A DNA stretch of 27,967 nucleotides from an uncultured Bacilli bacterium. GTDB taxonomy: Bacteria > Bacillota_I > Bacilli_A > RF39 > UBA660. The stretch is taken from the NCBI GenBank assembly GCA_947626095.1, contig CANQQV010000019.1, forward strand, positions 1 through 27,967, given 5' to 3'. The notes under the pieces are model-generated. The model did no database searches and was not told the DNA's origin. It worked only from the letters and a program-made list of their open reading frames with translations. Position 1 is the stretch's first letter, and every line of letters starts with the position of its first letter. The position numbers and the translations under genes are program-made. Positions 1-27,967 of this stretch are shown here, piece after piece.

Positions 1-92
1 TGCTAATCCCATATATACAAGACCTGCATCATATGTGTTTGGAGCTTGTTCTTCTGGCTTAGCAGCAGGTTTCTTATTATCTTCTGCTTTTG
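1..92 (-). repeat. 3' constant anchor block, copy 1 (partial)
   Basis: Matches the corresponding parts of 2187-2326, 4393-4532 and 5725-5864. Confidence 0.95.
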
Positions 93-1156
93 ATGGATTT
101 ACTGTTACTACACCATTTTCAGTTGTAGTTGTTGCATTTCCAACTAGATCTTTTTCTGCTTCAGCAGCTTTTGTTATTCTAGTTCCTTCTTTTACATCTC
201 CAACGATTGAACCAGTGAATTTTCCACCTGTAATCATATTTTTATGATTTGCTAAGAATTCTTCATTACGAATATGTAATGCTGGAAGTTGATTTCCTTT
301 AGCATCCTTACCAGATGTAATTTTTCCATCAGTAATTTTGTATGTTCCTTTTGATCCATCGAACCATACAGCTTCATTATTTTCACTTGCTGATGTAATT
401 TCTCCACCTGCAATTGTTAAAGCATTTGTGTATTTTCCTGTTGGATCTTTAACATATATAGCACTATTATTACCAGTAGCTTTTAAAGTACCTGCATTAA
501 CATTTAAAGTACCGTTTACTAACTTAAATACATATGCATTTGAAGTATAAGTACCACCATTAACATTAACTACTGATTTACCAGCATCTAATACTATTAA
601 AGCATTTGATGCGGTTAAAGCTGTTGCTTTAACATTAGCATTTAAGTTGATAGTTAAATTTTCATCTTTATTTGGTTCACATGCAACGATTTCATTAGCT
701 ATTTCCCATTTACCATTAATATTAACTACAGTTTGTTCTGTTGCATCATCAACTTTAACAACTGAATTAGTATTTAATGCGCCTTTAACAGTAACGTCAC
801 TTGCAAAAGTTAATGTTGATGCTTTGTCTTTTGAGTTTACTACAAAGTTTTGAGTATGTGTTGTAGTATCAATAGTACCATTTGTAATAGTCACATTAGC
901 ACCTTCAACTTTTAATATACCACCAGTACCCATTGTTAAAGTTTGTTCATTTAAGTTAATTGTTACATTTCTGTTAATTACTGTTGTAGTAGTAACATTA
1001 AATGTTTTTCCATCTAGTAATACTATTTCTGCAGTTTCATCTTCTTTAACGTCAGCAATAGCATCTTTTAAGTTATTAAAGCATTGATATTGTCTACTAC
1101 CTGAATAATCTACATAATACCAATGTCCACTACATTCGTCATGTTTAACTGGTTCT

Positions 1157-1188
1157 GCACTAACAGTAACTACTGATAGTAATATTGC
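1157..1188 (-). repeat. 32-bp 5' cassette-junction repeat, copy 1 (identity to copy 4 extends to 1208)
   Basis: gcactaacagtaactactgatagtaatattgc on + strand; identical at 3427, 5660, 6944; encodes AILLSVVTVS(A) on minus. Confidence 0.97.
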
Positions 1189-1208
1189 ACATAGTGCAAA
1201 TTAAGGAT

Positions 1209-1231
1209 AAAAAAAGAAGGATTAAACTTCT
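1209..1231 (-). terminator. Weak intrinsic terminator after Rpn-like gene 1
   Basis: Minus strand AGAAG-tttaatc-CTTCT followed by a T run, overlapping the stop codon. Confidence 0.45.
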
Positions 1232-2120
1232 ATAATATCGGCATACTAAGTCGTTTGGATAATTCTTCTTTAGTCATACCACTTGATAGTAATTTATTTA
1301 TGATATTATTTCTTTCTTCTTTTATACCGGCTTGACGTCCTTCTTTAATACCTGCCTGACGCCCGTCTTTAAGTCCTTGTCTACGAGTCTTTCTTAATAC
1401 TCTCTTTTCTATATTTCTAGCTAATTCCTCTTTTACACCTTCAAGGTACAAATTATAATCATATGTTGGAAGTTCGTCATCTAATGCTATTTCTTTTATT
1501 TTTTCCATTACTCTCACTCTCTTTCTATTATCTTTAGCATATGAAGCCATCTCTTTATAACTTCTAGTAGCAAACATAGCAAAATCTTTATATATATCAT
1601 TATCATTAGTATAACATAGCTTTTTAAATGCTGGTAAAAAAATATTAATAATTTCTATATCTTCAATTGTATCATTTAATTTTGTATCTCTTAATTTATA
1701 TCTACTCATTGGACATTTCATATTACCACGATAATAAAAACCATTAAAATTTATTTGAATAACTCGAATTTTACCTTCATATTTATTTATAACGTTTCTT
1801 TTATACATACCACCAGCTATTTTATATAAATAACTATTATTTTTATTATTAGTAATTTTTAAATTAATCGGATTTAACTCGATATTAATTTTAGTTTGTT
1901 TATCAGGTGACTCTAATAGGATATCTACCCTACTTGATATATCATTTACTCTATCTATTGGAATCTCATTCATTTTAAAAGAATAATTACTAATATCTAT
2001 ATCAACAATATATAATATTAAATTTCTAAAATAATCTTTAATAAGTTGGTCATCACTTTGCCACAATGTTTTAAATACAATATCCTGCATTAAGGATATA
2101 AATTTTAATTCTTTTCTCAA
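1230..2120 (-). CDS. Rpn family (PD-(D/E)XK nuclease/'transposase'-like) protein 1
   Basis: LMQDIVFKTLW N-terminal motif, RVDILL...INIELN catalytic-type motif, IQINF strand, C-terminal GxxxG repeats (GRQAGIKE x2) and short HTH-like tail; TTG start with GGGAGG RBS. Confidence 0.8.
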   Translation of the reverse strand: MRKELKFISLMQDIVFKTLWQSDDQLIKDYFRNLILYIVDIDISNYSFKMNEIPIDRVNDISSRVDILLESPDKQTKINIELNPINLKITNNKNNSYLYKIAGGMYKRNVINKYEGKIRVIQINFNGFYYRGNMKCPMSRYKLRDTKLNDTIEDIEIINIFLPAFKKLCYTNDNDIYKDFAMFATRSYKEMASYAKDNRKRVRVMEKIKEIALDDELPTYDYNLYLEGVKEELARNIEKRVLRKTRRQGLKDGRQAGIKEGRQAGIKEERNNIINKLLSSGMTKEELSKRLSMPIL

Positions 2121-2142
2121 GGAAATAATCCTCCCTTCACTT

Positions 2143-2174
2143 TAATTATTCGCGATTGAAAGCCTATTTCCTTT
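2143..2174 (-). promoter_or_regulatory. SigH-like promoter motif upstream of Rpn-like gene 1
   Basis: Minus: AAAGGAAAT-11 nt-CGCGAATAATTA, resembling the SigH consensus AGGAWW-N11/12-GAAT; recurs at 4349-4380 and 20945-20976. Confidence 0.6.
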
Positions 2175-2186
2175 ATTTTTTATTTA

Positions 2187-2326
2187 ATTTCTTAATTTTC
2201 TAACAGAAACAACACTTGCACCGATTGCACTTAATGCTAATCCCATATATACAAGACCTGCATCATATGTGTTTGGGGCTTGTTCGTCTGGTTTAGCAGC
2301 TGGTTTCTTATCGTCTTCTGCTTTTG
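2187..2326 (-). repeat. 3' constant anchor block, copy 2 (140 bp)
   Basis: 2187-2276 (90 bp) is identical to the copies at 4393 and 5725, including silent sites; the remainder has a few substitutions. Confidence 0.95.
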
Positions 2327-3426
2327 TTGAAACTACTACTTTGTATGGATCTTCAGTTTTAACTGTGTAACCTTCAGCTACTAATTGATTAGTAACATCA
2401 ACAGTACCACCTTCAGTATCAACAACTTTAGCAATAATATTAGTTAAATATTTACCACCTGTTAAGATACCTTTAATTGCTGGAACAACAGTTGTTACAC
2501 CATCTTCTGTTTTAGTGAATGCGCCATCTAACTCAATTGCTGCTTTCATATTTTTACTGCTTTCAAAAGTACCATCAGTAATTTTATAAACAGCTTTTGT
2601 ATTGTTTGAATATATTGCATATGCAGTTTCACTAGCAATAGTTCCACCATTAACAGTTAATTTAGTCGCATCAGTTGTACCATTAACTATAATAGCGCCA
2701 TTACCTTTTGCGTATAAATCACCACTTGTTACAACTAATTCAGCACCATTAACTCTAGCAACAGCTTGATCACTATTAATAGTAGCACCATTAACAGTAA
2801 CAACAACGCCACCAGTTAGTGTCATTGCTTCTGCAGCTGTAGTATAAGTACCATTAACAGATACTGTTGATGCAGGATTTATTTTTGTAGCAGCAGCTGT
2901 TGAAGACATTACAGATACAATTGATGATACATTATATTTACCATTTAATGTAGCTTTAGCACCAGCTTTTGCTGTATATAAAACTTGTGCATTTGGTAAA
3001 TTGAAATCAGCACCTGTAACATCAGCAGTTCCTTCATTTACAATTATTTGATGAGTATAAGCTCCTGTCATTTTTAAGTTTTGTAAACTTAAACTACCAC
3101 CAACATTAACATAGAATGGTTGATAACTACTATCGTTAACAACTAATTCACCGTTTTTAACAGTTAACTTAGCATCTTTAGCAACATTATATTGACCAGA
3201 ACTAGCTGTAAGTTTATGACCATTCAAATCAATAGTTAATGTTTTAGTAATGCTTTTAACATCTCCTAAACTAGCATCAGCATATAGTGTTATTGTACCG
3301 CCGTCATTATAAGCAGCTGTCCAAGCATTACCTTGTAATAAGAAACCTCTGTCGCCAACTTTAGCAGTACAATCATTAGTTTCTTTAGCTGTTTTACCAT
3401 CAGCTGGTAATTCACATTCACCGGCT

Positions 3427-3458
3427 GCACTAACAGTAACTACTGATAGTAATATTGC
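3427..3458 (-). repeat. 32-bp 5' cassette-junction repeat, copy 2
   Basis: Exact match to the other three copies; similarity stops abruptly at 3459. Confidence 0.97.
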
Positions 3459-3467
3459 TTTAATATT

Positions 3468-4331
3468 TTATAGTATTGGCATACTAAGTCTTTTAGATAA
3501 CTCTTCTTTAGTCATACCACTTGATAATAATTTATTTATAATATTTGTTCTTTCTTCTTTTATTCCTTCTTTAATGCCTTCTTCACGACCATCTTCTCTT
3601 ATACTCTTTTCAACTGCTTTACGATAAGCTATACGCATAGCTTCTGTTTCATAATCTTCATTATCAATAATTCTTTTTTCTAAATCTTTCATTACACTTT
3701 CCCTTTCTTTATTACCTTGAATATATTTTTTCATTTCTTTAAAACTTTGAGCTGTAAACATTTTATAGTCTAATAGTTCTTCTGCATTTTTATTATAGCA
3801 TATATTAGATAATATTGGTAAATAAATATTAATTATTCTTATATTTTTTAAACTTCTATTACCTATTTTATTTTGAATACTATATTCATCAATATCTAAT
3901 TTGTTATATTCTTTATCAGCAAAAGCATTAATATTTACTTGGTCGATTAAGATATCTTTAGCATAGAAACTATCGCCTCGATTATAGAAATTACCAGCTA
4001 TTTTATGTAAATAAAATACATTACGTTTTAACCAATATCTTTTATCAACTCTATTTATTTCAATATTTAGTTTTCTTGATTTATCTTTAGATACTAAAAG
4101 AAAATCTAGTCGATTATCTTGACTGATAACTTTATCAGCAACTATTTCATTGTAATATAAATTAAAATTTCTAATATCATAACCGACAATTCGCTTAATA
4201 ACACGATTAATAAATTTTATAGTATTTGGTCCACCATTAAGCCATAAATATTTTAATACACGATCTTCAGTAAGAGGATGAAAATCATAGAACTCTAGTT
4301 TTATTTCTTTGGGAATATTTTGATTATTCAT
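3468..4331 (-). CDS. Rpn family (PD-(D/E)XK nuclease/'transposase'-like) protein 2
   Basis: PLTEDRVLKYLW, RLDFLL...LNIEIN, DGREEGIKEGIKEE repeats; same C-terminal tail as protein 1; ATG with GGGAGG RBS. Confidence 0.8.
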   Translation of the reverse strand: MNNQNIPKEIKLEFYDFHPLTEDRVLKYLWLNGGPNTIKFINRVIKRIVGYDIRNFNLYYNEIVADKVISQDNRLDFLLVSKDKSRKLNIEINRVDKRYWLKRNVFYLHKIAGNFYNRGDSFYAKDILIDQVNINAFADKEYNKLDIDEYSIQNKIGNRSLKNIRIINIYLPILSNICYNKNAEELLDYKMFTAQSFKEMKKYIQGNKERESVMKDLEKRIIDNEDYETEAMRIAYRKAVEKSIREDGREEGIKEGIKEERTNIINKLLSSGMTKEELSKRLSMPIL

Positions 4332-4348
4332 TAATTACCTCCCTACTT

Positions 4349-4380
4349 TAATTATTCGTGATTGAAAGCTTATTTCCTTT
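4349..4380 (-). promoter_or_regulatory. SigH-like promoter motif upstream of Rpn-like gene 2
   Basis: Minus: AAAGGAAAT-11 nt-CACGAATAATTA; near-identical to 2143-2174. Confidence 0.6.
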
Positions 4381-4392
4381 ATTTTTTATTAA

Positions 4393-4532
4393 ATTTCTTA
4401 ATTTTCTAACAGAAACAACACTTGCACCGATTGCACTTAATGCTAATCCCATATATACAAGACCTGCATCATATGTGTTTGGAGCTTGTTCTTCTGGTTT
4501 AGCAGCTGGTTTCTTATTATCTTCTGCTTTTG
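4393..4532 (-). repeat. 3' constant anchor block, copy 3 (140 bp)
   Basis: Direct comparison with the other copies. Confidence 0.95.
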
Positions 4533-5659
4533 TTGAAACTACTACTTTGTAGTTACCTTCTTCTTTTACTGTGTAACCTTCTGCAACTAAATCATCAGTA
4601 GCATCATAATTTGCACCACTTACAGTATTTTTTATAACACCGATAATATTATTCAAATATCTACCACCAGTTATAATATCTTTTTGATCAGCAATTAGTT
4701 TACCAGTTTTTACATCAAAGAATGCAGTATCTAGACTAATAGCAGCAGCATCTTTATCACCTTTAGCTTCATAAGTACCACCAGCTAAAACATATTTAGC
4801 TTTTGCATTTCTAAGTAATAAAGCATGTCTTCCAGTAAGTGTAGAAACTAATGTACCACCATTAACAGTTAATGAAGCAGTATCAGCAGTACCTTCAGTT
4901 TGTACTGGAGCACCATTTGAAGTTAAAGTACCACCATTAATAGTAACTTTAGCATTATATAACATAATTACATTAACAGCAGGAGCACCTTCTCCTGGTT
5001 TAGTATTAAATGTACCGCCATTGATTGTAACATTCATACCTTTGTCAGCTTGAATAGCAGTAGCAGTAGTAGTATATGTACCACCATTAACTATTACTTT
5101 TGCATCAGCTTCATTATAACCTTTATTATAACTACTTGCAGGACGAACAACAGTAGTAGCATCTACTTTACCATTTAATGTAACTGTAGAATTAGGTAAA
5201 ACATCTATAGCTACATGACCAGTACTATCAACTGTAGTATTAGCACCAACTGTTAATTCACCAGCAACAGTTGCTAAACCATTAGTAGTAGCAGTAACGT
5301 TTGTAGCATTTAAAACAAATTTACCACCTTTATTAACTGTAAACGCTTTTGCAACAACTACATTTTTAGCATTAATAGTTAATGAACCACCATCAGCAAC
5401 AGTTAATACACTAGAAGCTCCACCTAAAGTTAATTTAGCATCACCATACATATTGATAGTTACGTTCTTATCGATAGTTACATTTGAACCTGTTGCTATT
5501 GTTGCATCGTCATAGAATGTAACATTCTTACCATTAGTAAGTGCATCATTATATGCATCAAGAGCGCTACCATAACCTTCACCATCGATAGATGCATGAC
5601 ATGCATTATGTACTGTAAGATCATCAGGACTAAGCGTACAACCTGGTTGGGTATTAGCT

Positions 5660-5691
5660 GCACTAACAGTAACTACTGATAGTAATATTGC
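5660..5691 (-). repeat. 32-bp 5' cassette-junction repeat, copy 3
   Basis: Exact match; shares 5 further bases (acata) with copies 1 and 4. Confidence 0.97.
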
Positions 5692-5724
5692 ACATACTTT
5701 GTTTTCTTAAATCAATAATTAGTT

Positions 5725-5864
5725 ATTTCTTAATTTTCTAACAGAAACAACACTTGCACCGATTGCACTTAATGCTAATCCCATATATACAAGACCTGCA
5801 TCATATGTGTTTGGAGCTTGTTCTTCTGGCTTAGCAGCAGGTTTCTTATCGTTTTCTGCTTTTG
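5725..5864 (-). repeat. 3' constant anchor block, copy 4 (140 bp)
   Basis: Direct comparison with the other copies. Confidence 0.95.
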
Positions 5865-6943
5865 ATGGATTTACTGTTACTACACCATTTTCAGTAGTTG
5901 TTGTTGCGTTACCAACTAAAATTGCTGTTGCAGCTGCAGATCTTGTCCAAGTATCTGTTGCAGCATCAGTTTGAACATCACCAACTATTGCACCAGTAAA
6001 TGATCCACCACTTATCATATTAGCATGATTTGCTAAGAATGTTTGTGAAGCAATGTATAATGCTGGTAGTTGTTTTTTATCTTTTTTACCAGAAGTAAAT
6101 GTTCCACCAGTAATACTATAAGTACCAGTTTCTTCACCAGTTCCACTACCAAAATATAAAGCATATTTGCCATCAGTTTTTGTAGTAATATTACCAGCTG
6201 AAATATTTAATGTAGTAGTTAGGTTTTGACCAGGTTTTTCAACAACTATAGCATGTCCACCATTAGCTGTTAAATCTCCACCTTTAACATTTAAAGTACC
6301 ATTCTTAACCATAAAGACTGATTTATTAGATGTATAAGTACCACCTAATACATTAACTGTTGAAGTACCAGCATCAACTGCTACTAAATAATCAGATTGT
6401 AGGTCAGTAGCTTTAACATTAGCATTTAAATTTACAGTTAATTTTTCATCTAATCCATTACTACATGCAACAATTTCATGTTTAACTGTCCAAGTACCAT
6501 TAATATTAACAACGGTTGTATTAGATGCATTAGCAATTTGAATAGCTGATGTAGCATAGTAAGTTGCATTAACTGTAACGTCACTAGCAATTGTCAATGT
6601 AGATGCTTTTTCAGATGAATCAACAACGATATGTCCTTGATTAGCAATTAAATCTAGTTTACCATTCTTAATAGTAACATTAGCACCTTTTACTGTAACA
6701 TTTTGAGTACCAGTTACAGGTGTTGTAAGTTTATGACCATTTAAATTGATAGTTATATCTTTAGTAATATTTACTGGTCCACCTATAACCATATCTTTTA
6801 AAAGAACTAATTCACCATTTTCATTTTCTTCTAATGAATTTAATGCATTAGTAACATTATTACCACAAGTATATGTTCCGTTTCCATGATCTAAATACAA
6901 ATAGTTATTTGAACATCTACTAGGGCTGTCTACAGTACTTTCA

Positions 6944-6975
6944 GCACTAACAGTAACTACTGATAGTAATATTGC
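6944..6975 (-). repeat. 32-bp 5' cassette-junction repeat, copy 4 (52-bp identity with copy 1, to 6995)
   Basis: Exact match; the extension contains the palindrome TTGCAC-ata-GTGCAA. Confidence 0.97.
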
Positions 6976-6996
6976 ACATAGTGCAAATTAAGGATT

Positions 6997-7023
6997 AAAA
7001 AAAAGTAATGTTTCCATTACTTT
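6997..7023 (-). terminator. Intrinsic terminator at the upstream boundary of the array
   Basis: AAAGTAATG-4 nt-CATTACTTT hairpin with T8 run on minus, overlapping the oxidoreductase stop. Confidence 0.7.
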
Positions 7024-8411
7024 CTTGCTAAGATATCTCTAGCAGCGACTAAACCGGTAGCAGCCGCAGTAACTATGTTACCAGCCTTGCCGGCACCGTC
7101 ACCAATAAAATAGATATTATTATCTTTAACTCTAAATTTATTATCAGTTTCAATTTCATTACTAAAGAATTTTATCTCAGGGCCATATAATAAAGTATCA
7201 TCATTAGCGACACCTGGTATTATTTTATCTAAAGTTTCTAAACCTTCTAAGATATTAGTTATAATACGATGTGGTAAAACTAAAGCTAAATCACCAGCTA
7301 CACAATCTTTTAAAGTTGGTTCAATAAAGCCTTTATTAATACGATGCCATTCACTTCTTCTTCCCTGTTTTAAATCTTTAAGTGATTGAATAATTGGTTT
7401 ACCATCACCTAAAACATTAGCAATTCGAGCGATAGATTCACCATATAATCTTGTATTAGTAACTGGCTCAGTTAAATTAACTTTTGAAATAAAAGCAAAA
7501 TTCGTATTATTACTTTTAATTTCTTTTAAAGCATGGCCATTAACACAAATAAAACCATAATAGTTTTCTTTAGCGACAAAGCCACCTGGATTAGTACAGA
7601 ATGTTCTTATTTCATCACCATATGTTTTAGTTTTAATGAAGATAGTTGGATCATAAATAATATTAGTGATTTCTTCCATTATGTCTTTTCTTACTTCAAC
7701 ACGTACACCTATTTCAATACTTTGAGATAGATAAGGAATATTAAGTTTATCAGCTAATTCTTGAATCCATTTAGCACCTGTTCTACCTGGAGCAACAACA
7801 ACTTTCTTGGTTTTTAAAGTAGTTTCTTTTTCACCAGTTAAATATGTAACTTCGTGGTCATTTTCACTGATTGTTTTAATTTCTGTGACATCAGCACGAT
7901 CAATTAAGGTTACCCCTTCTTTAGTTAAATATTCACAAATACCTTCGATATATTCTGGTAAATGGTCACTACCTAAGTGTTTTTGTTTGATTACAAGTAA
8001 TTTAGCACCAGCTATAGCGACTTTTCTTTTTATTTCATTAGCTTCAGCCATATTACTTGGATATATTTCAGCATCCATCTTAAATTTATTAAAGATTTCT
8101 TCAGTTTCATCAATTAGTTTATAGCTTTCAGATTCACTCATGTATTTAGTTAAGTCACTTTTACCTAGACGAGGAATAAAGTTTAATTTACCATCAGAGA
8201 AAGTCCCTGCACCACCATAACCAGATAGAATATTACATGGATTACAGTTTTGACATGGAATACCTAGTTTGTTCATTGGGCATACTCTTTTAGAAACTCT
8301 AAAACCACGATCTAAAATAGCTATTTTTAATTTTTTATTATTATTTATTAATTCATAAGCACAGAATAAACCAGCAGGTCCTGCACCTACGATTACAACG
8401 TCATATTTCAT
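7017..8411 (-). CDS. NAD(P)/FAD-dependent oxidoreductase with N-terminal Cys cluster
   Basis: VIVGAGPAG Rossmann motif, CPx7Cx2Cx2C, GGAGTFSDGKL, C-terminal YFIGDGAG; ATG at 8411 has AAGGAGG RBS (ORF track starts 2 codons earlier). Confidence 0.88.
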   Translation of the reverse strand: MKYDVVIVGAGPAGLFCAYELINNNKKLKIAILDRGFRVSKRVCPMNKLGIPCQNCNPCNILSGYGGAGTFSDGKLNFIPRLGKSDLTKYMSESESYKLIDETEEIFNKFKMDAEIYPSNMAEANEIKRKVAIAGAKLLVIKQKHLGSDHLPEYIEGICEYLTKEGVTLIDRADVTEIKTISENDHEVTYLTGEKETTLKTKKVVVAPGRTGAKWIQELADKLNIPYLSQSIEIGVRVEVRKDIMEEITNIIYDPTIFIKTKTYGDEIRTFCTNPGGFVAKENYYGFICVNGHALKEIKSNNTNFAFISKVNLTEPVTNTRLYGESIARIANVLGDGKPIIQSLKDLKQGRRSEWHRINKGFIEPTLKDCVAGDLALVLPHRIITNILEGLETLDKIIPGVANDDTLLYGPEIKFFSNEIETDNKFRVKDNNIYFIGDGAGKAGNIVTAAATGLVAARDILARK

Positions 8412-8437
8412 ATTCAAACCTCCTTAAGTATTTTACC

Positions 8438-8466
8438 AAAAAAAAGACTATTCTACTAGTCTTTTC
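8438..8466 (-). terminator. Intrinsic terminator after giant sigma gene
   Basis: AAAAGACTA-6 nt-TAGTCTTTT hairpin with T run on minus. Confidence 0.6.
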
Positions 8467-11400
8467 GATACAATAATCGTTCTTGAGGTGATAATTTTAG
8501 TTGAGTATCTAGAGTATCTAAGAGTTTATATAAATGATTGAGTTCTTTACCAGTTAGAAATTCTCTTTCACTGATATCATATATGGCCATTAATTCGTTT
8601 TTCGTACTTTTCTTTAAATCTTGACCATATTTTTTTAATAAAGCTATGACATCTTCTCTAGTTGCGGTACTAAAATCAAAGGCATTAGGATAGATATCTT
8701 TAATTAAATCATTAATTATATAGTATGATAAGTCTTCTTTTAAGCCATTGATATTACGACTACTAGTTATTTTATTAAAGTATCTTAAATAATATAGTTT
8801 ATGTTGATAAGACATATTTTGATGATTTCTTAAGTAATAAGCATAGATATCTTCAAATGAGAAAGTGGTTTCTTTAACGATACCATCTCTTAGTTTACAG
8901 ACACTGAGCATTAGATTACTAATAACTCGATTAATAGCGGATGTCTTTAAATCAAGGTTTAATTCCTTAATAATGGCTGGAACACTTTTGCGTTCGTCAC
9001 CATCCATACCAAATGCTAAGTTAAAGATTTTAATGGCTAAATCTAAATCACCATAAAATGGTAAATCAGGATTTTTAATAGCTTCTTCATAGTAAGCAAA
9101 ATCAAAAACTTTAGTATTATTTAAGTTATTCATAAGTTCATATAAGTTAATTTTAATTCTTTCCATAATACTAACCATTTGATGGAAGTTAACATGACAT
9201 TTAGTAGCTATTTCTTCATATGATAAACCGTTTTTATAGAAATCTTCTAATTTAATTCGATCACTAGGAGCAAAGTACTTTAATAATGGGATAATATCAG
9301 TATCATAATCGATTTTACCGTCAATTTCTTTATTTAAATATTTATAGATAGTAACGATAGCTCGTTGATATCTTCTTTTAAGACTACCTTTATTATCATT
9401 AAAGATACTAGTTAGTTCGTTAAGAGTTTTATATGGATAACCTTTAAGTTCAAATAGGTAACAGATTATTTCTTTTTCTTTAGGACTTATTGGTAGATGT
9501 TTATCATCTAATAGTTTATCTAGTTCTTGACGAGGAATATAAAGTAAATCAGGTTTTAAGATTCCTGCTTTACGGCTTTTAATTTTTCTAATAATGGTCA
9601 TATATTTATGCCAGTAACTTGCTTTAGTAAGTTTATATTTAGCTATTAGGCCATTATAATCTAGTTTAAGACCGGAAGGATTATAGCGATTAGTAAGACC
9701 TAAGTAGAAACTAATTAATTCTTTTTCAGAATCGTTTAAGACTGATTCACTTGAATGTTTATCGACTTCTTCTTTAATATCATTATCATCAATCGTAATA
9801 TCTTTAATTAAATAGCTTTCATATAAATTATTAAAATGTTTTAAAGCACTTTTAATAATATTAATATCTAGATTTAAGTAATCAGCAATATCTTCAGGCA
9901 TCATGTTTTCGACATAACGGCAGATAATTATTTTAGCTTCTTCTTTAGTTAGATTATTTTGATAATTTTTTAAGAATTCTTTTAATTTAGTTTTAGGAAT
10001 ATTTGAGGTAGTAGTAAGACCAAAACGGTAATTATCCATTTTTCGAATAGCATCGGTAATAATATTGGATATTCTAGTTTTATTTAAACCAGTTTTAGTA
10101 CTTATTTCATCGTATGATAAACCTTGAATAATAAACATATCAAGAATTTCTCTTGTTTCTTTAACAAAGTAATACTTAGGATTAGTAATATATTTTTTAT
10201 ATATATTTGGTTTAATTTCCACACGATAATTAGCTAGACCACTATATAGTTTAATGGCATAATCACGAGCTTCACGACATAAATCATGAGCTTTGATGTA
10301 GTCTAGTTTTAAAGTTTCAGCTATTTCACTGATAGAATAGACTTTGCCATTAACACCATAGTACATATCTAAAACTTGAATCCTTGAGGCACTTAGTTTA
10401 TCAGGATATTTCTTTTTTAATTGTTCGTACATTTCTTTAGTAAAAGTATTATCAAAGAATCTTAAGATATGATAGTAACTTCTTTCTAAACGATCAATTA
10501 AGAAATAGTAACGATAATATAAAGTTGAATCAGGATATTGGCTTTTAAATACACTTTTATCTTTTTGACCAAAGTAATATGTTTCTAAGAATAGTTGTTG
10601 CTCATCATTGAATTCGTTTTTTATTCTTAAATACTCTTGATATAACTTATCTTTAGGAACATTCATATCTTGATGTTTAAAACCAAATAAAGTTATATTG
10701 ATATCGATTAATAATTCTTCTTCCTTAAGACCTTTTCTAACTTTTTGGCCATAATATTTAGCGAGTAATCTTTCTTCATCAACTGTTAGATTATAGTCAA
10801 TGCTTTTAAAGAGATTTAAGATATCATCTAAACTCATACTACTATACTTAGCGGTTAGTTTTTGATAATCAATTTCTTTGGCACGTTTTGGAATATCAAT
10901 ATCAAAGATTTTAGTACCATAACTTTTAATAGTAGATAAACGATATTTTTGATATTTTTCTTGATTTTTAAATTTAGTTTGAAGTTTATTTCTTAAGCTT
11001 TGGTAAGCACTTTTTATATCGGCAACACTAACATTTAATTCATAAGCTAATTCTTCTAAGTTATAATTATATTTACTAAAGACTTTTAAATATAAGATTC
11101 TTTCTTCTAAGTATTCTAAATCAGCTTGAAGATATAAGTATTCAATTATTTTATCAGGATGTAACGGTTCTTTTTTTAAACGATTAACTCTTAGTCCTTC
11201 TCTTTTAGCAATATTATTATATGTACTAGTCATTTTAGTACTATTGGGACTCATATATATTTTTAACTTTTTTAGAGCTTTAGATTCTAATTGACGAATT
11301 CTTTCTCTAGTTAGATTAAAATAGGAAGCTGTTTGTTCTAAAGTATAGTCTTCCCCACTTAAAATACGATAATAAATAATAAAATAATGTAAAGGCGATA

Positions 11401-12088
11401 ATACTTCTTTTAAAGTTACTAATAAAGTATCATTGACCATGCGATTTAAGACATCGTCATAACCGGTTTCAGTACTAGGAATAAAATTGCCTAATTCAGT
11501 TTCAGAATCATCATCAACTGTTTGATCGATACTAACTGGAGTTTGATTGATTGCATCTCTGATGTTTTTTAAAGTTTCTTTACTGATATTAAGAGCAGTA
11601 CATATTTCTTCATCGCTTAATTTCTTACCACAAGAATTATTATCATTTATTAACTTTTTATAACGACGGATGGCTTCGATAAGATGAACTGGTTTTCTAA
11701 TGGTTGAATCTTTATCAGCAATAGCTCTAGTAATACCTTGTTTAATCCACCATACGGCATAAGTAGAAAAAGCACCCTTTTCCGGGTCATAATCTTCAAC
11801 GGCACGCATTAAACCCATATTACCTTCTTGAATAATATCTAAGATATCTAAATGTTTAATAATATTACGATAATGATTAGCCACACTAACTACTAATCTT
11901 AAATTACTATTAATTAGTAATTCACGGGCTTTATAATCACCAGTTTGATACTTTATTGCTAGTTCTTTTTGATCTTCACTAGATAGAATTGGATATTTAG
12001 AGATGTCGCGCATATATAATTTAAAGGCATTATCACTAAAGGTATTTACTAGTTCTTCGTCGGTTAATATTGTGATATCTTCATCCAT
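8456..12088 (-). CDS. Giant sigma-70 family protein: RpoD-like regions 1.2-4 plus ~930-aa tail of repeated region-4-like HTH units
   Basis: LYMRDISKYPILS (1.2), LINSNLRLVVSVA..DIIQEGNMGLMRAVEDYDP..FSTYAVWWIKQGITRAIAD (2), PVSID (3), YTLEQTASYFNLTRERIRQLESKALKKL (4). ATG at 12088 has AGGTG RBS (track start 12115). Confidence 0.85.
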   Translation of the reverse strand: MDEDITILTDEELVNTFSDNAFKLYMRDISKYPILSSEDQKELAIKYQTGDYKARELLINSNLRLVVSVANHYRNIIKHLDILDIIQEGNMGLMRAVEDYDPEKGAFSTYAVWWIKQGITRAIADKDSTIRKPVHLIEAIRRYKKLINDNNSCGKKLSDEEICTALNISKETLKNIRDAINQTPVSIDQTVDDDSETELGNFIPSTETGYDDVLNRMVNDTLLVTLKEVLSPLHYFIIYYRILSGEDYTLEQTASYFNLTRERIRQLESKALKKLKIYMSPNSTKMTSTYNNIAKREGLRVNRLKKEPLHPDKIIEYLYLQADLEYLEERILYLKVFSKYNYNLEELAYELNVSVADIKSAYQSLRNKLQTKFKNQEKYQKYRLSTIKSYGTKIFDIDIPKRAKEIDYQKLTAKYSSMSLDDILNLFKSIDYNLTVDEERLLAKYYGQKVRKGLKEEELLIDINITLFGFKHQDMNVPKDKLYQEYLRIKNEFNDEQQLFLETYYFGQKDKSVFKSQYPDSTLYYRYYFLIDRLERSYYHILRFFDNTFTKEMYEQLKKKYPDKLSASRIQVLDMYYGVNGKVYSISEIAETLKLDYIKAHDLCREARDYAIKLYSGLANYRVEIKPNIYKKYITNPKYYFVKETREILDMFIIQGLSYDEISTKTGLNKTRISNIITDAIRKMDNYRFGLTTTSNIPKTKLKEFLKNYQNNLTKEEAKIIICRYVENMMPEDIADYLNLDINIIKSALKHFNNLYESYLIKDITIDDNDIKEEVDKHSSESVLNDSEKELISFYLGLTNRYNPSGLKLDYNGLIAKYKLTKASYWHKYMTIIRKIKSRKAGILKPDLLYIPRQELDKLLDDKHLPISPKEKEIICYLFELKGYPYKTLNELTSIFNDNKGSLKRRYQRAIVTIYKYLNKEIDGKIDYDTDIIPLLKYFAPSDRIKLEDFYKNGLSYEEIATKCHVNFHQMVSIMERIKINLYELMNNLNNTKVFDFAYYEEAIKNPDLPFYGDLDLAIKIFNLAFGMDGDERKSVPAIIKELNLDLKTSAINRVISNLMLSVCKLRDGIVKETTFSFEDIYAYYLRNHQNMSYQHKLYYLRYFNKITSSRNINGLKEDLSYYIINDLIKDIYPNAFDFSTATREDVIALLKKYGQDLKKSTKNELMAIYDISEREFLTGKELNHLYKLLDTLDTQLKLSPQERLLYRKD

Positions 12089-12127
12089 AAAAAACACCTG
12101 ATTCTTATTATACAATAAAAAAAAGAA

Positions 12128-12991
12128 TTATAAACTTTTTTTTAAGCTATTTAATTCTTCTTCAAACATTGTTTTATGGTTAGGACCATATATACCTAAG
12201 GTATTTAATAATTCAATTGTAGTCATTTCATGATTTAGGACTTTTTTAACTAATCCCATAATTAGTTTTTCATCAGCTAAATACATATGGTATAGTATTA
12301 AAGCATAATAGAAACTATTTAAATACTGACCAGTACGCGTAGCAATTATTTTATAAAGATCTTTATCTTTAAATTCCTTTTTCATTATTTGACGAACCCT
12401 AGTATATTTTTTCTTAGAATCACTCATTAAATACATACGGGCATTAAGCCATGTCTTATATATTTCCTGATAATTCTTTTTGGCTATTACAAATTCGTAG
12501 AATAAAGGAATAACATCTCCAACTCTGCGTGCATTAATATATTCTTGATAATTAGTTTCTTTTATAGAATGAATATGTTCATGGCCAAGAAATATTGGGG
12601 CTAATTCAGAAATATGCATTGGAACTTTATAATGTTGAACTACTCCTGAATTCGTTACAACTTCTTTCTTTTTAGCATCATAATTATAAGTTATTTGACA
12701 AGAATATAATAAATCATCTGTATAAGCTACTATACATTTAGTTCTTCTAGCTATATCTTTAACTTTAGTTGCATAATCTTCACCAAACAACATAAGATCA
12801 TCACTACTTAAATCAATAGCTTGGGATAATTGATAAGTTCTATCAGCCATTGACGCATTAGCATTATAATCAACAAGTCTACTAGCAACATAGCTAGATA
12901 CTGTCTTATCAGTATCCGTAAAGCAATTAAAACCTAAGGCATCAAATGCCTTTTTTTCTTGTACAAGTTTTTGCTTCATCACACTATCCAT
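12128..12991 (-). CDS. Hypothetical protein with HExxH zinc-metallopeptidase-like motif
   Basis: LGHEHIHS followed by DVIPLFYE; ATG at 12991 has GAGGG RBS (track start 13015 abuts the -10 box). Confidence 0.6.
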   Translation of the reverse strand: MDSVMKQKLVQEKKAFDALGFNCFTDTDKTVSSYVASRLVDYNANASMADRTYQLSQAIDLSSDDLMLFGEDYATKVKDIARRTKCIVAYTDDLLYSCQITYNYDAKKKEVVTNSGVVQHYKVPMHISELAPIFLGHEHIHSIKETNYQEYINARRVGDVIPLFYEFVIAKKNYQEIYKTWLNARMYLMSDSKKKYTRVRQIMKKEFKDKDLYKIIATRTGQYLNSFYYALILYHMYLADEKLIMGLVKKVLNHEMTTIELLNTLGIYGPNHKTMFEEELNSLKKSL

Positions 12992-13015
12992 AAATAATCC
13001 CTCACTAGTTCGCAT

Positions 13016-13044
13016 ATTATAACATCATCCATAATATTTGTAAA
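13016..13044 (-). promoter_or_regulatory. SigA-type promoter
   Basis: TTTACA-17 nt-TATAAT with extended TG. Confidence 0.7.
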
Positions 13045-13052
13045 AAACACCA

Positions 13053-13082
13053 TAAAAAAGCCTATTAAAATTAATAGGTTTT
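13053..13082 (-). terminator. Intrinsic terminator after obgE-GNAT
   Basis: CCTATTAA-tt-TTAATAGG hairpin followed by T6 on minus. Confidence 0.55.
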
Positions 13083-13547
13083 ATCATCTTGAACATTTAA
13101 CGTATAAGCGATATTTTTAACTTTAAAGCCAACCTTTTCATATAGATGTCTAGCATTTTCATTTTCTTCATTAACAGTTAAACGAATTATTGTAAAGTTA
13201 TTTTGTTTAGCATAATCTTTAACAAATTCTAATAATTTAAAACCAATTCCTTGATTACGATAAGTATCTAAAACACCCATGGCATCAATATCAAGTTGTT
13301 TACGATATCTATAACCATTTTTCTTACTTTCTCTCCTTGATAAAAGAACATAGCCAACAACAATATTATCTATTTTGACAACAAAGATATTATGTTCTTT
13401 AATTAATTCACTTAATTCTTCTTTACTAATAATACTATCAGTATGTTCAAAGATATCAGGACGCCATTTAACATGAAGTTCGTGAACTTGTAAGGCAATT
13501 GTATCAATAGCGTTTAAATCAGTTAATTGGGGTAATTCTATTTTCAT
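13071..13547 (-). CDS. GNAT family N-acetyltransferase
   Basis: YRNQGIGFKLL acetyl-CoA motif, VNEENENARHLYEKVGF. Confidence 0.92.
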   Translation of the reverse strand: MKIELPQLTDLNAIDTIALQVHELHVKWRPDIFEHTDSIISKEELSELIKEHNIFVVKIDNIVVGYVLLSRRESKKNGYRYRKQLDIDAMGVLDTYRNQGIGFKLLEFVKDYAKQNNFTIIRLTVNEENENARHLYEKVGFKVKNIAYTLNVQDDKTY

Positions 13548-13560
13548 AAAGCAATCTTTC

Positions 13561-14838
13561 CTATTCTTTAAAGGTAAACATGAAGTCTAAGATTTGAACG
13601 TCATCACCTTTTTGAGCACCAAGACGTTCTAATTCATCATCAACACCCATACCTCTTAATTTACGAGCAAATCTTTGAACTGATTCATCTTCTTGGAATT
13701 TAGTCATTTTAAGGAGTTTTTCGATTTCAGCGCCTTTAAGAATCCAAACACCACTATCATCACGAGTAATAGTATATGGTTTTTCGTTTTTAAATTTATA
13801 GATAACATGACTTTCTAAAGTTTCTTCTTCATAAATTGGTTCTTCTTCGATGGTTGCTAATAAATCAGCTAAACGAATAATCATTTTATCTAAGCCTTCA
13901 TTATTAATGGCACTTAATTCAATTATTTCTTTGGTAGGATAAGCTTTTTTAAATTTAACTAAATTATCTTTAGCATCTGGTAAATCCATTTTATTTGCAA
14001 TGATTATTTCTTTTTTATTAGCTAGTTTAGCATTATATGATTCAATTTCTTTTCTAATTATTTGATAATCAGTGATTGGATCTCGTCCTTCAAAAGAACC
14101 CATATCAATAACATGAGCTATTATCTTAGTACGCATAGCATGTTTTAAGAATTTTTCGCCAAGACCAGCTCCACTACTAGCGCCTTCAATTAAACCTGGT
14201 AAATCAGCCATAATAAAAGAACGATTATCTTTTAGTTTAACAACGCCTAAGTTAGGACTTAAGGTTGTAAAATGGTAAGAAGCGATTTTAGGGTTAGCAC
14301 TACTTATTAAAGATAAAATAGTACTCTTACCAACTGATGGCATGCCAACTAAACCAACATCAGCTAATACTTTTAGTTCACATTTAACAATACGTTCTTC
14401 ACCTGGTTCACCATATTCACTCATTTTAGGGGCTGGTTCTTCTTGGGTAGCAAAAGCTCTATTACCACGACCACCTCGACCACCATGGCAAACAACAAAG
14501 GTATCACCATCGTTAACTAAATCACAAATGACTAATCCAGTTTCATCATCTGTTAAAGTGGTTCCTTCAGGAACTTTAACAATTATATCTTCAGCATTAG
14601 CACCATGTTTGTTACTTCCTTTTCCATTAACTCCTTTAGTTCCTTTAATTATTTTAGCGTATTTTAAATCAACTAAGGTTTTTAACCCTTTTTCAACTTT
14701 AAAGATGATATCAGAGCCTTTACCACCGTTACCACCATCAGGGCCACCAAAAGGAATAAATTTTTCTCTTCTAAAAGAAGTACAACCATCGCCACCTTTA
14801 CCAGCAATAAGTTTTATGACAACTTCATCGATAAACAT
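13561..14838 (-). CDS. obgE: GTPase ObgE
   Basis: Gly-rich Obg domain, LADVGLVGMPSVGKST, FTTL, DLPG, NKMD, C-terminal OCT domain. Confidence 0.98.
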   Translation of the reverse strand: MFIDEVVIKLIAGKGGDGCTSFRREKFIPFGGPDGGNGGKGSDIIFKVEKGLKTLVDLKYAKIIKGTKGVNGKGSNKHGANAEDIIVKVPEGTTLTDDETGLVICDLVNDGDTFVVCHGGRGGRGNRAFATQEEPAPKMSEYGEPGEERIVKCELKVLADVGLVGMPSVGKSTILSLISSANPKIASYHFTTLSPNLGVVKLKDNRSFIMADLPGLIEGASSGAGLGEKFLKHAMRTKIIAHVIDMGSFEGRDPITDYQIIRKEIESYNAKLANKKEIIIANKMDLPDAKDNLVKFKKAYPTKEIIELSAINNEGLDKMIIRLADLLATIEEEPIYEEETLESHVIYKFKNEKPYTITRDDSGVWILKGAEIEKLLKMTKFQEDESVQRFARKLRGMGVDDELERLGAQKGDDVQILDFMFTFKE

Positions 14839-15219
14839 TTAAATCACCTTCTCTTTATTAGGATGCACTAATTTTTCATGATGTTCTAACATCACTTTTA
14901 ATAATTTACAAATTAACTCGATACTTTTATCTACTTGACCTTGTTTAGCAAAGTACTTTTGGAGATGATCTACTTGGGACATACGAGATAAGATTTCTTG
15001 CTTTTCAGGTAGTAATTCTGGCGGATAGCCTTCAGTTCCCATTATAGTTAGACCATTAGCAACAAAACCGAATAATAAGTTGATCGCATTATATTGTCTT
15101 TCACTAATTAAGTAATCACAATCAAGTAGATCACCACTTATATAGGCAGTAAAGCGATCACGATATATATCGCCTAATGGTAATTCGTAAATTTTATTAT
15201 CTAATTTAGCTTTTAACAT
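14839..15219 (-). CDS. Hypothetical protein between rpmA and obgE
   Basis: 126-aa ORF abutting the obgE start, with TGnTATAAT at ~15239-15247 upstream; no recognisable motif. Confidence 0.7.
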   Translation of the reverse strand: MLKAKLDNKIYELPLGDIYRDRFTAYISGDLLDCDYLISERQYNAINLLFGFVANGLTIMGTEGYPPELLPEKQEILSRMSQVDHLQKYFAKQGQVDKSIELICKLLKVMLEHHEKLVHPNKEKVI

Positions 15220-15252
15220 TATATCATCTCTTAAAGAGATTATAACATAAAC

Positions 15253-15275
15253 AAAGGACCTATATAAGGTCCTTT
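15253..15275 (-). terminator. Terminator hairpin after rpmA
   Basis: AAAGGACCT-5 nt-AGGTCCTTT perfect inverted repeat. Confidence 0.8.
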
Positions 15276-15277
15276 AA

Positions 15278-15562
15278 TTAAGCTTCGTAAACACTAACTT
15301 TTTTCTTATCTCTACCTAGTCTTTCATATTTAACTACACCAGAGACTTTAGCAAATAAAGTGTGGTCTTTACCCATTCCAACATTTGCACCAGGAAAAAT
15401 CTTAGTTCCTCTTTGACGGTATAATATACTTCCTGCTGATACAGTTTGACCATCAGCAGCTTTAGCACCTAATCTACGACCTCTAGAATCTCTACCGTTT
15501 TGTGTAGAACCTTGAGCTTTAACGTGAGCGAATAATTGGATATTTAATTTCATCAATTGCAT
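15278..15562 (-). CDS. rpmA: 50S ribosomal protein L27 with Prp-cleavable N-terminal extension
   Basis: KLNIQLF/AH extension, [23 protein letters not shown]. Confidence 0.98.
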
Positions 15563-15565
15563 ATT

Positions 15566-15874
15566 CTAAACCTCATTTCTAATCTCAATATTTTTGGGAT
15601 ACTCTTTTTGTAAATCTTCTAACATCATTACTAAGTTATTTAATAATTTTTCATTTACTTCAGTATCTTTTAAGACTCTAATTTTTAAATAACCAGAGTT
15701 TTCTTCGTAATCAATAGATTCATCTAAGACGATGATATTATTAACTGTCGTTTCCGCCATTGTACTAACAGCAGCACAAACAATATCTTTACCCATATCA
15801 TCATAATTAGCATGACCTTTTATTACAAGTTCATAAACCTTTTTATTACTTCTTTTGACGTTAATCTTAATCAT
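15566..15874 (-). CDS. prp: Ribosomal-processing cysteine protease Prp (YsxB)
   Basis: GHA...G.DIVCAAVS motif; located between rplU and rpmA. Confidence 0.95.
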   Translation of the reverse strand: MIKINVKRSNKKVYELVIKGHANYDDMGKDIVCAAVSTMAETTVNNIIVLDESIDYEENSGYLKIRVLKDTEVNEKLLNNLVMMLEDLQKEYPKNIEIRNEV

Positions 15875-15876
15875 AG

Positions 15877-16182
15877 TTATTTACTAATTTTCTTAACAAT
15901 TAACTTAGTATATGGTTGTCTATGGCCTTGTCTATTACGGAATTTTTTCTTAGGTCTGTATTTGAAAACAAGTACCTTTTTTTGTTTCCCATGTTTTTCT
16001 ACAGAACAAACAACTTTTGCACCGTCAACTACTGGATTACCAGCAACACCATCAACATATAATACTTCAGTAAAAGTAACATCGCTACCTACTTCAGCAT
16101 CAAGTTTTTCAACATAAATAGTATCGCCTTCAGAAACATAATATTGTTTACCACCAGTAACAAATATAGCTTTCATCTTCAT
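15877..16182 (-). CDS. rplU: 50S ribosomal protein L21
   Basis: TGGKQY, VEKL, GHRQPYT; AAGGAGG RBS. Confidence 0.98.
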
Positions 16183-16185
16183 ACC

Positions 16186-16266
16186 TCCTTATAAAATTTT
16201 AAGACGCGCCCTTAAGGTGACTTAAAGTTCTTATAACCTTTTTAGTGCGGTTTTGATGATTGCTTC
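16186..16266 (-). ncRNA. L21 leader (cis-regulatory RNA)
   Basis: 5'UTR of rplU with ACCGCAC...AAGGT...ACCTT...GGCGCGTCT elements resembling the Firmicute L21 leader as recalled; not model-checked. Confidence 0.6.
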
Positions 16267-16278
16267 AAAACATTTAGA

Positions 16279-16307
16279 ATTATAACAAATGATTAGGGAT
16301 AAGTCAA
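16279..16307 (-). promoter_or_regulatory. SigA promoter of rplU-prp-rpmA
   Basis: TTGACT-17 nt-TATAAT with extended TG. Confidence 0.85.
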
Positions 16308-16315
16308 TTAAAACC

Positions 16316-17359
16316 TTATTTTAAGACGAGTTTTTGCCCTTTATCTTCATAATCACTATAACGAGAAATTTGTTGCTCGTAATAACTGATATTTTCTAAG
16401 CGTCTAATTATATAATTATAAAATTGAATAATAGCTTCTCTTTGTTGCCAAAACGTATTAAGCGCATAATCATGAGCTATGGCAATATCTTGACCATTTA
16501 AATTAGCACGATTGGCTTTTCTAACACCAACATAACTATCATAATTTACTAGACGATGTTCACAAATTAAAGTAGTATAACCAATAACATATTGACGATC
16601 TTGGGATTTATCACCGATAATTTGAGCAAATTTTTCGTCGCTATCAAAGATAGCAACTTTTTCCCATGTAGGATCAATTATGTATTTACCGAATCGATCT
16701 TTAACACAAACAACAGCATGGTTTATGGAAGATGGCATTACTCTGGTCTTTATATTACTAATCAGATTATTTTTGGAACCACAAACTGATAAATAAGAAG
16801 CAGTAAAACCAAGTTTTTCATAAAGATCTTTTAAGTTGGCAGCAATATGACGACATACACCAGTTCCACTACTAATACGAGCACCATACGCTTCAGGACA
16901 TATACCACTATCGTAATCATATTTATGATATTCAAAAGTACCTGGAGCTGATAAAAAACCATTATATAATAGTTCTTGATAGAACATGCCAATTTCTAAA
17001 CTATTTTGTAAATTTAAACTACGAATAAAATTAGCTAAATCAGTTATAACAGAATCATATATTTCAGTACAATAATAGTATTCTTCAGTATTACGTATTA
17101 ATTGCTTATGATATTCTGTAGAAAAATCACGAGTATCTTTTAAGGCTTTAACAACAGATGAAGTTAAAGCATAGCCAGTGGCACCTGTAATAATAGGAAA
17201 AATCATATTAGTGTCGCCCATAGTTAAAGTAAAACCTAAGCTGGTTAAAAAAGATATCAGTTTAGCAATATGTTCTTGATCAGTTAAAAAACTAGCTAAT
17301 TGATTTTTATAAGCATTATCTACTTTATTTCTTATATTTCTAATTTGTCTAGTCGTCAT
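16316..17359 (-). CDS. Transglutaminase-like / papain-fold Cys-His-Asp protein
   Basis: GTGVCRHIA, NHAVVCV, YIIDPTW; hydrophobic hairpin near N-terminus; ATG at 17359 with AGAGGG RBS (the track's TTG at 17416 is part of the -35 box). Confidence 0.75.
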   Translation of the reverse strand: MTTRQIRNIRNKVDNAYKNQLASFLTDQEHIAKLISFLTSLGFTLTMGDTNMIFPIITGATGYALTSSVVKALKDTRDFSTEYHKQLIRNTEEYYYCTEIYDSVITDLANFIRSLNLQNSLEIGMFYQELLYNGFLSAPGTFEYHKYDYDSGICPEAYGARISSGTGVCRHIAANLKDLYEKLGFTASYLSVCGSKNNLISNIKTRVMPSSINHAVVCVKDRFGKYIIDPTWEKVAIFDSDEKFAQIIGDKSQDRQYVIGYTTLICEHRLVNYDSYVGVRKANRANLNGQDIAIAHDYALNTFWQQREAIIQFYNYIIRRLENISYYEQQISRYSDYEDKGQKLVLK

Positions 17360-17387
17360 AACTAGCCCTCTTTTCATTCCGTTTAAA

Positions 17388-17416
17388 ATAGTACTAAATA
17401 TTAGATATTTTGTCAA
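17388..17416 (-). promoter_or_regulatory. SigA-type promoter for the transglutaminase-like gene
   Basis: TTGACA-17 nt-TACTAT, overlapping the upstream gene's TGA stop. Confidence 0.65.
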
Positions 17417-18204
17417 AAATAACTGTGATATTTGATTTTTTTTAAATAATCTTTTTCATTAATATAATGGTCCTTATTTTTATAAAAATAATATTTATCA
17501 AGGCGCATATCTTTAATATTATGAGAATTATTAATAATAGCATTGTAGTAGTTATTATATAATATTCTTTCTAAATAAAATTTGTTAAGGACATGTTTTT
17601 CTTCTTTGATTACTTCGTATAATTTACTTATTAAGTAGATATATAAGATAAGATCATTAACTTTATAAAAACAATTAAATAAGATATATAAGATAAGCGT
17701 AATACAACCGATAATAATCATCAAATGATAACTTTTAGAGTAAGATAGATATTTACTTAAGATAGCTAATAGTAGTTTACTACCATCTAAAGGAATAATA
17801 GGTATGAGATTAAAAAGAATGATATTAGTATTATATATTTTAAAAAGATTATAAGTACTAAAGACAATGACATTATACTGGTATAATAGAAAGATAAAGA
17901 AAAAGAAAATTATTTGAAAGATTATACCACCTAAACTAATTAAAAGGTCTTTATATATTCGTTCGTGAATTTTTTTATTAATGTAACTAACACCACCAAA
18001 TGGATAGATAACTATTTCTAAAATCTTGATATTAAAAAGGCGAAAGAAAAATACATGACCTAATTCATGTATTATAACAATACTAAAGATAATACTGATG
18101 TTTTTGATATAACCAGCAATTAAAGCCATAAAAATAATAAGATAAGTACTATAATCAATTTTTATTTTAGGCAATATAGTCTTCATAGTTAATCGTTTTA
18201 TCAT
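17413..18204 (-). CDS. spoIVFB: M50 intramembrane metalloprotease, SpoIVFB-like
   Basis: IIHELGH, IYPFGG, FNLIPIIPLDG; Bacillus-type position upstream of rplU. Start may be 18186. Confidence 0.8.
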   Translation of the reverse strand: MIKRLTMKTILPKIKIDYSTYLIIFMALIAGYIKNISIIFSIVIIHELGHVFFFRLFNIKILEIVIYPFGGVSYINKKIHERIYKDLLISLGGIIFQIIFFFFIFLLYQYNVIVFSTYNLFKIYNTNIILFNLIPIIPLDGSKLLLAILSKYLSYSKSYHLMIIIGCITLILYILFNCFYKVNDLILYIYLISKLYEVIKEEKHVLNKFYLERILYNNYYNAIINNSHNIKDMRLDKYYFYKNKDHYINEKDYLKKIKYHSYF

Positions 18205-18742
18205 CTTTTTTAATAGTTATTAAATAGTTATCACTTTGACTGACACCAATAATAGCACCTTTGGAAATATAATCGTATAAACTATATTCGGTAACATCGA
18301 TATTACTATACCAGATATCTACGCCATCATTTCCTTGGATAATTACAGTATTACCTAAGTTATCTTTATCCCCAATAAAGACAATAATACCACCTTCTAA
18401 AGAATTAATTGGGGTTTCACGATTTACTAAAAACTTAGTAGCATCCCCTACTTTTTCATAGGAATTATTGTTATTAGTAACATTGGCGACTAAGGTATCT
18501 TCTTCTTTTTTATCTTCACCAATATATTTTTTATATAGTTTATTTAAATATGGAAAATCAAGATTCTTTTCTAAAACTTCTTTTTGATATTTACTTTTAA
18601 AGTCACTACTTAGATTAGTGAGAATTAAACTACTTAAAAGAAAGATAATAGCTAGTAGGAATTGCGTAAATAAAAGAGATAAATGATCGTTATTATTTTT
18701 TCTTCCTTTAAATTTTTTCTTATAATACTTGCTACCCTTCAT
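18167..18742 (-). CDS. spoIVFA: SpoIVFA-like membrane-anchored M23-fold protein
   Basis: Single TM, GIIVFIG..LGNTVIIQ..G..WYSN..V..YDYI.KG.IIG pattern; directly upstream of the M50 protease. Confidence 0.75.
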   Translation of the reverse strand: MKGSKYYKKKFKGRKNNNDHLSLLFTQFLLAIIFLLSSLILTNLSSDFKSKYQKEVLEKNLDFPYLNKLYKKYIGEDKKEEDTLVANVTNNNNSYEKVGDATKFLVNRETPINSLEGGIIVFIGDKDNLGNTVIIQGNDGVDIWYSNIDVTEYSLYDYISKGAIIGVSQSDNYLITIKKDDKTINYEDYIA

Positions 18743-18773
18743 AGTATCACCAATATATAATATGAAAGCGTAG

Positions 18774-19139
18774 TTACTTTAATAACCATTTATAATAAAA
18801 AAAAGCAATGAACTGAAGAGTTAAGCCACTAATAAAAGCAACTAAATAGTTACTGGAATAACCATTTAGAAAAAATAAAAGATTAAAATAGATTATATAT
18901 AGTAAGAGATTTTTTATTACTTGATATTTCTTTTTAAATTTAAAAGATTTAAAAAAATAATAGAGAATTAAAAGAATAAGAAAATTGGCTAAAAGTTTAT
19001 GATAGATAAGATCAAGAATTATACCGATAATAATAATTGATATAACATTATTTTTATCAAGATCAATAATCGTAAAATAAGTTTTAATAGGACAAAAGAA
19101 TAAAAGAAAATAATCTAAGGCAAAGCCTAAATAAATCAT
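18774..19139 (-). CDS. MreD-like polytopic membrane protein (short)
   Basis: Very hydrophobic, IGIILDLIY motif, overlaps mreC stop (ATGA). Confidence 0.55.
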   Translation of the reverse strand: MIYLGFALDYFLLFFCPIKTYFTIIDLDKNNVISIIIIGIILDLIYHKLLANFLILLILYYFFKSFKFKKKYQVIKNLLLYIIYFNLLFFLNGYSSNYLVAFISGLTLQFIAFFYYKWLLK

Positions 19140-19771
19140 TTTATACTACTTAAAACTCCGACATAGATTAAATCACTAGTATCTACTAATTCAACTTCTA
19201 ATTCTTGTCCTAAATTGTTTTCATCCATTTTGACTTTAGTTATTTTACCGACATATAAACCTTCAGGAATATTAGTAAGACCTGAGGTTGTAATAATATC
19301 ACCAACTTTTAACTCACTATATTTATCTAATAAATCAACTTTACTTCCTTTTAAATTGCCATAAGTATTGTTGGCTTTAACTGATAAGTTAATAGCACTA
19401 GATAAAAGTTTAACATGAGATTGTTCTTTATCTACTTTACTTATTATGCCAATTAAACCTTGTTCATTAACAACAGGATCACCAACGTTAACTTTATTAC
19501 TACCTACATTTATAACTATTTCATTATAAAAGTTATGAATGTCTCTTAAAGTAACACGAGCAATTTGATAATCATGATCTAACTCTTTAATTTGTTTGAC
19601 ATTTTTTAATTCATTACGCAGGATTTCTATTTCTTTTTGAGCAGTAGCAATGGTAACTATTTCTTCATTATCATATTTAAGGTAGTTAAAGAGATAATTA
19701 CCACAGATGGTAAAGATTATTAAAAGAATAAAAGAGATTATCTTAAATAAATACTTTTTTTTAGGTAACAA
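19136..19771 (-). CDS. mreC: Rod shape-determining protein MreC
   Basis: TM + coiled coil, IVINVGS, VVNEQGLIGII, VGDIITTSGL..IPEGLYVGKI; probable TTG start 19771 after GGTGA. Confidence 0.9.
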   Translation of the reverse strand: MLPKKKYLFKIISFILLIIFTICGNYLFNYLKYDNEEIVTIATAQKEIEILRNELKNVKQIKELDHDYQIARVTLRDIHNFYNEIVINVGSNKVNVGDPVVNEQGLIGIISKVDKEQSHVKLLSSAINLSVKANNTYGNLKGSKVDLLDKYSELKVGDIITTSGLTNIPEGLYVGKITKVKMDENNLGQELEVELVDTSDLIYVGVLSSIK

Positions 19772-20447
19772 ATAGATCACCAGCACTTTCTCTAAAGCTA
19801 TAATAATTATTCTTCCCAATTATTAGATGATCTATGACTGTTATACCAATTATTTTGCCTATTTTGATAAATTCATTAGTTAAAGTTAAATCAGCGAAAG
19901 ATGGTTCAATACTACCAGCTGGATGATTATGAACAATAATCATTTTACTGGCATTACATTTAACTCCTTCACGGAAGACATCACGAGCAGTAACACTACT
20001 ATTATTAACGGTGCCAATAAAGATAACTTTTTTAATAATAACTTTATTTTTAGTATCTAAATATATAGATAAAAATTTTTCTTGTAATTCATTTTCTAAT
20101 TCGTCTTTAACTAAGTAATAAGCATCTTTACTATCTTTTATTTTAGTTACTAAGTCTTCTTTAGATAGAACTCTTTTACCAAATTCAATAGCGCTTAATA
20201 AGGTAATTGCTTTTACTTCACCTATTCCTTTGATATTTTTTAAAGTATTATAGTTAAGATTAGTTAAATCATGTAATTTAATTTCTTTTAATAGATCAGT
20301 ACTTAACTCTTTAACAGATTTATTAGTAGTTCCGGTACGTAAAAGAATACTTAATAATTCTTCGTTACTAAGAGCTTTAGCACCATATTTTTTAAATCTT
20401 TCTCTTGGTCTTTCCGTAAGAGGGATTTCTTTAATTAAATAACTCAT
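19761..20447 (-). CDS. radC: RadC (JAB domain) protein
   Basis: ERPRER..GAKALSNEELLSILLRTG, IKGIGEVKA HhH, HNHPAG...PS..D, DHLIIG. Confidence 0.96.
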   Translation of the reverse strand: MSYLIKEIPLTERPRERFKKYGAKALSNEELLSILLRTGTTNKSVKELSTDLLKEIKLHDLTNLNYNTLKNIKGIGEVKAITLLSAIEFGKRVLSKEDLVTKIKDSKDAYYLVKDELENELQEKFLSIYLDTKNKVIIKKVIFIGTVNNSSVTARDVFREGVKCNASKMIIVHNHPAGSIEPSFADLTLTNEFIKIGKIIGITVIDHLIIGKNNYYSFRESAGDLFVT

Positions 20448-20875
20448 AACAACTCCTTATATTTATTTAAAACATCTAAATTAATCGTATTATAGGTATC
20501 ACTACTACTCTTTTTGATTAACTCTTCATCTTCTTTTATTTCTTTAACAAATTCTTTATTAACACTAATTTCTTTTAAATAGTAATTAAGGCCAATATGT
20601 TCATAGTATTTACTGACTTTATTAATAGCTTCTTTATCAGATAAGATAGCTACATAGACACGATATAAATTATCATCAGTAACGACGAGACCATTATTAC
20701 GAGCAGCAACTTTAGTGGCGTTATCATAGTTACTATAAACACCGATTTGAAAGGCATTGACGATTTTATTATTTAAATCATTATCTTCTTTTAAGACTAT
20801 TTTGTTAAACATAAAGATAGCTAAGATACTGCCAATTAAAATAGCACTAAAAATAATAAGTAAATTTTTTTTCAT
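20444..20875 (-). CDS. Membrane-anchored SPOR-like domain protein (occupies the spoIIB position)
   Basis: N-terminal TM, AFQIGVYSNYDNA...LYRVYV SPOR-type pattern; AGGTGA RBS. Confidence 0.6.
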   Translation of the reverse strand: MKKNLLIIFSAILIGSILAIFMFNKIVLKEDNDLNNKIVNAFQIGVYSNYDNATKVAARNNGLVVTDDNLYRVYVAILSDKEAINKVSKYYEHIGLNYYLKEISVNKEFVKEIKEDEELIKKSSSDTYNTINLDVLNKYKELL

Positions 20876-20944
20876 ATTATCACCTATTTTAAAATATCGT
20901 ATTTATAGTTAATTAAATGTCGATGTGTGTCTATCCTTTCATTA

Positions 20945-20976
20945 TAATTATTCGCGATAAATTGTTTATTTCCTTT
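20945..20976 (-). promoter_or_regulatory. SigH-like promoter motif upstream of SPOR-radC-mreCD
   Basis: Minus: AAAGGAAAT-11 nt-CGCGAATAATTA; both arms identical to 2143-2174. Confidence 0.6.
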
Positions 20977-20984
20977 TTTTTCAT

Positions 20985-21013
20985 GAAAAAAGATCCTGAA
21001 TGGATCTATTTTT
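20985..21013. terminator. Intergenic hairpin/terminator
   Basis: AGATCC-tgaat-GGATCT flanked by A and T runs. Confidence 0.5.
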
Positions 21014-21095
21014 ATGAATTATCTGGGATATAATTTTAGGTAGTTAGTTTTAATATACAAATTTGACTAATTAAAATAGTTTGATTTTTATTAAC

Positions 21096-21116
21096 AAAAA
21101 AGGCCTTAGAGGGCCT
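21096..21116 (-). terminator. Intrinsic terminator after smc
   Basis: AGGCC-7 nt-GGCCT stem followed by T run on minus. Confidence 0.65.
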
Positions 21117-24054
21117 AATTTTCTAGTTTAACACTAACTATTTTAGAAACACCTGACTCTTGCATTGTTACACCATATAAAGCATCAGCATATTCCATAG
21201 TTTTCTTTTTATGCGTGATAATAACAAATTGACTTTTTTCTTTACAAGATAATAAGTATTTGCCAAATGATTCAACATTAACTTCATCTAATGCTGCTTC
21301 TACCTCATCTAGGATAACAAATGGTACTGGTTTAACATTTAAAATAGAAAATAACAAAGCAATAGCTGTAAGGGTTTTTTCACCACCAGATAGTAAAGCA
21401 ATGGAATTTAGTTTTTTACCTGGAGGTACAGCTGATATTTCAATACCAGTATTTAAGATATCATCAGGGTTAGTAAGTTCTAGGATACCTTCCCCACCTT
21501 TAAATAGTTTTTTAAAGACAACTTTAAATTCTTCTTTAATTTGTTCAAAAGTTGTAGAGAATTTATTTTTCATTATTTCATCCATTTCAGAAATAACATT
21601 AAGAAGACTACTAACAGATTCTTCTAAGTCATTACGTTGGTTAGTTAGGAAGTTATAACGGTCATTGATTCTTTCATATTCAGAAATACTACCGGTATTA
21701 ACTTCACCTAAACTTTTAATTTTGGCTTTTAAGTTACTAACAGTAATCTTAGCAGTATCGTAATCAACATCTAAGGAATAGTTATCATGAGCTTTTTCAT
21801 AAGTTAAGTTATAATTTTCATTTAAACTAAGTAGTAAGCTATCTAATTTAACATCCATTTTGCCCATTTTAATTTCTTCTATTTTTAATTCATTTTGTTT
21901 TTGGGTAATTTTACTATTCATTTCACGATAAGTTTTTTCTAAAGTATTTATTTCTTCAGTTAAACTAAATTTATCACTTTTTAATTTATTTACTTCTTTA
22001 GTTAAATCATCTTTTTGAGATAGAACTTGGTAATAAGTATTAACAATGTTTTCTAGTTCTTGGTCTAAAGTATTATTACTTTTATTTAATGAACCATTAA
22101 GTTCATTGTTTTTATTATTATAATTTTCTTGATATTCCGTTAAACGATTAGTTTTAATAGTATATTCTTCTTTTAAACCAATTACTTCACGTTCGTTAGT
22201 TTCTAGAAGAAGAGCGGTATTATTTATTTCGTTATTAACTTCTTTGATGTCTTGTTCTAATTTAGTTAAATTATTTTGTTTTTTAGCTAGTTCTTTATGT
22301 AAATTATCTAGTTCATATTTTTGATTTAATAAACCATTACTAGATTTAATCGTACCACCAGTAATAGCGCCACCACTATATTGAATTTCGCCTTCTAGAG
22401 TAACAATTTTATATTTATAATTTAGTAATTTACCTATTTTATTTAGTGAATCAATATGATCAACAACGATCACATTACCTAGTTGGTTTAAGACAATACT
22501 ACGATATTTTTCATCATATCTAACTAGGGATTCAGCAGTACCGATATAACCATCGATTTCTTTAATCTTTTCTAAATCTTCAAACATGATATTACGTGGT
22601 TTAATGATAGATATAGGAAAGAAAGTAGCACGACCTAAACGATTTTCTTTTAAGTAGTTAATAGCTTCTTTAGCACAATTTTCATCATCAACGACAATAA
22701 CATTACTATTAGCTCCTAATGAGGTTTCTACAGCTGTTACGTATTTTTCAGGTACATCTAGTAATTTGCCAAGGACACCATGAATCCCACGAAGACGAAT
22801 GTTATTTATAACATTTTTAACACTATATGGAAGTTTAGTATCATTATTAATATTTTCTTCAATAATAGCGATTTTATTAGTTAAAGCCATTATTTCACGA
22901 GTTGTATTACTTAAGGTATTATTTAAAGTAATTCGTTTGTTTTTAGCATCTTCACTTTTCTTAGTTAATTCCATATTTTTAAGTTGTTTGACTTCTAATT
23001 CTTTTTTTAAATTATCAAGATCATTAGTTAAAGAATTAATTGTATTATTTAAGTTTAGAACTTCTTCTTTTAGACTTAAAATATTTTCTTGAAGTTTATC
23101 ACTATCTACTTCGTATTTTTGACGCTCTAAAGTTATTTGTTTTTGACTTTGTAAACTAGCTATTTCGGTAGTAAGTTCATTTATTTTATTAGTTTCGGCT
23201 TCAATATCTTCATCTAATTTTAATGATTTTAATTTTAATTCTTCAACTTTAGAAGAATCAGTAGTATTAGTAGAGGATAATTCATCTACTTCATCATTTA
23301 GTCTTTTAATATTTTCTTTAACAGTTTGATATTCGTTATTTATTTTTTCAATATCCGTCGCAATTAAAGCAATTTCGATATTTTCTAAGTCATCTTTATA
23401 TTCTAAGTATTTACGAGCTTTTTCTGATTGTTCTTTTAAAGGGGTTAAGGTGATTAATAGTTCATCGATAAGTAAATTAACTCTTTCTAAGTTTTCATTG
23501 GTACGATCTAATTTACGAAATGATTCTTCTTTACGTTTTTTATATTTTAAGACACCAGCAGCTTCTTCAAAAATAACACGACGTTCTTCAGGTTTATTGT
23601 TTATAACATCGGCAACAGCACCTTGAGAAATAATATTAAAGGATTCACGACCGGCACCACTATCTAAAAACAAATCAGTTATGTCTTTTAGTCTTACTTT
23701 ACTATTATTGATGTAATATTCATTTTCACCGGTTTTATATACTACTCTTTTAATTTCAATTTCATTAAATTCACTATTTAAGTAATGATCACTATTATCA
23801 AAGACTAAGCTAACACTAGCTCTAGTTTTTTCACTACGAGTTTTAGAACCGGTAAAGATAACATCAATCATTGAAGTATCACCACGTAAGGCTTTAACTG
23901 ATTGTTCACCTAAAACCCATCTAACAGCATCAACAATGTTACTCTTACCAGAACCATTAGGTCCTACAACACCGGTTATGCCCTTATCGATATCTAATTC
24001 AATTTTATCAGCAAATGATTTAAACCCATTTGCTCTAATACACTTCAAGTACAT
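21115..24054 (-). CDS. smc: Chromosome segregation protein SMC (short-arm, 979 aa)
   Basis: GFKSF, Walker A GPNGSGKSN, hinge GRATFFP, signature LSGGEK, Walker B LDEVEAALD; follows rnc. Confidence 0.97.
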   Translation of the reverse strand: MYLKCIRANGFKSFADKIELDIDKGITGVVGPNGSGKSNIVDAVRWVLGEQSVKALRGDTSMIDVIFTGSKTRSEKTRASVSLVFDNSDHYLNSEFNEIEIKRVVYKTGENEYYINNSKVRLKDITDLFLDSGAGRESFNIISQGAVADVINNKPEERRVIFEEAAGVLKYKKRKEESFRKLDRTNENLERVNLLIDELLITLTPLKEQSEKARKYLEYKDDLENIEIALIATDIEKINNEYQTVKENIKRLNDEVDELSSTNTTDSSKVEELKLKSLKLDEDIEAETNKINELTTEIASLQSQKQITLERQKYEVDSDKLQENILSLKEEVLNLNNTINSLTNDLDNLKKELEVKQLKNMELTKKSEDAKNKRITLNNTLSNTTREIMALTNKIAIIEENINNDTKLPYSVKNVINNIRLRGIHGVLGKLLDVPEKYVTAVETSLGANSNVIVVDDENCAKEAINYLKENRLGRATFFPISIIKPRNIMFEDLEKIKEIDGYIGTAESLVRYDEKYRSIVLNQLGNVIVVDHIDSLNKIGKLLNYKYKIVTLEGEIQYSGGAITGGTIKSSNGLLNQKYELDNLHKELAKKQNNLTKLEQDIKEVNNEINNTALLLETNEREVIGLKEEYTIKTNRLTEYQENYNNKNNELNGSLNKSNNTLDQELENIVNTYYQVLSQKDDLTKEVNKLKSDKFSLTEEINTLEKTYREMNSKITQKQNELKIEEIKMGKMDVKLDSLLLSLNENYNLTYEKAHDNYSLDVDYDTAKITVSNLKAKIKSLGEVNTGSISEYERINDRYNFLTNQRNDLEESVSSLLNVISEMDEIMKNKFSTTFEQIKEEFKVVFKKLFKGGEGILELTNPDDILNTGIEISAVPPGKKLNSIALLSGGEKTLTAIALLFSILNVKPVPFVILDEVEAALDEVNVESFGKYLLSCKEKSQFVIITHKKKTMEYADALYGVTMQESGVSKIVSVKLEN

Positions 24055-24059
24055 TTAAA

Positions 24060-24713
24060 TCACCTAATTTTAGCTTGTTTATTATAGGCATCTAAGGCCG
24101 CCCTTTGCTCAGCTTCTTTCTTTGATTTGCCACTACCTCTACCATAGATTATATCATCGATAACTACTTCAACATAAAACATCTTATCATGAGCTGGTCC
24201 TTCTTCACCTACTAAACGATATTCTAAAGATTTTTTAGTCGTTTGAACTAGTTCTTGTAATTTACTTTTATAATCACCTAAGAAAATATTATGATTTTTA
24301 ATACAAGGTACGACTACTTGATCAAATAAACTACGAGCTGCTTCTAACCCTTGATCTAAGTAAATACAACCCATAATACTTTCAAAAATATCAGCAACAA
24401 TGGTTTCATTAATATTATTTAATTGACCGTGACCTACTCGGATATATGGGGTATAATCAACTAATTCAGCATATTTAGCACATGCACTCTCACAAACGTA
24501 TGAAGCTCTGGTCTTACTCATATCACCTTCAGATAACTCCATATTTTTATAAAGATAATCACTAGTTAATATTTGTAAAACTGCATCTCCTAAAAATTCT
24601 AGTCTTTCGTAATTTTCACAATCATGTTCATTAGAATATGAAGAATGAGTTAAAGCTCTTAATAAAAGTTCTTTATCATTAATATAAATTCCGTATTTTT
24701 CTAAAAAATCCAT
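24060..24713 (-). CDS. rnc: Ribonuclease III
   Basis: ALTHSS, NYERLEFLGDAVL, dsRBD DYKSKLQE...GKSKKEAEQRAA. Confidence 0.98.
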   Translation of the reverse strand: MDFLEKYGIYINDKELLLRALTHSSYSNEHDCENYERLEFLGDAVLQILTSDYLYKNMELSEGDMSKTRASYVCESACAKYAELVDYTPYIRVGHGQLNNINETIVADIFESIMGCIYLDQGLEAARSLFDQVVVPCIKNHNIFLGDYKSKLQELVQTTKKSLEYRLVGEEGPAHDKMFYVEVVIDDIIYGRGSGKSKKEAEQRAALDAYNKQAKIR

Positions 24714-24840
24714 ATTATCACCTTTTTCATTATAACAAATCTCCTAAATATTTACTAGTAATATCATAGCGAATAAAATTTACAAAAGAAATAAAATATA
24801 GTAAAATTATTATGTTATATGAATTATATCGGAGGAATAT

Positions 24841-25704
24841 ATGAAAAAGAAAATTATCTATTTATTGTTAATAGCTTTAATAACTTTAACTTGTGCAACA
24901 GGATGTTTTGATCAAGATGAGCTAGAAGGTTCACATATTACAACAACGGTTTATCCAATTGAATATATTGTTACTAGATTATATACAAATGGTGATGTTA
25001 CATCTATTTATCCAAATGATACTGATGTTACAAATTATAAATTAACAGACAAACAAATTAATGATATATCTAAGTCAACGACGATTTTTATCTATAATGG
25101 AACAACTGATGAAAAAGAAATAGCTAAAGCTTTAGTTAATAAGAATAATAATTTACAAATAATTGATCCATCATTTAATTATAAATATGGAGTTGAAGAA
25201 TTATGGTTAAGTCCTAATAATTTATTAACAATGGCAGATACGATTAAAATGAAGTTAAAAGAATTAAGTACTTCTAAGTATGCTGCAGAAGAGATTGAAA
25301 AGAATTATGCCTTATTAGAAGAAGATATATCAACATTAGATGCTAATTTAAGAAATATTGCGAAAAGTGCTAAAAACAATAATAAAGGAACAATAGTTAT
25401 TGCTTATGATTCGTTTGGATTCTTAGAAAAATATGGCTTTGATGTAATTAATATTTCAAGTGAAAGTAATATTACAACAAGTATTAAAAATAAATTTAAA
25501 GATAAAACTTATAAACAAATATTTGTAGCTGATAAAAATAATGTTTCAGATAGTGTTAAAGATTTAGTAGATAATTATGGAGCAGAATTAATCGAAATAA
25601 ATACGATGGATACTTTAACAGAAGAAGAAAGAAGTAATAATGATAATTATCTAACAATTATGAATGATTTTTTAAATACTCTATCCAATATTGTATTAAG
25701 TTAA
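24841..25704 (+). CDS. ZnuA/AdcA-fold ABC substrate-binding lipoprotein lacking canonical metal-binding His
   Basis: Lipobox ATGC, TTVYPIEYIV, IFIYNG, LWLSP, SFGFL..YG, YLTIM; GGAGG RBS. Confidence 0.75.
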   Translation: MKKKIIYLLLIALITLTCATGCFDQDELEGSHITTTVYPIEYIVTRLYTNGDVTSIYPNDTDVTNYKLTDKQINDISKSTTIFIYNGTTDEKEIAKALVNKNNNLQIIDPSFNYKYGVEELWLSPNNLLTMADTIKMKLKELSTSKYAAEEIEKNYALLEEDISTLDANLRNIAKSAKNNNKGTIVIAYDSFGFLEKYGFDVINISSESNITTSIKNKFKDKTYKQIFVADKNNVSDSVKDLVDNYGAELIEINTMDTLTEEERSNNDNYLTIMNDFLNTLSNIVLS

Positions 25705-25730
25705 AGAACCTCACGATGTGAGGTTTTTAT
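25705..25730. terminator. Terminator between convergent genes
   Basis: AACCTCAC-gat-GTGAGGTT hairpin, T run on + side. Confidence 0.75.
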
Positions 25731-26379
25731 TTGGTTTCTTTGTCAATTTTGTAATTATTTTATCCATTAAACGAGGTGTTTTTTTCTTTTCTTTAATAAA
25801 GCAAACAACATAATAAGTTTCTTTAGAAATAAGTTGATAAGAAGGTTGTTCTTCTTTTATTATGCCTTGTTTTTTTAATGAAGCTATTCCCCTATCTACT
25901 GCTTCTTGGTAATGAGTAGGTTCTTCACCATTAATTGGTTCAAGAAGATAATAATTAGGAATAATAGTACTTTTAAAACATAAATTTAAGTCGTCATAAC
26001 GTTTTACTATTTTATCATCTGGGATTAAAGGAATAGTATAATTAGCATCTTTACGTACTATACTGATGATATCTCTTAAATCATCCATTTTGTGTTCAAC
26101 TATATCTTTATTGCCATTATGAGTTGAAGATAAATTAATTATTAGACTACTTAAATGATAATCAGTATAATCGGCATAATCACGATAATCTATAATAATA
26201 TCAGTAGCTAATATTTTATTTAATAAAGAGTTTTTGGATTTAATAAAGTCATAATCTAAGAAACCTTGATTAATGAATGATAAGTAGTAATTCATTAATA
26301 TTTCACTTTTGTATAATCTAGCTAAAAACAATATGTCTCTTACTTGGACATACACTTTTTCATTAACAATAATTTTCAT
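25711..26379 (-). CDS. Hypothetical protein
   Basis: 222-aa ORF with AAGGAGGT RBS; no recognisable motif. Confidence 0.75.
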   Translation of the reverse strand: MKIIVNEKVYVQVRDILFLARLYKSEILMNYYLSFINQGFLDYDFIKSKNSLLNKILATDIIIDYRDYADYTDYHLSSLIINLSSTHNGNKDIVEHKMDDLRDIISIVRKDANYTIPLIPDDKIVKRYDDLNLCFKSTIIPNYYLLEPINGEEPTHYQEAVDRGIASLKKQGIIKEEQPSYQLISKETYYVVCFIKEKKKTPRLMDKIITKLTKKPNKNLTS

Positions 26380-26457
26380 AGTAATACCTCCTTAATAACA
26401 TGCAAAAAAATTTTATTATATAAGATATATAATAATTAATTAAAAAGATAATAGTTA

Positions 26458-26520
26458 TTAAAGACACCCAAGAGGAATATCTTTACTATTATTCGAGTTA
26501 TGATCGTCAGTATCTAGCAT
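26458..26520 (-). CDS. Candidate 20-aa small ORF (MLDTDDHNSNNSKDIPLGCL)
   Basis: GAAGGGAGG RBS 7 nt before ATG in an otherwise AT-rich intergenic gap; ends TAA. Confidence 0.45.
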   Translation of the reverse strand: MLDTDDHNSNNSKDIPLGCL

Positions 26521-26602
26521 ATATATTCCTCCCTTCAAACTATTTTTACCCTAACACAATAATAAATTTTATGCAACTTTTTTAGGAAATTAGTGTCAAT
26601 TA

Positions 26603-27259
26603 CTAATAAGAAATGGAGATAATATCTGTAAAATAAGCATGACCGATACGATCTTTTACTTCGCTATCATTAACGACATGACCAGTAATTAAGTTAATGG
26701 TAGTTAGGGAACTACCACCACCACTATAGGAAATGTGCGCCACTTCGATTATTTCTTTTTGATGATCAATATCACATATAATACCAATATGATGCTTTTG
26801 ATAAGCTAAATCCCCTATTTTAATTTTGGTGATAATATCTGCATCATTTAATTTATATATAGGACCTATTTGAAGGAAATCTTGACTATTTAAGGAATAA
26901 TCATGGTTAACATTGGCAATATATTTTTCAAGGTTGTAACCACAATTAACTAAACACCAAGTTACAAAGCCAGAACAGTCAAACGAATATGGATAGTATT
27001 TACCTACGATAAAGTTATCACTGCCATAATCAGTAATCATTTGGGGAATTCCCCATTTTTTATTTAAACCTAATAATTCTTCTTTAGTTAAGTTATGGCC
27101 ACCACCCCAAAAGTAAGGTAGTTTAGGGAATTTAGTGACCATGTAATAAGCTAGTTTACCTACTTTTAGATTGGTACTTACTGAACTTTGGATTATTTTA
27201 TTAAAGTCTTCTTCATAAGCTTTATAATCATAATACTCTGTTATATAGTCTCTTGTCAT
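26603..27259 (-). CDS. NlpC/P60-family cysteine hydrolase
   Basis: PYFWGGGH, FDCSGFVTW, KIGDL, HHIGII, VAH; no signal peptide. Confidence 0.85.
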   Translation of the reverse strand: MTRDYITEYYDYKAYEEDFNKIIQSSVSTNLKVGKLAYYMVTKFPKLPYFWGGGHNLTKEELLGLNKKWGIPQMITDYGSDNFIVGKYYPYSFDCSGFVTWCLVNCGYNLEKYIANVNHDYSLNSQDFLQIGPIYKLNDADIITKIKIGDLAYQKHHIGIICDIDHQKEIIEVAHISYSGGGSSLTTINLITGHVVNDSEVKDRIGHAYFTDIISISY

Positions 27260-27296
27260 ACTATTAATATATTTTTAATTGATAAATTTATGCACG

Positions 27297-27320
27297 AAAA
27301 AACTTCGGAATATCCGAAGT
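27297..27320 (-). terminator. Intrinsic terminator after tRNA-Ser
   Basis: ACTTCGGA-3 nt-TCCGAAGT hairpin followed by T run on minus. Confidence 0.85.
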
Positions 27321-27332
27321 GTATTTATATAA

Positions 27333-27423
27333 TGGCGGAGCAGGAGAGATTTGAACTCTCGCGCCAGTTACCCGACCTACACCCTTAGCAGGGGCGCCTC
27401 TTCAGCCTCTTGAGTACTGCTCC
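27333..27423 (-). tRNA. tRNA-Ser(GCT)
   Basis: GGAGCAG acceptor stem, CCC-tGCTaa-GGG anticodon arm, long variable arm, GTTCAAATC T-loop, encoded CCA. Confidence 0.97.
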
Positions 27424-27457
27424 ATAACCAAGGTAACAAATAAATTATAACTAATTA

Positions 27458-27787
27458 TTATTTCTTAGTCAACTTATTTTTTACTTTTTTATAACCTAGT
27501 TTAATAAATTTATTATATTCTCTAAAACGAATACTTCTTTGAGCTAAAATAAAGATTAAACCGCAAATAACGCATAAGGCGATTAAACCAATTAACCATA
27601 GAGAATAATCATAGAAAACTATAGCTCCTATCATTATTATAGCCATTACAAAACAGATAATACCTTCGATTAATAATCGATTTAAAATAGGATTGATATC
27701 TGAACCTTTATTAGTTTTTTTAAAGGCTTGACGAACATCTTTTTTTTCTTCTTTAGATAGATTTTGATACATAGTTATCAACTCCAT
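27458..27787 (-). CDS. Small two-TM membrane protein
   Basis: 109-aa ORF with two hydrophobic helices and basic termini. Confidence 0.7.
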   Translation of the reverse strand: MELITMYQNLSKEEKKDVRQAFKKTNKGSDINPILNRLLIEGIICFVMAIIMIGAIVFYDYSLWLIGLIALCVICGLIFILAQRSIRFREYNKFIKLGYKKVKNKLTKK

Positions 27788-27892
27788 AAATTAATTTTAT
27801 CATATTTATCTTGATATACCTAATATTTTTACAATAATTTAGACTAGTATTTTTAAAAAATCTATTGTATAATTAACGAGTAACGAAGAAAT

Positions 27893-27967
27893 GTCTCCTT
27901 AGCTCAGTTGGTAGAGCAACTGACTCTTAATCAGTGGGTCTGGGGTTCGAGCCCCCAAGGGGACACC
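27893..27967 (+). tRNA. tRNA-Lys(CTT), last base cut off by window end
   Basis: GTCTCCT/AGGGGAC acceptor stem, AGCTCAGTTGGTAGAGC D-arm, CTGA-ctCTTaa-TCAG, GGTTCGAGCC. Confidence 0.97.

Follow-up and report, generated by a model that had tools for sequence, protein, structure and literature searches.

A putative silent archive of start-less surface-protein cassettes with a single expression site in an uncultured RF39-type Bacilli bacterium

An uncultured Bacilli bacterium of the RF39 type carries, in addition to one gene copy with promoter, RBS and start codon, a set of start-less but open surface-protein cassettes. With a probability of roughly 0.7, these cassettes form the silent store from which a surface protein is varied at a single expression site, fed by homologous gene conversion similar to that of vlhA and pilE. 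The expression locus, located between relA-dtd-orf259-orf439 and hisS-aspS, alone has promoter, 5'UTR, RBS, ATG and signal-peptide codons 1 to 12, and a switch would consist in copying a donor body (approximately 350 codons of beta-helix) into this locus. Recombination would be homologous, of the RecA type and non-reciprocal, anchored in two constant blocks, with the donor staying in place. The product is expected to be secreted, to fold as a right-handed beta-helix and to be held at the cell surface by a C-terminal tail resembling a sorting signal. Its exchange might serve the escape from host IgA or from phages, or might change the binding specificity.

The analysis was based on a rabbit-gut MAG (G000; 1.6 Mb, 91% complete, 7.9% contamination), of which a stretch of 27,967 nucleotides is here called the window. 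Four start-less frames, all on the minus strand and open from stop to stop, are found in the window (Table 1). Each of them is preceded by an in-frame TAA, and neither an ATG nor a Shine-Dalgarno sequence is present upstream of any of the four. In the case of cassette B, this TAA is the stop codon of Rpn-like ORF 2, 9 nt before the box. Reading with genetic code table 4 left the frames unchanged. The 32-bp box was detected four times in the window with 0 mismatches (mean of 0.00 in 100 shuffles), and the 3' block of approximately 146 bp spans CAAAAGCAGA to the stop. Cassette D starts 30 nt past the upstream gene's stop codon and immediately behind the terminator of that gene, which leaves no room for a promoter. 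The sequence-only reading had described four start-less frames, each following an in-frame TAA and devoid of ATG and RBS, bracketed by an identical 32-bp 5' repeat and a shared 3' anchor block around strongly divergent bodies; all of this is borne out, with four exact boxes and with protein identities of 22 to 83% between the bodies of the genome's 15 full cassettes. That reading had overlooked two complete Rpn-like ORFs that separate cassettes and the loss of the normal stop after RKLRN in cassette C.

Table 1. Features located in the window (positions counted from its first nucleotide).
Feature	Position	Strand	Description
Silent cassette A	1..1200	-	400 codons seen; 3' end cut by the window/contig edge, by the repeat
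Cassette A, 32-bp box	1157-1188	-	
Cassette A, palindrome	1185-1199	-	
Cassette A, 3' block	1-92	-	cut
Rpn-like ORF 1	1230..2120	-	296 aa; directly 5' of cassette A
Silent cassette B	2184..3467	-	427 codons
Cassette B, 32-bp box	3427-3458	-	
Cassette B, 3' block	2187-2326	-	
Rpn-like ORF 2	3468..4331	-	287 aa; TAA stop 9 nt before the cassette B box
Silent cassette C	4348..5706	-	452 codons
Cassette C, 32-bp box	5660-5691	-	
Cassette C, 3' block	4393-4532	-	
Silent cassette D	5719..6987	-	422-codon open frame, no start codon
Cassette D, 32-bp 5' box	6944..6975	-	codons AILLSVVTVSA
Cassette D, palindrome TTGCAC-TAT-GTGCAA	6972..6986	-	at the 5' edge of homology; also present at the expression site
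Cassette D, 3' constant block	5719..5864	-	linker, APNTYDAG motif, hydrophobic stretch, RKLRNN, stop
Terminator hairpin GTAATG-GAAA-CATTAC with T8 run	6997..7020	-	read by eye; belongs to the upstream FAD-dependent oxidoreductase gene

A search of the whole genome for the 32-mer revealed 16 exact copies (reversed-pattern control: 0), confirming the expectation that further silent copies exist outside the window. Fifteen silent donors, including the four described above, are distributed over at least eight contigs. The donors are devoid of promoter, 5'UTR, RBS, ATG and the first 12 signal-peptide codons, and retain the exact box (signal-peptide codons 13 to 23) as well as 95 to 146 bp of the 3' anchor block. 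The 15 silent cassettes comprise 6410 codons with 0 stops, compared to one stop per 8.3 codons in the other two frames and a mean of 30 to 41 stops per cassette after shuffling. In five cassette pairs, dS of the bodies amounts to 0.50 to 0.71 at a dN/dS ratio of 0.26 to 0.62, which indicates constrained donors. The ends are homogenised at the DNA level: in the same five pairs, dS is 0 over the first 11 codons and 0.05 to 0.21 over the last 55, and the 3' block is 95 to 100% identical among the donors. The 3' ends decay beyond the homology; of the 12 visible ones, five are canonical, one is one residue short and six are truncated, fused or lack the stop. All cassettes of a given array point the same way, and at least four different kinds of 5' junction were found among the silent copies. 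The palindrome TTGCAC-TAT-GTGCAA, which may have some role in the exchange, abuts the box at the expression site and in seven silent copies, whereas nine silent copies are without the full palindrome. As a recombinase core site, the 32-mer was rejected, since only 5-bp dyads were seen by eye.

Exactly one copy with promoter, RBS, ATG and an M-K..FALC head had been predicted, and it was located at C21:43-74 (1 of 16 boxes), on the minus strand at the end of contig C21. The expression site consists of a TTGACA-17-TATACT promoter, an RBS, an ATG and the signal-peptide head MKNLKLFVFALC. The promoter agrees with the consensus at 11 of 12 positions and ranks first among 26 promoter-like sites within 5.4 kb. 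When all six frames were scanned for MK.[ILMV]K[LM]F[VAI]F, two matches were obtained, the expression site and a separate, unrelated complete paralog, and the 5'UTR occurs once in the genome (assembly 91% complete). In the region of the expression site, Rfam gave nothing credible, inverted repeats were AT-rich ones only, and the 640 nt upstream showed no G-rich element on inspection by eye.

The expressed copy is visible over 77 nt only, and contig ends overlap by 77-mers; over this length, C21:1-77 (expression site, box and 42 nt of the body) is identical to C21:3029-3105, which belongs to a silent cassette. Over these 77 nt, a silent twin of the expressed copy is in place 3 kb away from the expression site. 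The presence of both junctions, expressed and silent, in the assembly points to a duplicative event, and a mixed population is possible. Counting against the proposed switching, a single junction dominates at this site in the assembly. For the strain itself, the data at this site are contigs, which are broken at the box, while the two raw-read runs stem from a relative only, the sequence of which leaves the reference at position 73, diverging at the box. In run X1, a depth of 6.8 was obtained for the cassette-start contig and of 14.9 for the promoter contig, a gap that may be due to a strain mix.

The position of the expression locus is supported by synteny with sister species. In G010, relA-dtd-orf262-orf457 are followed by four complete paralogs and hisS-aspS on a single contig. 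In G000, the same upstream genes lead up to the expression site, where contig C21 stops, and contig C12, the start of which is the only visible part of the 3' end of the expression locus, opens with the anchor end, TAA, a terminator and hisS. The second sister species, G005, has the same upstream synteny and a 5'UTR with 48 identical nt in common with G000. Its eight boxes differ in sequence from those of G000 (approximately 58% identical codon for codon, manual count), and one of the eight has a promoter and an ATG. The same layout in a second species makes chance or decay unlikely. Of 27 genomes of the genus, two contain the 5'UTR, each as a single copy. The 48-mer gave a single match in genome_contigs, which is G005, and 0 matches both in metagenome_contigs and in 400 other genomes of the family, only two of which are from the genus. 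A silent twin of the expressed-cassette start was not present in the G005 assembly. Public protein sets contain 25 proteins with a G005-type N-terminus, of which only one, P0016, starts complete. The first residues of its body agree with a start-less G005 copy and not with the cassette expressed in G005, which is one cross-sample hint at different cassettes at the expression site; only 21 residues of its body were found in G005, at a contig end. A protein-guided scan of metagenome contigs yielded three distant loci (30 to 37% identity), none of them informative. The sister species offer three stages for comparison, namely ordinary tandem paralogs (G010), donors keeping the anchor (G000) and donors without both ends (G005 lineage).

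The AF2 model of cassette D (pLDDT 86.5) predicts a right-handed beta-helix with a C-terminal helix. VIA-align gave Z values of 23.2 to 7akv_G (rmsd 4.3, 297 residues aligned) and 22.0 to 4mr0_B (rmsd 3.2, 299 aligned), while Foldseek alone returned no match to the model at E < 0.1. According to this model, the cassette body has the predicted fold of right-handed parallel beta-helix surface proteins such as PfbA, the pertactin/Vag8 passengers and SRRP. The tail is composed of APNTYDAG, 18 hydrophobic residues and RKLRNN, with a helix at 401-420 in the model. It resembles a sorting signal, but could also be a plain membrane anchor. Five sortase-domain matches were found in the genome, and none of the NCBIfam LPXTG-anchor models matched at E 1 or better. 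With Pfam, which represents the Rpn family as PF04754, neither the cassettes nor the Rpn-like ORFs gave a match at E 0.01 or better (0 families).

Seven Rpn-like genes are encoded in the genome, five of which are located directly 5' of a cassette, ending 0 to 45 nt before the box. Five matches to TIGR01784 were obtained (E 6e-12 to 2e-3), the best at 45 bits and thus below the cut-off of 52.1; four of them run the whole length of the model. The window ORFs are aligned over the entire model, at 35 to 45 bits. With regard to the acidic catalytic residues of a PD-(D/E)XK core, D76 and E91 do not vary in an alignment of 12 sequences. The protein model (pLDDT 70) shows the element order alpha-beta-beta-beta-alpha-beta, and the match in the fold search was confined to the C-terminal helix (Z 5.4). 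As a marker of the system, the Rpn-like genes were rejected, being found in 10 of 27 genomes of the genus, eight of these without the 5'UTR marker. RpnA is described as a nonspecific Mg-dependent endonuclease raising RecA-independent recombination (PMC5350276), while a preprint presents Rpn proteins as anti-phage toxin-antitoxin systems (10.1101/2023.05.02.539157). The window ORFs are like E. coli Rpn (YhgA-like) in aligning over the whole family model, but differ in their scores and in their occurrence in genomes lacking the marker of the cassette system. It is improbable that these nucleases are part of the machine, making the break or priming the template switch that starts cassette copying. 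If true, this would be the first natural programmed role of the Rpn family, in a nuclease-assisted cassette-replacement system arisen from ordinary tandem paralogs in a gut-commensal lineage.

Constant flanking blocks common to donors and expression site are present, as seen from the identity of all 16 boxes and the collapse of dS at both ends, and a single copy with promoter, RBS and start is found together with several start-less, constrained donors, as in the known systems of this class. The short 5' homology (32-45 bp) counts against the proposed system, as do the 7.9% contamination of the MAG and the single copy of the expressed-cassette start in the G005 assembly. A recA gene is present at C24:8057-8842, which shows the presence of the gene and not a dependence of the system on it. 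A dedicated sequence-specific enzyme acting at the box, as in a vsa-type shufflon or an integron, either a tyrosine or serine recombinase or an Rpn-like nuclease, would fit the invariant box, the palindrome abutting it at the expression site and seven silent copies, the five of seven Rpn-like genes directly 5' of a cassette, and the four tyrosine and three serine recombinases of the genome. It is nevertheless unlikely. With direct orientation within every array, reciprocal recombination would delete DNA, in C21 the promoter itself; no recombinase gene adjoins the C21 array or was found beside the other arrays checked, the recombinase matches being on other contigs or far from boxes; and nine silent copies are without the full palindrome. 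Furthermore, the G005 box is divergent while the 5'UTR is conserved, so that the box seems to co-evolve within each genome, as expected if shared homology and not one recognised site is needed. From these observations we infer gene conversion rather than site-specific recombination.

Quite unlikely is also the absence of any programmed system, in which case the start-less copies would be non-functional leftovers of tandem duplication and unequal crossing-over among paralogs, one of which alone still works. The ordinary tandem paralogs at the orthologous locus of G010 and the fused or 3'-damaged state of several silent copies are in line with such remnants; switching was not observed, and the raw reads came from a relative. 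The 6410 stop-free codons, dN/dS values of 0.26 to 0.62 at a dS of 0.5 to 0.7, and the 32 bp kept perfect in 16 of 16 copies, alongside body identities as low as 22%, argue against decay, as does the recurrence of the one-start, many-start-less design with its own box in a second species. That each cassette is expressed in place, whether the TAA is read through, initiation is non-canonical or expression is coupled to the Rpn-like gene upstream, is very improbable. Three of the four window cassettes begin within 45 nt after another gene or cassette on the same strand, making co-transcription possible, and an in-frame ATT follows the TAA in cassette B. However, no cassette is preceded by an RBS, the remaining signal peptide has no n-region, cassette D follows directly on a terminator hairpin, the 5' junctions are of at least four kinds, and code table 4 does not extend the frames.

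To our knowledge, variation from a silent-cassette store into one expression site has been described almost exclusively in pathogens (Neisseria, Borrelia, Treponema, Anaplasma and mycoplasmas), and the literature searched contained no account of it in RF39 or in gut Firmicutes. An uncultured RF39-type rabbit-gut commensal now shows the full architecture, for an adhesin-like beta-helix protein; this suggests that commensals are under the same pressure from antibodies or phages. With the three stages, close relatives can be compared directly as to how such systems arise. As foreseen by the sequence-only reading, gene callers render such archives as normal genes with internal starts; this holds for every predicted protein of the family here and should be taken as a warning.

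Among the known systems, vsa of Mycoplasma pulmonis comprises start-less surface-protein genes with a short box (vrs, about 34 bp) common to one expression site, and the cassettes described here are alike in both respects. The vsa/HvsR system works by site-specific inversion, with inverted sites and an adjacent tyrosine recombinase, whereas the array copies here are direct and have no adjacent recombinase gene, unlike inversion systems of the vsa/HvsR or shufflon type. Neisseria pilE/pilS has one expressed locus and promoterless, 5'-truncated silent copies, an arrangement shared by the present system. The pilin donors give short segments, and the pilin system requires a G-quadruplex next to pilE, while here whole bodies of 350 codons would be exchangeable and inspection of the upstream 640 nt by eye revealed no G-rich element. 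Pilin variation is described as high-frequency gene conversion (PMC4023411). In Borrelia vls, to which the single expression site and the contiguous silent-cassette arrays are similar, transfer is reported to be unidirectional, and the cassettes, approximately 90% identical to the central region of vlsE, recombine in segments (PMC11499132). With bodies only 22 to 83% identical, whole-cassette exchange between the end blocks is more likely here.

A further parallel is vlhA of Mycoplasma synoviae, the variants of which are described as being put under a single promoter by recruitment of 5'-less pseudogene copies, some of them in tandem, in a process termed gene conversion or site-specific recombination (PMC2825196). 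In these described features, a single promoter with the 5' gene end and a reservoir of 5'-less copies, both systems agree. They differ in the constant 5' part, which amounts to 23 codons here compared to 223-224 residues in vlhA (PMC2825196). The proteins are unrelated, vlhA being a lipoprotein haemagglutinin and the protein in this study a predicted beta-helix with a sorting-signal-like tail. Mycoplasmas and RF39 both belong to the class Bacilli in the GTDB sense. In contrast to vlhA, the donors are spread over at least eight contigs here, in an uncultured gut commensal equipped with a cell-wall-type gene set.

All four same-strand frames that the sequence-only reading had described as start-less surface-protein cassettes carry the identical 32-bp box at their start and the shared 3' block (approximately 146 nt, CAAAAGCAGA to the stop) at their end. 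An in-frame TAA precedes each of them, with neither an ATG nor a Shine-Dalgarno sequence upstream. Cassette D starts 30 nt past the stop codon of a gene for a FAD-dependent oxidoreductase, right behind the hairpin and T8 terminator of that gene, and the stop codon of the ORF upstream of cassette B lies 9 nt ahead of that cassette. The four copies of the 32-mer in the window are free of mismatches; none was expected from 100 shuffles. Reading TGA as tryptophan left the frames unchanged. The earlier inventory of the window was correct for the four cassettes and overlooked two Rpn-like ORFs. A further gene of the window (8456..12115, minus strand) encodes a sigma-70 family protein of 1219 residues, in which regions 1.2, 2, 3 and 4 lie within the first 290 residues, followed by a long tail with more region-4-like helix-turn-helix matches.

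Silent cassettes and intervening ORFs in the window
Feature	Coordinates	Strand	Description
Cassette A	1..1200	minus	stop-to-stop frame, 400 codons, cut by window edge
Cassette B	2184..3467	minus	stop-to-stop frame, 427 codons
Cassette C	4348..5706	minus	stop-to-stop frame, 452 codons
Cassette D	5719..6987	minus	stop-to-stop frame, 422 codons
Rpn-like ORF	1230..2120	minus	complete, between cassettes; full-length alignment to TIGR01784, below cut-off
Rpn-like ORF	3468..4331	minus	complete, between cassettes; full-length alignment to TIGR01784, below cut-off

The assembly to which the window belongs as contig C19 (G000; 1.6 Mb, 34 contigs, completeness 91%, contamination 7.9%) contains 16 exact 32-mers on eight contigs and no match to the reversed control pattern. 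The 120 nt upstream of each box were read. Fifteen boxes have no start; a terminator, an Rpn-like stop codon, or the previous cassette (its end, or a truncated version of it) lies in front. The remaining copy (C21:43-74, minus strand), located at a contig end, has TTGACA-17-TATACT in front (11 of 12 positions matched), a 65-nt leader, the ribosome binding site AAGGGAGAGGA and an ATG; its product starts with MKNLKLFVFALC-AILLSVVTVSA. This promoter ranks first among 26 promoter-like sites in 5.4 kb, a number not above that in shuffles. In a six-frame scan of G000 for this type of start, the C21 site was joined by one other match only, a complete and distinct paralog on contig C2. Thus, the prediction of further silent copies and one copy with promoter, RBS and ATG was borne out.

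The conserved leader (approximately positions 160-121, minus strand, of L027, a stretch of C21; also in L039 of the sister species G005) includes an AAGGAG of its own, followed after 6 nt by TTG and a seven-codon mini-ORF (MFKSKQF, stop). The latter ends 17 nt ahead of the main ATG, is the same in G000 and G005, and may encode a regulatory leader peptide. Outside the window, a G9 run is located between two silent cassettes (C2:2897-2905), flanked by TTGACA and a TAGTAT/TATATT hexamer, ahead of a complete paralog (MKKIKLFVFTICAILISVIGVNA...). It resembles a slipped-strand phase switch placed in the spacer of a promoter; G/C runs of at least 8 occur only seven times in the 1.6 Mb of G000.

Moving upstream from the promoter, C21 carries three silent cassettes and an Rpn-like gene, then orf439, orf259, dtd and relA. 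Contig C12 begins with the end of an anchor, TAA, a hairpin and a T-run, followed by hisS-aspS (by eye). In the sister species G010, a single contig harbors relA-dtd-orf262-orf457, hisS-aspS and, between them, four complete paralogs that all have a signal peptide of their own. The paralogs are arranged in tandem at the ortholog of the expression site (C1:8057-14123, L059), each with an AP.T.D.G anchor, which looks like the ancestral state and is likely to be so. The expression site of G005 comes after the block orf439-orf255-dtd-relA, as in C21. From this shared gene order, the expression locus is a fixed chromosomal site. In the part of C21 that separates its last silent cassette from the promoter, a decayed box remnant (..TGTACAATATTATAAT..) was found at approximately 590-612 of L027 (minus strand). 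It is preceded by the truncated-anchor junction GGTCTTGTATAGARGTATATATTAATAT, the same as joins two cassettes upstream, which suggests that the C21 array grew by unequal crossing-over.

The contig ends of G000 overlap by exactly 77 nt. C21 ends 42 nt past the box, and its first 77 nt are identical to C21:3029-3105, where a silent cassette begins 3 kb upstream. One body is therefore assembled twice, once joined to the promoter and once behind its silent junction, which is what copying with retention of the donor would produce. Because C21 continues for 42 nt past the box, where a frequent second body would have ended the contig, one variant behind the promoter probably dominates in the sample, judging from how such assemblers work.

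G005 has its own box sequence in eight copies, approximately 58% identical codon for codon to that of G000 (manual count). Seven are start-less and read ..PLGLLTMSLVTVSAA..; the eighth lies at the end of a contig and has TTGACT-17-TATAAT and MKNLKLFVFALCLLTMSLVTVFADD, with 48 nt of its 5'UTR identical to G000. This 48-mer was found in two of 27 genomes of the genus, one copy each, and was absent from 400 further genomes sampled from the family (only two of them from the genus). Its single match in the genome_contigs set was G005, and the metagenome_contigs set gave none. Public protein sets contain 25 proteins with the G005-type N-terminus, 24 of which start at an internal Met or in junk sequence; most end with ..LVGNATV without an anchor. 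The one with a full start, P0016, matches a start-less G005 copy in its first body residues (AAETGNCE; 21 residues aligned at the end of a contig, 90% identity) and does not match the cassette expressed in G005 itself, which is at most a hint at different cassettes occupying the expression site in different samples.

According to run records, the habitat is rabbit gut and gut metagenomes. In the strain's own runs contigs break at the box, and the raw-read runs contained a relative whose box is of the CAVLLSVVTVNA type. Three gut metagenome runs (X1, X8 and X9) matching L027:61-180 show the expression site of a relative, with the same leader and a box coding for VLLSVVTVNA. This N-terminus recurs in the full-length P0003, P0004 and P0036, which have one anchor in common but three different bodies. 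In another lineage, full starts (MKKTLMSIV..AMVLMVGGVKA) occur beside proteins starting inside that signal peptide (MVLMVGGVKAAD.., MVGGVKAAD..) among P0005, P0008, P0053 and P0063, which may reflect the same pattern of full-start and start-less copies.

Not one stop interrupts the 6410 codons of the 15 silent frames of G000, against one per 8.3 codons in the other two frames and means of 30-41 per cassette after shuffling. In five cassette pairs, dS was 0.50-0.71 and dN/dS 0.26-0.62 for the bodies, while dS was 0 in the first 11 codons and 0.05-0.21 in the last 55. By these values and the open frames, the bodies are maintained as working protein sequence, and DNA-level identity is preserved at both ends. 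The donors decay beyond the homology: among 12 visible 3' ends, five are canonical, one lacks a single residue, two share one truncation point within the anchor, one is an in-frame fusion to the next cassette and three have lost their stop.

Homologous, non-reciprocal recombination is the favoured reading of how cassettes would be exchanged. In every array the copies are direct repeats, between which a reciprocal exchange would delete DNA and, in C21, the promoter; the donor twin of the expressed copy remains in place. Recombination at a dedicated recognition site is opposed by the divergence of the box between sister species with a conserved leader: the box co-evolves within a genome, like homology and unlike a recognition site. 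Furthermore, recA is present in G000, and no recombinase gene was found at the arrays checked. The identity of all sixteen boxes would fit a 5' homology of about the shortest length that supports recombination, at which one mismatch would be enough to silence a donor. Related bodies show patchy identity with exact runs of 30-117 nt, which would also allow mosaics.

Involvement of the Rpn-like genes in the exchange has a low probability. G000 encodes seven, five of which end 0-45 nt ahead of a box, and E. coli RpnA is described, in an excerpt of PMC5350276, as a nonspecific endonuclease promoting RecA-independent recombination. Relatives are found in ten of the 27 genus genomes, eight of these without the 5'UTR marker, and a fold search did not confirm the Rpn fold. 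Rpn proteins are also read as anti-phage toxin-antitoxin systems (preprint 10.1101/2023.05.02.539157, in part).

The AlphaFold model of cassette D (pLDDT 86.5) comprises a beta-solenoid (20-377), a disordered linker and a helix (401-420). Foldseek with this model returned nothing better than E 0.2. VIA-align matched it to the Vag8 passenger (Z 23.2, rmsd 4.3, 297 residues aligned) and the pneumococcal adhesin PfbA (Z 22.0, rmsd 3.2, 299 aligned), followed by pertactin, tailspikes and polysaccharide lyases; from these matches, a right-handed parallel beta-helix is predicted. No Pfam model matched the cassettes. A family profile retrieved 6000 proteins at E ≤1e-3 and 263 at ≤1e-30, many of the matches being giants of 2000-7600 residues with the module repeated. 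With APNTYDAG, a run of hydrophobic residues and RKLRNN, the tail resembles a sorting signal, by which the proteins would be anchored to the wall; G000 has five sortase-domain matches. A tandem pair of surface-protein genes at C28:12752-14609, whose tail differs (PGPNTGAFASYALLAAG...), is convergent to another Rpn-like gene at a contig end.

The architecture of one expression site and silent cassettes in G000 is well supported; switching is proposed from the genome data. Searches of the literature on antigenic variation in RF39, silent cassettes and gene conversion in gut Firmicutes, Rpn, and commensals or metagenomes gave no description of such a system. The inversion model of vsa does not fit the G000 cassettes. 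Logic is shared with pilE/pilS and vlsE, as far as these are outlined in the excerpts available. Among the analogues, vlhA of Mycoplasma synoviae comes closest; in it, according to an excerpt of PMC2825196, one promoter and 5' end are present and variants arise by recruitment of pseudogenes lacking the 5' end, some of them in tandem.

Follow-up and report, generated by a model that had tools for sequence, protein, structure and literature searches.

Rpn-like nuclease modules in the junctions of an apparent silent-cassette array for surface variation in an uncultured gut bacterium

Gene-conversion antigenic variation draws on one expression site and a set of silent cassettes, as in Neisseria pilE/pilS, Borrelia vlsE/vls and Treponema tprK, and the Mycoplasma vsa, vsp and vpma loci are site-specific inversion systems. 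Genes of the Rpn family are widespread, and we know of no settled cellular role for them; to our knowledge, overexpression in E. coli is so far the only setting in which their 'recombination-promoting' activity has been observed.

Sections of two studies describe E. coli RpnA-E and RpnP2 as PD-(D/E)XK nucleases that form single-gene toxin-antitoxin (TA) or defence systems with an intragenic antitoxin, RpnS, and report toxicity that this internal antitoxin restrains, protection against phage and a stimulation of RecA-independent recombination (PMC5350276, PMC10400941). Abortive-infection-type defence is demonstrated for plasmid Rpn in a section of the second (PMC10400941). In chromosomal integrons, promoter-containing TA cassettes placed among promoter-less ones kill cells on excessive excision, according to a portion of Richard et al. 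2024 (PMC13108822). Our literature search returned no report tying Rpn to antigenic variation and nothing relevant on antigenic variation in RF39, the lineage of the bacterium analysed here.

Here, we analyse a contig stretch of 27,967 nucleotides (the window) and the genome that it comes from, describe what looks like a surface-variation system with one expression site, many silent copies and Rpn genes in the junctions, and weigh what these genes may do there. The modules may keep the array from collapsing; they are not proven drivers of surface switching.

Two Rpn-like genes among silent cassettes

The sequence-only reading of the window had placed two divergent Rpn-like genes inside a cassette array, and both ORFs are indeed intact and on the minus strand at the positions in Table 1, with the motifs IELN and IEIN as claimed. 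The two proteins share 40% identity over 290 aa, and their final 25 residues are identical. Each gene follows a B-type cassette, as proposed (2184-3458 for rpn1 and 4348-5691 for rpn2), and at the junction, formed by the cassette 3' end plus spacer, the two units are 89.4% identical across 293 nt. The gene cores gave no blastn match to each other; the 3' ends of the genes are 84.7% identical over 124 nt, and the 34-bp box that follows is 100% identical. The spacer measures 63 nt before rpn1 and about 58 nt before rpn2, the latter a register-based count, since the cassette before rpn2 lacks its stop at this point and continues, through the rpn2 promoter element, to a stop at 4348. The repeated unit of cassette B and rpn gene, previously put at about 2.25 kb, comes to about 2.2 kb from repeat spacings of 2206-2270 nt. 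The strong ribosome-binding sites that were said to set the rpn genes apart from the cassettes are present as well (GGGAGG or GGAGG, 6-10 nt before the starts). The rpn2 stop is in frame with the next cassette, and we treat read-through as chance, the corresponding C24 junction being out of frame. The remainder of the window holds housekeeping genes (SMC, RNase III, MreC, Obg, L21/L27).

Table 1. Features of the Rpn modules and neighbouring cassettes in the window
Feature	Position	Strand	Remarks
Silent cassette, subfamily A	1..1154	-	runs off the contig inside the conserved anchor
34-bp box	1155..1188	-	signal-peptide h-region (...AILLSVVTVSA); opens the cassette downstream of rpn1
Terminator-like hairpin (gaag-tttaatc-cttc) + T7	1209..1230	-	directly after the rpn1 stop, before the next cassette; found by eye
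rpn1	1230..2120	-	296 aa, TTG start, motif INIELN, five G-x-x-x units before the conserved tail
Candidate internal start of rpn1 (M205)	1506..1508	-	92-aa C-terminal product; upstream SD-like stretch weak
Promoter/SD element of rpn1	2121..2195	-	A-run, GGAAAT, ~16 nt, GAATAATTAAAGT, GGGAGG
Silent cassette, subfamily B	2184..3424	-	no start codon for 77 codons after the box
34-bp box	3425..3458	-	opens the cassette downstream of rpn2, 9 nt after the rpn2 stop
rpn2	3468..4331	-	287 aa, ATG start, motif LNIEIN, three G-x-x-x units
rpn2 catalytic-type residues			D23, D76, E91, N93, R103
Candidate internal start of rpn2 (M214)	3690..3692	-	74-aa RpnS-like C-terminal product; preceded by AAAGAAAGGGAA
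Promoter/SD element of rpn2	4332..4405	-	same element as that of rpn1
Silent cassette, subfamily B	4348..5657	-	stop displaced by 14 codons
34-bp box	5658..5691	-	box of the B cassette upstream of rpn2
Silent cassette, subfamily A	5719..6941	-	predicted model a parallel beta-helix, pLDDT 83
34-bp box (1 mismatch)	6942..6975	-	first cassette, directly after the terminator of the FAD-protein gene

All counts for this genome are lower bounds, because it is a fragmented metagenome-assembled genome (91% complete, 7.9% contamination). Each of its 15 silent cassettes begins at the 34-bp box within the signal peptide and without a start codon; no in-frame ATG, GTG or TTG follows for 25-85 codons, and there is no SD. 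Only one of the 16 boxes, at C21:74-41, is preceded by TTGACA-17-TATACT, GGGAGAGG and ATG. Judged from these signals, the array is a silent archive for a sortase-signal-bearing beta-helix surface protein, with its sole expression site on contig C21. This site has an ortholog in the relative G005, and the terminal 77 nt of its contig, from the junction on, are identical to silent cassette 2. Homology of the box region at 1155..1188 to the expression site reaches about 1201. Five runs from two studies (recorded as rabbit gut and gut metagenome) contain part of the C21 locus, with no RNA run listed for it; none of their Logan contigs, a few hundred bases each, bridges the expression site, and the joints in these contigs have short sides of 21-37 nt that may come from repeats. 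A 32-nt box query gave 0 matches against metagenome contigs.

Family relationship and anatomy of the modules

By HMM search the two proteins are divergent relatives of the family to which they had been assigned, matching TIGR01784 but scoring under its curated cut-off of 52.1 bits (rpn2, E 1e-8, 35.4 bits; rpn1, E 4e-6, 26.7 bits), which the highest-scoring Rpn copy in the genome also misses at 45 bits. The rpn2 match is full length, with residues 23-284 aligned to profile positions 3-265 of 273, and 16 of 19 clade members match at E<=0.01. Pfam searches of the two window proteins returned no family at E<=0.1. A clade profile search found 664 clusters at E<=1e-10; among 114 homologues from the profile search, 102 match TIGR01784 (best 1.8e-27) and 43 match PDDEXK_2 (PF12784; best 8e-26). 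The homology bridged in this way supports both genes as intact, divergent members of the Rpn/PDDEXK_2 nuclease family, as far as sequence goes.

The catalytic-type residues are widely conserved among the 114 homologues (D23 in 108, D76 in 112, E91 in 112, K/R103 in 113). The set D23/D76/E91/N93/R103 matches in spacing the RpnA residues D11/D63/E82/Q84/R94, as listed in a section of PMC5350276; the equivalence is one of spacing rather than direct alignment, because hhalign of the clade alignment against E. coli RpnA aligned the C-terminal tail only. IELN and IEIN had been contrasted with the usual IExQ. The motif was read correctly but is not peculiar to these genes: column 93 holds N in 95 of the 114 homologues, Q in 7 and Y in 7, and E-x-N instead of E-x-Q is the norm of a large Rpn subfamily.

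The predicted rpn2 structure (pLDDT 71) has a long helix at 230-270. Compared with the PDB by Foldseek, this model had no match at E<=1e-3, the weak rows including EcoO109I, McrC, NucS and Shedu; the VIA-wide comparison reached a best Z of 6.2, with McrC at 5.3, and a profile search of PDB sequences yielded 0 matches at E<=1. PADLOC matched neither the two window proteins nor the C15 copy; it gave a single weak match for the C8 copy ('putative invertase', E 0.0024) and no significant model for any of the four Rpn copies scanned. Scans with rpn2 returned 11 loci in the genome contig collection, all matching the repeat-rich C-terminal part only, and 3 distant or partial loci in metagenome contigs; a 72% identical homologue, P0002, lies on a 99-kb contig.

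Each Rpn gene appears to form a self-contained module with its own promoter and SD, a full-length nuclease ORF, a candidate internal start and a repeat tract. An upstream element of about 50 nt is common to all six aligned copies of this genome (G000), the solitary C15 copy included; the seventh, C28, is truncated at the end of its contig and absent from the alignment. The element recurs in six of the seven copies aligned from five other species (in four of the species) and is much weaker in G023. That of rpn1 starts within the last codons of the upstream cassette. A consensus promoter and terminator scan gave no more sites than in shuffles; the hairpin after rpn1 is missing from its list because it has too few G-C pairs. 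A terminator follows the Rpn gene in three of five cassette-linked copies. T-runs before cassettes, considered as slippage tracts, follow short hairpins and read as terminator tails.

In 12 of 14 genes, an in-frame ATG occurs at a conserved GNKER.SVM and has a purine-rich stretch, AAAGG(G)A(G), upstream of it. The rare AGG codon at this candidate internal SD, which AAAGAAAGGGAA before the rpn2 internal start also uses, is kept in 12 of 14 genes, AGG accounting for 4.1% of the genome's Arg codons. Such an SD and ATG would yield a C-terminal RpnS-like antitoxin form of 74-92 aa, and the full-length nuclease may be toxic. Repeats start about 30-40 residues after the candidate internal Met, compared with 8-20 in E. 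coli (from a section of PMC10400941). The seven paralogues carry about 5, 3, 3-4, 5, 2, 3 and 5-6 G-x-x-x units; the count differs even between copies about 90% identical in DNA and varies across the 19-member alignment.

Placement of the modules and its possible causes

Five of the seven Rpn paralogues sit 8-42 nt upstream of a silent box, in a 1.6-Mb genome with 15 such boxes. This adjacency is more than chance; we withhold a formal probability because the copies are not independent events. The C8 and C21 copies each mark the upstream end of their array, with a housekeeping gene before them, and the silent array headed by the C21 copy is the one immediately upstream of the expression site. 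The C28 copy stands beside a different surface-protein gene pair, and the multi-cassette stretches C2 and C6 have no Rpn in their assembled parts.

The link between Rpn genes and arrays supposed by the sequence-only reading thus stands in this genome, where the paralogues are not scattered since five of seven adjoin cassettes, but it does not carry over to relatives: only one of 12 Rpn loci in eight other species of the genus lies next to a cassette, and most homologous surface-gene arrays inspected in other genomes lack Rpn. G005 has the same expression site, seven silent boxes and two intact Rpn genes, one near a cassette and none at the expression locus. In G004, G006, G010, G013, G023 and G042 the clade occurs as solitary genes in housekeeping surroundings; the G008 copy is cut by a contig end and uninformative on its neighbourhood. 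A surface gene with sortase in G044 has two Rpn-like ORFs adjoining. The seven copies here compare with 0-2 intact copies plus fragments in related species, decayed forms including stops in G010, a split gene in G006 and fragments in G005. A solitary Rpn gene is, by this sequence comparison, the probable ancestral state.

The C8, C21, C24 and C28 copies are 89-92% identical with different flanks, and their identity stops at the box or at most about 50 nt past it. Apart from the Rpn genes, the arrays contain no enzyme genes. The genome has recA; no site-specific recombinase gene lies near the arrays, its four tyrosine and three serine recombinase genes all being elsewhere, and contig-end overlaps revealed no link between the four tyrosine-recombinase matches and the arrays. 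An integron integrase with attC was not found. All boxes on any one contig are in direct orientation. Site-specific recombination was set aside as the leading model, given direct-repeat boxes and no tyrosine or serine recombinase near the arrays. The box was also considered as a nuclease target by its structure, for which a DNA fold z of -2.1 and one 15-bp palindrome, absent from four of the 15 silent boxes, are too weak.

We hold at about even confidence that the modules are TA-type passengers, copied around by the array's own recombination and plausibly penalising deletions. An Rpn gene of toxin-antitoxin or defence type would have landed in an array junction and then spread by the array's homologous recombination, bracketed by two homogenised sequences, the cassette 3' anchor region on the left and the signal-peptide box on the right. 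A promoter-bearing TA gene between direct repeats would penalise deletions that remove it and would for that reason be retained. Spread within the array is supported by Rpn cores that do not match each other yet have homogenised flanks (89% across 293 nt on one side; 85% across 124 nt and a 100% identical box on the other), by the 89-92% identical copies with different flanks and by the seven copies here against 0-2 intact ones in relatives. The modules are most likely no conserved part of the switching machinery. Of the two roles suggested earlier, stabiliser and exchange trigger, stabiliser fits better, because the modules are self-contained, have their own promoter, look TA-like and have an integron precedent. 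Against it stand the array-edge C8 and C21 copies, which would protect nothing since deletions between cassettes would leave them in place, and the Rpn-free assembled stretches C2 and C6. A pure passenger would not need placement as tight as that before the box in five of seven copies and at the head of the C21 array, and the curated HMM cut-off of 52.1 missed by the window proteins also weighs against the favoured explanation, as does the PADLOC outcome.

We think it possible, though doubtful, that Rpn nicks or cuts in or near the array and so starts gene conversion of a silent cassette into the expression site, RecA-dependent or not, through homologies in the 34-47-bp box and the 3' anchor region. 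The copies that end 8-42 nt before a box, the one heading the array upstream of the C21 site, the standing of Rpn as sole enzyme genes in the arrays with the four tyrosine and three serine recombinase genes not nearby, and the 77 nt shared with silent cassette 2 at the expression-site junction, as duplicative conversion predicts, all speak for this. By usual minimal homology lengths the box is short for RecA alone, yet recA is present. Parts of PMC5350276 report that E. coli Rpn proteins raise RecA-independent recombination and that RpnA leaves 3'-OH ends usable by polymerase, but also that RpnA lacks sequence specificity, and the box offers little structure as a target. A trans-acting nuclease requires neither adjacency nor seven copies; G005 keeps the expression site and seven silent boxes with one of its two intact Rpn genes near a cassette and none at the expression locus, and in six further species the clade sits among housekeeping genes. 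That Rpn was recruited as the DNA-breaking step of antigenic variation, a junction-resident nuclease opening the neighbouring box or array and short-homology copying following, possibly RecA-independently, strikes us as unlikely. Less probable again is anti-phage defence, with abortive-infection-type modules gathered incidentally in a recombination-prone, insertion-tolerant region near fast-evolving surface genes. Rpn systems give protection from certain phages and show enrichment close to defence genes (a section of PMC10400941), and the hypervariable tail repeats, decayed copies in three relatives and surface-gene neighbours of C28 and in G044 would suit such a role; it leaves the exact junction placement and homogenised flanks unexplained, the surroundings of the arrays showed no further defence genes, the other genes of the window being housekeeping, and PADLOC gave only the weak C8 match among four copies. 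We regard it as highly improbable that Rpn is a transposase-like enzyme moving itself plus a neighbouring cassette. At 3-4 sites with differing left flanks stands a module of about 1.06 kb, made up of promoter, Rpn, terminator and box, whose copies are 89-92% identical, and 'putative transposase' was the family's old annotation, but terminal inverted repeats and target duplications are absent, left ends are ragged, downstream cassettes are not the same between copies, and a section of PMC10400941 describes rpn genes as having variable ends and no evidence of autonomous transposition.

With 15 silent cassettes, one expression site and seven Rpn paralogues differing in tail length, the locus is a compact, testable case. 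Should the modules stabilise the archive, policing by TA genes, as recently shown for chromosomal integrons, would apply to stores of antigen genes too. Should they instead start exchanges, Rpn would have a role in normal physiology and antigenic variation by gene conversion a nuclease of its own; as the DNA-breaking step, the 'recombination-promoting' activity would find a natural use in the cell.

Comparison with known systems

The window proteins resemble E. coli Rpn, as described in sections of PMC5350276 and PMC10400941, in their length of about 290 aa, an N-terminal D...D...E-x-(Q/N)...R/K set with the same spacing, a long C-terminal helix (predicted here) with four-residue repeats of variable number, a candidate internal start for a small C-terminal protein, their own promoter and a copy number that varies between relatives. 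They differ in scoring below the TIGR01784 cut-off, in lacking a Pfam match, in N for Q, in keeping only the P of the PDDEI motif and in aligning by hhalign through the tail only. Placement between silent antigen cassettes is not described for Rpn in the sections of the two papers used here.

Mycoplasma vsa, vsp and vpma likewise have a recombination site of about 34 bp that falls within the 5' coding part of variable surface genes, and belong to small-genome organisms related to Bacilli/Mollicutes; here, however, all boxes on one contig point the same way and no recombinase gene is adjacent. Compared with the sedentary chromosomal integrons covered in a portion of Richard et al. 2024 (PMC13108822), the array shares promoter-bearing genes that are TA-type by sequence anatomy among promoter-less cassettes, a long direct-repeat array and, putatively, a penalty on TA loss. 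It has no integrase or attC, its cassettes are paralogous copies for a single surface protein where those of integrons are unrelated genes, and the putative TA is a single gene-within-gene nuclease.

Unlike pilE/pilS, vlsE/vls and tprK, the present, putatively switching system has nuclease genes between its cassettes and units that are whole cassettes, from inside the signal peptide to the cell-wall anchor. It shares with these systems one promoter- and start-bearing locus, many start-less copies with conserved 5' and 3' bounds, and a silent array directly upstream of the expression site, where a silent copy is duplicated over 77 nt.

Two Rpn-like genes in the cassette array

Positions 1-6,975 of the window carry, on the minus strand, four paralogous surface-protein cassettes of subfamilies A and B and two Rpn-like genes in the order A, B, rpn2, B, rpn1, A. 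Ordinary chromosomal genes (FAD protein, Obg, L21/Prp/L27, MreC, RadC, SMC, RNase III) occupy 7,017-27,787. The window is contig C19 in full (27,967 bp), and its source genome, G000, is metagenome-assembled (1.6 Mb, 34 contigs, ~28% G+C; completeness 91%, contamination 7.9%). The sigma-70-like protein near the array is unusually long: its N-terminal part is that of a complete sigma-70 (regions 1.2, 2, 3 and 4), and after it come ~900 residues that include at least one more region-4-like segment.

Coordinates of the Rpn-like genes, the expression site and the sigma-like gene
Feature	Position	Strand	Remarks
rpn1	window 1230-2120	-	296 aa, TTG start
rpn2	window 3468-4331	-	287 aa
1219-aa sigma-70-like protein	window 8456-12115	-	chromosomal gene near array
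Expression site of surface-protein family (locus L030)	C21:1-640	-	ATG at ~110; promoter and conserved leader

A B cassette lies directly upstream of each Rpn-like gene, and the start codons are preceded by GGGAGG or GGAGG Shine-Dalgarno sequences. Between the two units, the cassette 3' end and spacer are 89.4% identical over 293 nt, the last 124 nt of the genes are 84.7% identical, and the 34-bp box that follows is identical, while blastn found no match between the rpn1 and rpn2 cores. The proteins share 40% identity, with their last 25 residues identical. With a repeat spacing of 2206-2270 nt and INIELN and LNIEIN in the translations, the sequence-only reading of two Rpn-like genes following B cassettes was borne out in its coordinates, ~2.25-kb unit, strong ribosome-binding sites and IELN/IEIN motifs. 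At the junction in window 3459-3470, the rpn2 stop TAA shares its frame with the next silent cassette, three codons ahead of the box; this is probably chance, because the corresponding junction on contig C24 is out of frame.

The assignment to the Rpn family is supported, as a divergent relative. TIGR01784 aligned full length on rpn2 but gave the two proteins 35.4 and 26.7 bits against a cut-off of 52.1, and Pfam searches of rpn1 and rpn2 matched no family. A profile built from a 19-member clade alignment, in which D23, D76, E91 and N93 are invariant (19/19), retrieved 2093 clusters at E<=1e-3, of which 664 reached E<=1e-10. In an alignment of 114 sequences (the two window proteins and 112 near-full-length profile matches), 102 matched TIGR01784 and 43 matched PDDEXK_2; by these matches the clade belongs to the Rpn family as one of its divergent branches, and rpn1 and rpn2 are new members of that family. 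Across the 114 homologues D23, D76, E91 and K/R103 are near-invariant, and position 93 has N in 95 of them, with Q and Y in 7 each. E-x-N thus reads as the norm of the subfamily, so that the motif had been read correctly but is not peculiar to these genes. The spacing of D23/D76/E91/N93/R103 mirrors that of D11, D63, E82, Q84 and R94 of RpnA, whose mutation is described as abolishing or altering activity (PMC5350276). In structure comparisons of the rpn2 model, Foldseek gave no PDB match at E<=1e-3, and the best VIA Z was 6.2.

Silent cassettes and a single expression site

The box that opens each cassette encodes a signal-peptide hydrophobic core (AILLSVVTVSA) and has 16 copies in the genome, 14 of them perfect and two with a single mismatch. 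At 15 boxes the frame is shut just 5' or an open frame enters from the preceding gene, and no start codon was found within 25-85 codons after them; several lie directly 3' of a hairpin and T-run. Read from sequence, the cassettes at these 15 boxes are silent. In every cassette the frame stays open past the box as far as a conserved C-terminal signal composed of KKPAAKPEEQAPNTYDAG, a hydrophobic stretch and RKLRN, which we infer to be a sortase-type anchor because the genome has five sortase matches. A cassette structure model (pLDDT 83, pTM 0.81) resembles parallel beta-helix proteins (tailspikes, alginate epimerases, PfbA adhesin), all at E > 0.01.

Upstream of the sixteenth box (C21:74-41) lie TTGACA-17-TATACT, a 5' leader, GGGAGAGG and an ATG, which yields MKNLKLFVFALCAILLSVVTVSA. 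This is the only expression site among the 16 boxes, and it lies directly 3' of three silent cassettes. Its promoter, leader and start recur at the syntenic, orthologous site in another species (G005:C9:1-120). Contig ends share overlaps of 77 nt. The end of the expression-site contig is identical to the opening of that contig's silent cassette 2; contig C12 opens with the 3' end of a cassette, followed by a terminator and hisS, and in species G010, too, hisS comes after the surface genes of the syntenic locus. The 3' flank is thus probably C12:1-950, and the most likely order of the locus is Y-gene, Rpn, three silent cassettes, promoter, expressed copy, hisS. The only runs with the expression locus consist of short Logan contigs, none of which bridges the site; switching is a candidate reading from sequence.

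The three silent cassettes adjoining the expression site (C21:1885-1900, 3119-3130; L030) are shortened within the anchor (...NTYDAGLV or ...GLALS) and fused straight onto the next box, whereas cassettes elsewhere have the whole anchor and a stop. A 15-bp palindrome, TTGCAC-TAT-GTGCAA (window 1187-1201), occupies the same position ahead of nine other boxes and spans the 5' limit of the sequence that expression site and silent cassettes have in common; it is missing at the boxes after rpn2, the C24 Rpn and the truncated C21 cassettes.

Placement of Rpn genes in the genome and its relatives

Five of the seven Rpn copies in G000 stop 8-42 nt short of a silent box (C19, the window, twice; C8, C21 and C24). 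The 5' neighbour is a housekeeping gene for C8 and C21 and a cassette for C24 and both C19 copies. The C15 copy is solitary, and that on C28 has non-cassette DNA upstream (by contig-end overlap with C7) and a different surface-gene pair downstream. The C8, C21, C24 and C28 copies are 89-92% identical over a stretch that opens ~60 nt upstream of the start and reaches the 3' end of the Rpn gene, continuing through the box in the C21/C8 pair, and their flanks and downstream cassettes are unlike one another.

The clade occurs in 8 of 26 other species of the genus, where one of 12 inspected loci adjoins a cassette (G005:C9, in divergent orientation); most of the other 11 have housekeeping genes around them, some have decayed, and the G008 locus is truncated at a contig end. 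G005 has eight boxes of its own sequence, expression site included. In G010, G154, G283 and G044 the homologous surface genes are complete, each with a signal peptide of its own; none at G283 or G044:C5 has an Rpn gene, and at G044:C32 two Rpn-like ORFs adjoin a surface gene and a sortase. Set against the earlier prospect of rpn genes scattered and arrays lacking them, the clustering of five of seven copies speaks for a link with arrays, and the related arrays, mostly without Rpn, speak against it.

The G010 locus syntenic with the expression site (L013, G010:C1:8000-14100; relA, dtd, two membrane genes ... hisS, aspS) has four complete surface genes, each starting on its own, and neither Rpn nor silent copies. 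In another genus of the family, L046/L047 (G154:C6:5200-27000) is a row of 11 tandem full-length surface-protein paralogues without Rpn, each with its own signal peptide and KRKENN-type anchor and with a sortase gene within the row, which may represent the ancestral, non-archive state. Upstream of an Rpn gene at L002 (G005:C48:594-1629), ORFs of 193 and 153 aa have N-terminal parts unrelated to Rpn and Rpn-like C-terminal tails of ~40 residues; they may be other proteins sharing the tail domain.

Toxin-antitoxin-type features and possible routes to the arrangement

Zhong et al. describe Rpn genes as single-gene toxin-antitoxin systems in which a small C-terminal protein, translated from an internal start, inhibits the long nuclease, neutralisation requiring matching numbers of four-residue repeats (PMC10400941). 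Three features fit this description as far as sequence can tell. G-x-x-x tail repeats number ~2 to 6 in the seven G000 paralogues, varying even among ~90%-identical DNA copies. A candidate internal start, an in-frame ATG at a conserved GNKER.SVM, is present in 12 of 14 genes; AAAGG(G)A(G) ahead of it uses AGG, a codon that makes up only 4.1% of Arg codons in the genome and is retained there in 12 of 14 genes. A ~50-nt upstream element (A-run, GGAAAT, ~16 nt, GAATA-TA-AGT, GGGAG) is common to all six aligned G000 copies, the solitary one included (C28, cut by a contig end, lies outside the alignment), and recurs in four other species. The Rpn genes are self-contained modules.

We give roughly even odds to the modules being toxin-antitoxin-type genes that spread by array recombination and penalise deletions. 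The clade would be older than the archive, having existed as a solitary gene with fast turnover, and would have multiplied in G000 only, alongside formation of the tandem silent arrays. Since the modules lie precisely between the two sequences kept homogeneous by the array, recombination between arrays could copy them into other junctions, which would explain divergent cores within near-identical flanks; a promoter-bearing toxin-antitoxin gene between direct repeats would then penalise deletions. The genome has recA, and no site-specific recombinase was found near its arrays. Rpn might instead make the breaks for cassette exchange, in line with its known recombination-promoting activity. We regard this as unlikely, though it draws on what the stabilising role leaves without account: two edge-placed copies, the tight placement ahead of boxes, and the position heading the array that feeds the expression site.

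Searches of the literature on Rpn and antigenic variation did not turn up Rpn modules lodged at the junctions of such a silent antigen archive. A deletion penalty from toxin-antitoxin cassettes is reported for chromosomal integrons (PMC13108822); it is a result on integrons, and would apply to the G000 array by analogy.

Follow-up and report, generated by a model that had tools for sequence, protein, structure and literature searches.

A giant sigma-70 family factor with an array of region-4-like helix-turn-helix units in uncultured gut Bacilli

Sigma factors are compact specificity subunits of two to four domains with a single -35-reading domain and, to our knowledge, characterised primary-like sigmas end at region 4. 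The gene described here, located in a 27,967-nucleotide stretch of DNA from an uncultured Bacilli bacterium (the window, to which all coordinates refer), raises the question as to why a sigma factor would carry a further 925 residues beyond that point. A sequence-only reading had placed at 8456-12088, without naming a strand, a 1210-aa ORF encoding a complete RpoD-like core followed by a long array of region-4-like helix-turn-helix (HTH) domains, and had offered three explanations: extended or multivalent DNA recognition, a built-in anti-sigma or decoy, or a processed polyprotein. No description of a sigma core followed by about eight extra region-4 copies was found in the literature for any studied sigma.

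The gene and its sigma core

The gene lies on the minus strand, as do all features given below, and forms a single uninterrupted ORF of 1210 codons plus a stop codon (8456-12088); its frame is open, with zero in-frame stops, from a TTG at 12115 to the stop at 8456-8458, and recurs in homologues of the same length. The ATG at 12088, which yields the 1210-aa product, has AGGTG 5' of it at a spacing of 6 nt, and the resulting N-terminus agrees with the homologue consensus. The segment 5' of this ATG (12095-12112) contains a TATAAT box at 12107-12112 and the AGGTG ribosome-binding site at 12095-12099; the block GTATAATAA-N4-CAGGTG is identical in the window and in the two closest relatives, L033 and L034, while the L033 DNA further upstream is unrelated to the window. 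At the other end of the gene, an AT-rich 10-bp hairpin with a U-run (8437-8466) overlaps the stop codon and constitutes a candidate intrinsic terminator. The terminator proposed earlier is only partly borne out: the hairpin (-10 kcal/mol, z -3.3) stands out from shuffled sequences, none of 200 being equally good, but it is absent from the list of a consensus terminator scan.

As the window belongs to a metagenome-assembled genome whose estimated contamination is 7.9 %, such a long protein could in principle be an assembly or annotation artefact in which two genes are fused by a missed stop or frameshift. This explanation has a practically negligible probability: the same uninterrupted architecture is found in many independent assemblies, and contig pieces from two public runs (X1 and X2) span the junction of core and tail, near 11233, gap-free and with 0-1 differences. 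A strain related at 95-97 %, from a second study, differs by substitutions only, with 0 gaps in the pieces listed. The one 2-base deletion listed, at 9847, occurs on a single contig at depth 44 and is probably another organism's, since this depth is far above the organism's own 4-10.

Residues 1-282 constitute a complete sigma-70 core, as had been claimed, in which regions 1.2, 2, 3 and 4 all exceed their Pfam cut-offs. Region 1.2 (residues 23-52; 11933-12022) matches PF00140 (Sigma70_r1_2) with 30.3 bits against a cut-off of 22; region 2 (residues 58-127; 11708-11917), identified by PF04542 (66.2 bits against 24, or 71 bits in a genome-wide scan) and by alignment to RpoD, carries the motif YAVWWIKQ; region 3 (residues 158-207; 11468-11617) matches PF04539 with 29.0 bits against 25.3. 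The canonical region 4 (residues 222-282; 11243-11425), detected by Pfam, forms four helices in the AlphaFold2 model; for PF04545 (Sigma70_r4) the whole protein scores 97.3 bits against 24.1, with the best stretch at residues 230-276. The whole-protein scan finds Sigma70_r4 in 4 stretches and Sigma70_r4_2 in 3.

The presence of regions 2 and 4 places the protein in the sigma-70 family by Pfam, and that of regions 1.2 and 3, together with housekeeping-type -10/-35 residues, in the primary-like groups 1/2. The residues through which sigma factors contact -10 and -35 DNA are well established. The genome also holds a separate rpoD of 364 aa, directly downstream, on contig C8, of a primase-like ORF that we read as dnaG. 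The core is 37 % identical to this RpoD (BLASTP) and both contain FSTYA.WWI.Q in region 2 and the recognition helix TRERIRQ in region 4.2; the -10/-35 reading residues of the giant sigma match those of the housekeeping factor. The best NCBIfam matches are RpoD/RpoS models (E about 1e-62). Like RpoD/SigA and RpoS, the protein possesses regions 1.2, 2, 3 and 4 and has kept the -10/-35 motifs; unlike them, it lacks region 1.1 and continues after region 4 into an array of 925 aa. It was rejected as the housekeeping RpoD/SigA itself, as the RpoD equivalog cut-offs are missed by far (NF006666, 201.3 against 572; TIGR02393, 210 against 354; NF004208, 196 against 555) and the giant sigma is not the genome's sole primary sigma, a dnaG-linked rpoD, in the operon setting typical of a housekeeping factor, existing elsewhere in the genome.

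Two other assignments were rejected. MzaA of the MZA anti-phage system is likewise a long protein containing a sigma-70 module, and its models match the giant sigma (NCBIfam NF041931, E 1.2e-61; PADLOC MzaA, E 2.4e-37); however, the NF041931 score is 209.5 bits against a cut-off of 800, only the sigma part is matched (positions 460-702 of 726 in NF041931, 423-658 of 683 in the PADLOC model), and the extra part is N-terminal in MzaA but C-terminal here. An extracytoplasmic function (ECF, group 4) sigma with a C-terminal extension is inconsistent with the presence of regions 1.2 and 3. ECF41, CorE-type and OrbS sigmas (PMC3426412, PMC4937300, PMC9023288) resemble the giant sigma in concept, as they carry their own regulatory or sensory C-terminal module. 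Such ECF sigmas are two-domain proteins with short, unrelated extensions, whereas the giant sigma also possesses regions 1.2 and 3, and its extension is built from copies of sigma-4. The giant sigma is a real and conserved member of the sigma-70 family, an alternative factor found in uncultured gut Bacilli with small, low-GC genomes.

Fold and origin of the tail units

The 925-aa tail is all-helical. In the AlphaFold2 model of residues 222-1210 (pLDDT 89.7; pTM 0.65 for 989 residues), it folds into recurring four-helix units with helices of about 10, 12, 8 and 19 residues, connected by short, conserved and confidently modelled linkers. Unit boundaries were taken from the AlphaFold2 helices, and unit profiles were cut from a 77-sequence family alignment and compared pairwise by hhalign. 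Eight units (A and D-J), corresponding to the eight motif strings recognised earlier, match region 4 or one another at 65-97 %; A, D, E, F, G, H and I match the canonical sigma-4 at 65-96 %, against 0-2 % for the all-helical sigma-2 control compared with every unit. Self-BLAST of the 1210-aa protein detected no internal repeats, and NCBIfam, run on the tail alone, gave matches to sigma models only, confined to their sigma-4 ends (best E 2.4e-8).

Following the canonical domain, unit A (residues 305-375; 10964-11176) is a four-helix unit that matches sigma-4 at 96 % (E 1.9e-9) by hhalign, with no Pfam r4 match when scanned alone. Units B (400-470) and C (472-545), together at 10454-10891, are divergent four-helix modules by AlphaFold2 and hhalign, B being related to the C-terminal module K and C having no relative detectable by hhalign. 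Unit D (546-618; 10235-10453) matches sigma-4 at 65-79 % and units E, F, G and J at 91-96 %. Unit E (620-692; 10013-10231; sigma-4 at 90-93 %) is the sole unit to reach the Pfam r4 cut-off alone (24.2 bits against 24.1; r4_2, 23.2 bits) and also has weak Pfam KORA matches; few stretches are as well conserved as its recognition helix, RISNIIT..IRK. It is followed by unit F (694-764; 9797-10009; hhalign about 91 %, Pfam r4_2 E 7e-4), E and F both being further supported by AlphaFold2 and Foldseek, and by unit G (765-843; 9560-9796; hhalign 88-89 %), which has a basic recognition helix (+7) and no Pfam match when scanned alone. Unit H (846-922; 9323-9553; hhalign 78-86 %) is the most conserved unit, with a mean top-residue frequency of 0.71 and the pattern HLPIS.KE.EIICYLFELKGY ... 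RRYQRAI; unit I (923-990; 9119-9322) matches at 74-87 %. Pfam matches of D, H and I scanned singly are weak (E 0.019-0.19), with r4 at E 0.19 for D and 0.067 for H, and r4_2 at E 0.072 and HTH_38 at E 0.012 for I. Unit J (992-1070; 8879-9115) is sigma-4-like by transitive hhalign links only (95-96 % to D, E 6e-9; 81-87 % to E; but 3-7 % directly to sigma-4), with no Pfam r4 match when scanned alone. The helical modules X (1075-1112) and K (1115-1210), at 8459-8866, complete the C-terminus. The tail can thus be described as eight recognisable sigma-4-like units (A, D-J) plus three or four divergent helical modules (B, C, X, K).

For a two-unit model (E-F; pLDDT 91.9), 36 of the 44 Foldseek rows listed are sigma or RNAP-sigma entries by title, and the remaining 8 are the DNA-binding HTH proteins KorA, UPF0122 (1xsv, 1s7o) and ArdK. 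Isolated sigma-4 domains align at a target-normalised TM of 0.62-0.70, and the KorA-operator complex 5clv_M at 0.70 over 61 columns (2.6 A); all Foldseek E-values for E-F exceed 0.01, and neither the whole model nor E-F has any match at E <= 0.001. KorA (the TrfB repressor), UPF0122/YlxM and ArdK are stand-alone sigma-4-like HTH proteins with a single domain of 60-105 residues, whereas the giant sigma chains at least 8 such domains behind a sigma. The region-4-like HTH array recognised earlier finds support in the Pfam matches, in the profile-profile comparisons, in both confident AlphaFold2 models and in the kinds of fold matched by Foldseek, and the architecture itself is almost certain. It is best explained by ancient serial duplication of the region-4 HTH domain. 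In cyanobacteria, a survey of non-canonical sigma-70 factors reports core patterns that "harbor duplicated essential domains" (PMC11119718), its excerpted text describing no array of at least 8 region-4 copies.

Conservation, variants and gene neighbourhood

The tail is as conserved as the core and aligns collinearly in 188 cluster representatives (E <= 1e-10), over about 900 residues and in homologues down to about 24 % identity; the number and order of units are thus fixed. The family comprises about 190-230 cluster representatives at 50 % identity and is patchy and lineage-restricted, which answers the earlier call for a survey of homologues and repeat number: the tail was found in 12 of 401 genomes of the order, while 350 genomes from the class's other families yielded none, nor did any phage or plasmid record contain it.

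In the closest relatives, L033 and L034, whose sigma is 64-73 % identical, the gene order Obg-GNAT-HExxH-sigma-FAD is kept. The nearness of the gene to a cassette array had raised a functional link, noted as unproven, which finds no support here: no homologue of the cassette protein occurs in the flanks of these relatives (up to 6 kb upstream; downstream about 6 kb in L033 and about 0.4 kb in L034, where the contig ends) or in any of 10 distant loci. As the closest relatives keep the synteny yet have no cassette homologue, this nearness carries no weight. Nor is any partner gene conserved beside the sigma gene in the distant loci.

The 295-aa neighbour just upstream of the sigma gene, which adjoins it in both closest relatives, carries the motif HEHIH and brings to mind the proteolytic activation of pro-sigma factors established for sporulation sigmas: the tail would be cleaved, perhaps by this HExxH protein, to release an active 280-aa sigma. 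The neighbour, however, has no Pfam, NCBIfam or PADLOC family and was detected in none of the 10 distant loci within about 8 kb of the sigma gene; conservation equal to that of the core along 925 residues would be surprising in a pro-piece destined for disposal, and the AlphaFold2 model shows no hinge, disordered or of low confidence, where core and tail meet. Given also the fixed, collinear unit order and the short, conserved and confidently modelled linkers, a processed polyprotein is very improbable.

Some family members do depart from the common plan. By family HMMs, 31 of the 188 lack at least one head domain and, although some are clearly fragments, headless forms also occur on long contigs (such as a 991-aa protein on a 188-kb contig, and L024, whose locus contains no sigma-2), so that the tail can persist without a sigma head. 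Members of 960-1000 aa begin with a degenerate sigma-4, and those of about 1113 aa are missing sigma-3; a single member carries an ECF-like head, and in one copy an in-frame stop falls inside the sigma-4 recognition helix. Proteins of about 1500 aa contain a duplication of everything that follows from the start of sigma-4. Such variants would fit a tail that is itself the functional entity, namely a multi-HTH chromosomal DNA-binding protein (of nucleoid type, or a global repressor or organiser) whose head is dispensable or vestigial. This is a rather improbable reading, as 157 of the 188 proteins in which tail units E, H and K are present carry sigma-2, sigma-3 and sigma-4, a recurrence of the uninterrupted form that also exceeds chance; sigma-2 is among the most conserved parts of the family alignment (0.69 top-residue frequency), and the DNA-melting and -35 residues are intact in the window's copy.

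Possible roles of the array

The charge of the units bears on what the array could bind. The tail has a pI of 8.8 against 5.2 for the core. Net charges of +3 to +7 make the recognition helix basic in A, E, G, H and J, compared with 0 to +1 in the remaining units except B (-4); as family averages, units B (-4.2), J (-1.7), F (-1.0) and I (-0.8) are neutral or acidic. In E and H, the recognition helix equals sigma-2 in conservation and has K/R/S/N/Q where the alignment places the DNA-contacting residues of region 4.2, although the specific contact residues are kept as such in none of the extra units. A repeated upstream DNA motif that might serve as target of the array was looked for and none was found, the only large intergenic repeat family belonging to the cassette genes and encoding protein.

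A rigid, packed body is suggested by the high pTM and by linkers that are short and conserved, and some recognition helices may be buried in it and not free for DNA. The units might then no longer bind DNA, the array acting as a rigid helical solenoid that binds proteins, such as RNA polymerase surfaces like the beta-flap (a decoy), the factor's own sigma domains (a built-in anti-sigma) or other regulators, and that sets when or where the sigma is active. Such a scaffold or auto-regulator would account for the model confidence across linkers, the conservation of aromatic-rich linkers (YRFG, DLPFYGD, FDFDYY), the fixed unit order in all long homologues, the loss of region 4.2 contact residues and the several neutral or acidic units. 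The sigma-4 fold is moreover a known protein-binding surface, several of the top structural matches (3hug, 3vep and 6dxo) being sigma-4 bound to anti-sigma. This role is nonetheless on the unlikely side: units A, E, G, H and J have basic and polar recognition helices, which in E and H are highly conserved, and distant loci offer no conserved partner gene.

Multivalent DNA recognition is the preferred of the three original options and is compatible with the data. In the mechanism proposed, to which we give somewhat less than even odds as a whole, the giant sigma would be a sigma-tethered, multi-site upstream reader. Its core would bind RNA polymerase and read -35/-10 elements of the ordinary kind. 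The array, which continues from the C-terminal end of region 4, would depart from sigma-4 on the promoter's upstream side and place several HTH units on the DNA upstream of -35, thereby supplying a promoter selectivity beyond that of a housekeeping-like core. Many similar helical modules in a fixed order, as in TAL effectors, mTERF or Myb repeats, could track along DNA; the analogy with these proteins would be functional only, their repeat fold being different and without sequence relation. In a bolder and distinctly less probable form, a TALE-like rigid train of sigma-4-derived HTH modules would read about 50-100 bp upstream without separate activators, headless paralogues competing for the same long sites; if true, bacterial promoters would here be recognised in a new way, one that evolved in gut Bacilli with reduced genomes.

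A full primary-like core followed by at least 8 diverged copies of its own reading domain, under strong purifying selection, would widen the known design space of transcription initiation. Should the array bind DNA, it would offer a natural model for sigma-tethered upstream recognition and a modular HTH scaffold of possible engineering interest; should it bind proteins, it would represent a new kind of built-in sigma control. The giant sigma marks a lineage-restricted, patchy regulator in abundant uncultured gut Bacilli, in which gene regulation is almost unstudied.

A primary-like sigma factor with a long C-terminal tail

The giant sigma factor occupies positions 8456-12088 of the window, as in the sequence-only reading, which had given these coordinates correctly and left out the strand, here the minus strand. 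Its open frame extends from 12115 to a stop codon at 8456-8458; the ATG at 12088 is the likely start, giving a protein of 1210 aa, since AGGTG and a 6-nt spacer stand before it and the N-terminal residues of this form agree with the homologues' consensus. A T-tract, GTATAATAA and CAGGTG upstream of the ATG are kept in all three close sequences (the window and the two closest relatives), despite the DNA further upstream in one of these relatives (L033) being unrelated to the window; the gene is thus likely to have a promoter of its own. An extended -10 (TGn) promoter was considered and rejected, with TG directly abutting TATAAT and the promoter scan marking 'no'. The stop codon is overlapped by a 10-bp AT-rich hairpin and a U-run (-10 kcal/mol, z -3.3). 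The earlier proposal that the gene has its own terminator is partly upheld by this candidate element, which the consensus terminator scan missed.

Neither a stop nor a frameshift separates core and tail. Contig pieces from two public sequencing runs (X1 and X2) span the core-tail junction with 0-1 differences from the window, although these runs may include the source sample and thus do not count as independent evidence. In a second study, a strain related at 95-97% differs by substitutions only, with no gaps among the matches listed; the single 2-base deletion, at 9847, belongs to one contig of depth 44, far above the depth of the organism. Together with the many homologues, the contig pieces and the related strain rule out a fusion artefact, and the chance that an assembly or annotation error lies behind the giant sigma factor is negligible.

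Pfam finds regions 1.2 (residues 23-52), 2 (58-127), 3 (158-207) and 4 (230-276) in the head, all above curated cut-offs, while region 1.1 is absent; over the whole protein, Sigma70_r4 marks four stretches and Sigma70_r4_2 three. In NCBIfam, the core lies nearest to RpoD/RpoS-type models (E ~1e-62) but falls well short of every equivalog cut-off. It belongs to a sigma-70 family protein of group 1/2 type; an RpoD equivalog, an ECF sigma factor and MzaA were each considered, and none fits in the Pfam, NCBIfam and PADLOC scans. The genome to which the window belongs (1.6 Mb, 34 contigs, completeness 91%, contamination 7.9%) has ten region-2 matches, the best of which is a 364-aa RpoD encoded directly downstream of an ORF that its sequence would identify as primase-like. 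The core of the giant sigma factor is 37% identical to this RpoD, keeps STYA.WWI.Q in region 2 and has an identical TRERIRQ in region 4.2. The separate RpoD and the motifs common to both proteins make the giant sigma factor an additional, primary-like sigma and not the housekeeping one. The residues of these region 2 and region 4.2 motifs are the readers of the -10 and -35 elements, and the giant sigma factor should, judging from its motifs, read ordinary elements of both kinds.

The sigma-4-like units of the tail

The 925 residues that follow the core had been read from the sequence as a long array of region-4-like repeats. Self-BLAST of the protein gives no internal matches; the units are too diverged for it and profile methods are thus needed. 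An AlphaFold2 model of residues 222-1210, built from a 91-sequence alignment, is all helix (mean pLDDT 89.7, pTM 0.65) and displays, beyond the canonical sigma-4, a recurring unit of four helices of ~10, 12, 8 and 19 residues, from which the unit boundaries were set. Since a family-specific sigma-4 HMM recovers mainly units A, E and I and few others in the family, the units were compared by hhalign. Against the canonical sigma-4, this gives probabilities of 96% for unit A (305-375), 65% for D (546-618), 90% for E (620-692), 91% for F (694-764), 88% for G (765-843), 86% for H (846-922) and 74% for I (923-990). Unit J (992-1070) reaches only 3-7% against sigma-4 directly, and is linked to D (95-96%) and E (81-87%). 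Of the more divergent helical modules, B (400-470) is linked to K (1115-1210) at 95% and to X (1075-1112) at ~90%, and C (472-545) is an orphan in the profile comparison. Sub-alignments of units D to I match one another at 68-97%, whereas an all-helical sigma-2 control scores 0-2% against every unit; the alignments sit on the HTH and have the register '..TLeEIA...git..ri.....a..Ki'. Units A and D-J coincide exactly with the eight motif strings of the sequence-only reading, whose repeats are borne out by both profile comparison and structure prediction.

Single-sequence Pfam scans are much weaker than profile-profile comparison: unit E alone just passes the r4 cut-off (24.2 against 24.1 bits), F matches r4_2 at E 7e-4, D, H and I lie at E 0.019-0.19, and A, G and J have no r4 match. 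In NCBIfam, the tail alone matches sigma models at their sigma-4 ends only, and best at unit E (E 2.4e-8). A Foldseek search of the PDB with the 989-residue model returns nothing at E <= 0.001, its best matches being weak, high-rmsd alignments to whole sigma chains. A second model, restricted to units E-F (pLDDT 91.9, pTM 0.67), has a best E of 0.018 and likewise none at E <= 0.001; among the 44 matches listed, 36 are titled sigma factor or RNAP-sigma complex, and the other eight are KorA, UPF0122 and ArdK. Target-normalised TM scores of the E-F model are 0.62-0.70 against isolated sigma-4 domains (3hug, 3vep) and a KorA-operator complex. The ESM Atlas feature search with the tail gives 0.85-0.87, below the 0.9 lead level, to clusters that are unnamed or sigma-like. 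In an alignment of 77 full-length homologues, the tail is about as conserved as the core, and its peaks (661-690, 841-930 and 991-1020) reach the level of region 2.

Family, distribution and gene neighbourhood

A word-indexed search with the tail returns 97 proteins, nearly all of ~1200 aa and with identities from 77% down to 29%, whose sources are named 'Candidatus Coprovivens sp.', 'Bacilli bacterium' or 'Firmicutes bacterium' and which public records call only sigma factor or hypothetical protein. An exhaustive HMMER search of 1.84 billion cluster representatives finds 228 matches at E <= 1e-3, 188 at <= 1e-10 and 144 at <= 1e-30. Most of the 150 matches listed are 1160-1235 aa long and align over one collinear stretch of ~900 residues, from residue ~280-320; the number and order of units are thus fixed among them. 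The tail therefore reads as an old, diverged duplication series rather than a variable repeat array. In a set of 229 proteins pooled from 90% and 50% cluster representatives, family HMMs place units E, H and K in 188; sigma-2, sigma-3 and sigma-4 are also found in 157 of these, and the remaining 31, some of them fragments, lack one or more head domains. Variants comprise ~1113-aa forms without sigma-3, ~1500-aa forms in which the block from sigma-4 onward is repeated, 960-1000-aa forms beginning at a degenerate sigma-4 (such as a 991-aa protein on a 188-kb contig) and one member with an ECF-like head. An orthologue at L029 (1674-4871) carries a single in-frame stop, placed precisely within the recognition helix of sigma-4, and was rejected as a natural two-gene form in favour of a nonsense change or an error; two more sigma genes, of 287 and 221 aa, follow it. 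A search for shorter relatives of units D-J yields three proteins, two on 1.4-1.6-kb contigs, probably fragments, and a third of 634 aa on a 10.4-kb contig, and offers no sign that small versions exist on their own.

A profile of 12 tail sequences matches 15 of 401 sampled genomes of the order at E <= 1e-10 (a single-protein query matches 12). Of the profile matches, 12 are long and three short; they fall in 12 of 146 genera, in some of which only 1/9 or 1/11 species match. No match occurs in a class-wide sample of 350 genomes outside the family of the window, with one genome unscorable, nor in tblastn searches of phage and plasmid collections with the tail. The gene is present in one copy in its own genome, carrier genomes are small (~1.0-1.6 Mb), and the public runs holding the stretch, from two studies, are labelled rabbit gut or gut metagenomes, with no RNA run listed among them. 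The three short matches (G347:C16:13890-14210, G350:C1:39908-40285 and G108:C1:43031-43528) lie in frames of ~410-430 aa and cover only the first 110-180 profile positions, that is, the linker helix and unit A. Two of these frames contain stop codons. The three may encode sigma factors that have just one extra sigma-4-like unit, and would then be possible evolutionary intermediates.

Ten region-2 matches are a high sigma-factor count for a 1.6-Mb genome. On a Clostridium sp. CAG:1000 scaffold (L086, 5710-10749), four RpoD-like paralogues of 387-435 aa, each with an N-terminal extension of ~95 aa, stand in tandem, which suggests an expansion of sigma factors in related small-genome gut bacteria.

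The order Obg, GNAT, HExxH protein, sigma factor and FAD-dependent protein is kept in the two closest relatives, both 'uncultured Bacilli bacterium' MAGs. Obg is 90-93% and the FAD protein 91-96% identical to those of the window, against only 64-73% for the sigma factor, which thus evolves faster than its housekeeping neighbours; ten distant loci have no neighbour gene in common with the window. The HExxH protein (295 aa, 12128-13015, minus strand), encoded directly upstream, carries an HEHIH motif and belongs to no Pfam, NCBIfam or PADLOC family. Both of the closest relatives keep it beside the sigma gene (53-63% identity), and it is absent near that gene in the ten distant loci; as the adjacency is not conserved further, a functional link was rejected. 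In L033 (2914-5973), the closest relative, ~3 kb including a 342-aa ORF is inserted between these two genes, and the ~30 nt before the sigma start are conserved.

Four surface-protein-like paralogues on the minus strand (1..933, 2184..3227, 4348..5451 and 5719..6900, within 1-7016) share a C-terminal block of ~45 aa made of a Pro/Lys-rich spacer, NTYDAG, a hydrophobic helix and a basic tail. Each is preceded, at 40-100 nt, by a conserved 63-nt block with signal-peptide-like coding and no in-frame start codon, common to ~14 intergenic regions of the genome, 4 of them in the window; the pattern resembles a multigene family of surface proteins kept as silent or variable cassettes. Interleaved with them on the same strand, two paralogous genes of 296 and 287 aa (1230-2120 and 3468-4331) have a C-terminal sequence in common, the former, the one scanned, weakly matching the Rpn family of recombination-promoting nucleases/putative transposases (TIGR01784, E 4.4e-6, 26.7 bits with the cut-off at 52.1); it is conceivable that they help to vary the cassettes by recombination. 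A functional link between this array and the giant sigma factor, which had been raised as unproven, is not supported: their association is not conserved even in the closest relatives, in flanks covered up to 6 kb upstream and, downstream, over ~6 kb in L033 and ~0.4 kb in the other.

What the tail may do

The architecture is firmly established: a complete primary-like head, a rigid-looking array of sigma-4-derived HTH units on the C-terminal end of sigma-4, strong overall constraint and a separate housekeeping sigma factor are found together. A search of open-access full text turned up no account of several region-4 domains within one sigma factor; part of a cyanobacterial survey deals with 'non-canonical' sigma patterns with duplicated essential domains (PMC11119718).

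Several features weigh against the reading of upstream DNA by the tail. The region 4.2 contact residues themselves are lost in the units, several of which are neutral or acidic, and the high pTM of the model, like the conservation of its aromatic linkers, points to a packed body in which the helices may be buried. A tail serving as a protein scaffold or an auto-regulator is the main rival reading, somewhat less likely than an upstream reader. A complex prediction for core (1-215) and tail (300-1084) gave no answer (score 0.00, mark 0.32) and was counted neither for nor against binding. Headless family members also speak against an upstream reader, and with them comes the improbable alternative of a chromosomal DNA-binding protein centred on the tail. 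A pro-sigma that undergoes processing, set beside an array this strongly constrained, is very improbable. A search of the genome for a repeated intergenic motif that could be a long target site found no candidate; the sole sizeable intergenic family (~14 regions) was rejected as a target, being the shared 5' block of the surface-protein cassettes, with its signal-peptide-like coding, and not a promoter array.

Other features fit DNA contact by some units. Few parts of the protein are as conserved as the recognition helices of E (RISNIIT..IRK) and H (..RRYQRAI), which have K, R, S, N or Q at the positions of the DNA contacts of region 4.2; in A, E, G, H and J the helices are charged +3 to +7, and the pI is 8.8 for the tail but 5.2 for the core. 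Holoenzyme structures place sigma-4 on the beta-flap at -35, and a chain leaving its C-terminus thus points toward upstream DNA. The array would extend from there to this DNA, with some of its units contacting it, and we tentatively favour, for the giant sigma factor, an alternative sigma with a built-in, multi-site reader of upstream DNA.
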